Sequence record: SRR20825006_1225
DNA: 64,000 nucleotides
Reading direction: 5' to 3' (one strand)
The notes beneath the pieces are model-generated. The model was not told the DNA's origin. It did no database searches and saw nothing but the letters and a program-made list of their open reading frames with translations. Both the position numbers and the translations under genes were made by a program. Of the stretch, positions 1 to 64,000 are shown one piece after another. How positions within the stretch are numbered: position 1 is the first letter of the stretch; the number at the start of each line of letters is the position of its first letter.

Positions 1-205
1 TGATCTCAAAATTTGGTCAAGTAGAATTGGGTTTCTTTCTAAGCCAAAGTAATGGTTTGTTGGATATCGTTAAAATTCATTAATATTTTCCGTATCAATT
101 TGAGATTTTAACTCTCATTTAGAGTACATTCGGTTCGATTTTGATTCAATATTAAATTGATTCCAAAATTAGCTTACTGATACAGGACTAATGAATTTTC
201 TTTAG

Positions 206-676
206 ATGAATAAAAAAAGATACCAGGACAAAATAGAATTTGTTGAAGATTTCAGCCTTAAAATTGAAGAAATAGGCCACTCACACATATTTGGAAAAAT
301 TTTAAGCTGGTTATTAATTTGTAAGCCTCATCATCAGTCATTCTCAGATATTATGGAAGGGCTGAGTATCAGTAAAGCATCGGTAAGCAATACTACTAGA
401 ATTCTTCTCGAAGCAAGGTTAATTGAGAAAGTAAGAATTACCGGCGAACGTCAAATGTATTTTAAGCTTAAGGAAGATGCTTTAATAGAATTTATGGAGA
501 AGCAGACTATACTTATTTCTGAGATAGAAACCATTCTAGATAATGGACTTCAGTTGCTAATAGATAATGGTGAAACTGATTTGCAAAGACTTAAGCGAGC
601 TCGGCAGTTCTATACTTTTATGGCGGCAGAGTTACCTTCTCTTTTAGAAAAATTCAATAATGAATATGATGATTAA
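206..676 (+). CDS. GbsR/MarR-family winged-helix transcriptional regulator
   Basis: 156 aa; G-x-S-x-I-x-G-K-I-L-x-W-L-L start and HTH segment 'IMEGLSISKASVSNTTRILLEARLIEKVRITGERQMYF' typical of GbsR-like regulators. Confidence 0.85.
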   Translation: MNKKRYQDKIEFVEDFSLKIEEIGHSHIFGKILSWLLICKPHHQSFSDIMEGLSISKASVSNTTRILLEARLIEKVRITGERQMYFKLKEDALIEFMEKQTILISEIETILDNGLQLLIDNGETDLQRLKRARQFYTFMAAELPSLLEKFNNEYDD

Positions 677-1117
677 ATGAGTTCGTAAAGGTAAGCTACT
701 AAAAAACTATTTAAAGGTCATAGATGGACTCCCCTCTAATTCTTACTTTTCTTTACAGTATTTTACAGCTACAAAATAGTAAGCTTAACTTTTGCAAAAT
801 TAATCATTAAAAGAATTAAATATATTTGGTTTATTTAGTAGTAAACAATATCATTAGATTGTATTTGTGGTTCACAATGTAGGTAATAAATCTATTTTGA
901 ACGGTGATGACAGAGAGTCTCAACCTTATACGATTCGTAAAACCAATTTAATTTATGTTTCAATAACATAAACCCTAGCCTACTCCCTAAAATAATTGTA
1001 TTACTGAGCGGATTGCCAACATAGTAAATTTTAACACCCCGTGATTTACTAAGGATTTTGTCGCCAAATGTATTTTAAATGAATCACTACTTTTTTCTAA
1101 GAATCTTAAATACCCCT

Positions 1118-1154
1118 AGGCTTTCTAGACTGACCATCTAGAGAGCTTTTTTTT
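1118..1154 (+). terminator. Intrinsic terminator in a non-coding region
   Basis: Stem GCTTTCTAGA / TCTAGAGAGC (one G-U), 7-nt loop, followed by T8. Confidence 0.7.
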
Positions 1155-1280
1155 GTCTATAATTTAAGCTTGGGGCTATTAACTGCCAGTTAGCGATTGT
1201 GTGATTCAGTAAGAACTATCATTATTAAATACTCACGTATTTAGCTTATATTTTCAACTGACTTTCATACTTATCCCAAA

Positions 1281-2015
1281 ATGGACAAAACCATTACTAA
1301 ATATTCTGAGACATACACCATAAGAGCTAGCGAAGTAAATGAAGACGCAGAAGCTACATTACCTGCCATGGGAAGTTTGTTCCAAGAAGTAGCTGGTAAC
1401 CATGCATTAACTTTAAATTTTGATATTACACAATTACATCAGCAAAATTTAACTTGGGTACTTCATCGAATGAATATTAAGATGAAGCGTTATCCAAAGT
1501 GGAGAGAACAAATAACAATCGAAACTTGGCCAGCTGCTGGAGATGCACTTCGAGCTTATCGCGATTATGATATTCTCGATGAACATGAGGAAAGTATTGG
1601 TTGCTGTTTAAGCTATTGGATGATGATTAACTTAAAAACTCGTAGGCCTACACGGATGCCAAAAGAAGTACTTGAACTCCGACTTGGTGACGTTGAGCAT
1701 GTTATGGAAGTGAAATCAAATCGACTGTCTCCTATTAATAGAGTAGATTCTGAGAAACAATTCCAGGTTCGCAGTTCCGATTTAGACATGAATCATCATG
1801 TAAACAATACTAAATATTTGGAATGGATGATTGAGACTATTCCCGAAAATGTAAGTAGTAGTGTAGTTGAAGTGGATATAATATTTCTTCGTGAAGGCCT
1901 ATATCAAGATCAAATTCGCTCCATTGCGGAGTTAAATGAGGAGCAAACATCTCACCATCAACTTATTAATCAAGATGGTGAGACTATAGCTTTGGCAACT
2001 TTCAGCTTTGATTAA
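1281..2015 (+). CDS. Acyl-ACP thioesterase (FatA/FatB-like double hot-dog fold)
   Basis: Motif 'VRSSDLDMNHHVNNTKYLEW'; N-terminal 'IRASEVN...FQEVAGNHA'. Confidence 0.9.
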   Translation: MDKTITKYSETYTIRASEVNEDAEATLPAMGSLFQEVAGNHALTLNFDITQLHQQNLTWVLHRMNIKMKRYPKWREQITIETWPAAGDALRAYRDYDILDEHEESIGCCLSYWMMINLKTRRPTRMPKEVLELRLGDVEHVMEVKSNRLSPINRVDSEKQFQVRSSDLDMNHHVNNTKYLEWMIETIPENVSSSVVEVDIIFLREGLYQDQIRSIAELNEEQTSHHQLINQDGETIALATFSFD

Positions 2016-2833
2016 TTATCCCATTCAGGCGCAAAATCTGGGTTAACTATTCTTCTATTTTTATCTAAATCGTCGATTGCATAAAAATCATCGTCCTCGA
2101 GCGTAAAATCGTAGATATCAAGATTCTCTTCCATGTGTGCTCTAGAACTAGCTTTAGGAATCGCCACTACTTGCTCTTGCTCTACCAACCAACGGAGTGC
2201 AATTTGCGATGGGGTTTTTCCATATTTTTCTGACAATTCTTGCAATAATGGAATATTGAAAACCTCTCCCTGAGCTAGTGGACTATACGCTGTTACCAAC
2301 AGATCTTGTTCAGAAGCATACTCGAGCAACTCAAATTGATCCAAAAGAGGATGATATTCAACTTGGTTACAAAATATCGGCGCTGCAAGTTCTTCGTTTA
2401 CTTCTTTTAAGTTTTTCATTGGGAAGTTGCTCACACCAATATTCAATGCTTTCCCTTGATCACGAACAGAAAGCATAGCTTCAATGGTTTTTTCGACGTC
2501 AAAATCTGGATTAGGCCAATGAATAAGCAGTAAGTCAACGTAAGGTAAGTCTAAGTCCTGAAGAGAACGCTCAGACGATTTGATTACTTCCTCTGGGGCT
2601 AGGTTATTCATCCAAATCTTGGTAGTTACAAAAAGCTCATCACGTTTTATGTGAGCTTGTTTAATACCGTTTCCAACCTCACGCTCATTTTTATACACTT
2701 GAGCGGTGTCTATATGACGATATCCAACATTTAGGGCAAGCTTAACAGCTTGTTCACACTCTTTTCCAATAAGTTTAAATGTTCCAAAACCAAGCTCTGG
2801 AACCTCAACTCCTTGAATTTTCTTTGTAACCAT
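2012..2833 (-). CDS. Aldo/keto reductase (2,5-diketo-D-gluconate reductase-like)
   Basis: Motifs 'GYRHIDTAQVYKNE', 'DLLLIHWP', 'IGVSNF', 'NQVEYHP', 'IPKAS'. Confidence 0.92.
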   Translation of the reverse strand: MVTKKIQGVEVPELGFGTFKLIGKECEQAVKLALNVGYRHIDTAQVYKNEREVGNGIKQAHIKRDELFVTTKIWMNNLAPEEVIKSSERSLQDLDLPYVDLLLIHWPNPDFDVEKTIEAMLSVRDQGKALNIGVSNFPMKNLKEVNEELAAPIFCNQVEYHPLLDQFELLEYASEQDLLVTAYSPLAQGEVFNIPLLQELSEKYGKTPSQIALRWLVEQEQVVAIPKASSRAHMEENLDIYDFTLEDDDFYAIDDLDKNRRIVNPDFAPEWDN

Positions 2834-2880
2834 GTTTTAAAAACTATTGATTTTTATATGTTTAAATTTTAACTCGGTTC

Positions 2881-5646
2881 CTATTTTACTAGGGTCATTT
2901 TTCTGGTCATTATTTTTGTACCAACCTCTAATTGGTAAATGTACATTCCACTAGGCATGTCAGATGCATCCCAATCAACTTTATGCTCACCCACTGCCAT
3001 ACTCTGGTTAATTAACAGCGCCACCGGTTGTCCAACAATATTGAACACCGATAATCTTACTTCAGCTGCTTCTGGTATATAAAAAGAAAGAGTTGTAAGT
3101 GGATTAAACGGATTTGGATAATTCTGATTTAATGTTAATTCATCAGGTGTGTCCACTTCTTCATCTTCAATATATTGCTGTTTAGATACAAATTTGAACA
3201 CATATCGATTCTCTTTACGAGGCTGTATTAAATCCACTTTACTATAAAAAGATTCCTTTCTATCGATGAGGTTATTGGAGTAATCAAAACTAATCTCCCA
3301 ATTCTCATCTAATTCATAGACTTTTTGGTCTACTAAATCTTCAACTAAAATCATCAAATCAGAAGGAATATCACCCCATTTGCCAACTTTTAAAACATAC
3401 TTTCCATCCTCGCTTCCCATTATACTTGATGAAAAACTAAATTCGTAATCACCATTCAGAAACAAGTCTTTTGACACAAAATCTTCTGTTCCATTTTTTA
3501 AAGAAAACGAAGAATAAGACTTTCCAGGAATCAAAAGCTGTACATTATCATCTAAAGTTAGAGTGGAAGTTAAGTCGCTACCCGTATCTTTAAAGTTAAA
3601 GACCACTTTCTCTGTCTTCCCCTCCCTTGATAAAATTAACTCTAAGACACCAGATTTCTCTATAGCTACAGTTTCTTGGTCAAAAACCATTTTTGAAAGA
3701 TCAATATCAAGTTTGGTTTCGTCTATTGCTTCTTCAAGCTTCAACCAAAATACTTCATTGGGAGAAATAACATCAGTGGCAAGCAAAGATTCTGTTCCAT
3801 TCCTCGTTTTCGAAAATATTACTGGTTTAACAGCCAAAGAGGCCAATTCCATCACTTCTTTTTGTAAAAATCCAACTTGAATAGGTTCCTTTGTAAGATT
3901 AATGACTTTGTTAAGACCTTCGATTTCATCTATAACTTTGTTGTTATTTTTATCGGTGGAAGAAATTATAATCTGAAGCTCGTTCTGCTCAATTTCCTCT
4001 TTTTCTTTTTCTCTTTTGCTAATACCTTGAATTTGATCCTCATCCAAAAACGCTAATAATGGCCTAGAAGAAGGCACTTCTGATTGACTTTCAAATTCCA
4101 CATACTGTCCGTCTACTTCACTCCACAGATAAAATTTCGTTTCAGCATTCTCTTTGATAAGAGTTTCATCGAAAGCTATCTCTTTCCACCCAGGAACAAT
4201 CTCAAGAGATTTAGGAGTATCAACTACAACACCTAACTCTGTAACTTTAGCAGCAGTGGCCTTACTTTGTACATCAGATACAGCAATTGTCTTAGAAACT
4301 TCCTCTCTCTTTTGCTCTTCAATAACAACTTCATCAATAACACTACCAACTCTATCAAAAATCTTTATCAAGCCTGGTTTTAAGATCGAAGATATATCCT
4401 TCTCATCAAGTAATAACATGGAGTAGGTTGCGCCTACATAATCTTCTGCTTTTTTGGAACTTATTACAAGTTTCCCTCCTGCTTCAAGCACATAGTTATC
4501 AGGAATAGTGAAGGAATTTTTTCCTTTTGTAATAGTCCAATTCGAAACATCCACTTCTGTACTTTCAATATTATAAACAATCACAGCTTGCTCATTGTTT
4601 ATAGCCAAAGGTTGAAGTTTAACCTTTGGCTTTTCATTGTCTTGAACTAACAATGTATGAGTAACAAAGTCACCAAAATTACCCTTAGATAAATTCCTTA
4701 GTTCAAAAAAACCAGTTTCTGTACCTTCATAAATATTATCGGCTTTAATGGGTAGTTTAATCTCATAAACAGCATTCCCAATTAGACCTGAGAAGTTAAT
4801 CTCAGTACTCTTGAAATCCATAATCTCATCAGAACCTAGAGAACTGTTAAAAGAATCGAAAGCAACATCAACAGTAAGTTTCGAGCCATCATGCTCGTAT
4901 ATTGCAACGTTCAGCGAGATTACATCTTCCGTTTCGCTTATAGTATTAAGACTTTGATCAAAAAGAATTACAGGTGGTTTAAGAATATTAAATGATGTCC
5001 CAAAGCTTTGATATGGTAATGAGTTTTTACCTTTCCAATGAGCAGCATCAGTAACTAACTTACTAAGCATTCTTGAGGTTCCACTTGCGCCATTTCGAAT
5101 GTAATACTGGTAGTTTTCTAATTCACCGAGAGAAAGGTAATTCTTAGTAACCTCAGTTAGTGCAGCTGGTAAATCTGACCCAAAATATTCTTGCTGAGCG
5201 TCAGGATCTTTCTGTCCCCAGCCAATTCCATAAACGAATCTAAACACCCCTTCTTCTTTTTGATAAAGAAAAAGTGTTTCACTTTCAGGTGATAGTGTGA
5301 GCTGACCATTTATTTCAATTCCATCTAGAATGTTGCTGTCTAATTTGATGGAAGTTCCCGCTTCAATATTGGATAAAAAGCTTATTTCAACTTCAGACCC
5401 AGAATCAAAATCAACCTTCTCATTGCTCCATAACCCATTATTAACGTATAATCTTGTACCTTCTCGAATATCTATTAAGGGGATAATTTCGAAAGAATCG
5501 TTAACAGAGTTTATAGACACAAATACAACATCGCCAGGAACTAAAATAGTTTGAGCTTTAGCTTCAATACTGATAAGTATGAAGCTAAAAAATAGGGCGA
5601 TATGTAGAGTTTTAAAGTATGCTTTGCGTAGTAGCTGTTGTCTCAT
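2881..5646 (-). CDS. Large secreted protein with Ig-like/lamin-tail-like domains and a T9SS type A-like C-terminal sorting domain
   Basis: Signal peptide ending 'AKA-Q'; LTD-like 'VYNIESTEVDVSNWTI'; C-terminal 'LNQNYPNPFNP...SGMYIYQL...RKMTLVK'. Confidence 0.75.
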   Translation of the reverse strand: MRQQLLRKAYFKTLHIALFFSFILISIEAKAQTILVPGDVVFVSINSVNDSFEIIPLIDIREGTRLYVNNGLWSNEKVDFDSGSEVEISFLSNIEAGTSIKLDSNILDGIEINGQLTLSPESETLFLYQKEEGVFRFVYGIGWGQKDPDAQQEYFGSDLPAALTEVTKNYLSLGELENYQYYIRNGASGTSRMLSKLVTDAAHWKGKNSLPYQSFGTSFNILKPPVILFDQSLNTISETEDVISLNVAIYEHDGSKLTVDVAFDSFNSSLGSDEIMDFKSTEINFSGLIGNAVYEIKLPIKADNIYEGTETGFFELRNLSKGNFGDFVTHTLLVQDNEKPKVKLQPLAINNEQAVIVYNIESTEVDVSNWTITKGKNSFTIPDNYVLEAGGKLVISSKKAEDYVGATYSMLLLDEKDISSILKPGLIKIFDRVGSVIDEVVIEEQKREEVSKTIAVSDVQSKATAAKVTELGVVVDTPKSLEIVPGWKEIAFDETLIKENAETKFYLWSEVDGQYVEFESQSEVPSSRPLLAFLDEDQIQGISKREKEKEEIEQNELQIIISSTDKNNNKVIDEIEGLNKVINLTKEPIQVGFLQKEVMELASLAVKPVIFSKTRNGTESLLATDVISPNEVFWLKLEEAIDETKLDIDLSKMVFDQETVAIEKSGVLELILSREGKTEKVVFNFKDTGSDLTSTLTLDDNVQLLIPGKSYSSFSLKNGTEDFVSKDLFLNGDYEFSFSSSIMGSEDGKYVLKVGKWGDIPSDLMILVEDLVDQKVYELDENWEISFDYSNNLIDRKESFYSKVDLIQPRKENRYVFKFVSKQQYIEDEEVDTPDELTLNQNYPNPFNPLTTLSFYIPEAAEVRLSVFNIVGQPVALLINQSMAVGEHKVDWDASDMPSGMYIYQLEVGTKIMTRKMTLVK

Positions 5647-5734
5647 AAGCAGCCGTTAATTAAGAACACAATGGTAACTCAAATAAACCAATTTTTTGAC
5701 AAATGGCACATTAAATTTATGCCCTTTGAAATAT

Positions 5735-7036
5735 TTAATCATCTAAGCGCGGGGTGGTTAATTTACCCTCACTTGAAGCAACTGTAACGGCCACTGCGGC
5801 ATCTCCCGTAACATTTACAACCGTTCTACACATATCCAATATTCTATCAACACCTAATATTAAAGCAATTCCTTCAACAGGAACATCAACTGCTTGTAAT
5901 ACTATTACGAGCATAACAATTCCTGCTCCTGGTACTCCAGCTGTCCCAATGGAAGCTAAGGTTGCAGTTAAAACAATTGTTAACTGTTGCACTAAGTTCA
6001 AGTCCATACCTAGCGCTTGAGCAATGAAAACTGCAGCTACCGCTTGGTATAAGCTAGTTCCGTCCATATTTATAGTAGCACCAATTGGAAGCACAAAACT
6101 TGCTACTTCTTCGTCAACTCCTAGATTCTTTTCCACTGTCTCCATAGTAACGGGTAGAGTTGCAGAACTTGAACTTGTACTAAAGCCCAATAACATCGCA
6201 GGACGGATACCTCTAAAGAAGTCTCCCAACTTCATCTTGCTAGACATCTTAAACATTGTGGTATAAACCAACATAACGTGCATAATTAAGGCGATAAGAA
6301 CAGTAACACAATACCAACCAAGAGCTATTAGTAGCTCAAGAGCTTTACTTAGATCATCACCTGCTAAATCAACAATTACGGATGCCATTAGAGCAAAAAC
6401 TCCATATGGCGCGGTCTTCATTATCAGCTCAACTATTCTAATTATCACATCGTTAACGGAATCGAATAGATCGATTAAAATTTGGCCTTTTTTCTTTTCA
6501 ATTTGAATGATTCCAATCCCAAACAAAAGAGCAACAAACACAATTTGTAACATCATGGTGTTATCAGCGGCTGCAGAAACAAGATTTGGAGGAACAATAC
6601 CTACAAAAAAGTCTAGAGGTCCCCGATCTAAAACTTCACTCGCTGTAAGACTGCTTTGTCCAGTTGCATCGCTATACTGTTCTTGTAACTGTATTTTAGT
6701 CTCTTCAGGAAGTGTTTTCCCTGGCTGGATAATATTAACGGTTACGAGCCCAATTGTAATAGCAAGAACTGTTGTAACAAGATATATCCCAATAGTTTTG
6801 CCACCCATTCTGGACAGTTTAGCAGTGTCGTTAAGGCTTGTTATACCTGCCACTAACGAAGCAAATACTAACGGAACAGCAATTAACTTAAGTAAGGTGA
6901 TAAAAATAGTGCCAAATGGTTTTACAAAATCTACCGTAAATGTATTAAAACCAGCCAATGCAGATATAAGGCCCCAGACTAATCCTAAAACAAGCCCAAT
7001 CATTATCTGCCAATGCAATTTTCTATACCATTTCAT
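5735..7036 (-). CDS. Dicarboxylate/amino acid:cation symporter (DAACS, GltP/GltT-like)
   Basis: Motifs 'FSTSSSSATLP', 'GATINMDGT', 'GVDRILDMCRTVVNVTGD'. Confidence 0.93.
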   Translation of the reverse strand: MKWYRKLHWQIMIGLVLGLVWGLISALAGFNTFTVDFVKPFGTIFITLLKLIAVPLVFASLVAGITSLNDTAKLSRMGGKTIGIYLVTTVLAITIGLVTVNIIQPGKTLPEETKIQLQEQYSDATGQSSLTASEVLDRGPLDFFVGIVPPNLVSAAADNTMMLQIVFVALLFGIGIIQIEKKKGQILIDLFDSVNDVIIRIVELIMKTAPYGVFALMASVIVDLAGDDLSKALELLIALGWYCVTVLIALIMHVMLVYTTMFKMSSKMKLGDFFRGIRPAMLLGFSTSSSSATLPVTMETVEKNLGVDEEVASFVLPIGATINMDGTSLYQAVAAVFIAQALGMDLNLVQQLTIVLTATLASIGTAGVPGAGIVMLVIVLQAVDVPVEGIALILGVDRILDMCRTVVNVTGDAAVAVTVASSEGKLTTPRLDD

Positions 7037-7857
7037 ACTTCAAATATTAATGTGATTAATAAAACAATTATCGAGGAGCTTCCTACTGCAATCCAATTAA
7101 CAAAATTATTGTCTAGCACAATTGGACGGGCTGAAACATTTGTCTCTGAATTTTTTGAAAAAATGTACCCTTGATAACGAGCCCCGAGAAAAGAATCAAA
7201 GAAGCAACCTACCACCCCTGCTAGAATAATTAAAACTAACGACAAAGTGGTGCTGTTTGCAAATGTAATCCAAAAAAGTATGGCAATTAGTGACGATCCA
7301 GCTAAAGCAGCTAAAGACCCACTGATACTAATTCCACCATCTGTACCCGATTTAACTCGCTCTAAGGTGGTGATAAGAAAAGTTTTTCCTTCAGCTTTAT
7401 TACCCAATTCTGTGGCCCAAGTATCTGCATTTGCGGCTGCAATACTAGCAACCGCAGCGGTTAGAAATAAATACTCTTTTGTGATGAACCAAATCATTAA
7501 CCAGAGAGCAAACCAAAAGCCATTTGCCCAAACTTGAGCTCCTGTTCTCCTAAACTTAATAGATCTATGATCTTCTGTGCTGATAGTATCTTTTGAGAAT
7601 AAGGAAGCTGAGATAAAAAAGACCAAAACCAACAACGCAGCCTGCCAACCTCCTAAACCGTACGCTATAGTCCCGAAAATTGCCGCCGATTTAGAGCCGT
7701 CTATAGTTAGCCAATTTAGAATAAAGGCAACAAGTGCAAATAGCCCAGCTAGTATTAAAGCTATGCCTATTCGCATGTGATCACCCGATTTCGCAAAAAG
7801 AATGAACACAAAGATAAGTGAAAAAATGAAAAAGATATTTACTAGACGGTCAACCAC
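7033..7857 (-). CDS. DUF92 membrane protein (TMEM19/VTE6-like); start moved to the GTG at 7857 just after the DUF3098 stop
   Basis: Motifs 'RTGAQVWANG', 'ANADTWATELG', 'GTDGGISISG', 'FDSFLGA', 'NNFVN'. Confidence 0.85.
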   Translation of the reverse strand: MVDRLVNIFFIFSLIFVFILFAKSGDHMRIGIALILAGLFALVAFILNWLTIDGSKSAAIFGTIAYGLGGWQAALLVLVFFISASLFSKDTISTEDHRSIKFRRTGAQVWANGFWFALWLMIWFITKEYLFLTAAVASIAAANADTWATELGNKAEGKTFLITTLERVKSGTDGGISISGSLAALAGSSLIAILFWITFANSTTLSLVLIILAGVVGCFFDSFLGARYQGYIFSKNSETNVSARPIVLDNNFVNWIAVGSSSIIVLLITLIFEV

Positions 7858-7858
7858 C

Positions 7859-8110
7859 TTAGCTAGGCTGGTTTGGTTCTTCTTGGTTTGGACGATCATG
7901 CTTAAGAATCGCAAAAAGAACGATAATAAAACCAGCAACAATCACAATCGGAGAGATATATAAAGAAATAAACCCTTCAACTTCATTTTCCATTAGCATT
8001 GCTGTAAACCCACCAGCAATAAGAGCTATAGCCAACCCTATGAGCTTATAGTTGAATGATGAGAAAAACATTGGGGCCTTGTCTTCTTTTTTGGAATAAT
8101 TTTTTGCCAT
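7859..8110 (-). CDS. DUF3098-like small two-TM membrane protein
   Basis: 83 aa; 'F..FNYKLIGLAIALIAGGF.AM' and 'ISPIVIVAGFIIVLFAIL' pattern. Confidence 0.7.
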   Translation of the reverse strand: MAKNYSKKEDKAPMFFSSFNYKLIGLAIALIAGGFTAMLMENEVEGFISLYISPIVIVAGFIIVLFAILKHDRPNQEEPNQPS

Positions 8111-8203
8111 TTTTACCTTTTAAAACCTTAACCTTTACGTTGCTTGAAACGAATAGAGAAGTTATTTAATTATCCTATAACTCCAAAGGCAGTATTAAAC
8201 CTT

Positions 8204-8809
8204 ATGAAAATCATTTTGGCTTCACAAAGCCCACGTCGCAAAAAATTGTTAGAGCAGCTTGGATTGACCTTTGAAGTAATTCCAAGCTCCATTAATGAAG
8301 ATATATCTGGCTTTGAGCCACCTGCTTTTGTTGAAGAACTGGCTCTACAAAAAGCCCAAGATGTTGCTACCTCTCTTCACAAATGCCTAGTAATTGGTGC
8401 AGATACCATTGTTGTTTTAGATGGCGAAATACTAGGTAAGCCAAGTAATCACATCGAAGCATCCCAGATGCTTTCAAAGCTAAGCAGTAAAACACATTCA
8501 GTTTTTACAGGTGTAGCTTTCGTTCAAGCAGACAAGATCAATAATAATAATCGTACACATGTGTTTTCGGTAGAAACAAAAGTAACTTTTGGGACATTAG
8601 CGTCCAATGAAATCGATGCTTATGTCGCTACTGGTAGCCCAATGGATAAAGCAGGCTCATATGGAATTCAAGATGATTGGGGTGCCGTGTTTGTAGAAGG
8701 CATTAATGGTGATTATAATAACGTTGTTGGGTTACCCATTTATAAATTTTACCAAGAGCTTAAGTCATTTGCTCCCGAAGCCCTTAAAAATCTAGTTTTA
8801 CCCCATTGA
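8204..8809 (+). CDS. maf: Maf-family nucleoside triphosphate pyrophosphatase (YhdE-like); ATG at 8204 preferred over TTG at 8144
   Basis: Motifs 'IILASQSPRRKKLL', 'GADTIV', 'DKAGSYGIQ', 'NVVGLP'. Confidence 0.92.
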   Translation: MKIILASQSPRRKKLLEQLGLTFEVIPSSINEDISGFEPPAFVEELALQKAQDVATSLHKCLVIGADTIVVLDGEILGKPSNHIEASQMLSKLSSKTHSVFTGVAFVQADKINNNNRTHVFSVETKVTFGTLASNEIDAYVATGSPMDKAGSYGIQDDWGAVFVEGINGDYNNVVGLPIYKFYQELKSFAPEALKNLVLPH

Positions 8810-10683
8810 AAGTGTTACAAAGATATATCCTTATTATTATATGTACTATTGCTTTCCAAAATGTTGTTTGGGCTCAAATTGGTAATGAGTTTCAATTAGC
8901 AGATAGGTTAATGAAACAGCAGCGCTATGAGTCTGCGTTGGATATTCTTACCGAACTTGTGGCAAAAACTCCCAATGAGTACTACTATTTCGATCGCCTT
9001 ATCGAGTGCTATGTTCAGCTAAAAAGATATGATGATGGACTTGGTGAAATAAAACAACGCCTCTCAAATACAGATGGCGATTCCCAAGTTAAAATTCTAG
9101 AAGCCAAACTTTATCACTTCAAAGGCGATACCACAAAAGCATATCAGCTTTGGAACGAGAACCTCAAATCCCATCCAAAGCAGTATCAACTTTATATGAA
9201 TACAGCCCGCTCATTATCTAGCGTAAGGGCGTATACAAAAGCGGTGGACGTCTATAAAGATGCCAGAGTAGTTTTCAATAATAAACAGTTATTTTTAAGT
9301 GAGATTGCAGAATCACAAATGTTAGCTGGCAACTACGAAGGAGCTATTTTAGAATGGCTGAATCTACTCAAAGTTCGTCCCGAGCAACGAGCAAACATTC
9401 AGCGCCTTTTACTTAGATATAACGATCCTCTTGTATACGACATTACCATGCTAGAGATAGAAGATGAAATGAACAACCTGTCTATTTCAGATCCGATTTA
9501 TAAAGAATTTTATGAGTTCCAAACTTGGCTTTTACAAGAAAATAAGCTCTACCGAAGAGCTTTGGCCACCTCAATTGCATACGAAAGCGCGACTTCTAAC
9601 TTCACCTACTCCGTATTTAATTTAGGGAAACAGCTTCTAGAAAATAAAGAGTTTGAACTTTCTAGCACTGCTTATTCCTATTACATCGAGCATGCAAATG
9701 GTGAGATAAAGTGGCGTAGCATGGAAGAACTTGCTGGAGTTTACGCTCAATGGGCCAAACAACTTCAGGATTTCAATCTCAACTCTGATCAAAATAAAGA
9801 CTCTTTATTCTCCATGTCTTTTAATTTACTTACCCAAATTCGTGATGAAGCACCTAGCTATTCTAGAATTGGAGACGTAATCCTAAAACAAGCTGAAATT
9901 GCATTAGATCATACCTATAACCATGAGTTAGCTGAACGTGCGAAAACCTCACTTTCTAAGTCCCAAAAGTATCAGGAATCTGCAGAACTCTACTATTTGG
10001 AAGGACGTATTCAACTTATTAAAAATGAGTTTACACAAGCTCGAATTGCGTTCACAAAAAGTAATAAAAAAGCTAATATTGGCCCCCTTGCCGAAAAAAC
10101 TCGTTATTTTTTAGCACTCACCGACTTCTTCTCTGGCGACTATGAATTCGCAAATATTCAACTGAAATCTCTAGGCCGACAGAATACTTCTTATTATGCC
10201 AACGACGCATTAGAACTGCGGTTATGGATTCAGAAAGGAACACAGGCCGACACTACTGGGGAATTAATCAAGCCCTTTGCCGATGCCATTTACTATCAAC
10301 AAAAAGGCGATAGAGAGCAGTCAACTCAAATTTTCGAAGCCATTGTTAATAACATTGAAAACTCTCCATTTAAAGAAGATGCATTCATAAACCTTGCTCG
10401 CTACCAAGAATATGACTTTTCCACTCTTGCTCATTCCATAAACACATTTTTGGAAGCCACCCCTAGTGCATCTCAGCGCGAACGCTTGATGTGGGAAAGA
10501 GCGGCCGCAGCAGACCAAGCCCTAAATATTGAGCCCTCGAATAGTTCAAACCTTTCAAATAGTTTAACTACTGAAACTGTGATCAAATATTACGAAGAGA
10601 TTCTCTTAGATTATCCTCTAAGCTTTTACGCTCCACACATTAGAAATCGATTATCAGATCTCTCTAAACCCAGTTCATCATGA
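8806..10683 (+). CDS. Exported tetratricopeptide-repeat protein
   Basis: Signal peptide ending 'VWA-Q'; repeated helical TPR-like units; 4-bp overlaps with both neighbours. Confidence 0.8.
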   Translation: MKVLQRYILIIICTIAFQNVVWAQIGNEFQLADRLMKQQRYESALDILTELVAKTPNEYYYFDRLIECYVQLKRYDDGLGEIKQRLSNTDGDSQVKILEAKLYHFKGDTTKAYQLWNENLKSHPKQYQLYMNTARSLSSVRAYTKAVDVYKDARVVFNNKQLFLSEIAESQMLAGNYEGAILEWLNLLKVRPEQRANIQRLLLRYNDPLVYDITMLEIEDEMNNLSISDPIYKEFYEFQTWLLQENKLYRRALATSIAYESATSNFTYSVFNLGKQLLENKEFELSSTAYSYYIEHANGEIKWRSMEELAGVYAQWAKQLQDFNLNSDQNKDSLFSMSFNLLTQIRDEAPSYSRIGDVILKQAEIALDHTYNHELAERAKTSLSKSQKYQESAELYYLEGRIQLIKNEFTQARIAFTKSNKKANIGPLAEKTRYFLALTDFFSGDYEFANIQLKSLGRQNTSYYANDALELRLWIQKGTQADTTGELIKPFADAIYYQQKGDREQSTQIFEAIVNNIENSPFKEDAFINLARYQEYDFSTLAHSINTFLEATPSASQRERLMWERAAAADQALNIEPSNSSNLSNSLTTETVIKYYEEILLDYPLSFYAPHIRNRLSDLSKPSSS

Positions 10684-11951
10684 ATTTCCTAAAACCCTTT
10701 TTTGTATTTCTATTCCTATTTTGTTTTACAAGACTTAGTTTTGGGCAGCAACAAGTGCTCATCTCTATGGATGGCTCCCAAACCGATCATTTAAAAGCAT
10801 ATGGTGTTATTTTCAACCATATTAGCGATGGTTTTCCAGCAAAATGGTTACTCAATTATAAAGGCGGAAGCTTCTTAACAAATGCCGAAAATGACATCGT
10901 TAGAAAAAGTAGACTTCGGAATGTATCTGTTAGAACGATTGATGTTTCTGAAGCGGCTGCTATAATTCGGGAAGTCGAACAAGCAGGCGTAAACATGTCT
11001 GTGGTAAATCTAGAAAAAGCACCGCGGATTGCCGTTTATACTCCAGATCAAGCACTCCCTTGGGATGACGCAGTAACTCTTGCACTAACTTATGCTGAGG
11101 TAGAATATGACAAAATTTGGGATGTTGAAGTGCTTGCGGGAAAATTACAAGAATATGATTGGTTACATTTACATCACGAAGATTTCACAGGGCAGTATGG
11201 AAAATTCTGGTCTAACTATCAGACAATGCCTTGGTATATTACTCAAGTACGGCAAATGCAAGCTATGGCTCAAGAGTTAGGATTTAGCAAAGTGAGCGAA
11301 CAAAAAAAGGCCGTAGCCCGAACTATTAAAGAATACGTTACTGAAGGAGGATTCTTATTTGCCATGTGTTCAGGAACCGATACCTTCGACATCGCTTTAG
11401 CTGCTGAAGGTATTGATATTGCACCTTCTCAATTTGATGGCGACGCGGTAGATCCAAACGCACAAGAACAACTCGATTTTACAAAAACCTTCGCGTTCGA
11501 AAATTTCAATATCATTACTGATCCATATCAATATGAGCACGCCGATATTGATGTACCTGTACAAATTCAGGAAATCGATCAATCACTCGACTTCTTTACA
11601 TTATTCGATTTCTCTGCAAAATGGGATCCAGTTCCAACTATGCTTACACAGAATCACGTTAGTTCTATAAAAGGCTTCTACGGACAAACAACTGCATTTA
11701 GAAAAGAAAAAGTTAAATCTTCCATTGTAATTCTTGCGGAAGCACCAGGCAGAGACCAGGTTAAATATTTACACGGCAACTATGGTAAAGGGACATTCAC
11801 ATTCTATGCCGGTCACGACCCCGAAGATTATACTCATCGCGTAAACGATCCACCCACCGACTTAAGTTTACATCCAAATAGCCCTGCATACAGGCTTATA
11901 TTGAATAATATTTTATTTCCAGCAGCAAAAAAGAAAAAAAGAAAAACTTAA
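10680..11951 (+). CDS. Exported class I glutamine-amidotransferase-like protein (FCB family often labelled 'asparagine synthetase B')
   Basis: Signal peptide; 'HLKAYG', 'WDDAVTLALTYAE', 'DWLHLHHEDFTGQYGKF', 'GGFLFAMCSG', 'GHDPEDY'. Confidence 0.7.
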   Translation: MNFLKPFFVFLFLFCFTRLSFGQQQVLISMDGSQTDHLKAYGVIFNHISDGFPAKWLLNYKGGSFLTNAENDIVRKSRLRNVSVRTIDVSEAAAIIREVEQAGVNMSVVNLEKAPRIAVYTPDQALPWDDAVTLALTYAEVEYDKIWDVEVLAGKLQEYDWLHLHHEDFTGQYGKFWSNYQTMPWYITQVRQMQAMAQELGFSKVSEQKKAVARTIKEYVTEGGFLFAMCSGTDTFDIALAAEGIDIAPSQFDGDAVDPNAQEQLDFTKTFAFENFNIITDPYQYEHADIDVPVQIQEIDQSLDFFTLFDFSAKWDPVPTMLTQNHVSSIKGFYGQTTAFRKEKVKSSIVILAEAPGRDQVKYLHGNYGKGTFTFYAGHDPEDYTHRVNDPPTDLSLHPNSPAYRLILNNILFPAAKKKKRKT

Positions 11952-11984
11952 AGAGCACTCACAAGTAAACAGTTCCTATAGTCT

Positions 11985-12749
11985 ATGAAACCCAGTAAAA
12001 ATTTTGAAGATCTTGTAGAGCTCATTTCCATCTTGAGAAAAGAATGCCCTTGGGATAAGAAACAAACTCACTACTCCATAAAAGACAATTTGATAGAAGA
12101 AGCTTATGAAGCTTTAGAAGCACTGGATAATGAAGATTTTGGTGAGTTTAAAAAAGAACTAGGCGACCTCCTACTTCATGTAGTCTTTCATAGTAAGATT
12201 GCTAGCGAAACAAAAACTTTTGATATAGGTGATGTTGTCTACTCTCTTATGGAAAAGCTCATACGTAGACATCCACATGTTTTTGGGGAAACTGTGGTTG
12301 CCAATGAAGGCGAAGTAGCTGAAAATTGGGAGGAGATAAAATTAAAGGAAGGAAAAGAATCTACGCTTGATGGATTGCCTATTCATCTCCCTGCCCTTAT
12401 TAGGGCACAGAGAATGCAAGAAAAAGCGGCTAACGTTGGGTTTGATTGGCCCGAATGGCATCAAGCATGGGATAAGTTACAAGAAGAGATTGAGGAATTT
12501 AAAGAGGCTTTAGAAAAGAAAGATAAAAAAGCCTCCGCAGATGAGTTCGGAGACGTGCTTTTCTCGATGGTTAATGTAGCCCGCTATTTTGATTTAGTAG
12601 CTGAAGACAGCTTACGGCAAACGAACTCGAAGTTTGAAACTCGGTTCAAATACATCGAGAAAAAACTTAAAGAAAATGGTAAATCAGTAAAAAACGCTAC
12701 CCTAGAAGAAATGGATGAATTATGGAATCAAGCCAAGTTGATATCCTGA
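11985..12749 (+). CDS. mazG: Nucleoside triphosphate pyrophosphohydrolase MazG
   Basis: 'CPWDKKQT', 'EEAYE', 'ELGDLLLHVVFH', 'KLIRRHPHVF', plus a second MazG domain. Confidence 0.95.
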   Translation: MKPSKNFEDLVELISILRKECPWDKKQTHYSIKDNLIEEAYEALEALDNEDFGEFKKELGDLLLHVVFHSKIASETKTFDIGDVVYSLMEKLIRRHPHVFGETVVANEGEVAENWEEIKLKEGKESTLDGLPIHLPALIRAQRMQEKAANVGFDWPEWHQAWDKLQEEIEEFKEALEKKDKKASADEFGDVLFSMVNVARYFDLVAEDSLRQTNSKFETRFKYIEKKLKENGKSVKNATLEEMDELWNQAKLIS

Positions 12750-12861
12750 TTATTTATACATTTTTTAATCTGAATAAGTAGCAAATTTTGCTTAATTTTT
12801 TAGTCATTTAGTAGTACTTTGTAATTCTTATGCAGTTTGCCTCAAAATTTGATTTCGATTA

Positions 12862-12875
12862 AGCAAACGCTTTCT
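12862..12875. promoter_or_regulatory. LacI-type operator candidate upstream of citrate synthase
   Basis: AGCAAACGCTTTCT, CG-centred imperfect palindrome similar to the sites at 37221 and 53154. Confidence 0.45.
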
Positions 12876-12951
12876 ATAACAACTATGTTATACGCAAAAG
12901 AAGCTGCTAAAAAAGCACTACACAAAAATTAACTTAAAATTTGGAGCAATA

Positions 12952-14121
12952 ATGTCGACTGGTTTACACACTGGCTTTGACGAGCAACAATACCCATTTA
13001 TTAATAAGGGACTCGAGGGTATCGTAGCCTTTTCTACCACAAAAAGTTTTATTGACGGTACTAAAGGTGATCTCATTTATTCTGGATACCATATCGACAC
13101 TCTTGCTGAGAATGCTACTTTTGAAGAGGTTTGCTTCCTTCTTTGGAACGATCGTTTACCAAATAGCAGTGAGTTGGAAGCTCTTAAGAACAACTTAATC
13201 GAAAATAGAGAGCTACCAGAACCTGTTATAAATTATATTTCTAGCACAAACAAAAGTGCTGAGCCAATGGCTGTTCTTCGCACAGCTGTTTCAATGTTAG
13301 CAGATTATGATGCTACTTTTGGCAAATATGACACAGAGCTTTTTAGTAACCAAGCTATTTGTATAACTGCAAAAATTCCTACTATTATTGCAGCCTTTAG
13401 TCGTGCTAGAAGAGATTTAGAGATTATTGCTCCTTTAAAAACTGGAAGTACTGCATTTAACTTTCTGTATATGTTAAATGGTGAAGAACCTGGTGCTCAA
13501 GCAGAAAAAACAATGGATTTGTGCCTCATCATTCATGCTGAGCATGGTATGAATGCATCTACGTTTACAGCTCGCTCTATTACGGCTACTATGTCTGATA
13601 TGTACTCTTCAGTTACAGGTGCAATAGGCGCACTTAAAGGTCCTTTACATGGCGGTGCAAATACTGCGGTAATGAATACCTTACTTGAACTTGGTAAACA
13701 AGGTAAAGATGCAGATGCCGTTGCTTTTACAAAGCAAAAACTTGCCAATAAAGAAAAGATAATGGGCTTTGGCCATCGTGTTTATAAAGTATTTGATCCT
13801 CGTGGTCACCACTTGCAGAAAATGGCAAAATCTCTTGCAGAAGAAACGGGCCATGAAGAACTTTACAAATGGTCTATGGATATGTTGAACACCATGAAAG
13901 AAGAAAAGAATATCGATCCTAATGTAGATTTCTTCTCAGCTACGGTGTATTACTCTATTGGAATTCAACCTGATTTATTTACTTGTATTTTTGCAATGAG
14001 TAGAATTGCAGGATGGACTGGACACGTAATGGAGCAAGCAGCTAACAATAGATTAATTCGTCCAAGAGCACTTTATGTTGGTGAAAAAAATCTACCTTGG
14101 AAGCCTGTAGAGCAAAGATAA
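12952..14121 (+). CDS. gltA: Citrate synthase (short dimeric citrate/2-methylcitrate synthase type)
   Basis: 'KGLEGIVA', 'HAEHGMNAST', 'GPLHGGAN', 'MGFGHRVYK', 'PNVDFFS', 'RLIRP'. Confidence 0.9.
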   Translation: MSTGLHTGFDEQQYPFINKGLEGIVAFSTTKSFIDGTKGDLIYSGYHIDTLAENATFEEVCFLLWNDRLPNSSELEALKNNLIENRELPEPVINYISSTNKSAEPMAVLRTAVSMLADYDATFGKYDTELFSNQAICITAKIPTIIAAFSRARRDLEIIAPLKTGSTAFNFLYMLNGEEPGAQAEKTMDLCLIIHAEHGMNASTFTARSITATMSDMYSSVTGAIGALKGPLHGGANTAVMNTLLELGKQGKDADAVAFTKQKLANKEKIMGFGHRVYKVFDPRGHHLQKMAKSLAEETGHEELYKWSMDMLNTMKEEKNIDPNVDFFSATVYYSIGIQPDLFTCIFAMSRIAGWTGHVMEQAANNRLIRPRALYVGEKNLPWKPVEQR

Positions 14122-14176
14122 TTACTCTACTTTTTTGAATTGAGATTCATTCTTTAAGCTCAACTAGTAATCATTT

Positions 14177-15619
14177 CTAGTTGAGCTTTTTTATTTCTGC
14201 CCAATTATTCATCTCTTTTCTTGAAAATTCCACCAAGAATCTGGTTCCAACATTTTGATTCTGTCCCCAAGAGAACTCACCTTGTAATTGGCTAATAACG
14301 GTTTCAGCTAAAGTCATACCTAAGGATTTTTTCTTACGATGCACAAAATCTTCTGGCAATCCTATTCCATCATCTGAAACACTAAAGAATATTCTATTAT
14401 CTTTTTGTTTCAACTCCAATTCAATTTTTCCAGCTTTCAGACCTACAAACGCAAATTTTAATGCATTCGTAATTAGTTCATTTGCAAGTATTCCAAATGG
14501 AACCGCTTGGTTCATGTTTAGCTGGACTTCATCACCCGATATTTCTATTTCAATGTTCTTATCGTAGCGCTCAAATGTATGTTTGATCTCTGTTATCAGC
14601 TCTTTTACATAACTCTTAATTTCTACACTTGTAAAGAGTTCTGTTTGATATAAGTGCTCATGAATCATCGCAATCGACTTGATTCTAGACTGACTTTGCT
14701 CAAAAGTAGCAATCATATCCTCATCGGTTAAATGAAGAGCTTGGAGCCCGAGAATTCCCGAAATTACAGCCAAATTATTTTTTACTCGATGGTGTATCTC
14801 TTTTAACAGCACTTCTTTTTCTCTTAACGTCTCTTCTAACTGCTGCTGATACTCTTTTATATGTGTAATATCTGTTGCAGCGCCCGAGCTTCCTATAACG
14901 TTTCCTTCATTATCTACTATAGGGTAAGAAGTCGCCGTCATATAAGAGATGGAACCGTTCTTTTTCAGCATTTTCAAATCGTAGTGTTCAACCGTCTCAC
15001 CATTCAAAACTCTTGTTAAAATGCTTTCGATATAGTTTGCTTGGTCTTGCGAAACATACTTTAAAAACATTTCCCCCTTAATCTCATCAGGAGCGTAACC
15101 GAGTATTAATTGGCTTGCTGAATTAACAAAATTGAACTGTCCCTCTTCATCCATTCTCCAAACTAAATCATGGGACGCTTCAACAAACTGCCGATACTTT
15201 TCTTCGCTACTACTTAAAGCTTCTTCTATATGCTTTTTTTCTTTTCTTTGAACAGAGGCTTCGTATTCTCTCTTTACCGCAGGGACTAATCTAGTAAAAT
15301 TGTCTTTCAAGATATAATCTTTGGCACCAGATAATACAGCATCGATTGCTTTTTCATCAGGCACTGTTCCTGACACAAGAATAACAGGAATCTCAGAATG
15401 AAGTTCCTTAATTTTATTTAGAACATCTATCCCTGTAAAACCACCTAGCATAAAGTCACAAATAACTAAGTCAAACTCACCCGAAAGTACTTCTTTTTCG
15501 ACGCTCTCAAACTCGTCAATTACCTTTATCTTTGGTTTTAAGCCACCTTTTATAAGAGCACGAGTTGTTAATTCTACATCATGAGAATTATCCTCAATAA
15601 ATAAAATGCTTAACTCCAT
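14177..15619 (-). CDS. Hybrid sensor kinase REC-PAS-HisKA_2-HATPase
   Basis: N-terminal receiver ('LFIED', 'VICDFML'), PAS ('FNFVNSASQLILGYAPDE'), 'EIHHRVKNNL', 'NELITNALKFAF', 'DDGIG'. Confidence 0.9.
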   Translation of the reverse strand: MELSILFIEDNSHDVELTTRALIKGGLKPKIKVIDEFESVEKEVLSGEFDLVICDFMLGGFTGIDVLNKIKELHSEIPVILVSGTVPDEKAIDAVLSGAKDYILKDNFTRLVPAVKREYEASVQRKEKKHIEEALSSSEEKYRQFVEASHDLVWRMDEEGQFNFVNSASQLILGYAPDEIKGEMFLKYVSQDQANYIESILTRVLNGETVEHYDLKMLKKNGSISYMTATSYPIVDNEGNVIGSSGAATDITHIKEYQQQLEETLREKEVLLKEIHHRVKNNLAVISGILGLQALHLTDEDMIATFEQSQSRIKSIAMIHEHLYQTELFTSVEIKSYVKELITEIKHTFERYDKNIEIEISGDEVQLNMNQAVPFGILANELITNALKFAFVGLKAGKIELELKQKDNRIFFSVSDDGIGLPEDFVHRKKKSLGMTLAETVISQLQGEFSWGQNQNVGTRFLVEFSRKEMNNWAEIKKLN

Positions 15620-15736
15620 ACTCGAACTTTATTAAAAATACTTTTAGCCTTATGAAAGAATATTAACCCCTCTTACAACCTCTCAGATTATCTCATAAAT
15701 TTGAGAACCCCTGTAATATGCAAAGAACCAAATACA

Positions 15737-15772
15737 TATATATTGTTACACGATTATTTGTAACAATATATA
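15737..15772. repeat. Perfect 14-bp inverted repeat with 8-nt spacer
   Basis: TATATATTGTTACA-cgattatt-TGTAACAATATATA between the leuS stop and the sensor-kinase start. Confidence 0.8.
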
Positions 15773-15859
15773 ACACTAAGCTATAACTCACCTTTAATAT
15801 CGCTTAACAATCATTATATTATACTAATATAAATCACCCCAACTATTACAATTACAACA

Positions 15860-18439
15860 TCATTTAACAACTAGATTTATAATTCTACCAGGTACAAATA
15901 TTTCTTTTACTAACGTAGAGTTAGTGAGATATTCGCTAATCCTTGCATCATTTTTTGCGATATCAAGTACGTAATCCTTATCCCTAGCTTTATCGGATGA
16001 AATCTCGATGTTGGCTCGTACTTTCCCATTTATTTGAACAGGATAAATCACTGAGTCAGCTTTCAAGTACTCTTCGTTAAACACTGGCCAGATTGAATAC
16101 GCTAGCTCTTCAGTTTGACCTAGTTTTTTCCATATTTCTTCAGCAATATGTGGAGCGTAAGGCGAAAGTAGTTGTATAAACTTGGTAGCTATATCTTTTG
16201 GCATATTTTCCCAGGAATATGCTTCGTTTACAAAAATCATAAGAGCCGAAATACCTGTATTGAATCTCATTTCTTCAATATCTTCGGACACTTTTTTTAT
16301 CGCTTCGTGTAAAGCTTTAAGTTGTTCTTTCGTTCCTTGAGCATTGTCTACAGTTTCTTTTAGGCTATTCGTATCTTCATCAACAAGAAGTCTCCACGCC
16401 CTATTCAAGAATCTATTAACACCTTCTACACCTTTTGTACTCCAAGGTTTAACTTGTTCAAGAGGTCCCATAAACATTTCATATAACCGCAATGAATCTG
16501 CACCATATTCATCAATTATTATATCAGGATTAATTACGTTACCACGGCTTTTGGACATCTTGTGAGCTCTCGCTTCAATTTTTATATCCGTACCTTTCAG
16601 TACAAAACCTGTCCCCTTTTTCTCAACTTCATCTTCTGAAAGTTTAATAAGTTCAGAATCGGTAGTACCATCATTGGAACTAATCCATTCTCCATCTTTT
16701 TTGAAACCAGTATACTCCATTTCACCAAGAATCATTCCTTGGTTTACAAGCTTCTGAAAAGGTTCTTTGGTTGATACAATTCCGCAATCGAAAAGTACTT
16801 TGTGCCAAAAACGAGCATAAAGCAAATGTAATACGGCATGTTCTGCACCGCCTACGTATAAATCAACGGGCATCCAATATTTCTCGTAATCTGGATCAAC
16901 AGGGCCACCATCGTAACCTGGTGAAATGTATCGTAAATAGTACCAACAAGAGCCTGCCCATTGTGGCATGGTATTAGTTTCTCGTTTTGCTGGTTTTCCT
17001 GTATCTGGATCTGTAGTATTTACCCATTCAGTAGCATTTGCTAACGGAGGCTCGCCATCGCCAGTTGGTTGATATTTCTCAACTTCTGGAAGTAGTAATG
17101 GCAATTCGGACTCTTTTACTGCTTTTGCTTCGCCATCAACATGAATGATTGGGAATGGCTCACCCCAATAGCGTTGACGAGAAAAAAGCCAATCACGCAA
17201 TTTGAAATTAATAGCCTTCTCTCCCGCACCTCGCTCCTCTAACCAAGGAATAATCTTGTCTTTTCCTTCTTCAATAGATAATCCGTTTAGGAAGTCACTA
17301 TTTATAGCTATACCATTTCCAGTATAAGCTTTTCCATCAAAGCCTTCTTCAGGCTGAACGGTTCTAATAATTGGTAATTCATACTTCTCCGCAAATTCCC
17401 AATCTCGTTCATCTTGTCCAGGAACAGCCATAATTGCACCCGTTCCATAACTAGCTAATACGTAGTCTGCTACCCAAATTGGCACTTCTTTACCATTGGC
17501 TGGGTTTATTGCATAAGCTCCAGTAAACACACCCGTTTTTTCTTTCGAGAGTTCTTGCCTATCAAGGTCAGACTTCAACGAGGCTTGGTGCTTGTATTCT
17601 TCTACACGTTCCTTTTGTTCATCTGTAGTTATAATATTTACTAATTGGTGCTCAGGTGCTAGTACCATGTAAGTAGCGCCAAATATGGTATCTGGGCGAG
17701 TTGTAAACACTCGAATCTTATGTTCAGTCTTTCCAATCTGGAAGTCTATTTCTGCCCCAACAGATTTACCAATCCAATTGCGCTGCATATCTTTTAAAGA
17801 CTCTGGCCAATCTAAGTCTTCCAAATCTTCTAGTAAACGTTCTGCGTACGCCGTAATTTTCAAGACCCATTGGCGCATTGGTTTCCGTATAACAGGAAAT
17901 CCACCCACTTCACTTTTACCATCAATAACTTCTTCGTTTGCTAAAACAGTTCCCAATTCTGGGCACCAGTTAACAGCAACTTCGTCTTCGTAAGCTAAAC
18001 CTCGCTCAAAAAGCTTTAGGAATATCCACTGCGTCCATTTAAAATAATCAGGATCGGTAGTATTTACTTCTCTATCCCAATCGTAGCTAAAGCCAATTGC
18101 TTGTAACTGTTCTCTAAATCTAGCAACATTTATTTCTGTTGTTGATCGTGGATGAGTTCCAGTTTTTACTGCGTATTGTTCTGCGGGGAGCCCAAAAGCG
18201 TCCCAACCCATAGGGTGTAAAACGTTAAACCCTTTCATTCTTTTGTACCGCGCAATAATGTCGGTAGCTGTATAACCTTCTGGATGTCCAACGTGCAACC
18301 CTGACCCACTTGGGTATGGAAACATGTCTAGCACATAAAATTTGGGCTTTGAAGTATCAGTTGGCGTTATAAAAGTCTTATTTTCTAGCCAATACTTTTG
18401 CCACTTAGTTTCTATTTCTTTTGGGTTATAAGAATGCAT
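15860..18439 (-). CDS. leuS: Leucine--tRNA ligase
   Basis: '[14 protein letters not shown]' HIGH-type motif, KMSKS, editing-domain 'FTTRPDT' and 'GTGAIMAVP'. Confidence 0.98.
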
Positions 18440-18516
18440 ATTTAACTTGATTTTACTTTATTTCTGGCTATCATCCCTTTAGTTATTAAAAAGAATTGCC
18501 CACTATATAAACGAAG

Positions 18517-19518
18517 ATGAATTTACGGTTACTAACGCTTTCATGCTTACTCATCTTTTCAGTTTTTTTGGTACCCAAAAATGGGTTTTCTCAGGATGCG
18601 AATGCCGAGTTTGGATACTTCAAGCTGATTACAAATGTATCAAATAACTTTGTTATTGTAGATAATAAGTCGGACCAAGTGTTTGAATTATCCAAAATAG
18701 ACAGTATCAAGTTAGAACCAGGTAAACATCATTTTTTTATAATTGTGAAAGATGCTCCTGATTTTGAAACTGAATTAACAATAGAGCCAGGCTCTACAAA
18801 AAAATATTATCGGAACATTGTCTCCTTTTCTAAATCCAGTAAGAGCTCTTACGATCGATTTAAAGCAGGCTATAATTTTACTTTTATTACAGATCCAAAC
18901 TCTATCATCTATATAAATGATGAAAAAGTAGGCATGGGTGATTATTCAGGTTTTCTTTTAAATGGTGAAAATAGTGTTAAGGCCGTTCACCCAGAGTTTG
19001 GGGAACTAAAAAAGAGTGTTACCATAACATCTTATGAAAACTCCTTTTTACAGAGATATAATACTAAGCCCAAATTACTTTCTTCAGGATTAAAATGGCT
19101 ACCCAGTGTAGCTTATTTTGCAAAGGGCGAGAAAACTAAGGGCGCAATTACTTTAGCTGGATTAGGTGCAACATTTAGTGGCATTATATTACAACGGAAT
19201 AATTTTAATGATAATAAACTAAAGTTTGATGAAGCCACTCGTAACTATAATAATTCTACCGACGTTTTTGATGTAAAAAAATATCGAGAAGAAGTGGTTA
19301 AATATCAGGATGCGATGGATTCAAACAATAAAAACATAACCTTGTTTGCGATAGCAGGTGCTTTGGTTTATGGAGCCTCAACCCTTGATGGCATCAGAAA
19401 ACCGCGACAAGGGTATAATGTATCTGACACAATTAATATAAAGCCGACTTTTGCTCAACTACCAACTAACGGCACAAATCATTATGGGTTTGGTTTTAAA
19501 ATGTCATTAACGCGCTAG
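18517..19518 (+). CDS. Exported PEGA-like + DUF5683-like membrane-hairpin protein (family A, copy 1)
   Basis: Signal peptide; two beta-rich repeats; 'LP.VAYF.KGEKTKG' then hydrophobic helix, coiled coil, hydrophobic helix; terminal amphipathic strand 'YGFGFKMSL'. Confidence 0.6.
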   Translation: MNLRLLTLSCLLIFSVFLVPKNGFSQDANAEFGYFKLITNVSNNFVIVDNKSDQVFELSKIDSIKLEPGKHHFFIIVKDAPDFETELTIEPGSTKKYYRNIVSFSKSSKSSYDRFKAGYNFTFITDPNSIIYINDEKVGMGDYSGFLLNGENSVKAVHPEFGELKKSVTITSYENSFLQRYNTKPKLLSSGLKWLPSVAYFAKGEKTKGAITLAGLGATFSGIILQRNNFNDNKLKFDEATRNYNNSTDVFDVKKYREEVVKYQDAMDSNNKNITLFAIAGALVYGASTLDGIRKPRQGYNVSDTINIKPTFAQLPTNGTNHYGFGFKMSLTR

Positions 19519-19522
19519 AGAT

Positions 19523-20524
19523 ATGAAGAATTTATTTATACTATTTACTATCCTCATTATCTTTACTAGTTGTAAAGAAGTTCCAACATTTCAGAATGAA
19601 AATATTTACGATCCTGAAAGTAGTAGTTACATATTAGGAAGCCCTTCTAATTTAACATTAAATACCTACTCAAGTTATACCGCAGTTTCATGGAGCAAAT
19701 TACCGTCTAAATATATTACTGGGTATCAGTTATTTCGATCTCATATCGATTCTCTACATTATGAAGAAATAGCAACAGTACCTCGAGAGGGGAATAACTA
19801 TAATGACCTAGGTGCGGGCAATCCAATTAATGTCTATTACAAATTAAGAGCTTTTCTTATTCAAGAGTCTGATACAATTTTTTCAGAGCCCATTTATTCA
19901 AAATTAAATCGAACCTTCTATCGTATTCATGATGCTATTTTAATAAATGAAAAGGATATTGAATTTAGAATTGATCATGGTTTTACTGAGGCTAATGATA
20001 TAACTATTGAACAGAAGGTTGGGGATGGTGAATTCGAACTCTTGACCAAATTTAAAGCAAACCGATATACGGATATGATCTACTCTTATTCGGAGTTACC
20101 AACGGAAGAGATTACCTATAGAGCTTTTGTTGAAAACAATTATGAAAGAACTGAATATTATTTGACTAAAGCTTTTACTGATCTAACTATAATTCCCAAA
20201 CCTCTTGAAATAATAGAGGGTGACGAAAGTTCTGTAGTAATTAAGATAGATACCACTTCATATGTAGATGAAATATTCTTATACAAATATGTTTATGATA
20301 TAGATGAACAAGATGTGGATAGAATTCTTATAGCTCGCTACCCTAGCTCACAAACCATGATTAAACTAGAAGGCCTAAGCAACCTGACTGACTATGACAA
20401 TAAATTTGAACTGCATGCACGAAAAGGCGCTTTCATCTCCCGGAATTATACACCAATAACAATATATAACTACGATGGCTCGTCTTGGACCCTTTCGACC
20501 TCCTATTACTTCGATGAACCTTAA
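19523..20524 (+). CDS. Lipoprotein with Fn3-like domains (family B, short form)
   Basis: Lipobox 'FTSC'; 'PSNLTL...VSW...ITGYQLFRS...YYKLRAF' Fn3 pattern. Confidence 0.7.
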   Translation: MKNLFILFTILIIFTSCKEVPTFQNENIYDPESSSYILGSPSNLTLNTYSSYTAVSWSKLPSKYITGYQLFRSHIDSLHYEEIATVPREGNNYNDLGAGNPINVYYKLRAFLIQESDTIFSEPIYSKLNRTFYRIHDAILINEKDIEFRIDHGFTEANDITIEQKVGDGEFELLTKFKANRYTDMIYSYSELPTEEITYRAFVENNYERTEYYLTKAFTDLTIIPKPLEIIEGDESSVVIKIDTTSYVDEIFLYKYVYDIDEQDVDRILIARYPSSQTMIKLEGLSNLTDYDNKFELHARKGAFISRNYTPITIYNYDGSSWTLSTSYYFDEP

Positions 20525-20531
20525 AATCATT

Positions 20532-21536
20532 ATGAAAAAGGACCATAGAACATACCATTTATTTTCTTTCATTTGCGCATTTACACTGCTCTTTTGTGTG
20601 GCAAACAGTGCTCAGGCACAAACTGGCTATGTGAAATTTGAAAGCAATGCAGATTCTTTTAAAGTTGTCGTAGACTACAATTACTTGGAGATTTATACAG
20701 TTTCTAGTGGTGATTCTATCGAAATAAAGCAAGGCTTGCATAATCTCCGTCTATCCACTCCTTTTACTCAGGATCGCTTTATTAGAATTAATGTTATGCC
20801 CGAATCAACTAAGCTTGTTTACTATACGGTAGAAGAGCTTCCAATTAGCATTGATAATCTCGAAAACAATGTTTCTGCAGCACAATACTATGGAGCTACT
20901 TTAATCCTTTTAACCGACGAGGATACCGACATCTTTTATGAAGACAGTTATGTGGGAACAGGTTACGCTATGATAAATGCTTTAAATGGCAACAGATTAA
21001 TTCGTTATGAAAATAAATATGGCTACAAAAAGAATGTCAATTATAGGATAAAGACAAGTCGAGTTACTGCTGCCTCCCAATTTTTGAAACCCACAAAAAA
21101 GGTAACTCAAAGTGCAGCTATTTTCCCAGGAGCTAGCCAATTGCTAAAAAGGCAACGCGTAAAGGCTTCGATTTTTTTCACTGGAACTGCAGGAGGAGCT
21201 TTAATAGCCATCATCAATAACGTAAAGTTAAACTCAGCCATCGAAGAGTACGACAACACCTACTTTTTTTATAAAAATGCTACCGATGAAGCTTATGCAT
21301 CCTTATTAGGAGATGAGTTAAAAAATTTAGCTGATAATTCAAAAAAGTATGAACGAAATAGAAATATAGCACTTGGCACAACTCTTGCCTTCTATTTATA
21401 TAACATTTATGATGGATTAACCTCTATCCCAAAAGGTGGATTTAAAGACGATAAAGGTCTTGATTTCTATTTCTCTGACTCTGATCTAACCGGTGGTGGA
21501 ATGAGTTCTACCGCAACAATTAAGTATAATTTTTGA
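20532..21536 (+). CDS. Exported PEGA-like + DUF5683-like membrane-hairpin protein (family A, copy 2); ATG at 20532 preferred
   Basis: Signal peptide ending 'AQA-Q'; colinear similarity with 18517..19518; 'AAIFPGASQLLKRQRVKA'; ends 'TATIKYNF'. Confidence 0.6.
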   Translation: MKKDHRTYHLFSFICAFTLLFCVANSAQAQTGYVKFESNADSFKVVVDYNYLEIYTVSSGDSIEIKQGLHNLRLSTPFTQDRFIRINVMPESTKLVYYTVEELPISIDNLENNVSAAQYYGATLILLTDEDTDIFYEDSYVGTGYAMINALNGNRLIRYENKYGYKKNVNYRIKTSRVTAASQFLKPTKKVTQSAAIFPGASQLLKRQRVKASIFFTGTAGGALIAIINNVKLNSAIEEYDNTYFFYKNATDEAYASLLGDELKNLADNSKKYERNRNIALGTTLAFYLYNIYDGLTSIPKGGFKDDKGLDFYFSDSDLTGGGMSSTATIKYNF

Positions 21537-23707
21537 CGATGCTAAAAGTACTAATCAGTGTAATAACACTAATCCTTATTTTTTCTAGCTGCAGTACTGC
21601 CCCCGAACTTAAGCGGGATAACGAACATGATTCTGAATCAGAAACCTTTATACCAAAGTCTGCTAAAGGTCAGAACTATTTAATGGATAGTAAAAAAAAT
21701 GTCATTGTTGGTTGGATTAACACCTCTACTTATATTACTAGCCATAAGATTTACAAAGCCATAGGTAATGACACTACATTTAAATTATTAGCAACACTTC
21801 CTCCTAATGCTACCAGCTATTTAGATGATTCCAAAGAACTAGCTTTTCCAACTTCCTACAAATTAATTTCTGTATCTGGAAATTCTCAAAGTGAAGAATT
21901 ATTGATTCCTATTAACTTTGGTAGAATTACCTCTATCAATGGTGAGATCAATAAAAATGGAACCCCTGTAATAACTTGGACTGACGATATAGACTCGTTT
22001 GATGGCTTTCTAATTCAAATAAGTACAGATTTAGACACCACATTTAGAACCATTAAGACGGTAAATACTACAACACAGACTTATCAACTTAACACCATAT
22101 TACCGGGGTTTACAAATCGCCTTTTAGTAAAACCATTCTTAATTTTTAAAGGAGATACAACTACTCTCGATGGAGCCACATATCGGTTTGATACTGGTGC
22201 TCCAAGTAATTTACATGCCGAATTAGTTGCAGAAGATAGCGTTCGCCTAACTTGGGTGGATAATTCGGACTTTGAAGACGGTTTTAAAATTTATCGAGAT
22301 AACAATAGTACCATAATAGCAGAAGTCCCACCGAATACTACTGAATATACATGGTTCAATGATTTTAGAATAAATTCGAAACATGAATTTGGTATTCAGG
22401 GCTTTAAGAGTGACTTGGTTAGTATAATTGATCCAACTTCTTTTACTGTAAACGTAGCCTCACCAATCATCACAAATCAAGATTCTAACACAGAAAATAC
22501 CTTCACTTTTAACATTGGTGAGCCCTCAGGCATAAATAGGGGGTATACCGTTTTGCGAAGTTCAAATGGCGGTTTATATACTACTATTGGAAATGTATCA
22601 AAGAGTGTGAAAAGTTTCACCGATACAAACTTGAATAAAGTGTACATGTATTCCTACAAAGTTGAAACTAAACTTTCTTCTGAATCTGAAAGTATTTCAA
22701 CCATTTATGGCTTACATCCTACAGAAAGCTCAACTATTGAAGTTGATAATAAGCTTTACAGTGCGAATGAAGAAAAACTCTCACATTTAACTACACAATC
22801 CTCTCTTATCTTACGTGTAAAAAGTACTTCAAATTCAGGGTCTATACTTTCAGTTTATAACAGAGCTACTCAGAGTCTTGAGAAAGACATTGAATTTGAA
22901 ACAACTCCTTCTATATACTTTCCAAGAATTTCAGCTTCTGAAAATTCTATTGTATTCCTCAGTTCTGCTGTTTCAAGTAAAGTTCATACTATTTCAGTTC
23001 TTGATTATAACACAGAAGCTCTAATAGACACGTACGATTTTGAACTTAAAGAAGGCATTACTTCTTTAATCTATGACGTTAAGCTACTTTCTGATGATAA
23101 TTATGTGTTAATATCGAGCAATAGAGGCCTTTTTATTTACAATAGACAATTGAGAACACTTGCGCTCTTTAAAGAGCTTCAGGAAGGTGGGGTTTTCTAC
23201 AAGCTTGCATTTTCCGATAACGGTTCTTTTTTACTGGCTTTTGATAACCATACTATTTTCAAGTATCGAATAGATAATGGAAACTCTCTCACTCAAGTTT
23301 CCGAAAGTAACGACTTTCCTAATAATACATTCTCAATCACTAATAATGCCAGTTTCAGCTCAACTGGCGACACCGTTGCAGTAATAATAAATGGCTCTTA
23401 TTTCATAAAGGATTTATCGACTGGGATTACGCTTTTTGATTCTGATTATAATTCATCACCAACAACACATTCTATTGAATATTTAGATGACAACAGTGTC
23501 GCTATTATTGGCAACAATTCTTTTAAAATCTTAAATCGAGGTAGGGTAACAAAATCAATTTCTCTTAACTCTACATTACGAGGAAGGCTTAAATATTTCA
23601 GAGATACTAAAACTCTAGTTGAATTCAGGAATTATCTTTATTCATCACCTCTTAATTCAGTCGTTTATCATAAGCTGAAATACCAATGGCGTAATATTAA
23701 CCTATAA
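21533..23707 (+). CDS. Lipoprotein with tandem Fn3-like domains and probable C-terminal beta-propeller (family B); start may be the ATG at 21539
   Basis: Lipobox 'FSSC'; 'APSNLHAELVAEDSVRLTWVDNSDFEDGFKIYR'; blade-like repeats such as 'LAFSDNGSFLLAF'. Confidence 0.7.
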   Translation: MTMLKVLISVITLILIFSSCSTAPELKRDNEHDSESETFIPKSAKGQNYLMDSKKNVIVGWINTSTYITSHKIYKAIGNDTTFKLLATLPPNATSYLDDSKELAFPTSYKLISVSGNSQSEELLIPINFGRITSINGEINKNGTPVITWTDDIDSFDGFLIQISTDLDTTFRTIKTVNTTTQTYQLNTILPGFTNRLLVKPFLIFKGDTTTLDGATYRFDTGAPSNLHAELVAEDSVRLTWVDNSDFEDGFKIYRDNNSTIIAEVPPNTTEYTWFNDFRINSKHEFGIQGFKSDLVSIIDPTSFTVNVASPIITNQDSNTENTFTFNIGEPSGINRGYTVLRSSNGGLYTTIGNVSKSVKSFTDTNLNKVYMYSYKVETKLSSESESISTIYGLHPTESSTIEVDNKLYSANEEKLSHLTTQSSLILRVKSTSNSGSILSVYNRATQSLEKDIEFETTPSIYFPRISASENSIVFLSSAVSSKVHTISVLDYNTEALIDTYDFELKEGITSLIYDVKLLSDDNYVLISSNRGLFIYNRQLRTLALFKELQEGGVFYKLAFSDNGSFLLAFDNHTIFKYRIDNGNSLTQVSESNDFPNNTFSITNNASFSSTGDTVAVIINGSYFIKDLSTGITLFDSDYNSSPTTHSIEYLDDNSVAIIGNNSFKILNRGRVTKSISLNSTLRGRLKYFRDTKTLVEFRNYLYSSPLNSVVYHKLKYQWRNINL

Positions 23708-23751
23708 GGTTTGATTACTCTCATTTATGAGCCAAATAAAGTACTATTTAT

Positions 23752-25938
23752 ATGAGTTTTAAAACCATACCACTATTCGCTCTAATAGCTTTTATCGCTA
23801 GCTGTAGTACTGCTCCAGAATTTAAGAGGGATAATGCGAATGACCCTAAATCAGATAATTACAAATTGGTTCCTCCTTCAGGAGCAAACTATCAGCTTGA
23901 TGAAAGTGGAAATGTTGTGCTTTTCTGGGAGGACAAATCCGACTTTGAATCTGGGTATAGAGTATTCAAATCATTGGGTGAGAATGGTGAGTTTACTTTA
24001 TTAGCAGAACTAGATAAAAAATCAGACTCCTTTATTGATTCCTCAAAAGTATTCGCATACCCAACAAAATATCATATTGTTTCCTTCTATAACCAGAACG
24101 TCTCCGATACTTTAACTATTGACATCGATTTTGGAAAAGTTTCAGCATTAAATGCCGAGTTCAGTGATGATTACGAAGAGATTAAGTTTTCATGGAATGA
24201 TAATGTTTTCGAGGCTGATGGTTTTATTTTATACAGTAAAATAGATTCTACTTCTGAATCTAAATTTATTACAACATTCCCGAGCTCTCCTAAACACAAT
24301 ACAATTCAAACTCCTAAAATTGGTTATATTCATGAATACAGCCTAACCCCATTTAAAATTTTTGAAGCTAATACTACTACACTACAAAAAAGTGACTCCT
24401 CAATAATAAAATTAGGACCCAAAGATTTAGACCTCAACTTGACTACTGTAGACTCTTTACAAATTACCTGGAAAGATTTATCTGATTCTGAAGAACATTT
24501 TCTGATTACTTTAACAGACCATTCAGGAACTGAAAGCTTTGAAGTTGAAAAAAACAATACAACTTATACAATACATAGAGCATTTCTAAAAGATGAAGAG
24601 GTTGTTGTTACTTTAAAAGGTGTATACAACTCTTTTTCTTCAGAGTACATTACTAAAGACTTTAAAATGTCTTTACAGCCACCCTCTATAAAACGCTTCG
24701 ATTACCGTGTTTCTGATGACGCTACCATCGTTATAATATCCGATTCAACGCAAACAAGAAGAGAAAAGAAAATATACCGTAAAACGAATAATTCAGGATT
24801 TGTTGAAATCGGCACTGTTGCAAAAGGTGATTCTGTGTTCATCGATAATTCCTTGGATAAATCAAATATATATTCGTACTCAGTCTCAGCCCCACTTTCT
24901 AGTACTAGCCCCAACAAATCGATACGCTTTACGAACATATTAACTCCAATTAATAAAGTGGAGAGCCGAAAAAGAACAAGCTTTAATACTTCATTCTTAG
25001 CCCACAATCCAGAAAAAAATATACTTGCCTACCTAACCACAGATGATCAATGGGTTCTTTATGTGGTTGACTATATAAATGGGACTACTTCAAAAGAGAT
25101 TAGTCTAGAATCTAGAATGTTAAATATTACTATAGATAACGATGTAAATACAATAGTTGCATCTTCGCTTGTTGATAAAAATAAAATGTACATAATTGAT
25201 ATAAATTCTGAATTAGTTGACTCTTTATCATTTGGAACATCTGACATTCTTGAACTTAATTTTTCAGGCACCTCAAATAATGTTTTTGCCCTTATACAGA
25301 AACCCGATGAAAATATTGAATTAATCTCTATTGATTTAGAAGCTAAAACTACAGAGCTACTTGAAACCCTTAATACCAAAGATCGATCAATTAAACTTCA
25401 TATAAATGATGCCAAAACAAAACTAGTTGTCAAATATACGGTCGAGGGTTCTTTAGAAGGAACTTTTATATATAGATTTTATAATCTTACGGAGACAGGT
25501 ATTGAGTTCTATAATGAGCAAACCACTGTTGAAAATTTAAACTCAACTTTTACTTTTTCAGCGAATTTAGACACAACAATTATTGCCACAAAAAACGAGA
25601 ATGAACTCATCATGTACGACTTCAATTCTCAGAGTAATGTATTTAAAGGTAGTTTCAGCATAAGCGATAACTACTTTTTTAATAGCACCACATTACTCAA
25701 TAATGGGACCTTTTATCTTCAAGACGAACAAAGCGCTTTTGTTGTTGATACAAAACTTAGTGGAAATAAGATTTCTCAGCAGCTAGATTTTAGCGGTATT
25801 CCCATTGCTGGCGAAGTACTTTGGAATAATGAATCCAATTATCTCATAGATTTTAGAAGGTCTTTTGACCCCAATATAATGTCATATTATACTGTACTAA
25901 TAGTTGAACAAGGTTGGGTAGAAGTAATTGATAACTAA
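23752..25938 (+). CDS. Lipoprotein with tandem Fn3-like domains and probable C-terminal beta-propeller (family B, paralog of 21533)
   Basis: Lipobox 'IASC'; 'VLFWEDKSDFESGYRVFK', 'LQITWKDLSDSEEHF'; 728 aa versus 724 aa and colinear with the upstream gene. Confidence 0.7.
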   Translation: MSFKTIPLFALIAFIASCSTAPEFKRDNANDPKSDNYKLVPPSGANYQLDESGNVVLFWEDKSDFESGYRVFKSLGENGEFTLLAELDKKSDSFIDSSKVFAYPTKYHIVSFYNQNVSDTLTIDIDFGKVSALNAEFSDDYEEIKFSWNDNVFEADGFILYSKIDSTSESKFITTFPSSPKHNTIQTPKIGYIHEYSLTPFKIFEANTTTLQKSDSSIIKLGPKDLDLNLTTVDSLQITWKDLSDSEEHFLITLTDHSGTESFEVEKNNTTYTIHRAFLKDEEVVVTLKGVYNSFSSEYITKDFKMSLQPPSIKRFDYRVSDDATIVIISDSTQTRREKKIYRKTNNSGFVEIGTVAKGDSVFIDNSLDKSNIYSYSVSAPLSSTSPNKSIRFTNILTPINKVESRKRTSFNTSFLAHNPEKNILAYLTTDDQWVLYVVDYINGTTSKEISLESRMLNITIDNDVNTIVASSLVDKNKMYIIDINSELVDSLSFGTSDILELNFSGTSNNVFALIQKPDENIELISIDLEAKTTELLETLNTKDRSIKLHINDAKTKLVVKYTVEGSLEGTFIYRFYNLTETGIEFYNEQTTVENLNSTFTFSANLDTTIIATKNENELIMYDFNSQSNVFKGSFSISDNYFFNSTTLLNNGTFYLQDEQSAFVVDTKLSGNKISQQLDFSGIPIAGEVLWNNESNYLIDFRRSFDPNIMSYYTVLIVEQGWVEVIDN

Positions 25939-25961
25939 AATGAGATTTTTCAAATTGTCGT

Positions 25962-25983
25962 TTAAATGGAGAGAGCCATTTAA
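25962..25983. terminator. Hairpin between convergent genes, possible terminator
   Basis: TTAAATGG-agagag-CCATTTAA; no clear U-tract. Confidence 0.4.
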
Positions 25984-26003
25984 CAACCAAGATTAGTAAT
26001 CAA

Positions 26004-27044
26004 TCAAATAACACCCAGTCCATCGGGTTTCCACCATAAATCGGGAGTTTGAGCTTTACTCAGGAATTCATTACTCACCCCTTCTATTGCTCCGTTAGTG
26101 GTATACACTGTTTGTAGTGCACTTCCATATTTAGTAGCTAGTTCGCGTACTTTATCTTCATTTCCTTCAACCCAGTGAAGCGTAAAATCGAGTTCTGGAA
26201 ATTCTTCTGTTTCCTGAATCAAGAAATCGTTCATCCAAGCTTGTTCTCGCTCAATCGCCTTGTTATAAGCAAATTGATGCGCCAATATTTCCTTTGGTTT
26301 ATTTAGCTGGGGGTGTTTCAACCAAAAGGATTCCACATAGTCCTGAAAATGGCATTTAAGCTTCCCAAATCGAATTGGGCTTACAACTACTGCCACCGAT
26401 CGACATCCGCGCCCTCCGTATCTAAAAACAGCCTCTACTAAGTCTTCCATGCTTTGCTTGCTCTCATCTGGAATATACGCCATAGAAAATTTAGCACTTC
26501 GCATAACCCATTCAACACCTTCCGCAACAGATTTTTGCGCAATCGCAATTTCCTTCACCGTATCGATAGAACTTTCTGCACCAGCAAATAAGACCTTGTC
26601 AGCTTTGATACCAGCAAATTGATTGAAATCGGTGGAGTATTGAATGTTATTCTCTAGGGGAAATTCATCCAGTTTCTTGAGAAAACTTTGCAACAGGTAC
26701 GGATCTTTTCGCGAGAGTTTACCAAAATAATCGGCTCCAGAAAGTATAGTTCCTAGCGCATCTTGAAATCCAACCAAAGGGAGGTTCCCCGCATGTAAAC
26801 ATAGAACTTTAGAACCAAAACTATTCTTTGTTTCACTAAGTCCTGCTCGATTTGCCCACTCTTCAATTTGACCAGATTCTATATTCTGCTTTAGGGCTCT
26901 AATCTGAAATTTAATGTCTTCATAAGAAAACAGCTCTTCATCAACCGTTTGTTCAATGGCTTTTTTTAGAACTAGGTTATCAGGCTGCAACCACTCTTTA
27001 GCTGCCTTAGCAATTGTTGAGATATGAGATTTCATCGAGCGCAT
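26004..27044 (-). CDS. LuxC-like acyl-CoA/acyl-protein reductase (aldehyde dehydrogenase fold, short form)
   Basis: 'HAGNLPLVGFQD', 'KLSRKD', catalytic Cys motif 'FRYGGRGCRSV'. Confidence 0.8.
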   Translation of the reverse strand: MRSMKSHISTIAKAAKEWLQPDNLVLKKAIEQTVDEELFSYEDIKFQIRALKQNIESGQIEEWANRAGLSETKNSFGSKVLCLHAGNLPLVGFQDALGTILSGADYFGKLSRKDPYLLQSFLKKLDEFPLENNIQYSTDFNQFAGIKADKVLFAGAESSIDTVKEIAIAQKSVAEGVEWVMRSAKFSMAYIPDESKQSMEDLVEAVFRYGGRGCRSVAVVVSPIRFGKLKCHFQDYVESFWLKHPQLNKPKEILAHQFAYNKAIEREQAWMNDFLIQETEEFPELDFTLHWVEGNEDKVRELATKYGSALQTVYTTNGAIEGVSNEFLSKAQTPDLWWKPDGLGVI

Positions 27045-28030
27045 TAATCTTGATCTATTAAGAAATTACAGCCACGTAAATTCTGTGGACTCCATCTGCC
27101 TAACACTTTAAATCGCCCACCGTCTCCCATCACGCCTTTATCTCCCGTTAAAATAAAAGAGCATGAGTTCATGTTCGCCAAATCCATCACTCCAATCATT
27201 CCTTCCGTTCCATTTTCTACAGTTTCCATTGGGTTTTCTGGATTTCGGATAGAAACATTCATCCAAGGCACGCATTCAAACCATTCATCACCCAAACTAT
27301 ATGCCTGGCTCAGTAATTCAGACATTCCATACTCTGAATGAATTTGAGTTTTTGGTAAAGCAAAACCATCCGAAAGTTTTTGATGTAGCTGAGTCTTAGT
27401 CATCTCGCGACGATGAGTTTTCATCCCTCCCGTTTCCATTACTATGGAATTACTAGGAATTTGAACTTCGCTAATTTCCAGCAAATCGAGCAAACCAAAA
27501 GCCGCACCAAAAAGCATTAACTTCTTCCCTGATGAAGTAACCTTATCTAATTCATTCTGCGATAAGGTTTTATTTAACTCTAAGAATCTACTTAATCCAG
27601 ATTTGTCTCCATCAATCAGAACATTGAGCATCCAAACTAGTGATGAATGTGGATTGGCGTTGTAGCCAGGTGTATAAGCCCAGATTACATAATTATCCAG
27701 TGCATAAAAATGCTTCATCCCTGCAATTACCGATTTCTTGTACATATAGGTATCTAGCAAATAATGAGTGCTTTTTTGCATCCCAGAAGTGCCACTACTC
27801 TGAAAATAAATCAGCTTATCAAAGTTAATTTCCGAAAGATTTTCTACCGTTATTATCTGCTTTTCTTTAAAAGCTTGAATGGGTAACAGTGGGATTTCAG
27901 AGTAATCTTTAACCTTCTGAATACCGAGCGCCTTACAAAACCGCTGGTAAACGGGATTATTCTCAAATTGAAACTTAAAAGCGGCTATAGCTTTTTCGTT
28001 GAAAGTAATTTGTGGTTGAAAAATATTCAT
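27044..28030 (-). CDS. LuxE-like acyl-protein synthetase (LuxE/PaaK-like adenylating enzyme)
   Basis: 'FQSSGTSG' adenylation loop, 'METGGMK', 'HSEYGMSELLSQAY', 'TGDKG', C-terminal 'GR...LRGCN'. Confidence 0.85.
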   Translation of the reverse strand: MNIFQPQITFNEKAIAAFKFQFENNPVYQRFCKALGIQKVKDYSEIPLLPIQAFKEKQIITVENLSEINFDKLIYFQSSGTSGMQKSTHYLLDTYMYKKSVIAGMKHFYALDNYVIWAYTPGYNANPHSSLVWMLNVLIDGDKSGLSRFLELNKTLSQNELDKVTSSGKKLMLFGAAFGLLDLLEISEVQIPSNSIVMETGGMKTHRREMTKTQLHQKLSDGFALPKTQIHSEYGMSELLSQAYSLGDEWFECVPWMNVSIRNPENPMETVENGTEGMIGVMDLANMNSCSFILTGDKGVMGDGGRFKVLGRWSPQNLRGCNFLIDQD

Positions 28031-28033
28031 TAT

Positions 28034-28867
28034 CTATTCTTTTGGGATAGTGATAGATATCAATTTATCCTCACTTAACACAAATAGTAGCTCTTCAGTT
28101 GCCACAAAATCTTTAATGGATTTTACAGCCTTCACTTCGATAAAATCCTTTCTTTCCATTCCACTTTTGAAAAGAGTATTTCCTACCGAAATCCACATTC
28201 CATTCTTACTTTTCCAGAATGTTTGGGCTCCTTCAGCTGGATAGAAACTCTCATAAAAACCATTTTCCGAAAGCTGATGAATTACATCCACTTTTTTGTC
28301 TAAAATGAAAATCTTATTCTCACTCAGTTGTAAACCTGAGATATCTTTTACTTCCGATGGAATTGGAATTTCATCTAAAAAAGAGCCTGATTCATTGAGC
28401 TTTATCAGCTTTTTTGAGCGTTTATCATAGAAGAATAATTCCCCCACTTCATTCACCCCTAACCAAGTCGGTTCAATACGAGACATATCTCTAAAAGCTG
28501 TAAAGTTCTTTATGGAACTCAATAATTGCCAGTGTTTATCAAATACTTGGATACGATTATTTCGTAAATCAGAAACAAATATTTTCAATCCATTAGTGGC
28601 ATCAATATCAAAAGGAGAATTGAATTGGTAGTCGCTAGAGCCTTTATTCCCAAAAGTCTGAAGAACTTGACCAGAGCGATCTAACTGGAGAACTCGACTT
28701 TTACCTTGCTCAATGATATACAAGGCTTGCTGAGTTACAAAAAGGGCAGAAGGTTCATCCAACCCAGAGTATAAAACATTGGTAGAATTTGAATTCGCAA
28801 CGGATTGTGCATTCGCCGACGAAATGCTCGCTAGCAGTAATAGTGCAATAATCCGAAGTGTTTTCAT
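28034..28867 (-). CDS. Exported NHL-repeat beta-propeller protein
   Basis: Signal peptide; 'QFNSPFDIDA...IFVSDLRNNRIQVFD'. Confidence 0.8.
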   Translation of the reverse strand: MKTLRIIALLLLASISSANAQSVANSNSTNVLYSGLDEPSALFVTQQALYIIEQGKSRVLQLDRSGQVLQTFGNKGSSDYQFNSPFDIDATNGLKIFVSDLRNNRIQVFDKHWQLLSSIKNFTAFRDMSRIEPTWLGVNEVGELFFYDKRSKKLIKLNESGSFLDEIPIPSEVKDISGLQLSENKIFILDKKVDVIHQLSENGFYESFYPAEGAQTFWKSKNGMWISVGNTLFKSGMERKDFIEVKAVKSIKDFVATEELLFVLSEDKLISITIPKE

Positions 28868-30144
28868 GAAAGATGTTTTAGACCTTTAGCTCCAATATCT
28901 CTTCTGTAATATGCTTGTTCGAAATGAATTTTACTAATCTGTGAGTATGCGGTATCAATAGCTTCTTGAAGAGTTGAACCTTGAGCAACAACATTTAGAA
29001 CACGTCCACCATTTGTGAGCAATTTTTTGCCTTCTAACTTGGTACCTGCATGAAATACAATAGCATCTGTAACTTCATCAATACCCGCTATTTCTTTGCC
29101 TTTTGCATAGCTCTCAGGGTAGCCACCAGATGCAAGAACAACCGTGCAACGATATTCATCATCTAGAATGATTTCTGTTTCTGAAAGCCGACCTTCAGTA
29201 CAAGCAACTATAACTTCCAACAAATCTGATTGCATCGCAGGAACAATTACTTGGCATTCAGGATCACCAAATCGGCAATTATATTCTACCACTTTAGGAC
29301 CTTCTTCGGTAATCATCAAACCAACATACAGTATCCCTTGATAAGGATACCCTTCGGCTTTCATACCATCGATGGTTGGTTTAATAATGCTCTTTTCAAC
29401 TTCCGAGAGAAGCTCTGAAGTTACTATTGGCGCCGGGGAATACGCTCCCATTCCGCCAGTATTTAGGCCTGTATCACCTTCGCCAATACGTTTATGATCT
29501 TGTGCATTCCCAATAATTTTGAAGGAATTTCCATCACAAATTGCAAATACTGAAGCTTCTTCTCCAACCATAAATTCTTCTATCACAAGGCGAGAAGCTG
29601 CCTCGCTAAGCGAACCTGATTGAAGTTCTTTTAGTGCTTTTAAAGTTTCTTCTTTGGTTTCTGGGATAAGAACTCCTTTCCCTCCTGCCAAACCATCTGC
29701 TTTTAAAACTACAGGGTATTTATTTTGCTTGATGATGTAATCTGCGGCTTTTTCAAACTCATCAATAGCAAACACTTGGTAAGCTGCTGTAGGAATGTTT
29801 TGCCTATGCATAAAGTCTTTGGCAAATTCTTTACTGCCTTCGAGCATTGCTGCTTGTTGTTTTGGTCCAAAAACAGCTTGGCATTGCTCTTCTAGGAAGT
29901 CCGCAATACCGTCTACCAAAGGCTGTTCTGGCCCAACAACAGTTAAATGAATAGAATGCTCTTGAATGAAAGATAATACTGCTTGATGATTGGTTACATC
30001 AAGAAGTACATTTTCGCCAAGTGATAAAGTACCTGGGTTACCAGGAGCTATGTAAAGTTTATTGAGTTTCGTTGACTTTGCAATTCCCCAAGCCAACGCG
30101 TGCTCTCGCCCACCGCTGCCCAGTAACAGTACGTTATACTTCAT
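28864..30144 (-). CDS. purD: Phosphoribosylamine--glycine ligase
   Basis: 'GSGGREHALAW', 'LEGSKEFAK', 'KADGLAGGKGV', 'NTGGMGAYSP', 'RFGDPECQ'. Confidence 0.98.
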   Translation of the reverse strand: MKYNVLLLGSGGREHALAWGIAKSTKLNKLYIAPGNPGTLSLGENVLLDVTNHQAVLSFIQEHSIHLTVVGPEQPLVDGIADFLEEQCQAVFGPKQQAAMLEGSKEFAKDFMHRQNIPTAAYQVFAIDEFEKAADYIIKQNKYPVVLKADGLAGGKGVLIPETKEETLKALKELQSGSLSEAASRLVIEEFMVGEEASVFAICDGNSFKIIGNAQDHKRIGEGDTGLNTGGMGAYSPAPIVTSELLSEVEKSIIKPTIDGMKAEGYPYQGILYVGLMITEEGPKVVEYNCRFGDPECQVIVPAMQSDLLEVIVACTEGRLSETEIILDDEYRCTVVLASGGYPESYAKGKEIAGIDEVTDAIVFHAGTKLEGKKLLTNGGRVLNVVAQGSTLQEAIDTAYSQISKIHFEQAYYRRDIGAKGLKHLS

Positions 30145-30146
30145 TC

Positions 30147-30914
30147 TTATGATAATTTTTCAGCAGTAGTAATAATTTCTGAGAAAGCTTCAGCACTTAA
30201 ACTTGCGCCACCAATTAGGCCACCATCAACATCTGTCTGGCCTAACAATTCTTCAGCGTTGCCTGGTTTCATACTGCCACCATAAAGTATACGTATAGCA
30301 GAAGCTGTTTCTTCGTCGTAGATACCTGCTATAATAGCTCGGATATAAGCATGCATTTCTTGAGCTTGTTCTGGGCTTGCGGTTTCACCTGTGCCAATAG
30401 CCCAAATTGGTTCATATGCAACTACAACATCTAAAGCTTCAGTAGAAGAAATACCACGAAGCGCAATCTTAATCTGATCACTCACTAAATCGAAATGAAC
30501 ACCTGACTTTCTTTCTTCTAAAGTTTCACCAACACAAATAACAGGAACTAGAGAATGAGCTAGAGCTTTATGAGCTTTCTTATTTACTAACTCATCAGTT
30601 TCTCCAAAATACTCACGGCGTTCAGAATGGCCAATTAATACATAGTTACAACCACTTTCTTCAAGCATTGTTGCGCTTATTTCGCCTGTATACGCACCGT
30701 TATCTTCGTAATGGAAGTTCTGTGCTCCTACCTGAATATCTGTATCGTGCAGGTAATTTACAGCCATAGAAAGAGAAACAAAAGGAGGGCAAACTAGCAC
30801 GTCTACATCTTCCGAAACTTCTGATTTTCTATTTTTTAAACCTTCTAGAAGCTCTGCAGCTTCGTTAGGTCCACAATTCATTTTCCAGTTGCCAGCAATA
30901 AGAAATCGACGCAT
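30147..30914 (-). CDS. tpiA: Triosephosphate isomerase (ATG at 30914; TTG at 30920 possible)
   Basis: 'AGNWKMN', 'GHSERR', 'AYEPIWAIGTG', 'LYGGS', 'GGASL'. Confidence 0.98.
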   Translation of the reverse strand: MRRFLIAGNWKMNCGPNEAAELLEGLKNRKSEVSEDVDVLVCPPFVSLSMAVNYLHDTDIQVGAQNFHYEDNGAYTGEISATMLEESGCNYVLIGHSERREYFGETDELVNKKAHKALAHSLVPVICVGETLEERKSGVHFDLVSDQIKIALRGISSTEALDVVVAYEPIWAIGTGETASPEQAQEMHAYIRAIIAGIYDEETASAIRILYGGSMKPGNAEELLGQTDVDGGLIGGASLSAEAFSEIITTAEKLS

Positions 30915-30916
30915 GA

Positions 30917-32281
30917 TCAATTTTCCTGATTTTTTTTGTTAATTATTTTATTAATTCCTTCTAGTACACCATCAAAATCTTCAGCAACATATTTTCTGCT
31001 GATAATCCCCTTCTCATCTACTAAGAATCGTGTTGGGATGATGGTAACATTCAATGTGTCTAATATGCTTTTTACATCGAAAGCGCCAGGCTTGGCAACA
31101 GGCCAAGGTCTATTTCTCTCTTCAAAAAAGGCATCCGCAGTAATAGCACTTTTCTCCAATGGAATGGTATAGAAGTTTATACCACTGTTTTGATAAAGTT
31201 GATGAATTACGAGCGCTCTATCAAATTGGGTCTGATACATTTGATTTGTAACAGGAGAAATCTCCAATATATATGCTGTACCTTTTAAACTTTCTGTAGA
31301 AATACTATCACCATCAAAAGTTACGAATTCGAAATGAGGCATTTTCTTCCCTGGAGACAGATACGTTAAATCATAGTCTAGTTTACCCGCCCATTCCATC
31401 GCAATTTCATCATTTTTATATTGGCGTTTGAACTTATCTAGTAACTCGGCCGACTTATCTACTCTTGAACTGTCGTAATAACTAACAATAATTACTTTGT
31501 CTAGAGCTTGTAGAACATCTTTATTTTTTGTTAAACTTTTTAATGAGTCTACAAAGTTTATCGAAGCATCAAAACCTTGTTTCTCTGCAATGAATTTTTT
31601 TCCAAAATCTGCTGCATTTGTAATCATTTGATCTGTTGTCAACGATTCATTCATTCGTTCTAGTAACAAATCATCGTTAAAACCTTTTAGAATTCTAATA
31701 GATTGTTTGGCGCCAAGACTTGCTGCAATAGTACTAGGATATTCTTTATAGACATCCCAATAAAGATCACTCCATTTATGAATTTCATTTGATACCAAAG
31801 AGTCAGCGATTGCTCCACCTCTCAAATAAATTAGTACTCTACTAAATCCAGTATCTACTCTCCTAAAAATCTGAACAGCTCGTTCCTCTCTAGAATCAAC
31901 TTTAAAATTCCCAGCTAAACCAGGTAGTTCGCCAGATATTGAAAGTGTATCGTTTGCAGATAGCAAAATCTGAGATCTCATCAAGTTAACACCGTTTCTA
32001 CTTACAACAAGTGGATAAAGCCCTTGAGAAGGAACGTTCACTGTTCCACGAAGAAAACCAGAAGTATCTGTTTTGCTAATAAAAAGAGTATCGGCTTGGT
32101 CGGTTCCTTTTGAAAAATCTAGGATGAGTACCTGAATACCAGAGTAATTACCCGTTGCATCAACAGAGTCGGCAACCGTTATTTTTGCATTAATCTCTGA
32201 GGTTCCCTTTTCGGTTCCATTTCCACAATTAACCAACATGATAAAGGCGGCAATTGCCAACCAAAATGTTTTAATCTTCAT
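30917..32281 (-). CDS. Lipoprotein with C-terminal TlpA/ResA-like thioredoxin fold lacking CxxC
   Basis: Lipobox 'LVNC'; 'PGKKMPHFEFVTFDGDSISTESLKG' and 'IPTRFLVDEKGII'. Confidence 0.7.
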   Translation of the reverse strand: MKIKTFWLAIAAFIMLVNCGNGTEKGTSEINAKITVADSVDATGNYSGIQVLILDFSKGTDQADTLFISKTDTSGFLRGTVNVPSQGLYPLVVSRNGVNLMRSQILLSANDTLSISGELPGLAGNFKVDSREERAVQIFRRVDTGFSRVLIYLRGGAIADSLVSNEIHKWSDLYWDVYKEYPSTIAASLGAKQSIRILKGFNDDLLLERMNESLTTDQMITNAADFGKKFIAEKQGFDASINFVDSLKSLTKNKDVLQALDKVIIVSYYDSSRVDKSAELLDKFKRQYKNDEIAMEWAGKLDYDLTYLSPGKKMPHFEFVTFDGDSISTESLKGTAYILEISPVTNQMYQTQFDRALVIHQLYQNSGINFYTIPLEKSAITADAFFEERNRPWPVAKPGAFDVKSILDTLNVTIIPTRFLVDEKGIISRKYVAEDFDGVLEGINKIINKKNQEN

Positions 32282-32305
32282 AGTGTATTCTAATTCTTTG
32301 ATGAA

Positions 32306-33754
32306 CTAGCCTTCCAGTTTTTTAATAATCATTTGCGTTATCATCTTGGGATTAGCTTGCCCTTTAGATTCTTTCATTGCTTGACCAACAAAAAAGCCCA
32401 TTAATTGCTTTTTACCTTCTCTATAGCGCTGAGCTTCATCGGGATTATTAGCAATAATTTCGTCTACTAAAGTTTCTAGAAACCCTGTATCTGAAACTTG
32501 AATCAAGTTCATTTCTTTGGCTAATACTTCAGCTTCTTTATCAGAAGTTAGCATAGCATTAAAAACTTCTTGAAGTGCTGACGAATTAACTTTGTCGTCT
32601 TCTTTCAGTTTAATTAAGTCAGCTAATCGCTCTGGCGAAATGTTAAACTCACCAATATTGATACTTTGTTCATTTAAAACACGTAAAACTTCACTTAAAA
32701 CAACATTAGAAGCTGCTTTTGGATTGCCCGCAAATTTTGCTACTTCTTCAAAGTAATCTGCTAAATACCTATCCTCAGTAATAGTAATAGCATCAACGGC
32801 ACTCATTCCATATTCTTCAACAAAACGTTTTTGGCGAACATCTGCTAACTCTGGGAGTTCTGCTTTAATTTCGGCAAGAAGCTCTTCACTTACAATAATT
32901 GGTGGTAAGTCTGGTTCTGGGAAATATCTATAATCGTGTGCTTCCTCTTTAGAACGCATAACACGAGTTTGCATTTTTGTTGTGTCCCAAAGGCGAGTTT
33001 GTTGTACAACTTCTCCTCCACCTTCAATCAATTCAATTTGGCGGTAAATTTCAAACTCTATAGCTTTTTCAACATTTCTGAAAGAGTTCATATTCTTGAG
33101 TTCAGTTCTTGTACCTAACTTTTCTTGGCCACGTAGACGAACAGAAACGTTAGCATCACAACGCAAACTTCCTTCTTCCATATTCCCATCACAAACCTCT
33201 AAATACTGTACAATTTGCTTGATTTTTGTAAGATATGCATACGCTTCTTGTGGAGTACGGAGATCTGGTTCCGAAACTATCTCGATAAGCGGAGTACCTG
33301 CCCGATTTAAATCAACCAGCGTGTTATATGGGTCTTGATCGTGAATGGATTTTCCAGCATCCTCTTCCATATGAATTCGAGTGATACCAATTCGTTTATC
33401 ATATTCTTCCAGTTCAATATCTAAGAAACCTTCAAAACAGATAGGTGTATCGAATTGGGAAATCTGATATCCTTTCGGTAAATCAGGATAGAAATAATTC
33501 TTTCGAGCAAAAATCGATTTTGGAGCAATACTACAGCCCGTTGCCAAACCCATTTTTATAATGTAGCGCACCAAATTTTCGTTTACTACAGGCAGTGTTC
33601 CGGGGTGACCTATACAAAGTGGTGTAATTTGAGTATTAGGTGCTTCACCGTATTGTGCTGCAACAGGTGCAAAAGCTTTACTTTTGGTCAATAACTGGGC
33701 GTGTACCTCAAGGCCAATTACAGCCTCGAAACGTTCGTGGGCAATGGTGCTCAT
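32306..33754 (-). CDS. gatB: Asp-tRNA(Asn)/Glu-tRNA(Gln) amidotransferase subunit B
   Basis: 'IGLEVHAQL', 'RKNYFYPDLPKGYQISQ', 'HMEEDAGKS', 'DYRYFPEPDL'. Confidence 0.98.
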   Translation of the reverse strand: MSTIAHERFEAVIGLEVHAQLLTKSKAFAPVAAQYGEAPNTQITPLCIGHPGTLPVVNENLVRYIIKMGLATGCSIAPKSIFARKNYFYPDLPKGYQISQFDTPICFEGFLDIELEEYDKRIGITRIHMEEDAGKSIHDQDPYNTLVDLNRAGTPLIEIVSEPDLRTPQEAYAYLTKIKQIVQYLEVCDGNMEEGSLRCDANVSVRLRGQEKLGTRTELKNMNSFRNVEKAIEFEIYRQIELIEGGGEVVQQTRLWDTTKMQTRVMRSKEEAHDYRYFPEPDLPPIIVSEELLAEIKAELPELADVRQKRFVEEYGMSAVDAITITEDRYLADYFEEVAKFAGNPKAASNVVLSEVLRVLNEQSINIGEFNISPERLADLIKLKEDDKVNSSALQEVFNAMLTSDKEAEVLAKEMNLIQVSDTGFLETLVDEIIANNPDEAQRYREGKKQLMGFFVGQAMKESKGQANPKMITQMIIKKLEG

Positions 33755-33878
33755 TAAATACTTGTTTCTGAATCGTGGTTTATTAAGCCCCTAAGATATT
33801 AAAGTTGCACATCAGATATTAAACTTAATGTCATAAAAAGAAGATTAGCGTCTTATGGTAGCTAAAATATCTTCATAA

Positions 33879-33908
33879 TATGAATATTGTGTCTGTTCAA
33901 TATTCATA
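33879..33908. repeat. Perfect 11-bp inverted repeat, possible terminator of the aguB-aguA-methyltransferase unit
   Basis: TATGAATATTG-tgtctgtt-CAATATTCATA, 7 nt past the stop of 33916..35082. Confidence 0.6.
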
Positions 33909-33915
33909 GCTTACT

Positions 33916-35082
33916 TTATTCGATTTTTCTTAATAACGCTACAAACATGGTATCAGCGTTTTTGTCATAGCCTTTTAGCAGACTACTTTCTTCCACTTCT
34001 AAGCCAAGATGTTCTTTGAAAAACTGAATATTATCTTCGTTTTCTTCTCTAAATGCAGAACAGGTGCTATACAGTAAAAAACCGTTCTCTTTTATTTTAG
34101 AAACTACATTTGTTACAATTTTACGCTGAAGAGACACATAATCTGAGATTTTATTCTTCTCAAAATAGTACAATTGCTCTGGTGTTCTTCCCCAAGTTCC
34201 ACTTCCGGTACAAGGTACATCGGCCATTACAAGGTCGTAACTTCCATCTCCTTGAACAGCATTCGGTACAGATAGATCTACCACAAATTCTTTGTATCCA
34301 GAAATTCCAGCATCGTTAAATCTCTTTTTAAGATTCGCCAATATGGATACTCGAATATCAGAAACAGAGAGTTTTATCTTCGGGTTTAAATCAAAAGCCA
34401 TAATTGACTTTCCACCACTTCCTGCACAGCAATCCCATACTTTAGAATTTTCTTTGTATAAACCTTTTTCTAAAAGCTCCCCAACCTTCTGTGAGTTATA
34501 ATCTTGAACAACCGCTACTTTATTTAGCTGAATTACATCATCTAGCCTAGTGCCATTTGGTAGAGAAATACAAGAGTCCGAAACTCTTTCAAAGCTAATT
34601 TGTTCTTTCCCTAATTTACTAAGCACGTTTTTCTCGTGTTTAGGTCTCAACCGAATGAACAAATTTGGCTGTTCGAAAAATGAGGCACAATACTGGTCAT
34701 ATTCTACATCCTTGCTTAACTCACCCTTCCATGGAAAAACATCCGTTATTAAACTCTCTTCCTTCAAAAACTCCAATTTCTCTTTTACGGTAAAAGAAAC
34801 ACTATCTACCCACTCTGGTTTTATTTCGTCCAAAATTGGATTTGTCTCGCTAGAGCATAGAAAAAGGCCTATCAAAACTCGATCACTAATCGATTTAGAT
34901 TGCGCCATTTTTCCCAACCTAAAAAAGCAGTAGCATAAATGACTAACCTGTCTTCTATCTCTTGACCCGTATTTCTTGTTGGCTTTAAAAAAAGCTTTCA
35001 AATGAATTGAGAACGGCTCTTTACCACTGTAATTAGTAAGAATTTTTTCGGCAGAATTTAAATACGAATGGTAACGGCTCAT
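33916..35082 (-). CDS. RsmB/NOP2 (Fmu/Sun)-family RNA m5C methyltransferase
   Basis: 'WDCCAGSGGKS', 'DVPCTGSGTW', 'YSTCS', N-terminal 'KYGSRDRR'. Confidence 0.9.
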   Translation of the reverse strand: MSRYHSYLNSAEKILTNYSGKEPFSIHLKAFFKANKKYGSRDRRQVSHLCYCFFRLGKMAQSKSISDRVLIGLFLCSSETNPILDEIKPEWVDSVSFTVKEKLEFLKEESLITDVFPWKGELSKDVEYDQYCASFFEQPNLFIRLRPKHEKNVLSKLGKEQISFERVSDSCISLPNGTRLDDVIQLNKVAVVQDYNSQKVGELLEKGLYKENSKVWDCCAGSGGKSIMAFDLNPKIKLSVSDIRVSILANLKKRFNDAGISGYKEFVVDLSVPNAVQGDGSYDLVMADVPCTGSGTWGRTPEQLYYFEKNKISDYVSLQRKIVTNVVSKIKENGFLLYSTCSAFREENEDNIQFFKEHLGLEVEESSLLKGYDKNADTMFVALLRKIE

Positions 35083-35159
35083 TAGATATGGCTTTCAAGA
35101 TTTATAAATTGGAATGTATAAGGTAATGATGATTTTAAACTCATCAACTATTTAGAATT

Positions 35160-36200
35160 TTAAATTCCGTACCACTGCTGGGTGATGCAATGAATAGAAC
35201 CTTGCCCCCACACTAAGTCTGCACAATCAATTCCTATTACTTTACGAGTCGGGAAATATATAGATAGTAAATCGATGGCTTTCTGATCGTACCTCTTGTC
35301 ATAAAGAGGGAGTAAAACAACACCGTTGGCTATATAGAAATTAGCATAACTTGCGGGTACATATTCCGAGCCATCAACGGTAGTTCCTTCAATTTTTGTT
35401 TGGGGTAGCGGAAGGGTTTCGATATTCAAAGATCTTCCACCTTTAAGCCGAACAGATTTCAAAATTTCTAGATTCTCTTGCAGAGCCAAATAGTTTACAT
35501 CGGTTTTGTCTTCAGAAATCATCGTCAAAACGGTGTCTTTATTTAAAAATCGTGTGATATCGTCAATATGTCCATCCGTGTCATCCCCTTCCAAACCATC
35601 TTTCAACCAGATTACTTGATCCAGCCCAAGATATTTTTTTAGGTGTTCTTCAATATCCAGCTTCGACAAGTTCGGATTTCTATTCTTATTTAACAGAACG
35701 GATTCTGTGGTAAGCAAAAGACCCTCACCATTTACATCAATAGAGCCGCCTTCAAGAATCATATTCGGTTCAATCTTGTCAATCCCAAACTTGCTAGCGA
35801 TATAAGTTGGTAGATAATTATCAGCATCGAATGGAGGATATTTTTCGCCCCAAGCGTTATACCCCCAATCAAGGATTACAGACTCACCTATTTCATTTTG
35901 CACAAAAATAGGTCCACAATCTCTTGCCCAAACATCGTTTACTTTTTGAGTATGAAGAACTATTTGAGATAAGTCTATATCACATTCATACATCAATTGA
36001 GTTGCTCGTTCCTCAACTATTGAATCGGCGACGAATAAATGAATGGGCTCATAGTTATGTAAAGTTTTTATGATATTTAGATAAACCTTTTCCACTCTTA
36101 CTAACCGTTCAGCAGGCCAAGTTTCATTATTAGATGGCCAATGCAATTGTGTAGCCGAATGTGTTTCCCATTCCGCTGGCATTTTTAAATTCAAATCCAT
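35160..36200 (-). CDS. aguA: Agmatine deiminase / peptidyl-arginine deiminase family
   Basis: 'MPAEWE', 'WARDCGP', 'LEGGSIDVNG', 'DTDGHIDD', 'GSIHCITQQ'. Confidence 0.88.
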   Translation of the reverse strand: MDLNLKMPAEWETHSATQLHWPSNNETWPAERLVRVEKVYLNIIKTLHNYEPIHLFVADSIVEERATQLMYECDIDLSQIVLHTQKVNDVWARDCGPIFVQNEIGESVILDWGYNAWGEKYPPFDADNYLPTYIASKFGIDKIEPNMILEGGSIDVNGEGLLLTTESVLLNKNRNPNLSKLDIEEHLKKYLGLDQVIWLKDGLEGDDTDGHIDDITRFLNKDTVLTMISEDKTDVNYLALQENLEILKSVRLKGGRSLNIETLPLPQTKIEGTTVDGSEYVPASYANFYIANGVVLLPLYDKRYDQKAIDLLSIYFPTRKVIGIDCADLVWGQGSIHCITQQWYGI

Positions 36201-36236
36201 TCTATTTTAATTAGGCTATAATTTTGGAAGCAATAT

Positions 36237-37118
36237 TTAAGACTCAATCGTTCTTTTGGTGATACCATTGTACATATCAATTCGTCGATCTCTAAAAAAT
36301 GGCCAGGTTTTACGCTGACTTTCGATAGAACTTAAGTCGCATTCCACAACTACAATTTCTTCTTTCTCGCCAGCTTTAGCTAATATTTGGCCAAAAGGTG
36401 CCGCTACAAACGAGCCCCCCCAAAATTTTGTACCCGCCTCTTTGCCAACACGATTAACAGATGCTACAAAGCAACCATTAGCAATAGCGTGGCTACGCTG
36501 TATCGTTTCCCAAGCATCATGAAATTCAGCTTTTTCTTTTTTGCTTTCCGAAGATAGAGTTCCAATTGCGGTTGGGTAAAATATAATATCAGCTCCTTTT
36601 AGCGCCGTAATTCTTGCGGCTTCAGGAAACCATTGATCCCAACATATCAGAGTTCCTACCTTCCCGTATTTGGTTTTAAATACTTTAAAACCCGATTCTT
36701 CATCTCCAGGTGTAAAGTAGTATTTCTCGTAAAATCCGGGATCGTCAGGAATGTGTGTTTTCCTATAATTTCCTAAAATATCTCCATCGGCGTCTATTAC
36801 AACTAGCGAATTATGATAAACCCCCGAGCTTCTCTTCTCAAAAAATGGTGCAATAATAACCACATTCAACTCAGCAGCAAGCTCCGACAAGCTCTTTGTT
36901 ACTTCTCCATCTAGGGGTTGTGCTAAGTCAAAGTGTCTTTCTTCGTAGTTAACACAAAAGTATTGAGTATTAAATAGTTCTTGCAAACAAATTATTTGCG
37001 CGCCTTTTTCGACGGCATCTCTTATCAGGCCCATTTGCCGGTAGAGATTCTCTTTAGGGTTTTCATCGCAATGAGTTTGTATTAAACCCAGCTTTACAGT
37101 GTGATTGATATTTTTCAT
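36237..37118 (-). CDS. aguB: Carbon-nitrogen hydrolase, N-carbamoylputrescine amidase-like
   Basis: 'LQELF', 'YRKTHIPDDPGFYEKYYFTPGD', 'ICWDQWFPEAAR'; adjacent to agmatine deiminase. Confidence 0.85.
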   Translation of the reverse strand: MKNINHTVKLGLIQTHCDENPKENLYRQMGLIRDAVEKGAQIICLQELFNTQYFCVNYEERHFDLAQPLDGEVTKSLSELAAELNVVIIAPFFEKRSSGVYHNSLVVIDADGDILGNYRKTHIPDDPGFYEKYYFTPGDEESGFKVFKTKYGKVGTLICWDQWFPEAARITALKGADIIFYPTAIGTLSSESKKEKAEFHDAWETIQRSHAIANGCFVASVNRVGKEAGTKFWGGSFVAAPFGQILAKAGEKEEIVVVECDLSSIESQRKTWPFFRDRRIDMYNGITKRTIES

Positions 37119-37220
37119 AGCTAAAAATACGAAATCGTAATCAATTTTAGATTTTCTTTTTCATCAAAACTTCATTTTTGGCAACGATATTAAGGTAGTT
37201 CCTTTAGAGAACGTTAATAA

Positions 37221-37234
37221 TAAAAGCGCTTCCA
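37221..37234. promoter_or_regulatory. LacI-type operator candidate upstream of pckA
   Basis: TAAAAGCGCTTCCA; its reverse complement matches the 53154 site at 12/14. Confidence 0.5.
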
Positions 37235-37346
37235 TAAAGATACTAAAAAGCTTTAAATGTTAATCAAATCTCTGTTTAAGAGGTTAAAACTCTATACTCA
37301 AATGCTTACCTTAAAAGGACCATACAAACCTATTGAAACAGGAGCT

Positions 37347-38951
37347 ATGAAAGCTGACTACGACGTACATCCAAAAAGCCATATTGGGCTTGACTATTTA
37401 GGACTTGATAACAATAAAGAGGTATACTGGAATCTAAATCCATCTGAGCTTTATGAACATGCTATCCTCCACGGAGAAGCAATTTTAACTAAAGACCATG
37501 CGCTTTTAGTACATACAGGGAAGTTTACTGGTCGTTCTCCAAAAGATAAATTTATTGTAGAGCAAGATTCTATTCGCGATGAAATTGATTGGGGCGCTGT
37601 AAACCAGCCAACAACCCAGGAAGTATTTGACAAATTATTTGTTAAAGTACAGAACTACCTAAGTGACAAAAGACTATTTGTTAAAGATGTTTTCTGTGGT
37701 GCCGACCTAGAAAATAGATTAAATGTTCGTGTTGTAAGCGAAGTAGCATATCACGCTTTATTTACACACAATATGTTTATTAGACCTTCTAACGAAGACC
37801 TTGCTAAGCATAAGCCTGAGTTCACCGTACTTGCTGCTCCATTTTTTGAAGCCGACCCTGCTGTAGATGGAACCAGATCGAGCACCTTTATTTTGTGTGA
37901 CTTCGAGAAGAAAATTATTCTTATTGGTGGCACGATGTACTCTGGGGAAGTGAAAAAAGGAATCTTCTCAGTAATGAATTACCTCCTTCCTAAAAAAGGT
38001 GTAATGGCTATGCACTGTTCTGCAAACCATGACGAAACTGGTAAAACTGCAGTATTTTTCGGACTTTCAGGTACAGGTAAAACTACTCTATCTGCTGATC
38101 CAGACAAAACCTTAATTGGTGATGACGAACATGGCTGGAGTGATGACGGTATCTTTAACTTTGAAGGTGGTTGCTATGCAAAAACCATAAACTTGTCTGA
38201 AGAAGGCGAGCCAATGATTTACGCCACCACAAAAATGCCAGGTACTATTTTAGAGAATGTAATTCTTGATAATAATAGAGAACCTGATTTTGATGACGTA
38301 AGTCTTACTGAGAACACTAGATGTTCTTACCCTATTGACTTCATTCCTAATGCTAGTGAATCTGGCTGTGGTGGGCATCCTGAGAACATCATTTTCTTAA
38401 CTTGTGATGCTTTCGGTGTGTTACCTCCAATCTCTAGATTAACTCCTGAGCAAGCTATGTATCACTTTATTAGTGGTTATACTGCAAAAGTTGCAGGGAC
38501 AGAACGTGGTATTACAGAACCTCAAGCAACTTTCTCTGCTTGCTTCGGCTCTCCATTTATGCCCCTTCACCCAACAGTATATGCTGAGCTACTTGCTGAA
38601 AAAATTCGCAAGCATGGTTCAAAAGTATGGCTAGTTAACACAGGCTGGACAGGCGGCGTTTACGGCGTTGGCTCTAGAATGAAACTATCCTTCACAAGAA
38701 AAATGCTTACTCAAGCAATAGATGGACAGCTCGATGATGTGGAATATGTAAAGGATCCAATTTTTGGCTTCCAAGTTCCTATTCAAATCGATGGCGTTCC
38801 TTCTAAGCTTCTTATTCCAAGATATACTTGGGATAATGCTGGTGAGTATGACGCTAAAGCCCGACAGCTTGCTAGTATGTTCATCAAAAACTTTAAGAAA
38901 TATGAAGAACAAGCTAGTAAAGAACTCATGGCAGCTTCGCCACAAGTTTAA
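37347..38951 (+). CDS. pckA: Phosphoenolpyruvate carboxykinase (ATP); ATG at 37347 preceded by GGAG preferred
   Basis: 'TGRSPKDKF', 'MHCSAN', 'FFGLSGTGKTTLS', 'IGDDEHGW', 'NFEGGCYAK'. Confidence 0.98.
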   Translation: MKADYDVHPKSHIGLDYLGLDNNKEVYWNLNPSELYEHAILHGEAILTKDHALLVHTGKFTGRSPKDKFIVEQDSIRDEIDWGAVNQPTTQEVFDKLFVKVQNYLSDKRLFVKDVFCGADLENRLNVRVVSEVAYHALFTHNMFIRPSNEDLAKHKPEFTVLAAPFFEADPAVDGTRSSTFILCDFEKKIILIGGTMYSGEVKKGIFSVMNYLLPKKGVMAMHCSANHDETGKTAVFFGLSGTGKTTLSADPDKTLIGDDEHGWSDDGIFNFEGGCYAKTINLSEEGEPMIYATTKMPGTILENVILDNNREPDFDDVSLTENTRCSYPIDFIPNASESGCGGHPENIIFLTCDAFGVLPPISRLTPEQAMYHFISGYTAKVAGTERGITEPQATFSACFGSPFMPLHPTVYAELLAEKIRKHGSKVWLVNTGWTGGVYGVGSRMKLSFTRKMLTQAIDGQLDDVEYVKDPIFGFQVPIQIDGVPSKLLIPRYTWDNAGEYDAKARQLASMFIKNFKKYEEQASKELMAASPQV

Positions 38952-38969
38952 CCTACTTGTAACAAAATT

Positions 38970-39004
38970 AAAGCCCGCTTCATTAAATGAAGTGGGCTTT
39001 TTTT
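38970..39004. terminator. Intrinsic terminator between convergent pckA and prfA
   Basis: AAAGCCCGCTTCAT-taa-ATGAAGTGGGCTTT followed by further Ts. Confidence 0.85.
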
Positions 39005-39024
39005 ATACCGAAAATTTTAAGTTT

Positions 39025-40104
39025 TTATCCTTCGCTCATCTCATTAAGACGCTCAAGATTATCTTGAACTCTTAAGGCATCAATCACCTCGTGGATATCG
39101 CCTTTCATAATGTTATCTAAATTATACAACGTAAGATTGATACGGTGATCGGTGCAGCGACCTTGAGGAAAATTATACGTTCTGATTTTAGCAGATCTAT
39201 CACCACTAGAAACTTGGCTTTTACGTTCTGCCGCTCTTGCCTTATCCTTTTTCTCTAGCTCTATATCGTACATTTTAGCTCGCAACATCACCATCGCTTT
39301 ATCTCTGTTCTGATGTTGAGACCGCTCTTGTTGACACTCAGCCACAATTCCTGTAGGAACGTGAGTAATCCTGATTGCAGAATCAGTTTTGTTAACATGC
39401 TGCCCTCCAGCTCCACTTGCTCTAAACGTATCTACTCTTAAATCTGCGGGATTAATTTGAACGTCAACCTCTTCCACTTCAGGTAAAACTGCAACCGTTG
39501 CCGCTGATGTATGAACTCTCCCTTGGCTTTCTGTTGCAGGAACTCGTTGTACGCGATGTACTCCCGACTCATATTTCATCTTTCCAAAAACTTCGTTGCC
39601 CTCTAACGAAAAAGTAATCTCTTTATACCCACCCTTCTCTGACTCATTGATGCTAATCATACTCATTTTCCATCCTTGATCATCAGAATATCGGCGATAC
39701 ATGTCGAATAAATCTCCAGCAAAAATTGCAGCCTCATCACCACCTGTTCCCGCACGAACTTCAATAATCGCATTTTTTGAATCTTCTGGATCTTTGGGTA
39801 CGAGTTTTATTTTTATATCCGACTCTAGCTTTGCCTGATCTTCTTTTATCTCCTCATTCTCCATCTTCGCCATCTCGGTAATTTCAGGATCTTCATCCAT
39901 AGCGATAAGCTCATCATTCCCTTTTTTACGGCTCTTAAAATCCATCCAAGTGTCGTAATCTTCAACAAGTTCCTTAAGACTTCCATGCTCTTTTGTAAGC
40001 TCTGTATACTTTTTAGGGTCATCAAAAACACCAGGATCGCTCATCGCTGTAGTTACTTCTTCGAACCGAGATTTAATCTGCTTTAACTTTTCTTCTATAT
40101 TCAT
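39025..40104 (-). CDS. prfA: Peptide chain release factor 1
   Basis: PxT motif '[14 protein letters not shown]'; '[10 protein letters not shown]'. Confidence 0.97.
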
Positions 40105-40258
40105 GAATGGGCTGATACTCTAAAATTATTACTCTTCTAAACTAAGAATTTCTTTACTCAGATTAGAATGCAGGTTTTGGAATATAATATTGTTTTGAGT
40201 CTTATATTCTTAATTCGAAATTCATTACTCATTATTCGTACTTTTTAAAGAAAACTTC

Positions 40259-41419
40259 ATGCCTTTAAACTCAATACCTGCCAAGCTCAAGCTTGGATTT
40301 CTCGGTGCCGGACAATTAGCCAGAATGAGCGCTTTACAAGCATTCCGTTTTGGTATTCAAGTAGGAGTATTTTCTGATCGATCAGAGAATGAGCCTGTGC
40401 AATTCATGACTCCCTTTTCTCATTCCGGATCTTTTGATTCTGTAGATGATATGGTTCAATTTGCTAAGGAATGTGATGTTATTACACTTGAGAATGAATT
40501 TATCAGTTCTGAAATTCTCCAAGAAGTGCAAGACAAGAGCGGGACTCCGATTTTTCCATCACCAAAAAGTTTCGCACTTATTGAGAACAAACTCATCGAA
40601 AAGCAGACTTTTGAAAATGCAGGTATCCCAGTAACACCTTATAAACTTGTTACCTCTAAGGCTGACTTGGAAGAGTTTGGTAATACCTATAGCTGGCCTT
40701 ATTTGCTAAAATCATCTAAAGGTGGATATGATGGATACGGAAATAAAACTGCTAGAAATTTAGAACAAGCAATGCAAGGCTTTGATGATTTGGGCGGAAA
40801 TAATGGACGAGATATTTTAGCCGAAGCTTTTGTCCCCTTTACGAAAGAGCTAGCCGTACAAGTTGCTCGAAATGAACACGGCGTTGTAGTTTACCCCTGT
40901 TGTGAAACCGTTCAAGAAAATCATATCTGTGTAGCGGTACTATCTCCGGCTCCGATTGAAGAAAAATTTCAACTGAAAGCACAAGAATTAGCTGTTAAAG
41001 CAATTGAAGCGATTGATGGAAAAGGTATTTTCGCTTTTGAATTTTTCTTAACGGAAAATGGCGATGTTCTACTAAATGAATCTGCTCCTCGTCCGCATAA
41101 CTCAGGTCATTATACCATTGAAGGGTGTATAACCTCTCAGTTTGAAAATCATGTGCGCTCTGTTTTAGGCTTGCCATTAGGTTCTACAGAAATGACACAA
41201 CCTGCTGCGGTAATGATTAATCTACTGGGAACTCACAATCGTCCCGCTGAAGCTGATCATATTCTGCAAAGCCTATCTGAGAAGAATGGTCATCTGCATG
41301 TGTATGGTAAAATTCAAAGTAAAGTTGGCCGAAAAATGGCGCATTATACGCTGCTAGGTGACGATTTAGATAAGACTTTTATGGAAGCGACACATTTAAC
41401 TGAATCTTTTCAGATTTGA
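40259..41419 (+). CDS. purK: N5-carboxyaminoimidazole ribonucleotide synthase
   Basis: 'GAGQLARM', 'GGYDGYG', 'NESAPRPHNSGHYT', 'SQFENHVR', 'GRKMAH'. Confidence 0.95.
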   Translation: MPLNSIPAKLKLGFLGAGQLARMSALQAFRFGIQVGVFSDRSENEPVQFMTPFSHSGSFDSVDDMVQFAKECDVITLENEFISSEILQEVQDKSGTPIFPSPKSFALIENKLIEKQTFENAGIPVTPYKLVTSKADLEEFGNTYSWPYLLKSSKGGYDGYGNKTARNLEQAMQGFDDLGGNNGRDILAEAFVPFTKELAVQVARNEHGVVVYPCCETVQENHICVAVLSPAPIEEKFQLKAQELAVKAIEAIDGKGIFAFEFFLTENGDVLLNESAPRPHNSGHYTIEGCITSQFENHVRSVLGLPLGSTEMTQPAAVMINLLGTHNRPAEADHILQSLSEKNGHLHVYGKIQSKVGRKMAHYTLLGDDLDKTFMEATHLTESFQI

Positions 41420-41506
41420 TGATATTCTATTCCCCTGAATATCAGTATCTTGCATATAACCTTATTAGCTGAAAACTCACAGTTAGTATTATGTAGATAT
41501 CACAAA

Positions 41507-44314
41507 ATGAATAAATATTTTCTGTTTTTATTTCTAATTCTTCCGGAATTGATTCATGCCCAAATTATTTCAAGTAATGGAAATCTTATGGGTGAGTTCA
41601 TCAATTACGAACAAAACTTAATGCCCATTGAAGATTCGGAAGCTTTTGTAGTTCCCGATTCACTTCAGCTAAAACAATGGAAAAGAATGATGACTCTTTT
41701 TCTTTCAGAATCTTATTCAGAAGCTGAGGATAGCTTAAGTACCCATTTCACTAATTATGAAATGGTTCTTCTAACAGATACTTCATTTGTAAACCGAACT
41801 TATTATTTAATCCGTGAGAAAACACCACTAGTTTATGGTTGGGGATTATTTGTTTCGGACCCTGACTATCAAAGAGATGCAATTGTTGCTGTTCCTCATC
41901 CCCTTTTCGACTCTTACACCCCACAAGAAGGTGTAAACCTTTTCCAATATTTAGGGGCTCGTGTAATGACAATGGCAGGCACTCACCGATGTGCCAACGA
42001 TGAAGAAGCTTTTAGTGACGGAACGACTAGCGTTTGTAGTGAGTCAAAAACTTCTGAGAAGTTTAAAGTATCCGATATGGCGCATTATGATAGTAGTGCT
42101 TTTCAAATCGCTCATGAAGCAATTAAGGAGCTTTCGACCAACGTGTATGCTATCAGTGTTCATGGCCATGCTGATTCAGACTGCGAAGATGTGTTTTTAT
42201 CAAATGGTAGATCTGATGACCCACAAGCATCACTTCAGACTTTGAGAGATAATTTAATAGCCAAAGGAGTTGATGCCGCCATGACGGGAGATGGCTCTTC
42301 GTGTACACTAGCTGGTACTACCAATGTGCAAGGTAGATATTTGAATGGTTCGAACAACCCCGCTGATGACCAACCAATTAGTAATACGGGATATTTCTTT
42401 CACATGGAGCAAGGTCAAGATATTCGCCGATCATTTGATGGGCATAAAAAAGTAATTGATGCTTTTGCTGATTTAATACCTCGAGTTTTTAGCACCTTTA
42501 CTATTCCTGAATACCCTTCTTTGATTTTCAATGAGATTCATTTTAATCCAGCAAGCGATGCAAATAATAATGGCAGTGTTGGTAGTGTATCAGATGAGTT
42601 TCTCGAAATCATTAATACAGGAACTAAAGCTATTAATTTAGACAATTGGATAATTGCTGATTATTCTTCCGATAGACATGTGGTTCCTGCTACAACAAAC
42701 CTCTTACCAAACCAAGCTTTGTTGGTTTTTGGGCAGAATAGTTTTGAAGGTTCTTTTGGAGGAGCTACCGTACAAGCAGCCTCTACAAATGCTCTGAGCC
42801 TTAGCAATTCAGGTGAAAATATTTATATCAAATCACCTGCTAACGATATCATCACCATGTTAGATTATCCTGGTGATGTGAGTGGGGAATCCATCACTTT
42901 AAATCCAGATATCACAGGAACTACATATATTGCTCATTCAACAGCAGACGTTGATGATGGTTCTTTTTTTTCTCCTGGAACAAAAATAAATGGTGACCCT
43001 TTTCTACCTTTTATAGAAATATCAGGAGATGCAGGTTGGCGAATGATGGCTGTACCAACTCAAAAAATGCCCATTTCTGACTTAAACAATTTCACTCCAG
43101 TTCAAGGCTTCGGAGATGGTTTTACTAGGAATTTATATAGCGGTTGGAACGGAACAGAATGGGAATACCCTGGCTCTATAAATGATTCTCTCCAAAATGG
43201 AGAAGGTTTTATTTTCTACTTTTATGATAACGATAATGCCGAAAGCTCGACATTGCCTATTACTCTTCGTGGTACAGGGACGGTTCCATCTTCTGATGTA
43301 GAAGTTGATTTACATACTAATGGCGACAAATGGAACTTAGTAGGAAATCCCTTTGACAAGCCAATAAATTTTGGCTCTATATCAGTGTCTGGAGGTGCCT
43401 TAGAGAGTCTTGTTGGACAAGTATATGATCCTACAATCGATAATTATGTTGTCACAACATCTTTAGGTGATTCGATTTCATCTTGGCAAGGTATCATGAT
43501 TCAAAATGCTTCTGCAAGTAGCGTTACGTTTCCAATTTCATCTATTATTAACGAGGCTTCTTTTCTAAAAGAAGCACCAAAAGACAGGGCTTACATTGTT
43601 TTCTCATTAACAAACAGCGACCAAACTATTGGTGATGAGATGGTTCTATTCTTCTCTAATAATTCCACCTTTGATTGGGATTCAAATGATGCTACTCAAT
43701 TACCATCGCTCTCAAATTCATCCGTTCAATTCTCTGCTATATCTAATCGAAATGATACAGAAACAGTTCAAACACAGTTTTCCCTACCACTAGATTTCGG
43801 AAGTTCTTTTGAAATTCCTGTTCGCATTACTCGTAACAATATTGGTTCACAACTAACTCTTCGTGTTAAAAAGATGCTCAATATTCCGGAAAACACATCA
43901 TTTGAATTAGTAAGTAACGACGGACTTATTCACGAAAACCTATTGCCTGATAAAGCATTGAATATTACGGTTGCAGACGCCATCACAAATACGTACTCCA
44001 TTTTGGTACAAGCTTCAAGTAGCGTGGGTGTTGAACATGATAGAGATCAGCCTAATGAGTTTATTGTATCCCAAAACTATCCCAATCCTTTCAATCCTGA
44101 AACTACCATTCAGTATTCTATTCCTAAAAGTTCTACGGTTTCAATCCAAATTTTTAATATTCAAGGAGCTTTAATTTCAGATTTTATAGACTCCAAACCT
44201 GCTGGTATACATTCATATAAATTTGATGGTTCAGGATTAAGTTCAGGCATATATTTCTATAAAATATCTACATCATTGGGTTTTAGAACTGGTAGAATGG
44301 TTCTTCTTAAATAG
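41507..44314 (+). CDS. Secreted multidomain protein: putative metallohydrolase domain + lamin-tail domain + T9SS type A-like sorting domain; ATG at 41507 preferred
   Basis: Signal peptide 'MNKYFLFLFLILPELIHA-Q'; 'VPHPLFD', 'SDMAH', 'SVHG', 'FHMEQ'; LTD 'FNEIHFNP...DEFLEIIN'; 'QNYPNPFNP...SSGIYFYK'. Confidence 0.75.
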   Translation: MNKYFLFLFLILPELIHAQIISSNGNLMGEFINYEQNLMPIEDSEAFVVPDSLQLKQWKRMMTLFLSESYSEAEDSLSTHFTNYEMVLLTDTSFVNRTYYLIREKTPLVYGWGLFVSDPDYQRDAIVAVPHPLFDSYTPQEGVNLFQYLGARVMTMAGTHRCANDEEAFSDGTTSVCSESKTSEKFKVSDMAHYDSSAFQIAHEAIKELSTNVYAISVHGHADSDCEDVFLSNGRSDDPQASLQTLRDNLIAKGVDAAMTGDGSSCTLAGTTNVQGRYLNGSNNPADDQPISNTGYFFHMEQGQDIRRSFDGHKKVIDAFADLIPRVFSTFTIPEYPSLIFNEIHFNPASDANNNGSVGSVSDEFLEIINTGTKAINLDNWIIADYSSDRHVVPATTNLLPNQALLVFGQNSFEGSFGGATVQAASTNALSLSNSGENIYIKSPANDIITMLDYPGDVSGESITLNPDITGTTYIAHSTADVDDGSFFSPGTKINGDPFLPFIEISGDAGWRMMAVPTQKMPISDLNNFTPVQGFGDGFTRNLYSGWNGTEWEYPGSINDSLQNGEGFIFYFYDNDNAESSTLPITLRGTGTVPSSDVEVDLHTNGDKWNLVGNPFDKPINFGSISVSGGALESLVGQVYDPTIDNYVVTTSLGDSISSWQGIMIQNASASSVTFPISSIINEASFLKEAPKDRAYIVFSLTNSDQTIGDEMVLFFSNNSTFDWDSNDATQLPSLSNSSVQFSAISNRNDTETVQTQFSLPLDFGSSFEIPVRITRNNIGSQLTLRVKKMLNIPENTSFELVSNDGLIHENLLPDKALNITVADAITNTYSILVQASSSVGVEHDRDQPNEFIVSQNYPNPFNPETTIQYSIPKSSTVSIQIFNIQGALISDFIDSKPAGIHSYKFDGSGLSSGIYFYKISTSLGFRTGRMVLLK

Positions 44315-44386
44315 TTGCGTATTTTTGCTTAGTTTCTGCCATCAGAATAAGAGCAAGAACCGTTTTTAACTTCAAACTTTTCGTAA

Positions 44387-44872
44387 ATGAGTAAACCAAT
44401 AGTTGGCGTAGTAATGGGTAGCGATAGCGACTGGCCTACGATGAAACAAGCAACCGACATTTTAGAACAATTCGGCGTTCCTTTAGAAAAAAAAGTAGTA
44501 TCCGCTCATCGTACCCCTAACGACATGTCTGACTATGGTGAAACTGCTCGAGAGCGCGGTTTAAAGATTATCATAGCAGGGGCTGGTGGTGCTGCTCACT
44601 TACCAGGCATGCTTGCTAGCCATACAACACTACCAGTAATAGGTGTACCTATTCATACCTCTGCCCTAGGTGGCGTTGATAGCCTCTACTCTATTGTACA
44701 AATGCCAAATGGAATTCCTGTTGCCACCGTAGCTATCGGTAAAGCTCAAAACGCAGGATTACTTGCTTTACGAATGTTGAGTATGACAGATGAAAATATT
44801 GCTAACAAGCTGGCCGAATATCACGCACAAATGGCGGATGATTCTCGAAAAAAAACAGCTAATCTGAAATAA
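44387..44872 (+). CDS. purE: N5-CAIR mutase
   Basis: 'VMGSDSD', 'VSAHRTP', '[12 protein letters not shown]', '[14 protein letters not shown]'. Confidence 0.98.
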
Positions 44873-44884
44873 TTCGTACTAAGA

Positions 44885-45526
44885 TTAATCAACTCGCTTT
44901 ATAACTAACTCACCAAAAGTGTTTAAAGAGCTACTTCCAAAGTCTATAAACTGAATAGGCTGTTTTGGATTGGTAACGTTGTTTGCTGAAGTAAAATCAA
45001 CACCACTATCAGTTCCAGCATCCAAAGCTAGAAGAGGAAGCGTTAGCTCACTAACCCACTCTTGATTTTGAATCAGGTTGATATTATTCACACCTACAAA
45101 CCAATCTGGGCTGGGAGCAATCATACTCAGAGCTGTGAGAAGCGGATACTCTTCATCTAGTTCAATAGTTATTATGGCTGAATCTGGAAGACTCAATAAC
45201 TCAACACTCTCTAAATATACATCTGCTTGCCCCAAGGTTCTGGCTTGGTCAACTTCATTTTTGAATACACTGTTAGCACCAATCTCGGCAATATTCTGTA
45301 TTCCTAGCGAAGACAACTCCCCCAAGTTCCAGAACTCTACATCTGAATTATGAGAAACTGCAACAAGCTTCGAAAAATGTGCTCTAGTAGGGAAATGATT
45401 TGGATGAGTGGAACTACTCCATGTTGCATTAAATGAAATAGTATAGGTAGCGGTGGACGGAAGCTGAGGGGCACTGCTACAATTCAGACCTATCAACACC
45501 CCAAATATTACTATGATACGCTTCAT
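44885..45526 (-). CDS. Spondin_N-domain lipoprotein
   Basis: Lipobox-like 'GLNC'; 'ATYTISFNATWS', 'AHFS', 'SMIAPSPDWFVG', 'DAGTDSG'. Confidence 0.88.
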   Translation of the reverse strand: MKRIIVIFGVLIGLNCSSAPQLPSTATYTISFNATWSSSTHPNHFPTRAHFSKLVAVSHNSDVEFWNLGELSSLGIQNIAEIGANSVFKNEVDQARTLGQADVYLESVELLSLPDSAIITIELDEEYPLLTALSMIAPSPDWFVGVNNINLIQNQEWVSELTLPLLALDAGTDSGVDFTSANNVTNPKQPIQFIDFGSSSLNTFGELVIKRVD

Positions 45527-45694
45527 TTATTATTCCATGTTGATGTGTTCGAGATACCTTTCTGCATTTCTTTCATTAACGTAATTAAACAACAAAAATT
45601 GAATCTTTATTCAAAGAAATAAAAACAATAGTCTATCCTATTTATTCAAGCAAAACACACAAATAAAATCACTGTTATATAAATCAATAAAAAA

Positions 45695-45725
45695 TTTGCT
45701 AAACCGCTAAATAAGCGTACTTTTA
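45695..45725 (+). promoter_or_regulatory. Bacteroidota-type primary-sigma promoter (-33/-7) for the RRM gene
   Basis: TTTG (45695-45698), 19 nt, then TACTTTTA, close to the TTTG-N19-21-TAnnTTTG consensus. Confidence 0.55.
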
Positions 45726-45821
45726 GATTGGATTGATGATGAACTCTCGACTACGGTATTAAACTTACAGCTCTTGGTTTCTTTCTCTATCCTTAATTAA
45801 GTTTAACCAGATTTAGATGAT

Positions 45822-46106
45822 ATGAACATTTACGTAGGAAACCTAAGTTATGACGTTTCCGATGACAATTTACGAGAAGTATTTGAAGCTTACGGTGAAG
45901 TAAGTTCCGCAAAAGTAATTACCGACAAATATTCTGGCCGCTCAAAAGGCTTTGGTTTTGTTGAAATGGCAGACGATGCACAAGCAACAGCTGCAGTTGA
46001 ACAACTTGATGGTGCAGAGCTTGATGGCCGCCCAGTTCGTGTAAACGAAGCACGACCACGCGAAGAGCGTCCAAGAAGAGATGATAATCGTCGCGATCGT
46101 TATTGA
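45822..46106 (+). CDS. Single-RRM RNA-binding protein
   Basis: RNP2 'IYVGNL', RNP1 'KGFGFVEM', 'VNEARPRE'. Confidence 0.95.
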   Translation: MNIYVGNLSYDVSDDNLREVFEAYGEVSSAKVITDKYSGRSKGFGFVEMADDAQATAAVEQLDGAELDGRPVRVNEARPREERPRRDDNRRDRY

Positions 46107-46124
46107 TCCTCGAAACATTTTCTT

Positions 46125-46158
46125 AAAAGCCATTTCTTTCCGAAATGGCTTTTTTTTT
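46125..46158 (+). terminator. Intrinsic terminator of the RRM gene
   Basis: AAAAGCCATTTC-tttcc-GAAATGGCTTTT plus T-run. Confidence 0.9.
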
Positions 46159-46290
46159 GCTTATAGTTTTTTACCGAAATACATTTGTCCGGAATTGTAT
46201 AGTAACATAATTGGATATTCTGAGTAAACTGGAAGTATCCAGAACTAGTTAAATTCTATTTCACCAATTACTGAACAAAGGAGATACACT

Positions 46291-46617
46291 ATGATAATGT
46301 CGACCACCAATAATTTAGATGGTAGAGAAGTACAAAAATATTTAGGGATAGTTTCAGGGGAAGCAATTTTAGGAGCAAATATATTCAAAGATTTTTTTGC
46401 TGGGATAAGAGATATTGTAGGTGGGCGCTCTGCCGCTTACGAGAAAGAACTTCAAGAAGCTCGAAGAATAGCATTTGGAGAAATGGAAGAAAAAGCCTCA
46501 CGAGTAGGTGCTAATGCAATTATCGGTATAGATATCGATTATGAGACTATTGGCGCAAATGGAAGTATGCTAATGGTTACCGTATGTGGAACTGCTGTTC
46601 TAGCTGATAAAAAATAA
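46291..46617 (+). CDS. UPF0145/YbjQ family protein
   Basis: '[18 protein letters not shown]...[11 protein letters not shown]', '[13 protein letters not shown]', 'GTAV'. Confidence 0.92.
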
Positions 46618-46625
46618 ATCTAAGA

Positions 46626-46663
46626 AACTAGGTACCTATGTAAATCTAAGGCACCTAGTTTTT
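46626..46663. terminator. Hairpin between the convergent ybjQ-like gene and dnaJ
   Basis: AAACTAGGT...ACCTAGTTT followed by Ts. Confidence 0.6.
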
Positions 46664-46676
46664 ATAAACTTAATTG

Positions 46677-47852
46677 CTAGCTAAACACATCTTTAATCTT
46701 AGAAAAGAATCCTTTCTCTTCTTTATTTAGATTTTTAGGATCAAAATTCTCAGATCCTCTTAAAGACTCAATCGCTTTGCGTTCCTTGTCTGCCAGCTCT
46801 CTTGGCATATAAACATTCACTCTAAGCAGCTCGTCGCCTTGCCCCGAGTTATGCAAGCCGTTAATGCCTTTGCCTTTCATACGAAGCAATCTACCTGGCT
46901 GTGTGCCAGCTTCAATCTTCAACTTGGCTTTGCCTTTAAGCGTTGGAACTTCTACTTCTGTGCCTAGTACTGCATCTGGCATGCTCAGGTTTAGATTATA
47001 GTAGATATTGTTTCCATCACGCTCAAAATACTCATGTTCTATTTCTTCAATTAGAACAATAAGATCTCCAGCTGCACCACCACGTCGCCCAGCGTTTCCC
47101 TGTCCTCTTAATGTGATGTAATTTCCGTTAGAAACTCCCGAAGGAATGTTAATTTTAACCGTTTCTTCGCTTTTTGTTCTTCCTTCACCAACACATTTTG
47201 TACATTTTTTCTTAACTATTCTACCCTCACCATGGCAAGTTGGACAAGGTTGAACATTTACCATTTGGCCTAGAATTGTTCTCGTAACCTGACGAACTTC
47301 TCCCATTCCATTACATGTGTTACAGGTTTCAAAATCTGAATCTGTTTCGGCTCCAGTACCTGTACATTTATCACAAACAAGATACTTCTTAATCTTTAGC
47401 TTTTTCTCTGTTCCAAAAGCAATTTCATCAAGTTTAAGTGGCATTCTTATCTTCATATCAGAGCCAGGTGTACCAGGTTGTCTGCCTCCTCTTGATCGTC
47501 CACGACCTCCCTGCTCTTCACCAAAGAAACCACTTCCAAAAATATCTCCGAATCGGCTAAAGATATCGTCAAAGCCCATTCCGTCAAAATCGACTCCGCC
47601 TCCGCCGCCGAATCCTCCACCGCCGCCATTTACTCCAGCATGACCATATTGATCATAACGAGCTCTTTTTTGAGGGTCACGAAGTATCTCGTAAGCTTCA
47701 GCAGCTTCTTTAAATTTCTTTTCAGCTTCTGCATCACCTTTATTTCTGTCAGGATGATATTTCATCGCCATCTTACGATAAGCCTTTTTTATATCAGCAT
47801 CACCTGATCCTTTTTCAATTCCTAATACTTCGTAATAATCTCTATTTGTCAT
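46677..47852 (-). CDS. dnaJ: Chaperone DnaJ
   Basis: J-domain with HPD, G/F-rich region, four CxxCxGxG repeats. Confidence 0.98.
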
Positions 47853-47857
47853 TGTAT

Positions 47858-48406
47858 TTACTCGCTTACAATTACTTTAGCATGGCTAATAGTTTTGTTG
47901 CCCATTTTATATCCTCTTTCAAGAATTTGAAGAACAGTATTACTTGGCGTTTCATCATTTGGTGCTGGTTGACGTAATAATGCATCGTGTAAATTCACAT
48001 CAAAGGGAACGTCAATTGCATCAATTGTTTCGATATTATTCTTACTAAATATCTCGCTAAATTTATTAGCTACAAGCTTTAACCCATCTAAGAAATTAGC
48101 ATCAACATCCATTTTAGCGCTAGCGTCTAAGGTGCGAAGTAAATCATCATTTACTACCAAAAAGTCTTCTAAAGCAGAAACTTTTGCTTCTTCATACAGC
48201 GCTACTCTTTCTCTTTGCACTCTTTTTCTAACGTTTTCAAGCTCCGCAGCCTTACGTAACAACGAATCCTTAAGCGTTGCAACTTCTTGCTCTAAAGCCT
48301 GAATTTGCAACATTTCTCCACTTTCTTCGCTTTCAATTTGTTCTGTTTGATCTACTGTTTCCTCAGAAACATCTTCCAGCTCTTCTTTTTTGCTTTTCTT
48401 GCTCAT
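47858..48406 (-). CDS. grpE: Nucleotide exchange factor GrpE
   Basis: '[13 protein letters not shown]', 'FDVNLHDAL', '[16 protein letters not shown]'. Confidence 0.95.
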
Positions 48407-48443
48407 TAACGCTTTAAATTATTTTCAAGTTTTTCGTACTTAG

Positions 48444-48459
48444 TGCAAATAGTATGCCA
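48444..48459 (-). promoter_or_regulatory. Sigma54-type -24/-12 promoter of grpE-dnaJ
   Basis: Minus strand TGGCATACTATTTGCA with exact GG-N10-GC spacing, 37 nt upstream of the grpE ATG. Confidence 0.65.
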
Positions 48460-48509
48460 TTAAGAATTATAAAATGAAGAATGTCATTCTTACGGAAAAT
48501 ACCAGCCAT

Positions 48510-48542
48510 AAAAAAACCCACCAATTAGTATTGGCGGGTTTT
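48510..48542 (-). terminator. Intrinsic terminator of the TonB receptor-GDSL operon
   Basis: Minus strand AAAACCCGCCAAT-acta-ATTGGTGGGTTTTTTT. Confidence 0.85.
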
Positions 48543-48564
48543 AGTTTGATAAATTAATAAACTG

Positions 48565-50163
48565 TTACTGTTCGCTTAAGCAGTCACCAGTAACACATAA
48601 GGTTACACTTGCTTTATTTAATACATTTATACTTGGTAATGTTGAACCAAATTTAGCTTCAATCACATCTATCATTTCATTAACAATAAGTGCGTTACCT
48701 CTGGGGTTTGGATGTATCCCGTCGGTAGATATAACACCAGATGGAGCAAAGTCAGGAGATAAGTCAACTCCATCTACCGTAATTCCAGGAACTCCATCAC
48801 TTAAACCAAATATATCTGCAAATGCTCCAGTTGAAGCATTGATATCATACAACGCTAATCTACTTGAATTTGCGTTTACAACAGCTGCAATCATACCATT
48901 AAACGTCTGGCGACTTGTCTCAATCTCAACTTGCTCTGCAAGTGTTAAATAGTATTTATCTCCACTTAGAGACCCATCGGCATTGAAGCCTAATGGTATA
49001 ACAATTCCTACAGGTTTATTTGCGTCTCCACCAAAAGAAGTGTTAACTACAGAGGCTGCAGAAAGCACTACTAACTCACCACTAACTAGCGGTCTAGATT
49101 GCTCGTATGGCACTAAATCTTGACGATTCGCATCCGGTAAACCTAGTAAATCAAATTTCGGACCTAGATCTTCTAACGTCTCGTCAATAACTAATATCGG
49201 ATTTGAGCCTGCAGCATATGCGATTTTTCGCTTATCGATATCTGCTTGTGCGTGAATCGAATTGTCTGCTAATGCCTGTAATGCACCATTTACACCAGCC
49301 AGCCCAGTATTGAGTAGAGTTGCTTTGTCCGCATCTAACGGAATAGCATTCCAACTAACTGCTCTGAAGTACGCTAATCCTAAAAATGAAGGAATATTTG
49401 CAACCATACCATCCGCCGTTGTATTCGCCATTAATTGACCTACCACAGTGGAAAATCTAGTTTGGAAGTCTGCATTAGATGTTAAAATTGCGGGATTAGA
49501 AGCTCCTCCTGTTGCGTAACCCAAAACGTCATTGTTACCAATCCAAAGCGAGAAGAAAGTTGGCTGTGCTGCAATTACATCACCCAATATAGTTGATGTA
49601 CCTGGACTAGAGGCAAAACGTGCATAAAAAGGATTAAATGCTGCGTTTCCGGGAGTACCAGTTCCAGCTGTTAAAAGTTGACCAACCTGAATCCCAGGAA
49701 CACCAAAATTATTTAGTGGTTGGCCTCCTGAATAAGCAGTTATCGCATCTCCATTAATAGTTGGAGATGGTCCTGGAATACTCGTATCTAATTTAAACCT
49801 GCCAAATACAATATTACCAGCAGGTGCTACATTGGTATTGTACCCATTTACAGAATTAATATCTGGTTGATTGAAGGTATAATCTCCAGCCGATGTAGCT
49901 GCGAAGCTTGATGCTAACATCGCTCCAATCGAGTTACTTTGCCCGCTGGTATACAATGCGCCATCCATATATCCTGCAGTTAGCGAATTACCAATAGCTA
50001 CATATTTCGAAAAATCCGCAGATCCTGAGTTGTATTCAGCTGCTTCGGGTAGCGGATTGTCTTCCAATTGATCATTAACAAGCGAGTCTTCTATTCCTTC
50101 ACAGGAGTATCCAACTAGGCCAGCAACAATCAGTAATAAAAATGCTTTATATAATTTATTCAT
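48565..50163 (-). CDS. GDSL/SGNH-family lipolytic lipoprotein
   Basis: Lipobox 'GYSC'; block I 'GNSLTAG', 'NNFGVPG', 'WIGNNDVL', 'DGIHPN'. Confidence 0.88.
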   Translation of the reverse strand: MNKLYKAFLLLIVAGLVGYSCEGIEDSLVNDQLEDNPLPEAAEYNSGSADFSKYVAIGNSLTAGYMDGALYTSGQSNSIGAMLASSFAATSAGDYTFNQPDINSVNGYNTNVAPAGNIVFGRFKLDTSIPGPSPTINGDAITAYSGGQPLNNFGVPGIQVGQLLTAGTGTPGNAAFNPFYARFASSPGTSTILGDVIAAQPTFFSLWIGNNDVLGYATGGASNPAILTSNADFQTRFSTVVGQLMANTTADGMVANIPSFLGLAYFRAVSWNAIPLDADKATLLNTGLAGVNGALQALADNSIHAQADIDKRKIAYAAGSNPILVIDETLEDLGPKFDLLGLPDANRQDLVPYEQSRPLVSGELVVLSAASVVNTSFGGDANKPVGIVIPLGFNADGSLSGDKYYLTLAEQVEIETSRQTFNGMIAAVVNANSSRLALYDINASTGAFADIFGLSDGVPGITVDGVDLSPDFAPSGVISTDGIHPNPRGNALIVNEMIDVIEAKFGSTLPSINVLNKASVTLCVTGDCLSEQ

Positions 50164-50178
50164 TGTTAAGTCCTTTCC

Positions 50179-53049
50179 TTAATTCAAGAATTGATCAAAT
50201 GTTAGGGAGATATAATAGATAGCACCTATAGTAGGGTTACCAAATGATGTGGTATATCTTTCGTTCAAAATATTACTTCCACCTAGTTTAACTATGGTAT
50301 TAGCTGAAGATATTTTGTAGCTAACCTGAGCATCGAAAGTGCCAAATGCAGGCACAACACCATCACCAAATGATGAATCCCAATAGAAAGCATCTTGCCA
50401 TCTATACACCATATTAAACCCAACGTTATCAATGAAATTTCTATTCTCAAATTTAACGTTGTATCTCCATTTTGGCGTGTTATAGCTTGATCGAAAACCT
50501 TGATCACGAAGATCCTGCTCACTAATTAACTCATTGTAGGCAACATTACCTCCGAGCTTATAACCACCATCAAAAGAGTAATCCATGCTTACCCCAAAAC
50601 CTTGTGATTTAACTTCCCCTTCAGCGTTAACATCAAAACCATACTCTTGGGTTACTACTCCACCTTGGATAATATCGTCTTTACCTGCATCACTATTAGC
50701 ATTAAAAGCTCCTGGATCTTGTGTTAGACCATTTGGAACTCCTTGAACAAACTGTATTTCTGCAATGAAATCAGTGTATTTACTGTAGTAATAGTAGGCG
50801 TCAACGAGTAGTCTATCGGTCAGGAAGCCTTTATAGCCAAATTCATAGGTGCTAATTTTTTCTGTCTTGAAATCATCAAACTCTACTGCTTCTAACTCTG
50901 CTCTTGCAGAAGCGCTGGTTCCACCTGCATTGAATACTGATTGAGCAGCAGCTACACTTTGTGCTGAGTAAACTGTATTTGTTTCAAATCTGTATCTATC
51001 AACTAAATCTTGATTACTACCAATTAGTAGTCTAGTAACAACATCTAGCTTAATGAACTGATCCTGCGTGGTAGGCATTCTAAACCCATTCTGGAAAGAC
51101 GCTCTAAAGTTATGTCGATCTGCTAGGGTATAAATTGCTGAAACTCTTGGAGAGAATTGACCTTCAAAATATTCGTTTTTATCATAGCGAACAGATCCCG
51201 AAAGGGTTAGATCTTCGTCTAACAAAGATTTTGTTGCTTGTAGATAACCACCATACTCATTGATATCATACTCATCACCGTTATTATCAAGTGCAAATAA
51301 CGTGGCCTCAGAGTTCAGATCATATAATCTGTAGTTAACACCGCCTATTAACTCCACCTTTTCTGGATCAATGACGTTAGAGAAGTTATATAGCCCCTCA
51401 ACATGATACATATCGGATTTCTCTACGAATAAAGCGCCACCATTAGAAATGGATTTACTCCTCAAGTCTTTCATTAAGGTTTTGAAATTTTCTGATCCAG
51501 GTAAGTTATTCTGTTGATTTGCAGTAGCTGTTTGTTGTGCTGCTGCATGGGCTTGCTCTACAGAAGCACCTTGAGTTCTCGCCCCTAAAAATGTTTGGAA
51601 ATAAGGTGTTAAATAAACTGCTTGATTAATGCGTGTTGCTACAGTGTTTGCCGCGTAAGAATCTCCCGCATCTTCTTGAGTTGTATACGCTCTTAAAAAG
51701 AAGTTAGGGTTTCTAAGTTCTAGTTTAGCCGTCCAAATATTGAAATCGTCCAATACAAAACGATCATTAGCTGTATAAACAGTACTCCCAAAACCAGTAT
51801 TATACTGTGCTAAAACTTCATAATTATCGGTTAAACGATAATGCAAAGCAGCTCCTAATTTTAAACTTTCAGTAGTATTATCTACATAAGAGTTTTCAGA
51901 AAAACCTGGGGCAGAAAAAGCGCCAGCTTGTCCATCTGGTATAAGCGATCTTAATGCCGCTACTTGAGCACCTTGAGCACCACCTCCAGCAATTACTCCG
52001 TCCGCAATTGATCCAAGAGTAAATACATCATCACCGTAAATATTTACACCGTTATAAACACGAGCACCATTTCTTTCAGTTACTCCACGTTCAACAACTC
52101 CCCCTGTTAAAAAGCTTTGATCTCTTGTATCTTGGCCTACAAAATCTTTAGCTCTTAGATAAGATGCGGTAATTTTAAACGCTATTTTATCATTGAATGA
52201 ATCAGCATATCTCAAATCATATGATTGATATAGCTGAGGATCACTTTCAACAGCACTGTCAAAGTGATTCATTCCAAGCTTCGTATTAAATGAAAGTCCT
52301 TTATACTCGAAAGGGCTCTTACTATTCATTAATAAAATACCATTTAACGCATTAGGACCGTAAAGTGCTGAAGCAGCACCAGGCATCATTTCAGCACTTT
52401 CCAAGTCTAGCTCAGAAATACCCACAATGTTACCCACTGCAAAGTTAAGACCTGGTGCTTGATTATCGATTCCATCTATTAATTGTACAAATCGAGGATT
52501 ACCGTTTGAACCAAACCCACGAGCGTTAACAGATTTAAACGTCATACTTTGAGTACTAAAGTCTACCCCTTTCAGGTTTGCAATGGCATCATAGAAAGAA
52601 GGTGACGCTGAAGACTGAATTTGAATTACATCCATTTTTTCAATAGAAACAGGAGATTTTAAAATACTCTGTTCAACTCTGGAAGCAGACACTACAAGCT
52701 CTTCTCCCAAAAATGTGCGCTCTTGCATTCTAACTTCTAAATCAGAAGTGTTAGAATCTGATATATCTACTTCTTCGGTTTGGAAGCCTACAATAGAAAA
52801 AACTAGGGTTAGTGGCGGATCTTGTTTTACTGAAAGTGAAAACATCCCATTGCCATCAGTGGTTGTACCAACCAATTTATCTTTAACGCGGACATTTACT
52901 CCCGCAAGTGGCTCTCCGTTAACGTCTAGTACCTGACCCGATACTTCAGTTACAGCTTCTGTAATATGTAAACCGTTATCGGCAACAGAAACATACGAAA
53001 ATACGAGAACCATGCTAAATACAAGCATACATCGTATTAATTTACTCAT
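50179..53049 (-). CDS. TonB-dependent receptor with N-terminal carboxypeptidase-regulatory-like domain
   Basis: 'GEPLAGVNV...GTTTDGNG.F', TonB-box-like 'ELVVSASR', plug 'GAASALYG', C-terminal barrel strands. Confidence 0.92.
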   Translation of the reverse strand: MSKLIRCMLVFSMVLVFSYVSVADNGLHITEAVTEVSGQVLDVNGEPLAGVNVRVKDKLVGTTTDGNGMFSLSVKQDPPLTLVFSIVGFQTEEVDISDSNTSDLEVRMQERTFLGEELVVSASRVEQSILKSPVSIEKMDVIQIQSSASPSFYDAIANLKGVDFSTQSMTFKSVNARGFGSNGNPRFVQLIDGIDNQAPGLNFAVGNIVGISELDLESAEMMPGAASALYGPNALNGILLMNSKSPFEYKGLSFNTKLGMNHFDSAVESDPQLYQSYDLRYADSFNDKIAFKITASYLRAKDFVGQDTRDQSFLTGGVVERGVTERNGARVYNGVNIYGDDVFTLGSIADGVIAGGGAQGAQVAALRSLIPDGQAGAFSAPGFSENSYVDNTTESLKLGAALHYRLTDNYEVLAQYNTGFGSTVYTANDRFVLDDFNIWTAKLELRNPNFFLRAYTTQEDAGDSYAANTVATRINQAVYLTPYFQTFLGARTQGASVEQAHAAAQQTATANQQNNLPGSENFKTLMKDLRSKSISNGGALFVEKSDMYHVEGLYNFSNVIDPEKVELIGGVNYRLYDLNSEATLFALDNNGDEYDINEYGGYLQATKSLLDEDLTLSGSVRYDKNEYFEGQFSPRVSAIYTLADRHNFRASFQNGFRMPTTQDQFIKLDVVTRLLIGSNQDLVDRYRFETNTVYSAQSVAAAQSVFNAGGTSASARAELEAVEFDDFKTEKISTYEFGYKGFLTDRLLVDAYYYYSKYTDFIAEIQFVQGVPNGLTQDPGAFNANSDAGKDDIIQGGVVTQEYGFDVNAEGEVKSQGFGVSMDYSFDGGYKLGGNVAYNELISEQDLRDQGFRSSYNTPKWRYNVKFENRNFIDNVGFNMVYRWQDAFYWDSSFGDGVVPAFGTFDAQVSYKISSANTIVKLGGSNILNERYTTSFGNPTIGAIYYISLTFDQFLN

Positions 53050-53150
53050 AACTAATCCAGATTTATTATTGTTGTAGTCTTATTTTAATCTTAAAGCGGA
53101 CTCGATGTTTTTAAAACCGCACATTAGCAAAGAAACGTTGGTTTCTCGGA

Positions 53151-53170
53151 TTATGCAAGCGCTTTCATAA
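53151..53170. promoter_or_regulatory. LacI-type palindromic operator upstream of the TonB receptor
   Basis: TTATGCAAGCGCTTTCATAA, 18/20 self-complementary and CG-centred. Confidence 0.65.
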
Positions 53171-53255
53171 ATAAAAAAGTAAAACTTACCTTCCATGTTA
53201 ATAGTGATTTTATTCGTTACTATTATTTCTATTTTGGATTAACATAACTTATCAT

Positions 53256-53933
53256 ATGTACAAATTACTTTCTCTTTTAGTAATCTCTTTTTTTCTATTC
53301 CCCTCTTCAACTTACGCACAACAGCAATTTAACTATTTAGCCCTAGGAGACTCCTATACAATTGGAGAATCCGTAGCCCCAAGCTTAAGATGGCCCGTAC
53401 AATTAGTTGATTCGTTGAACACCTCAAATAAATCTCAATATAATCCACCTCAAATAATTGCGCGAACGGGCTGGACAACAAGCGAACTTCAAAAGGCCAT
53501 TGAGGAAAGTACTATTTCGGAAACTTATGATTTAGTCTCTTTGTTGATAGGAGTCAATAACCAATACCGAGGTTATGACATTGAACTTTATAGAGTGGAG
53601 TTCAGAGCATTATTGGAGAAATCGATTTATTTTGCAGGAAATGATACCTCAAGAGTATTCGTGGTTTCTATTCCAAACTATGGTGTTACGCCATTTGGGA
53701 TTAGAAAAGGGGAGGAAAAAATCCGAAAAGAGTTGCTAGAATATGACAAGATAGCGGAACAAATTTCCTCCGAATATGGTATCCCATTTGTTAATATCAC
53801 ACCAATCTCTGAAAGAGCTAAAACAGATTCTAGCTTAATAGCCAATGACCAACTTCATCCTTCGGGGAAAATGTATTCGGAATGGGTTCATAAAATTCTT
53901 CCAGTGGTTAAATTTCTACTTTCAGAATACTAG
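53256..53933 (+). CDS. Exported SGNH/GDSL hydrolase
   Basis: 'LALGDSYTIGE', 'ARTGWTT', 'LIGVNNQYRG', 'DQLHPSG'. Confidence 0.9.
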   Translation: MYKLLSLLVISFFLFPSSTYAQQQFNYLALGDSYTIGESVAPSLRWPVQLVDSLNTSNKSQYNPPQIIARTGWTTSELQKAIEESTISETYDLVSLLIGVNNQYRGYDIELYRVEFRALLEKSIYFAGNDTSRVFVVSIPNYGVTPFGIRKGEEKIRKELLEYDKIAEQISSEYGIPFVNITPISERAKTDSSLIANDQLHPSGKMYSEWVHKILPVVKFLLSEY

Positions 53934-53987
53934 AATCCAAATTAGCCAGTTACTACTTCATAAGTTAATATTTTAACCAAACTAATT

Positions 53988-54668
53988 ATGTTAAAACGCT
54001 TTATACCAACACTATTTATCTTTTTGTTATTTATTGGATGCTCAGCAAAAGCTCAAGTTGCAGACAATACAATATCCATTGATATGTCCAAATCTGTTCA
54101 GCTACCTGCCGATTTGATTATCTTTAATATCAATCTAAATGCAGAAGGTTCAACTCCTAAAGAAGCGTTCAGCTTACACAAAAAAAGAGAACAACTTTTA
54201 GCGTCTCTCTTAAAAGACCTACACATTGATGCCAAGGATATTAAATTCCAGCCAATACAAATTAGCAAACGTTACCGCAACGACGATAAAAACCTGTATT
54301 CCCAAACCTCACAACAAGTAAGCGTTACTTTTAGCGATTTCGGGATTTACGAGCAGATTCAACTCACTTTAATTGAAAATGGTTTTGATTCTTTTAACGG
54401 AAATTTTTCATCTACTAAGCTTGATGAAGGCAAAGACAACGCCCTTGAACTTGCCATAGAAGCTGCAAAGTCAAAAGCTCAATTCATTGCACAGAAGTCT
54501 GGTATTCAACTTGGTGCAATCAAAAACATTAATTATTCTGAATTTCAGGTTAGCCAAGGCTACCGAATGATGGAAGCAAAACTATCATCCGATTCAGAAC
54601 TCATGGACTTCCCACAAACAGTTACAGTTTCAGGTAACATTCACATTAGCTTTAATATCGAAAACTAG
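53988..54668 (+). CDS. SIMPL-domain (DUF541/YggE-like) exported protein
   Basis: 'TISI...VQLPAD', 'ALELAIEAAKSKAQFIA..SGIQLGAIKNI'. Confidence 0.8.
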   Translation: MLKRFIPTLFIFLLFIGCSAKAQVADNTISIDMSKSVQLPADLIIFNINLNAEGSTPKEAFSLHKKREQLLASLLKDLHIDAKDIKFQPIQISKRYRNDDKNLYSQTSQQVSVTFSDFGIYEQIQLTLIENGFDSFNGNFSSTKLDEGKDNALELAIEAAKSKAQFIAQKSGIQLGAIKNINYSEFQVSQGYRMMEAKLSSDSELMDFPQTVTVSGNIHISFNIEN

Positions 54669-55279
54669 CTGTTTTTAATTACGGGATATAAATATTCCCA
54701 AACCGTTTCGGCAACTAAAGCATGTCCCTTAGCAGTCGGATGGATTCCATCCGACTGATTTAATTCTGTACTTCCTCCCACTTTTTCTAATAAAAAAGGA
54801 ATGAGCAGTAATTCATTCTTTTTAGCTAATTCAGGAAATATACTAGCAAACTGCTGAGTATAATCGGTTCCTAAGTTCGGGGGAACTTGCATCCCCGCTA
54901 CAACAATCTCAGCCTCAGGATATTTAGCCAGCACTTTATCAATAATCTTCTGAAGATTTTCTTTAGTGGTGGAAAGATCAATTCCACGTAAAGCATCGTT
55001 TCCACCAAGCTCAAGAATCATCACATCAACCGTTCTTTGTAGCACCCAGTCAATTCGCCTAAGCCCACCTGCTGATGTTTCTCCGCTCAAACCAGCATTT
55101 ATCACATTAAAATTGAGTCCTAACGAATCAATACGATCTTGTATTAAAGCAGGAAATGCTTGTTGAGGCTCTATTCCAAACCCTGCTGTAATGCTATCCC
55201 CAAAAATTAAAATATTCTTTTTTTCTTGGGCAGTTACAGATGTAGCTAGTAAAAGAAATAGTATGCAAAAATTCTTCAT
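54665..55279 (-). CDS. TesA-like arylesterase/acyl-CoA thioesterase I (SGNH)
   Basis: 'FGDSITAG', 'NAGLSGETSAGG', 'ELGGND', 'DGIHP'; divergent from the ybbAP-like ABC genes. Confidence 0.9.
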   Translation of the reverse strand: MKNFCILFLLLATSVTAQEKKNILIFGDSITAGFGIEPQQAFPALIQDRIDSLGLNFNVINAGLSGETSAGGLRRIDWVLQRTVDVMILELGGNDALRGIDLSTTKENLQKIIDKVLAKYPEAEIVVAGMQVPPNLGTDYTQQFASIFPELAKKNELLLIPFLLEKVGGSTELNQSDGIHPTAKGHALVAETVWEYLYPVIKNS

Positions 55280-55435
55280 TATTATTATTTAGAAGGATAT
55301 GAGATTGAGTAATGTTCTAGTATAAATTTTTATGAACAAATTATATTTATCAACGTACTCAATGATTTTTTGGTGCGGAATGAATCGTACCTTTTAAATG
55401 GTTTACGAAGCAAGTTTAACAAATTGGATAATTAA

Positions 55436-56143
55436 GTGTCGGATATTCTTCAAGTCAGTAATTTAACACGTGAGTTTAAAAGTGGAAATAAAACACTCAC
55501 TGTTGTAAATAACATTAATTTCAGTATTCAAGAAAAAACAAGTTGTGCAATTGTTGGTCCATCGGGTAGTGGTAAAACAACTTTACTAGGACTCTGCGCC
55601 GGGCTAGACCGGCCTAGTTCAGGAAACGTGATTTTAAATGGCACAAACCTTTCTCCTCTAAATGAAGATGAACGTGCTGCTGTTAGAAATAAGCATGTTG
55701 GATTTGTCTTTCAAACTTTCCAATTAGTACCTACTCTAACTGCTCTTGAAAACGTAATGGTTCCTCTTGAGCTTCGTGGCGATGCTACTAGAAATGTGCG
55801 TATTAGGGCATTAGAATTACTTAAAGAAGTAGGCTTAGAAGATCGGTCCCATCATTATCCCACCCAACTTTCAGGAGGAGAACAACAGCGTGTTGCTATT
55901 GCTAGAGCCTTTATTAATGAGCCTAAAATCCTTTTTGCAGATGAGCCAACCGGAAACTTAGACTCCGAAACTGGAGCTCATATTGAGGAACTCATTTTCA
56001 ATTTAAATACACAACTAGGTACTACGCTAATACTTGTTACTCACGACCTAGAATTAGCGAACAAATGTTCACGAATTATAAAGCTAAAGAATGGGCAGTT
56101 AGATTCTGATACATTGAAAAAAGACAATGAGGCTACTGTTTGA
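55436..56143 (+). CDS. ABC transporter ATP-binding protein (YbbA/LolD-like)
   Basis: Walker A 'GPSGSGKT', 'LSGGEQQRV', 'ADEPTGNLD'. Confidence 0.93.
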
Positions 56144-58674
56144 TGAATAATTGGTGGATTTTTAAAATGGCTTGGAGAGATTCTAGGTCGAATAGAAAAA
56201 AATTATTTCTTTATATGGCAGCCATCATTGTTGGTGTGGCTGCACAAGTTGCTATTACTTCGTTCCGTGCAAACCTCAATGCTAGTATTAGTGATCAAGC
56301 AAAAGAGCTTTTAGGCGCCGATCTTGAAGTTGAACGAAACGATACCTTACAAACCGAAGTTCTTGCCTATTTAGATTCGGTAAGCGTAAATCAAGCCTCG
56401 GCCGTTTCGTTTACCTCAATGGCTCTTTTTCCTAAAAACGGTTATACACGATTATCTCAAATCACCGCGCTTGACGGCGACTTCCCATTCTACGGAGCAT
56501 TTAAGACAAATCCTGTGGGTGCTGGAATGGAATTCCAGAAAACTAACTCCGCGCTCGTTGAAGAATCCATTTTAGTTCAATTTGATTTACAACCAGGTGA
56601 TTCTATAAAAATCGGATATCTGACTTATCTAATTTCTGGAGCACTGCAAGAAGTTCCTGGTCAGCCCGTAGCTAGCACATTAATTGGCCCTAGAATCTTC
56701 ATCCCCAAAGCCAATATTGAAAAAACAGGGTTAGTAGAACGTGGAAGTCGAATTGAATACAAACACTACATTAAATATAAAGATGGAATTAAGCCTGAAA
56801 TTGTTCGGGAAAAACTTGACCTACTAAATGATGAATTCGATTTCAGATTTGATGATGTAGCTGAACGAAAGGAAGAAGTTGGCCAAGCAATTAACTACCT
56901 CTCTGATTTTTTAAACCTAATTGGTTTCATTGCTCTTCTTTTGGGTGGTATTGGGGTATCTAGTTCTATTTTTGTTTATATCCGCCAAAAAATTAACACT
57001 GTTGCTGTTTTACGTTGTGTGGGTGTTTCTTCGAACCAAGCAATGGGAATCTATGTAATTCAAGCATTTTCAATGGGGCTCATTGGATCTGGTATTGGGG
57101 CTATCTTGGGAACCATTATCCAACTCTATCTTCCTGTTTTAGTTCAAGATTTTATCCCCGTAGATATCTCGCTTTCCATTTCTTGGTTTTCAGTGCTTAC
57201 TGGAATTATCACAGGTGTTTTAATCTCTGTGATATTCGCGATGTTCCCGTTATTAGCAGTTCGGAAAATATCTCCGCTATTTACGCTTCGTTCTTCTGAT
57301 GTTAACCTCTTTGGCTTATTAAGAAAAAGCACAAGAATACTTCTCATTGGATTAGTGGCGGTTTTCACTACTTCATACGCATGGTTGATGCTGAGCAATT
57401 TAATAGCAGCTATTTCTTTTACTTTAGGATTAGCATTCTGCCTGTTACTATTGCTTGGATTTTCTACCATCGTTACCAAACTTGCTCGCAAAATTATTCC
57501 ACAAGGTTGGAGTTACGAATGGCGACAAGGAATGGCTAATTTGTATCGTCCTAATAATCAAACAACAACACTTTTACTAACCTTTGGGTTAGGCGTCACC
57601 CTGATAAGTTCTCTCTACCTAACACAAGATATGCTTCTAGGAACTATCAATTTCGAAAGTGAGGACGATCTACCAAACCTAGCATTATTTGATATTCAGT
57701 ACGACCAAAACCAAGGTCTTAATGACATTATCAGAGATAATGGCTTAGAGATTATTCAAAATGTTCCCATTGTTACAATGCGGGTTCAAAAAATTAACAG
57801 TAACGACGTTCAAGACATACTAGCCGATACTAACCGGCAAGCCCGCCGTTGGGCCCTGACCAGAGAATATAGGTCAACCTACCGAGATTCTCTGGTCAAT
57901 ACAGAAACCTTGAACTCAGGAACATTCATTGGAATACATACAGATTTAGATAAAACCATTCCAATTTCTGTTGATATCGGATTAATGGAAGATTTGAATG
58001 TTGAACTAGGTGATACATTAATTTGGGATGTTCAAGGCATTCCTCTTAAAAGCTATATTGCCAGTACAAGAACGATCAACTGGAGTACACCTCAACCAAA
58101 CTTCTTTGTGGTATTCCCGTCCGGTATACTTGAAAGTGCTCCTCAGTTTTTTGCTACCACACTTAATACACCTGACAGAAGTGTCTCCTTAGACCTCCAA
58201 AGGCAAATTGTCATGGCATATCCCAATGTTTCTGCAATTGATGTAGGCCAAATTTTAGAAACCGTTCGTGCTTTTATTGATAAAATCACTTTTGTTATTC
58301 AGTTCATTGGGCTATTCAGCATTATAACTGGATTGATAGTACTTGCTGGGTCCGCTGCTACAAGTAGATTTCAACGGATTAAAGAGGCTGTTTTACTCAG
58401 AACACTAGGCGCTTCCAAAAAACAAGTTATTAAGATTCAAATTATCGAATATGCTCTATTAGGTATTATGGCTGCACTAACCGGGCTGATTTTATCGGTC
58501 GGTGCAAGTTACCTAATTGGCTACTTCTACTTTGATATCGACTTTGTACCTAACTTCATAATTCTCGGAACAGAAGTCGCTATACTTATAGCACTTGTTC
58601 TTACAATTGGCTTATTAAATACACGAGGAGTTCATAATAAACCACCGTTAGAGATATTAAGGTCTGAAGGATAA
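56140..58674 (+). CDS. ABC transporter permease (YbbP-like, double FtsX/MacB)
   Basis: 'AWRDSRS', 'LLGADL', two FtsX-like TM clusters, 'LRTLGAS'. Confidence 0.9.
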   Translation: MMNNWWIFKMAWRDSRSNRKKLFLYMAAIIVGVAAQVAITSFRANLNASISDQAKELLGADLEVERNDTLQTEVLAYLDSVSVNQASAVSFTSMALFPKNGYTRLSQITALDGDFPFYGAFKTNPVGAGMEFQKTNSALVEESILVQFDLQPGDSIKIGYLTYLISGALQEVPGQPVASTLIGPRIFIPKANIEKTGLVERGSRIEYKHYIKYKDGIKPEIVREKLDLLNDEFDFRFDDVAERKEEVGQAINYLSDFLNLIGFIALLLGGIGVSSSIFVYIRQKINTVAVLRCVGVSSNQAMGIYVIQAFSMGLIGSGIGAILGTIIQLYLPVLVQDFIPVDISLSISWFSVLTGIITGVLISVIFAMFPLLAVRKISPLFTLRSSDVNLFGLLRKSTRILLIGLVAVFTTSYAWLMLSNLIAAISFTLGLAFCLLLLLGFSTIVTKLARKIIPQGWSYEWRQGMANLYRPNNQTTTLLLTFGLGVTLISSLYLTQDMLLGTINFESEDDLPNLALFDIQYDQNQGLNDIIRDNGLEIIQNVPIVTMRVQKINSNDVQDILADTNRQARRWALTREYRSTYRDSLVNTETLNSGTFIGIHTDLDKTIPISVDIGLMEDLNVELGDTLIWDVQGIPLKSYIASTRTINWSTPQPNFFVVFPSGILESAPQFFATTLNTPDRSVSLDLQRQIVMAYPNVSAIDVGQILETVRAFIDKITFVIQFIGLFSIITGLIVLAGSAATSRFQRIKEAVLLRTLGASKKQVIKIQIIEYALLGIMAALTGLILSVGASYLIGYFYFDIDFVPNFIILGTEVAILIALVLTIGLLNTRGVHNKPPLEILRSEG

Positions 58675-58766
58675 TTTTAGTTATAACTTTATAACGATTT
58701 ATTAATCTTTGGAACTTATTCCTAATATATACTGTGTAAAAAATAAACACTAACTAACAGAATTAA

Positions 58767-59441
58767 ATGAAAAAATCGATTTATACATTATCAATAGTGG
58801 CATTATTTGCTCTGCTAATTTCTACAGGTTGCGATAGTATTAGCAAAACAGCCAAAGGCACAGCGATTGGAGCCGGAGCTGGTGCATTAGCAGGCGCAGT
58901 TATTGGTAAAATTGCTGGGAATACTACTACGGGAGCTATAGTTGGTGCCGCTGTAGGTGGTGCTTCTGGTGCTGCTATTGGCAATTACATGGACAGACAG
59001 TCTCGAGAACTTGAAAATGATATTGAAGGCGCAAAAATAGAGCGTGTTGGCGAAGGTATTAAAATTACTTTTGACTCAGGAATCCTTTTTGATGTGAACT
59101 CATCTCAGCTTAAAGCTCCTTCAAAAGAAGAGATTGCAAAATTAGCTAAAATTCTTCAAAAGTACGAAGATACTAACGTAATGTTTGCTGGCTACACTGA
59201 CAACACGGGTAGAGAAGAATACAACCAACAGCTCTCTGAGAAACGAGCAAAATCAGTTGCTGAGTACGCTTCTTTTGTTGGTGTAGATGCATCTAGAATG
59301 ACAATTACAGGCTATGGTGAAAGTGATCCTGTTGCAGATAACTCAACGGTAGAAGGCCGATCACAAAATCGTCGTGTTGAGATAGCAATCTGGGCGAACG
59401 AAAAGCTTAAAAAAGCTGCCGAAAAAGGCGAAATAGAATAA
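58767..59441 (+). CDS. OmpA-family lipoprotein with glycine zipper
   Basis: Lipobox 'STGC'; GxxxG repeats; 'GYTDNTG...NQQLSEKRA', 'NRRVEI'. Confidence 0.92.
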   Translation: MKKSIYTLSIVALFALLISTGCDSISKTAKGTAIGAGAGALAGAVIGKIAGNTTTGAIVGAAVGGASGAAIGNYMDRQSRELENDIEGAKIERVGEGIKITFDSGILFDVNSSQLKAPSKEEIAKLAKILQKYEDTNVMFAGYTDNTGREEYNQQLSEKRAKSVAEYASFVGVDASRMTITGYGESDPVADNSTVEGRSQNRRVEIAIWANEKLKKAAEKGEIE

Positions 59442-59458
59442 TACCCTTACTTTTTTTT

Positions 59459-59484
59459 AAAATCCCCGTTACGCGGGGATTTTT
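59459..59484 (+). terminator. Intrinsic terminator of the ompA-like gene
   Basis: AAAATCCCCG-ttacg-CGGGGATTTTT. Confidence 0.85.
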
Positions 59485-59529
59485 ATATATTCATTCCATT
59501 GTATTTCAAGCCGAACCAAATATAAACGA

Positions 59530-60630
59530 ATGAATCCCCTTTCTAAGCTTTCCAAACCAAGATTCTCGCCTACTCGATTTAAAAAAACAAGGTCCTCAAA
59601 AAAACCTGGTAGCGCACCTGGAACCATTGCTCATGTTGGTAATAAAGTTCTTAATGATATTATTATTAATATCCATGACTACGACTTATCACATCTTACA
59701 GTAAAGAAGATTGATTCTATTGAAGAATGTAAACCTTTTGTAGATACAGAAGCTGTTACTTGGGTTCAGGTAATGGGATTACACGACACTGATACATTAA
59801 AAAAGCTTTATGACGAATTTGAGTTTCACCCTCTAGTTCAGGAAGATATTGTAAACACGAACCAACGTCCTAAAATTGAAATTTATGGCGACCAGATGTT
59901 CATCGTGTTAAAGATGATTAGAATTGAAAATAACAGAATTGAACACGAGCAAGTAAGCCTCCTATTAAGCAAGAATTTCGTCTTTTCATTCCAAGAGTCA
60001 GACAATCCATTCTTCGATGCTATTAAAGTTCGTTTAGACATGGAACAAACTAGACTTCGTAGAGGTGGCACTGATTACACAGCCTATGCGCTAATGGATA
60101 CCATCGTGGATTATTACTTTACTGTACTTGAAGAGCTTAGTATTCAAATTGACGAAATTGAAGACGAATTAATGTTAGATGTTGAGCAAGAGCACCTTAA
60201 AAGCATTCACAATTTACGTAGAGAGTTAATTCGAATTAGAAAATCTATATGGCCATTACGAGACAGCCTTAACTCTTTGTTGCGCGATGATTACCCTCTT
60301 ATTAAAGACGAGACTAAGCTCTATATAAGAGATGTTTACGATCACCTTGTGCAAGCCATTGATAACGTTGATAATTTTAGAGAAATGGTTTCAAGTCTAC
60401 ACGACATGTATATGACTAATATTAGTAATAAGATGAACGAGGTAATGAAGGTCTTAACCATTATTGCTACCATCTTTATACCACTAACCTTTATTGCGGG
60501 GGTATATGGAATGAATTTTAATAATATGCCTGAACTAACTTGGGAGTGGAGCTATCCTATAGTTTGGTTAGTGATGTTAATCGTTACAGCATTAATGATT
60601 TACTATTTCCGAAAAAAGAAATGGTTCTAA
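59530..60630 (+). CDS. corA: Magnesium/cobalt transporter CorA
   Basis: 'HPLVQEDI...QRPKIE', 'YGMNF..MPEL', two C-terminal TM helices. Confidence 0.95.
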   Translation: MNPLSKLSKPRFSPTRFKKTRSSKKPGSAPGTIAHVGNKVLNDIIINIHDYDLSHLTVKKIDSIEECKPFVDTEAVTWVQVMGLHDTDTLKKLYDEFEFHPLVQEDIVNTNQRPKIEIYGDQMFIVLKMIRIENNRIEHEQVSLLLSKNFVFSFQESDNPFFDAIKVRLDMEQTRLRRGGTDYTAYALMDTIVDYYFTVLEELSIQIDEIEDELMLDVEQEHLKSIHNLRRELIRIRKSIWPLRDSLNSLLRDDYPLIKDETKLYIRDVYDHLVQAIDNVDNFREMVSSLHDMYMTNISNKMNEVMKVLTIIATIFIPLTFIAGVYGMNFNNMPELTWEWSYPIVWLVMLIVTALMIYYFRKKKWF

Positions 60631-60665
60631 AAAAAGAGCCATAAATCTTTCAAATTTATGGCTCT
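60629..60665 (-). terminator. Intrinsic terminator of the FadL-like operon
   Basis: AGAGCCATAAAT-ctttcaa-ATTTATGGCTCT preceded by an A-run (U-tract on minus strand). Confidence 0.85.
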
Positions 60666-60703
60666 AACTAACTACGGAGGTATTTGGGTATTTTCGGATA
60701 GAA

Positions 60704-62236
60704 TTAAAACAAAAATCTTATACCAGCTACTATATTAAGAGACTCGAAGTCTTGGTTCACATATGAGTTTACCAAGTTACCTGAAGTAACATCCGAGTAA
60801 CTATATAACACTGAACGGTCCGTCCAAGTTGAATATTGCCCGGAAATATCAAAGTTTATTGAATTAGTTAAAGGGAGGGATAAACCTACTGAAAACACAT
60901 TTTGTTCAACTTTATATGTTTTACTTTTTGCTGGATATAATGCATACCCCCCTTTGATCTCAGTTCTGTTATTTAGCTTATAAGCTGCGCCAATTTTAAG
61001 ATTAGCTACCGAATTGTAATCTTGCTTAATTTCGGCATTAATTTCTTGCTCATTTTGCAATAACGATGCCTTCTCGCTTGGATCTGAAATTTCAGTCTCT
61101 AATAAACTCAGTTTGATGTTTCTATAATCAATAAGCTCTGCTGATCCAGAAATACTGAAACCTGCAATATCTAATATTGATCCCCCAATATTAAATTGGG
61201 CTGGGCGAGTAATAGCGTATTCAAATTCACCAAAAAAATCGTAGGTATCTGTTGCAGTTCCGTCATCAAAATCAGACTTAATTCCAGAAGAATAACTCTC
61301 TATAATAACAAGTTTGCTAGGCAGAGTTAAACTTGCGCCAACTCTAGCTTTCTCTCCCAAAGTATAAGCCAGACCAGTACGAATTGTAACTCCCACAATA
61401 TCCGAATCGATATCATCAGCTAAAGTTATGCGTTCAATGTCTGTTCCACCGTTGCCATTTCCATCGGCTCCTATAAAATCTCCGTCATAATCATTAAACT
61501 CGTCAAACTCCTGAAAATTTCTAGAATAACTCGATGAACCAGATGTTAGGCCAATAGAGATGCCTGCGTATAAGTTCTTCTTAAACTCTGTTGCCGTGAA
61601 AAAACTGAACTCACCCATTCTTCTTTTGTTATTAACATCCACAAATTGCGTTATTCCTGGATATTGACTTGGCGTAAACCCAAGTCTGAAAATCGATTCA
61701 TAATAGGTCTCTTCAACATCTCCAAATTCTATGGCGTAGGCATCGTAAGCAATACCATTATAACTGCTTGATGGATCCACAAACATATCTGTAACTGTAC
61801 TCGACGAATTTCTTCCGTTTATAAAGGCTTTATTGTCATAAACTTCTTTCAGATCATAACCAGCCCCAATTACTAAGCTACCTTGAGAAGTTGGGATCTT
61901 ATAGAGCATCCCAATATTGCCAAAGTCCGTATTCCCAAAGCTACTCGATGCACTACTATTTAAATACGAGCTAGTTTGGTTTTGATTAGAATAAAACCAT
62001 GCAATACTTACACTGTTTTCTTTAGCCAAGGCCATTACTGCTGGGTTATCAATCAAGCTACCAAAACCATTATATGAAGAAACGGATGGCACTACCATTG
62101 AGGCCGCATCACCATTTGAAGAATTTGAGCTAAACTGGAGTCCTAAGCTTTTATATGAAATCGGAGATTCTCCATTTTGCGCACTTAGATTGAATGCTAG
62201 AAATAGTCCTAGCATTAAGAGTATTGTTCTCTTCAT
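60704..62236 (-). CDS. OmpP1/FadL-like outer-membrane beta-barrel protein
   Basis: Signal peptide; 'DNPAVM' (NPA hatch motif); amphipathic strands; terminal 'AGIRFLF'. Confidence 0.75.
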   Translation of the reverse strand: MKRTILLMLGLFLAFNLSAQNGESPISYKSLGLQFSSNSSNGDAASMVVPSVSSYNGFGSLIDNPAVMALAKENSVSIAWFYSNQNQTSSYLNSSASSSFGNTDFGNIGMLYKIPTSQGSLVIGAGYDLKEVYDNKAFINGRNSSSTVTDMFVDPSSSYNGIAYDAYAIEFGDVEETYYESIFRLGFTPSQYPGITQFVDVNNKRRMGEFSFFTATEFKKNLYAGISIGLTSGSSSYSRNFQEFDEFNDYDGDFIGADGNGNGGTDIERITLADDIDSDIVGVTIRTGLAYTLGEKARVGASLTLPSKLVIIESYSSGIKSDFDDGTATDTYDFFGEFEYAITRPAQFNIGGSILDIAGFSISGSAELIDYRNIKLSLLETEISDPSEKASLLQNEQEINAEIKQDYNSVANLKIGAAYKLNNRTEIKGGYALYPAKSKTYKVEQNVFSVGLSLPLTNSINFDISGQYSTWTDRSVLYSYSDVTSGNLVNSYVNQDFESLNIVAGIRFLF

Positions 62237-62267
62237 GATATTATAAATTACTTAGTCGTGAATTGCC

Positions 62268-63467
62268 TTAGTTCCGTTTTTTTGTAGAACTACTTTTCTT
62301 TTTAGATGTAGGTGATGAGCTGCTTCTTTTTACAGTTGACCTACTAGTGGAACTAGGTGTAGAACTTCTTTTTACAGTGCTTCTTGTTGTACCTGACCGT
62401 TTGGTACTGGTACTTTTAGTAGTCGATCTAGTTGGAGAAGTAGTCGTTCTTGTAACAGGGGTACTTCTTCTAGTTGTAGTGGTACGTGTTGTTGTACCAC
62501 TACTTCTATTCGTATTCGTTCTTGAAACAGTTCCTGAAGATCTCTTTGAAGAATTATCGGTATTTACCTTTGTTCCAGTTCTACCTGTAGAACGTTTTGT
62601 TGAACTACTAGAACTTGAGCTTGAACGAGATTTACCAACAGTGCTACTTCCAGAACTTCTACCAGTGGTAGTACTTCTTGTTGTAGTACTTGTTCGAGTC
62701 CTAGTTACATTTGAAGTTCCTGTTGTTCTGCTACCTTTGCTATAAGTACTAGAACCAGAATCGTTTCTACTACGTAGTGTTGAACTATTTGCTCTGTTCC
62801 TTGTATTATTGGCATTTGTCAAACCATTACTTCTTACACGATAATCTCTCTTTTTAGTATACCTGCTTGTATAATTACCGTGATAATTATTAATTATAAA
62901 ATAATTGCCGTAGTAACCGTAATAGCCATAGTTATCATAATATGGGTTATACCAAGGTGTGCTCCAATAAAATGGGTCTGTAACTGCGTGGTAGCTGAAA
63001 TTAGCAAAACTAAACTCAAACATATTTCTAAGCTGATAATGTCTTGAGTAAGCAAAGGCTGAAAAGTGATGTCTCCTTGGGTGATAATTTAAATATCGAT
63101 ATGAATAATACTTGGATGTATAGTCATCTCTTGCATCGTCATAACCGTCATCATAACCCGACCAATAAACATCAGTTAGGTTATTTTCGGAATACCATTG
63201 CTCTTTTTCGTAGTCTTTGTAGTATAAATCTAAATTTTCGTAAACCTCTTCTTCTTCAACAGGGATATATTCTTTAGCCGTTTGTTCTCGTTCGTACCAG
63301 TTATCCCCCTCTTGTGCAGATTCGTTATCATTCCAGGCGTAATATTCTGATTGACGATTATATCCATCTCTGCCATCTAGAACGTCTAAGCTTTGTAACT
63401 GGGTATAGCAACCGCTCATAAAAAAACTAACAGCTAATAATGGTAAAATAGTTCTAAAGCTTTTCAT
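62268..63467 (-). CDS. Lipoprotein with Tyr-rich core and long Ser/Thr/Arg low-complexity tail
   Basis: Lipobox 'MSGC-YT'; acidic/Tyr-rich segment; final ~190 aa dominated by S/T/R/K. Confidence 0.8.
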   Translation of the reverse strand: MKSFRTILPLLAVSFFMSGCYTQLQSLDVLDGRDGYNRQSEYYAWNDNESAQEGDNWYEREQTAKEYIPVEEEEVYENLDLYYKDYEKEQWYSENNLTDVYWSGYDDGYDDARDDYTSKYYSYRYLNYHPRRHHFSAFAYSRHYQLRNMFEFSFANFSYHAVTDPFYWSTPWYNPYYDNYGYYGYYGNYFIINNYHGNYTSRYTKKRDYRVRSNGLTNANNTRNRANSSTLRSRNDSGSSTYSKGSRTTGTSNVTRTRTSTTTRSTTTGRSSGSSTVGKSRSSSSSSSSTKRSTGRTGTKVNTDNSSKRSSGTVSRTNTNRSSGTTTRTTTTRRSTPVTRTTTSPTRSTTKSTSTKRSGTTRSTVKRSSTPSSTSRSTVKRSSSSPTSKKKSSSTKKRN

Positions 63468-63555
63468 AGCAGGGTCTCCTTATTGGAGGTTAATCTTCAC
63501 TTTGAAATTGAACAATTCAAGTCGGTTTATCTATCACATGATAATGTTAGCAATC

Positions 63556-64000
63556 TTAAATCTCTCCACGTAGTGATTTAGCAATTACTTCCGCTTTTGA
63601 GTTGACATGAAGTTTTTTATAGATATTTCGGATATGCGCTCGAACCGTATCAATAGAAATATCAAACCTGTCGGCAATCATCTTATAACTCAGCCCGTCA
63701 ACTAAACCATTAACAATATCTTGTTCCCTAGAAGTTAGCATGCTATCTGGGTTTTTCTTTGGCTTCTGGTCGTTAAAGTGTGTAATTACTTTTCTTGCAA
63801 TTTGTGGTGACATCGGGGCACCACCTTTTAAAAGCATTTCAATGGCTTCTTTAATTTCAGGAAGTGAAGTATGCTTCAATAGATAACCAGAAGCGCCTGC
63901 TTTTAGCGAATCGAAAATTTTGTGCGAGTCGTGATAAATGGTGAGCATGATTATATCTACATCAGGATACTTTTCCTTGATTACTTCCATTCCTTTTATG
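63556..64000 (-). CDS. NarL/LuxR-family response regulator (N-terminus beyond window edge)
   Basis: 'IIMLT...AGASGYLLK' receiver end; HTH 'LTSREQDI...GLSYKMIA...TVRAHIRNIYKKLHV'. Confidence 0.92.
   Translation of the reverse strand, partial: IKGMEVIKEKYPDVDIIMLTIYHDSHKIFDSLKAGASGYLLKHTSLPEIKEAIEMLLKGGAPMSPQIARKVITHFNDQKPKKNPDSMLTSREQDIVNGLVDGLSYKMIADRFDISIDTVRAHIRNIYKKLHVNSKAEVIAKSLRGEI

Follow-up and report, generated by a model that had tools for sequence, protein, structure and literature searches.

The cassette lies at positions 18517..25938 of the window, by which we mean the whole 64,000-nt stretch of DNA analysed, and consists of five plus-strand open reading frames in A-B-A-B-B order. 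Their spacing is tight: 4 bp separate A1 from B1 and 7 bp separate B1 from A2, A2 and B2 overlap by 4 bp, and 44 bp lie between B2 and B3, all as the preliminary description had it. Both flanking genes are on the minus strand, a divergent one that is presumably leuS and a convergent one that is presumably luxC-like. The impression that the cassette is more AT-rich than its flanks was borne out by a windowed check, in which its GC content is 33.5%, compared with 37.3% in the remainder of the window and 35.4% in the lowest of 85 other windows of the same length. Promoter and terminator scans gave results at chance level (31 versus 32.6 and 6 versus 3.8, respectively).

A1 (18517..19518, plus strand, 333 aa) and A2 (20532..21536, plus strand, 334 aa) are LptT/DUF5683-like accessory paralogues. 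In A1, a signal peptide, PEGA-like domains and a helical hairpin are accompanied by a beta-hairpin at the C-terminus. All calls of signal peptides and lipoboxes were made by eye or with our own script rather than with SignalP. The start of A2 was taken at the ATG at 20532 (the longest open frame begins at 20475), and its mature chain runs from about 20619. The AlphaFold2 model of A2, which has a mean pLDDT of 94, contains two beta-sandwich domains of the PEGA/transthyretin-like type (20622..21086, plus strand) that are predicted to be periplasmic, followed by a helical module (21096..21419, plus strand) of two short helices (P-G-x-S-Q motif), a hydrophobic segment, a polar coiled coil and a second hydrophobic segment (helices H160-168, H172-176, H180-219 and H224-268). 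The chain ends in an amphipathic beta-hairpin (21459..21533, plus strand) whose last residue is Phe and which we presume to be beta-signal-like; it is modelled with low confidence in the monomer, and the model contains no beta-barrel.

The proposal that the A proteins are DUF5683-like holds, since A2 passes the Pfam cut-off (40.1 bits versus 26.7, E 4.7e-10) and A1 is homologous to A2, although A1 itself stays under the cut-off (20 bits, 7e-4). DUF5683 (PF18935) is matched at E 0.05 or better by 122/130 members of the A family and PEGA by 40/130. An amphipathic C-terminal strand with a terminal Phe is found in 81/130, and canonical DUF5683 proteins also end in a beta-hairpin. The beta-sandwich of A2 resembles the transthyretin-like domain of carboxypeptidase D (VIA Z 8.7). 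Sequence searches for solved relatives of A yielded none, with a single match at E 0.24; fold searches matched nothing more specific than hairpins of a generic kind (best Z 10.3) and generic beta-sandwiches, in libraries that extend to April 2026 and predate the LptT preprint discussed below; and an NCBIfam search gave nothing under E 0.01. The A proteins are thus a divergent DUF5683 subfamily in which two PEGA-like domains precede a pair of short helices and a long membrane hairpin, and the chain closes with a beta-hairpin whose final residue is Phe. Among their relatives the N-terminus varies, being PEGA, caspase plus PEGA, or TPR. Charge around the hairpin is mildly asymmetric, K/R being more frequent at the PEGA-facing end of both helices; an inner-membrane topology therefore fits poorly, with the caveat that the stretch preceding helix 2 is basic as well.

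The three B genes encode lipoproteins that share a conserved peptide, here called the tether, directly behind the lipid cysteine. B1 (19523..20524, plus strand, 333 aa) has its lipid Cys codon at 19571 and its tether at 19571..19642; B2 (21533..23707, plus strand, 724 aa from TTG) has them at 21590 and 21590..21661; and B3 (23752..25938, plus strand, 728 aa) at 23803 and 23803..23874. The AlphaFold2 model of B3 (mean pLDDT 90) shows four Fn3 domains at about 23878-24888 and a WDR5-like beta-propeller at about 24916-25923, both on the plus strand and matched by Foldseek to fibronectin and WDR5. B2 matches Pfam fn3 and would likewise combine a tether, an Fn3 stalk and a putative propeller. The preliminary description of B as Fn3/propeller lipoproteins therefore suits the long B proteins, as the B3 model and Foldseek indicate, but not B1, whose length appears too short for a stalk plus propeller of the B3 type. 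B1 aligns to B2 and B3 over its first ~95 residues only (E 6e-8 and 9e-8), so what the B genes have in common is an N-terminal module and not a complete architecture. The idea that the cassette is formed from only two paralogous families needs the same qualification: it stands for A1-A2 and B2-B3, and for B1 it is limited to that N-terminal stretch.

Judged by sequence comparison, the paralogy is real but old. Identity is 23% over 230 aa between A1 and A2 (E 9e-9) and 29% over 433 aa between B2 and B3, and A1 and A2 fall in different deep subclades of the A tree. A recent tandem duplication is ruled out by these low identities and separate subclades.

In the wider family, B lipoproteins range from 115 to 745 residues, and the shared peptide behind the lipid cysteine reads R-x-N-x-x-D-P-x-S-x-x-F/Y. 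The passengers that follow it include Kelch, WD40, FGE-sulfatase, cohesin and CarboxypepD_reg domains. The suggestion that B is a variable passenger is thus right for the tip domains and lengths, whereas the N-terminal tether is constant; the A hairpin and the B tether are the constant parts of the pairs. A homologue search with B3 returned only 5 matches.

To ask how general the arrangement is, we surveyed 61 genomes, with 46 strong A hits and 59 weak or canonical DUF5683 hits. The predicted A-B adjacency held: a B gene lies within 250 bp downstream of 40/46 strong A hits, and within 2.5 kb of 44/46, whereas a motif lipoprotein lies downstream of 0/59 of the weak or canonical hits. All 19 B-bearing genomes have an A, and 19/20 A-bearing genomes have a B, the twentieth carrying a motif-variant lipoprotein beside its A. 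Adjacency was 20/24 in genomes outside the training of the B profile, and when lipoboxes were called independently of the motif, the tether motif was found in 109/126 lipoproteins adjoining an accessory hairpin gene. Within the window the motif occurs in 3/8 lipoproteins, all three being the cassette B genes. A is patchy and multi-copy (58/221 genomes of the order). An A reading frame is directly followed by another A in 12/158 cases, and some A genes stand alone (L226; L185:5500-6387). When genomes were scanned for the motif, 23/80 stretches lacked it in an open frame of at least 90 codons, and 3/9 of the follow-up regions were devoid of it. The five genes are therefore copies of a recurring two-gene unit, an A gene plus a variable lipoprotein with a conserved N-terminal tag.

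The same survey bears on whether A and B are merely inherited together at a hot spot for insertions, with the motif capping the first Fn3 domain structurally. The low GC content points this way, as does the variable leuS-luxC slot, which also collects PIN-type and transposase-like genes. However, a genome carries A-B pairs at several sites that are not linked to one another, and in one family B is still adjacent though inverted onto the opposite strand. The motif also precedes non-Fn3 domains and is absent from most of the listed Fn3 matches of other classes. We consider this explanation very improbable.

Similarity among A proteins is correlated with similarity of the tether (rho 0.40, partial 0.36) and less with that of the Fn3 domain behind it (rho 0.23, partial 0.13); this preference was reached in 0/300 permutations, a figure that overstates the effect because kin share neighbours. 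Mutual-information coupling across 96 A-B pairs shows no clear excess, with maximum Z values of 7.0 and 7.4 against neighbour-swapped control maxima of 6.8 and 7.5, which counts in favour of co-inheritance. Adjacency, its persistence after inversion of B, and the closer tracking of the tether than of Fn3 support the view of A and B as a two-partner module.

A candidate function comes from LptT, which belongs to the LPS translocon that also exports lipoproteins in Bacteroidota. This helical subunit is conserved and essential, and its gene lies apart from the other lpt genes (bioRxiv 10.64898/2026.10.03.756453). Its fold has two long membrane helices that protrude outward and two short half-membrane helices, a loop after helix 2 packs on the LptD beta-taco, and a subcomplex that includes a surface lipoprotein is organised around LptT. 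In F. johnsoniae the purified complex also contains LptT2, a paralogue 62% identical to LptT, and cells are viable with either of the two (same preprint). BT_4000, annotated as DUF5683, co-purifies with the Bacteroides Lpt machinery (LptA, LptZ) according to an October 2026 preprint. From this annotation and co-purification, and from two DUF5683 paralogues in one genome (G052) that are 63% identical, compared with 62% for LptT/LptT2, we infer, on indirect but agreeing grounds, that LptT is probably the parB-linked canonical DUF5683 protein, BT_4000 in Bacteroides; the preprint's main text gives no locus tag for LptT. The literature mentioning DUF5683, as far as its text was available, describes no function for the domain.

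Several features tie A to this group. The canonical DUF5683 profile matches A with an HH probability of 99.1% (E 4.8e-19, 148 columns), covering the whole module; the A2 model agrees, by description, with the two long and two short half-membrane helices of LptT; and A, like LptT/LptT2, has paralogues and a probable role beside outer-membrane lipoproteins. Whereas the preliminary description could assign the cassette to no named system, it can now be linked to LptT/DUF5683, given the probable identity of LptT. A nevertheless falls outside the conserved parB-linked clade expected of an LptT orthologue: A and canonical rows form separate clades (support 100/99), and the nearest genome keeps its own canonical parB-linked copy. 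Core DUF5683 members are single-copy, lie downstream of parA-parB and have no motif lipoprotein behind them, whereas A is encoded beside its cognate lipoprotein. A also adds folded PEGA-like domains; R-N/D and Y..N..D of helix 2 are kept, and the loop that follows is a different one (DG..kPk.GYR, compared with DA.VdAhL..Fd in canonical DUF5683).

We propose, at about an even chance, that A is an alpha-helical outer-membrane receptor of the LptT/DUF5683 fold that docks its cognate B lipoprotein by the tether peptide. A would be exported by Sec; if topology can be transferred from LptT, its long hairpin would cross the outer membrane with the coiled-coil tip outside, and the PEGA-like domains and short helices would lie on the periplasmic side. 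B would be lipidated and probably reach the cell surface by the general Lpt route, and its conserved first ~22 residues, the N-terminal tag, probably dock on A. The unit would then position a variable passenger, probably on the surface, as an Fn3 stalk with a WD40- or Kelch-type propeller tip or with other domains, and extra B genes, like orphan B genes at other genomic sites, would share an A. The earlier picture of A as an envelope-embedded scaffold fits this model. Gene linkage, homology, predicted folds and the motif are its support. Against it stand the lone A genes, the coupling at control level and the looser A-B link outside Balneolales described below; moreover, residues 11-20 of B3, which belong to the tether, are ordered in the model of the monomer (pLDDT 79), so that the tether may in part pack on its own protein as a cap. 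An adhesin-like role for B, as first suggested, is a candidate function based on the predicted architecture.

Precedent is provided by the LptT subcomplex and by LptQ-LptR, a membrane anchor and a surface lipoprotein encoded by adjacent genes (bioRxiv 10.64898/2026.10.03.756453). As in the A-B arrangement, an outer-membrane protein and the lipoprotein that it anchors are neighbours; LptQ, however, is an 8-stranded beta-barrel that binds through extracellular loops, whereas A is helical and its partner hypervariable. Literature on PEGA, lipoproteins and the outer membrane appears, from its listing, to consist of proteomic or annotation surveys, and only unrelated papers were among the matches listed for the tether motif strings.

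A might instead be a set of substrate-specific LptT paralogues that, replacing or beside LptT at the LptD lateral gate, deliver B by way of the LPS translocon, reading the tether as a private export signal. Full-length homology to the probable LptT module and the precedent of LptT2 are consistent with this, as is the differing dependence of surface lipoproteins on accessory subunits (October 2026 preprints). LptD_2 has one match per genome in 5/5 tested, and any LptT-type adaptor would therefore use a shared barrel. The tether also occupies the position of the LES, K-(D/E)2 or Q-A-(D/E)2, the general Bacteroidota lipoprotein export signal (PMC5080379), which is likewise short and adjoins the lipid cysteine; the tether is longer, and its N-x-x-D-P motif belongs with a single partner family. 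Yet the loop that packs on LptD in LptT is replaced in A, the clade separation and the retained canonical gene argue against this view, and the available preprint text gives no export role for LptT itself. We therefore treat this reading as possible but doubtful. Its broadest form, which we offer only tentatively, is that FCB bacteria expanded LptT into interchangeable substrate-specific adaptors, each reading a private N-x-x-D-P peptide, as a second modular surface-export code on top of the general LES, possibly coupled to caspase-, kinase- or TPR-bearing periplasmic modules.

It is improbable, in our view, that A oligomerises into a pore or flippase of its own, pooling C-terminal beta-hairpins or helices as in Borrelia P13 and exporting B independently of LptD. 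The amphipathic terminal strand, unfolded in the A2 monomer model, would suit such a pore, and the known helical outer-membrane proteins other than LptT are homo-oligomers (bioRxiv 10.64898/2026.10.03.756453). P13 (PF05628), described as a channel and cleaved C-terminally by CtpA, resembles A by eye in its short P/G helix, two hydrophobic helices and C-terminal beta-hairpin, but it has neither PEGA domains nor a coiled coil, and homology is not supported by a significant profile match (probability under 1%, with a P13 profile of 7 rows, so shallow that a distant kinship may escape it). Moreover, canonical DUF5683 ends in the same hairpin while the preprint describes LptT as not homo-oligomeric, and one A beside a motif lipoprotein lacks the hairpin (L117). 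Since the closest characterised relative, the probable LptT, is helical and monomeric and works as a subunit of the LptD translocon, not as a pore, the stand-alone translocator role first suggested for A becomes less likely.

Slam and two-partner secretion systems also encode a dedicated outer-membrane partner beside the cargo, and this partner is a single-chain beta-barrel. A was rejected as such a translocator because no barrel is present in the A2 model. Slam is absent from Bacteroidota.

Finally, B could face the periplasm, and A-B would then be a scaffold or a sensor in the envelope with ties to signalling. No LES is evident by eye directly behind the Cys of B1-B3, so surface exposure of B is not assured; among 96 B proteins, 62% are net negative over positions +2 to +6 and 93% over +2 to +20. 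The best, non-significant covariation pairs involve periplasmic-side residues of A, and caspase domains occur on some A relatives. Outside Balneolales, a sigma-54 activator lies behind 39/49 motif lipoproteins, often with a kinase. The A-B link is looser there: a hairpin gene is within 3.5 kb of 1/48 motif lipoproteins, and in extended loci it lies 4-6 kb downstream in 4/6 and is absent in 2/6. Against a periplasmic location, B diverges rapidly, as the few B3 matches illustrate, varies in copy number and swaps tip domains, behaviour more typical of surface proteins, and the leuS cassettes examined in Balneolales include no linked regulator. This makes a periplasmic sensor quite improbable, although less so than chance co-inheritance.

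Surface delivery and retention of large lipoproteins in Bacteroidota-related bacteria have only just been traced to an expanded LPS translocon, and a mechanism for its essential helical LptT is still lacking. An accessory family with an LptT-type module whose genes go together with those of peptide-tagged lipoproteins gives a way to find out what the LptT fold binds. If the receptor model is correct, A would be a rare case of a helical receptor in the outer membrane that recognises a short peptide, and A-B a candidate two-part tool for surface display. The A-type module family, canonical members included, comprises 1,494 clusters at 50% identity (E 0.001 or better).

The cassette (18517..25938, + strand) comprises five co-directional genes, A1-B1-A2-B2-B3, whose order and tight spacing, as claimed in the preliminary description, were confirmed on the window sequence. 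Its suspected AT-richness also holds when computed: GC content is 33.5%, compared to 37.3% in the rest of the window, and lies below every one of 85 same-length windows elsewhere in the window. The proposed division into two paralogous families stands for the A1/A2 pair (23% identity) and the B2/B3 pair (29% identity), but B1 is homologous to B2 and B3 over its first ~95 residues only. The flanking genes are presumably leuS (divergent) and a luxC-like gene (convergent). The nearest genome, G001, has the same cassette plus a fourth B gene, and the ESM Atlas cluster nearest to A2 is mostly Balneolota.

The slot between these flanks is a hot spot (window 15860-27044; orthologous loci L009, L048, L052, L060, L086, L090-L092, L185, L199 and L226). 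Its content ranges from one lone A gene to at least ten A/B genes, sometimes with what we take to be PIN-type or transposase-like genes. At 26004-28867 lie presumed luxC-like and luxE-like genes plus one for an NHL-type exported protein. No luciferase gene was recognised beside the luxC-like and luxE-like genes, and all three genes are kept beside the cassette in many relatives.

The description of family B as Fn3/propeller lipoproteins is borne out for the long B proteins by the B3 model (mean pLDDT 90), in which the predicted N-terminus is extended and leads into four Fn3 domains and a WDR5-like propeller. Mature B proteins span 115 to 745 residues among 144 non-redundant relatives, and a Pfam scan of 60 proteins (51 B-type, 9 neighbours) named Fn3, Kelch, WD40, FGE-sulfatase, cohesin and CarboxypepD_reg passengers, among others, with many of the 60 giving no match. 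The part common to B proteins is the peptide behind the lipid-bearing Cys, a putative tether (R-x-N-x-x-D-P-x-S-x-x-F/Y). Across 96 pairs, conservation is 59% at P5, 59% at F7, 71% at R9, 93% at N11, 87% at P15, 69% at S17 and 96% at F/Y20; D14 reaches 100%, partly by the selection rule used. A Bacteroidota lipoprotein export signal (LES) has been described (PMC5080379). Literature searches returned no description of the A-B pair or this motif, although the supplements of two preprints (10.64898/2026.10.03.756453, PMC13692018) may list some paralogues.

A2 scores above the Pfam cut-off for DUF5683, and among 130 aligned A relatives 122 match DUF5683 and 40 match PEGA (E 0.05 or better). The AlphaFold2 model of A2 (mean pLDDT 94) combines a pair of beta-sandwiches with two short helices (160-168, 172-176) and two long ones (180-219, 224-268); its tail is of low confidence. 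Across the family, each long helix carries one hydrophobic segment and a polar coiled coil joins the two. A could itself form a pore, a reading that we rank third and consider improbable. An alternating strand closes the tail, and its last residue is Phe in 81/130. Sequence searches found no solved relative of A, and fold searches with the model gave generic matches only. The resemblance of A to P13, a Borrelia porin family, had no statistical support in sequence and profile comparisons.

The A-B adjacency seen in the window extends across genomes, with counts that are descriptive because related genomes are not independent. In five whole genomes, all 15 tether matches fall within A clusters and B lies directly downstream of 11/11 A matches. 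In a survey of 61 genomes of the class, B lies within 250 bp downstream of 40 of the 46 strong A matches and within 2.5 kb of 44, as against none of the 59 weak or canonical DUF5683 matches. Of the two exceptions at 2.5 kb, one is truncated by a contig end and the other precedes a motif variant. Conversely, an A is present within 6 kb upstream of 53 of 62 B matches. The remaining nine B matches are two orphans whose genomes have A elsewhere, five weak matches with a further DUF5683 match ~6 kb downstream (one of these loci was inspected), and a weak pair of which one is a non-lipoprotein and the other has an in-frame stop. The gene following 158 non-redundant A ORFs is B in 123 by script and 6 more by eye, another A in 12, a different gene in 4 and uncalled in 13. 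Wherever sequence downstream of A is available in 12 metagenome loci, a B-type lipoprotein follows, and with lipobox calls that ignore the motif, 109/126 lipoproteins beside an accessory hairpin gene carry it. A is patchy (58/221 genomes of the order at E 1e-40), lone A genes exist, and in one family B adjoins A on the opposite strand.

That family, f60 (L223, L224, L225, L227), includes convergent and divergent pairs, and in three of its clusters the last gene is small and resembles, by eye, an ECF sigma factor. An A subtype mostly without a following B (L185:5500-6387, L193:7330-9230, L196:507-1409, L199:2046-3035, L226:751-1644) may act in trans or in another way. Some A genes are split or incomplete (L139:1820-2840, L085:4729-5046, L052:6367-7212): one in a metagenome contig has a frameshift-like break, and G001 and G065 contain partial copies, all in line with rapid turnover. 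G001 also has two more divergent DUF5683-like genes (L011:6858-7802, L013:4040-4819) whose helices are separated by long insertions and which adjoin no motif lipoprotein; one follows large outer-membrane genes.

A similarity tracks the tether (rho 0.40) better than the whole Fn3 domain behind it, any 23-column window of which gives 0.08-0.27, and in the tree A subclades bear matching tether types. These sequence patterns fit cognate A-B recognition, but gene proximity alone could contribute to the tracking. Covariation between A and B over 96 pairs peaked at Z 7.0 and 7.4, close to the maxima of 6.8 and 7.5 in neighbour-swapped controls. That A and B are merely co-inherited ranks last among our readings, and we think it very unlikely. 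We favour, with roughly even confidence, a model in which A would be a receptor of LptT fold in the outer membrane, where it would retain B through the peptide next to the lipid and position the variable, probably surface-exposed passenger. The pair might instead form a periplasmic scaffold, a fourth-ranked reading that strikes us as quite doubtful.

The receptor model draws on the Bacteroidota LPS translocon, which is described as exporting surface lipoproteins (10.64898/2026.10.03.756453). Its essential subunit LptT is reported there to be an outer-membrane protein, with two long helices that protrude outward plus two short half-membrane ones, to bind the LptD gate and to have a paralogue of 62% identity in F. 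johnsoniae; the main text yielded no LptT locus tag. BT_4000, annotated DUF5683 in a supplementary table of PMC12578637, co-purifies with LptA and LptZ (PMC13692018), and G052 has two DUF5683 paralogues that are 63% identical, so LptT is, by our inference, the DUF5683 protein encoded next to parB. Profile alignment of the A module to 30 canonical DUF5683 proteins (probability 99.1%, 148 columns) includes the C-terminal hairpin. A is not the LptT orthologue, because it forms its own clade (support 100/99 in a subsampled tree of 58 rows, 33 A and 16 canonical), because G001 retains a canonical copy behind parA-parB, and because A differs in the loop following helix 2, described as packing on LptD in LptT. 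LptD_2 gives one match per genome in 5/5 genomes tested. Second to the receptor model, as a tentative possibility, comes the reading that A would serve at the LptD gate as an adaptor specific for its substrate. The C-terminal beta-hairpin of DUF5683 proteins goes unmentioned in the LptT passages of 10.64898/2026.10.03.756453, so this hairpin may be a cleaved export signal; CtpA removes the C-terminus of P13 (PMC5758756), and the predicted periplasmic protease BT_0154 is among the proteins co-purifying with the Lpt machinery (PMC13692018).

Outside Balneolales, the tether-hairpin association is wide but looser. A second class has 16 tether matches in 14/71 genomes, two of them training rows. 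Among the 14 others, a PEGA or hairpin gene lies immediately upstream of four (one truncated at a contig end); six open an operon that continues with genes for a sigma-54 activator, a kinase-PEGA protein, a secreted protein and a hairpin protein; the contig piece of one lacks an A; and three do not qualify as motif lipoproteins. When all GTDB genomes were scanned with a strict DNA pattern, 80 stretches matched, mostly FCB-group records by title; 48 of these encode lipoproteins by script. Only 1/48 has a hairpin gene within 3.5 kb; correctly extended loci end in one in 4/6 cases and have none in 2/6. In this search a sigma-54 activator lies downstream of 39/49 motif lipoproteins, and 10/10 genomes tested have 3-16 DUF5683 matches each.

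Caspase (Peptidase_C14) plus PEGA proteins are linked to motif lipoproteins at L119:3869-6238, L124:3-1481 and L128:1421-3349, two of the three having a C-terminal hairpin. A conserved FCB-wide operon (L081, L115, L116, L118, L120, L121, L125, L355, L359-L361) encodes a motif lipoprotein, a GAF sigma-54 activator and a Ser/Thr kinase with PEGA, usually followed by a secreted protein whose tail is T9SS-like, and closes with a DUF5683-like hairpin gene, of TPR or another type. The operon resembles a module for envelope signalling that employs the same tether and hairpin.
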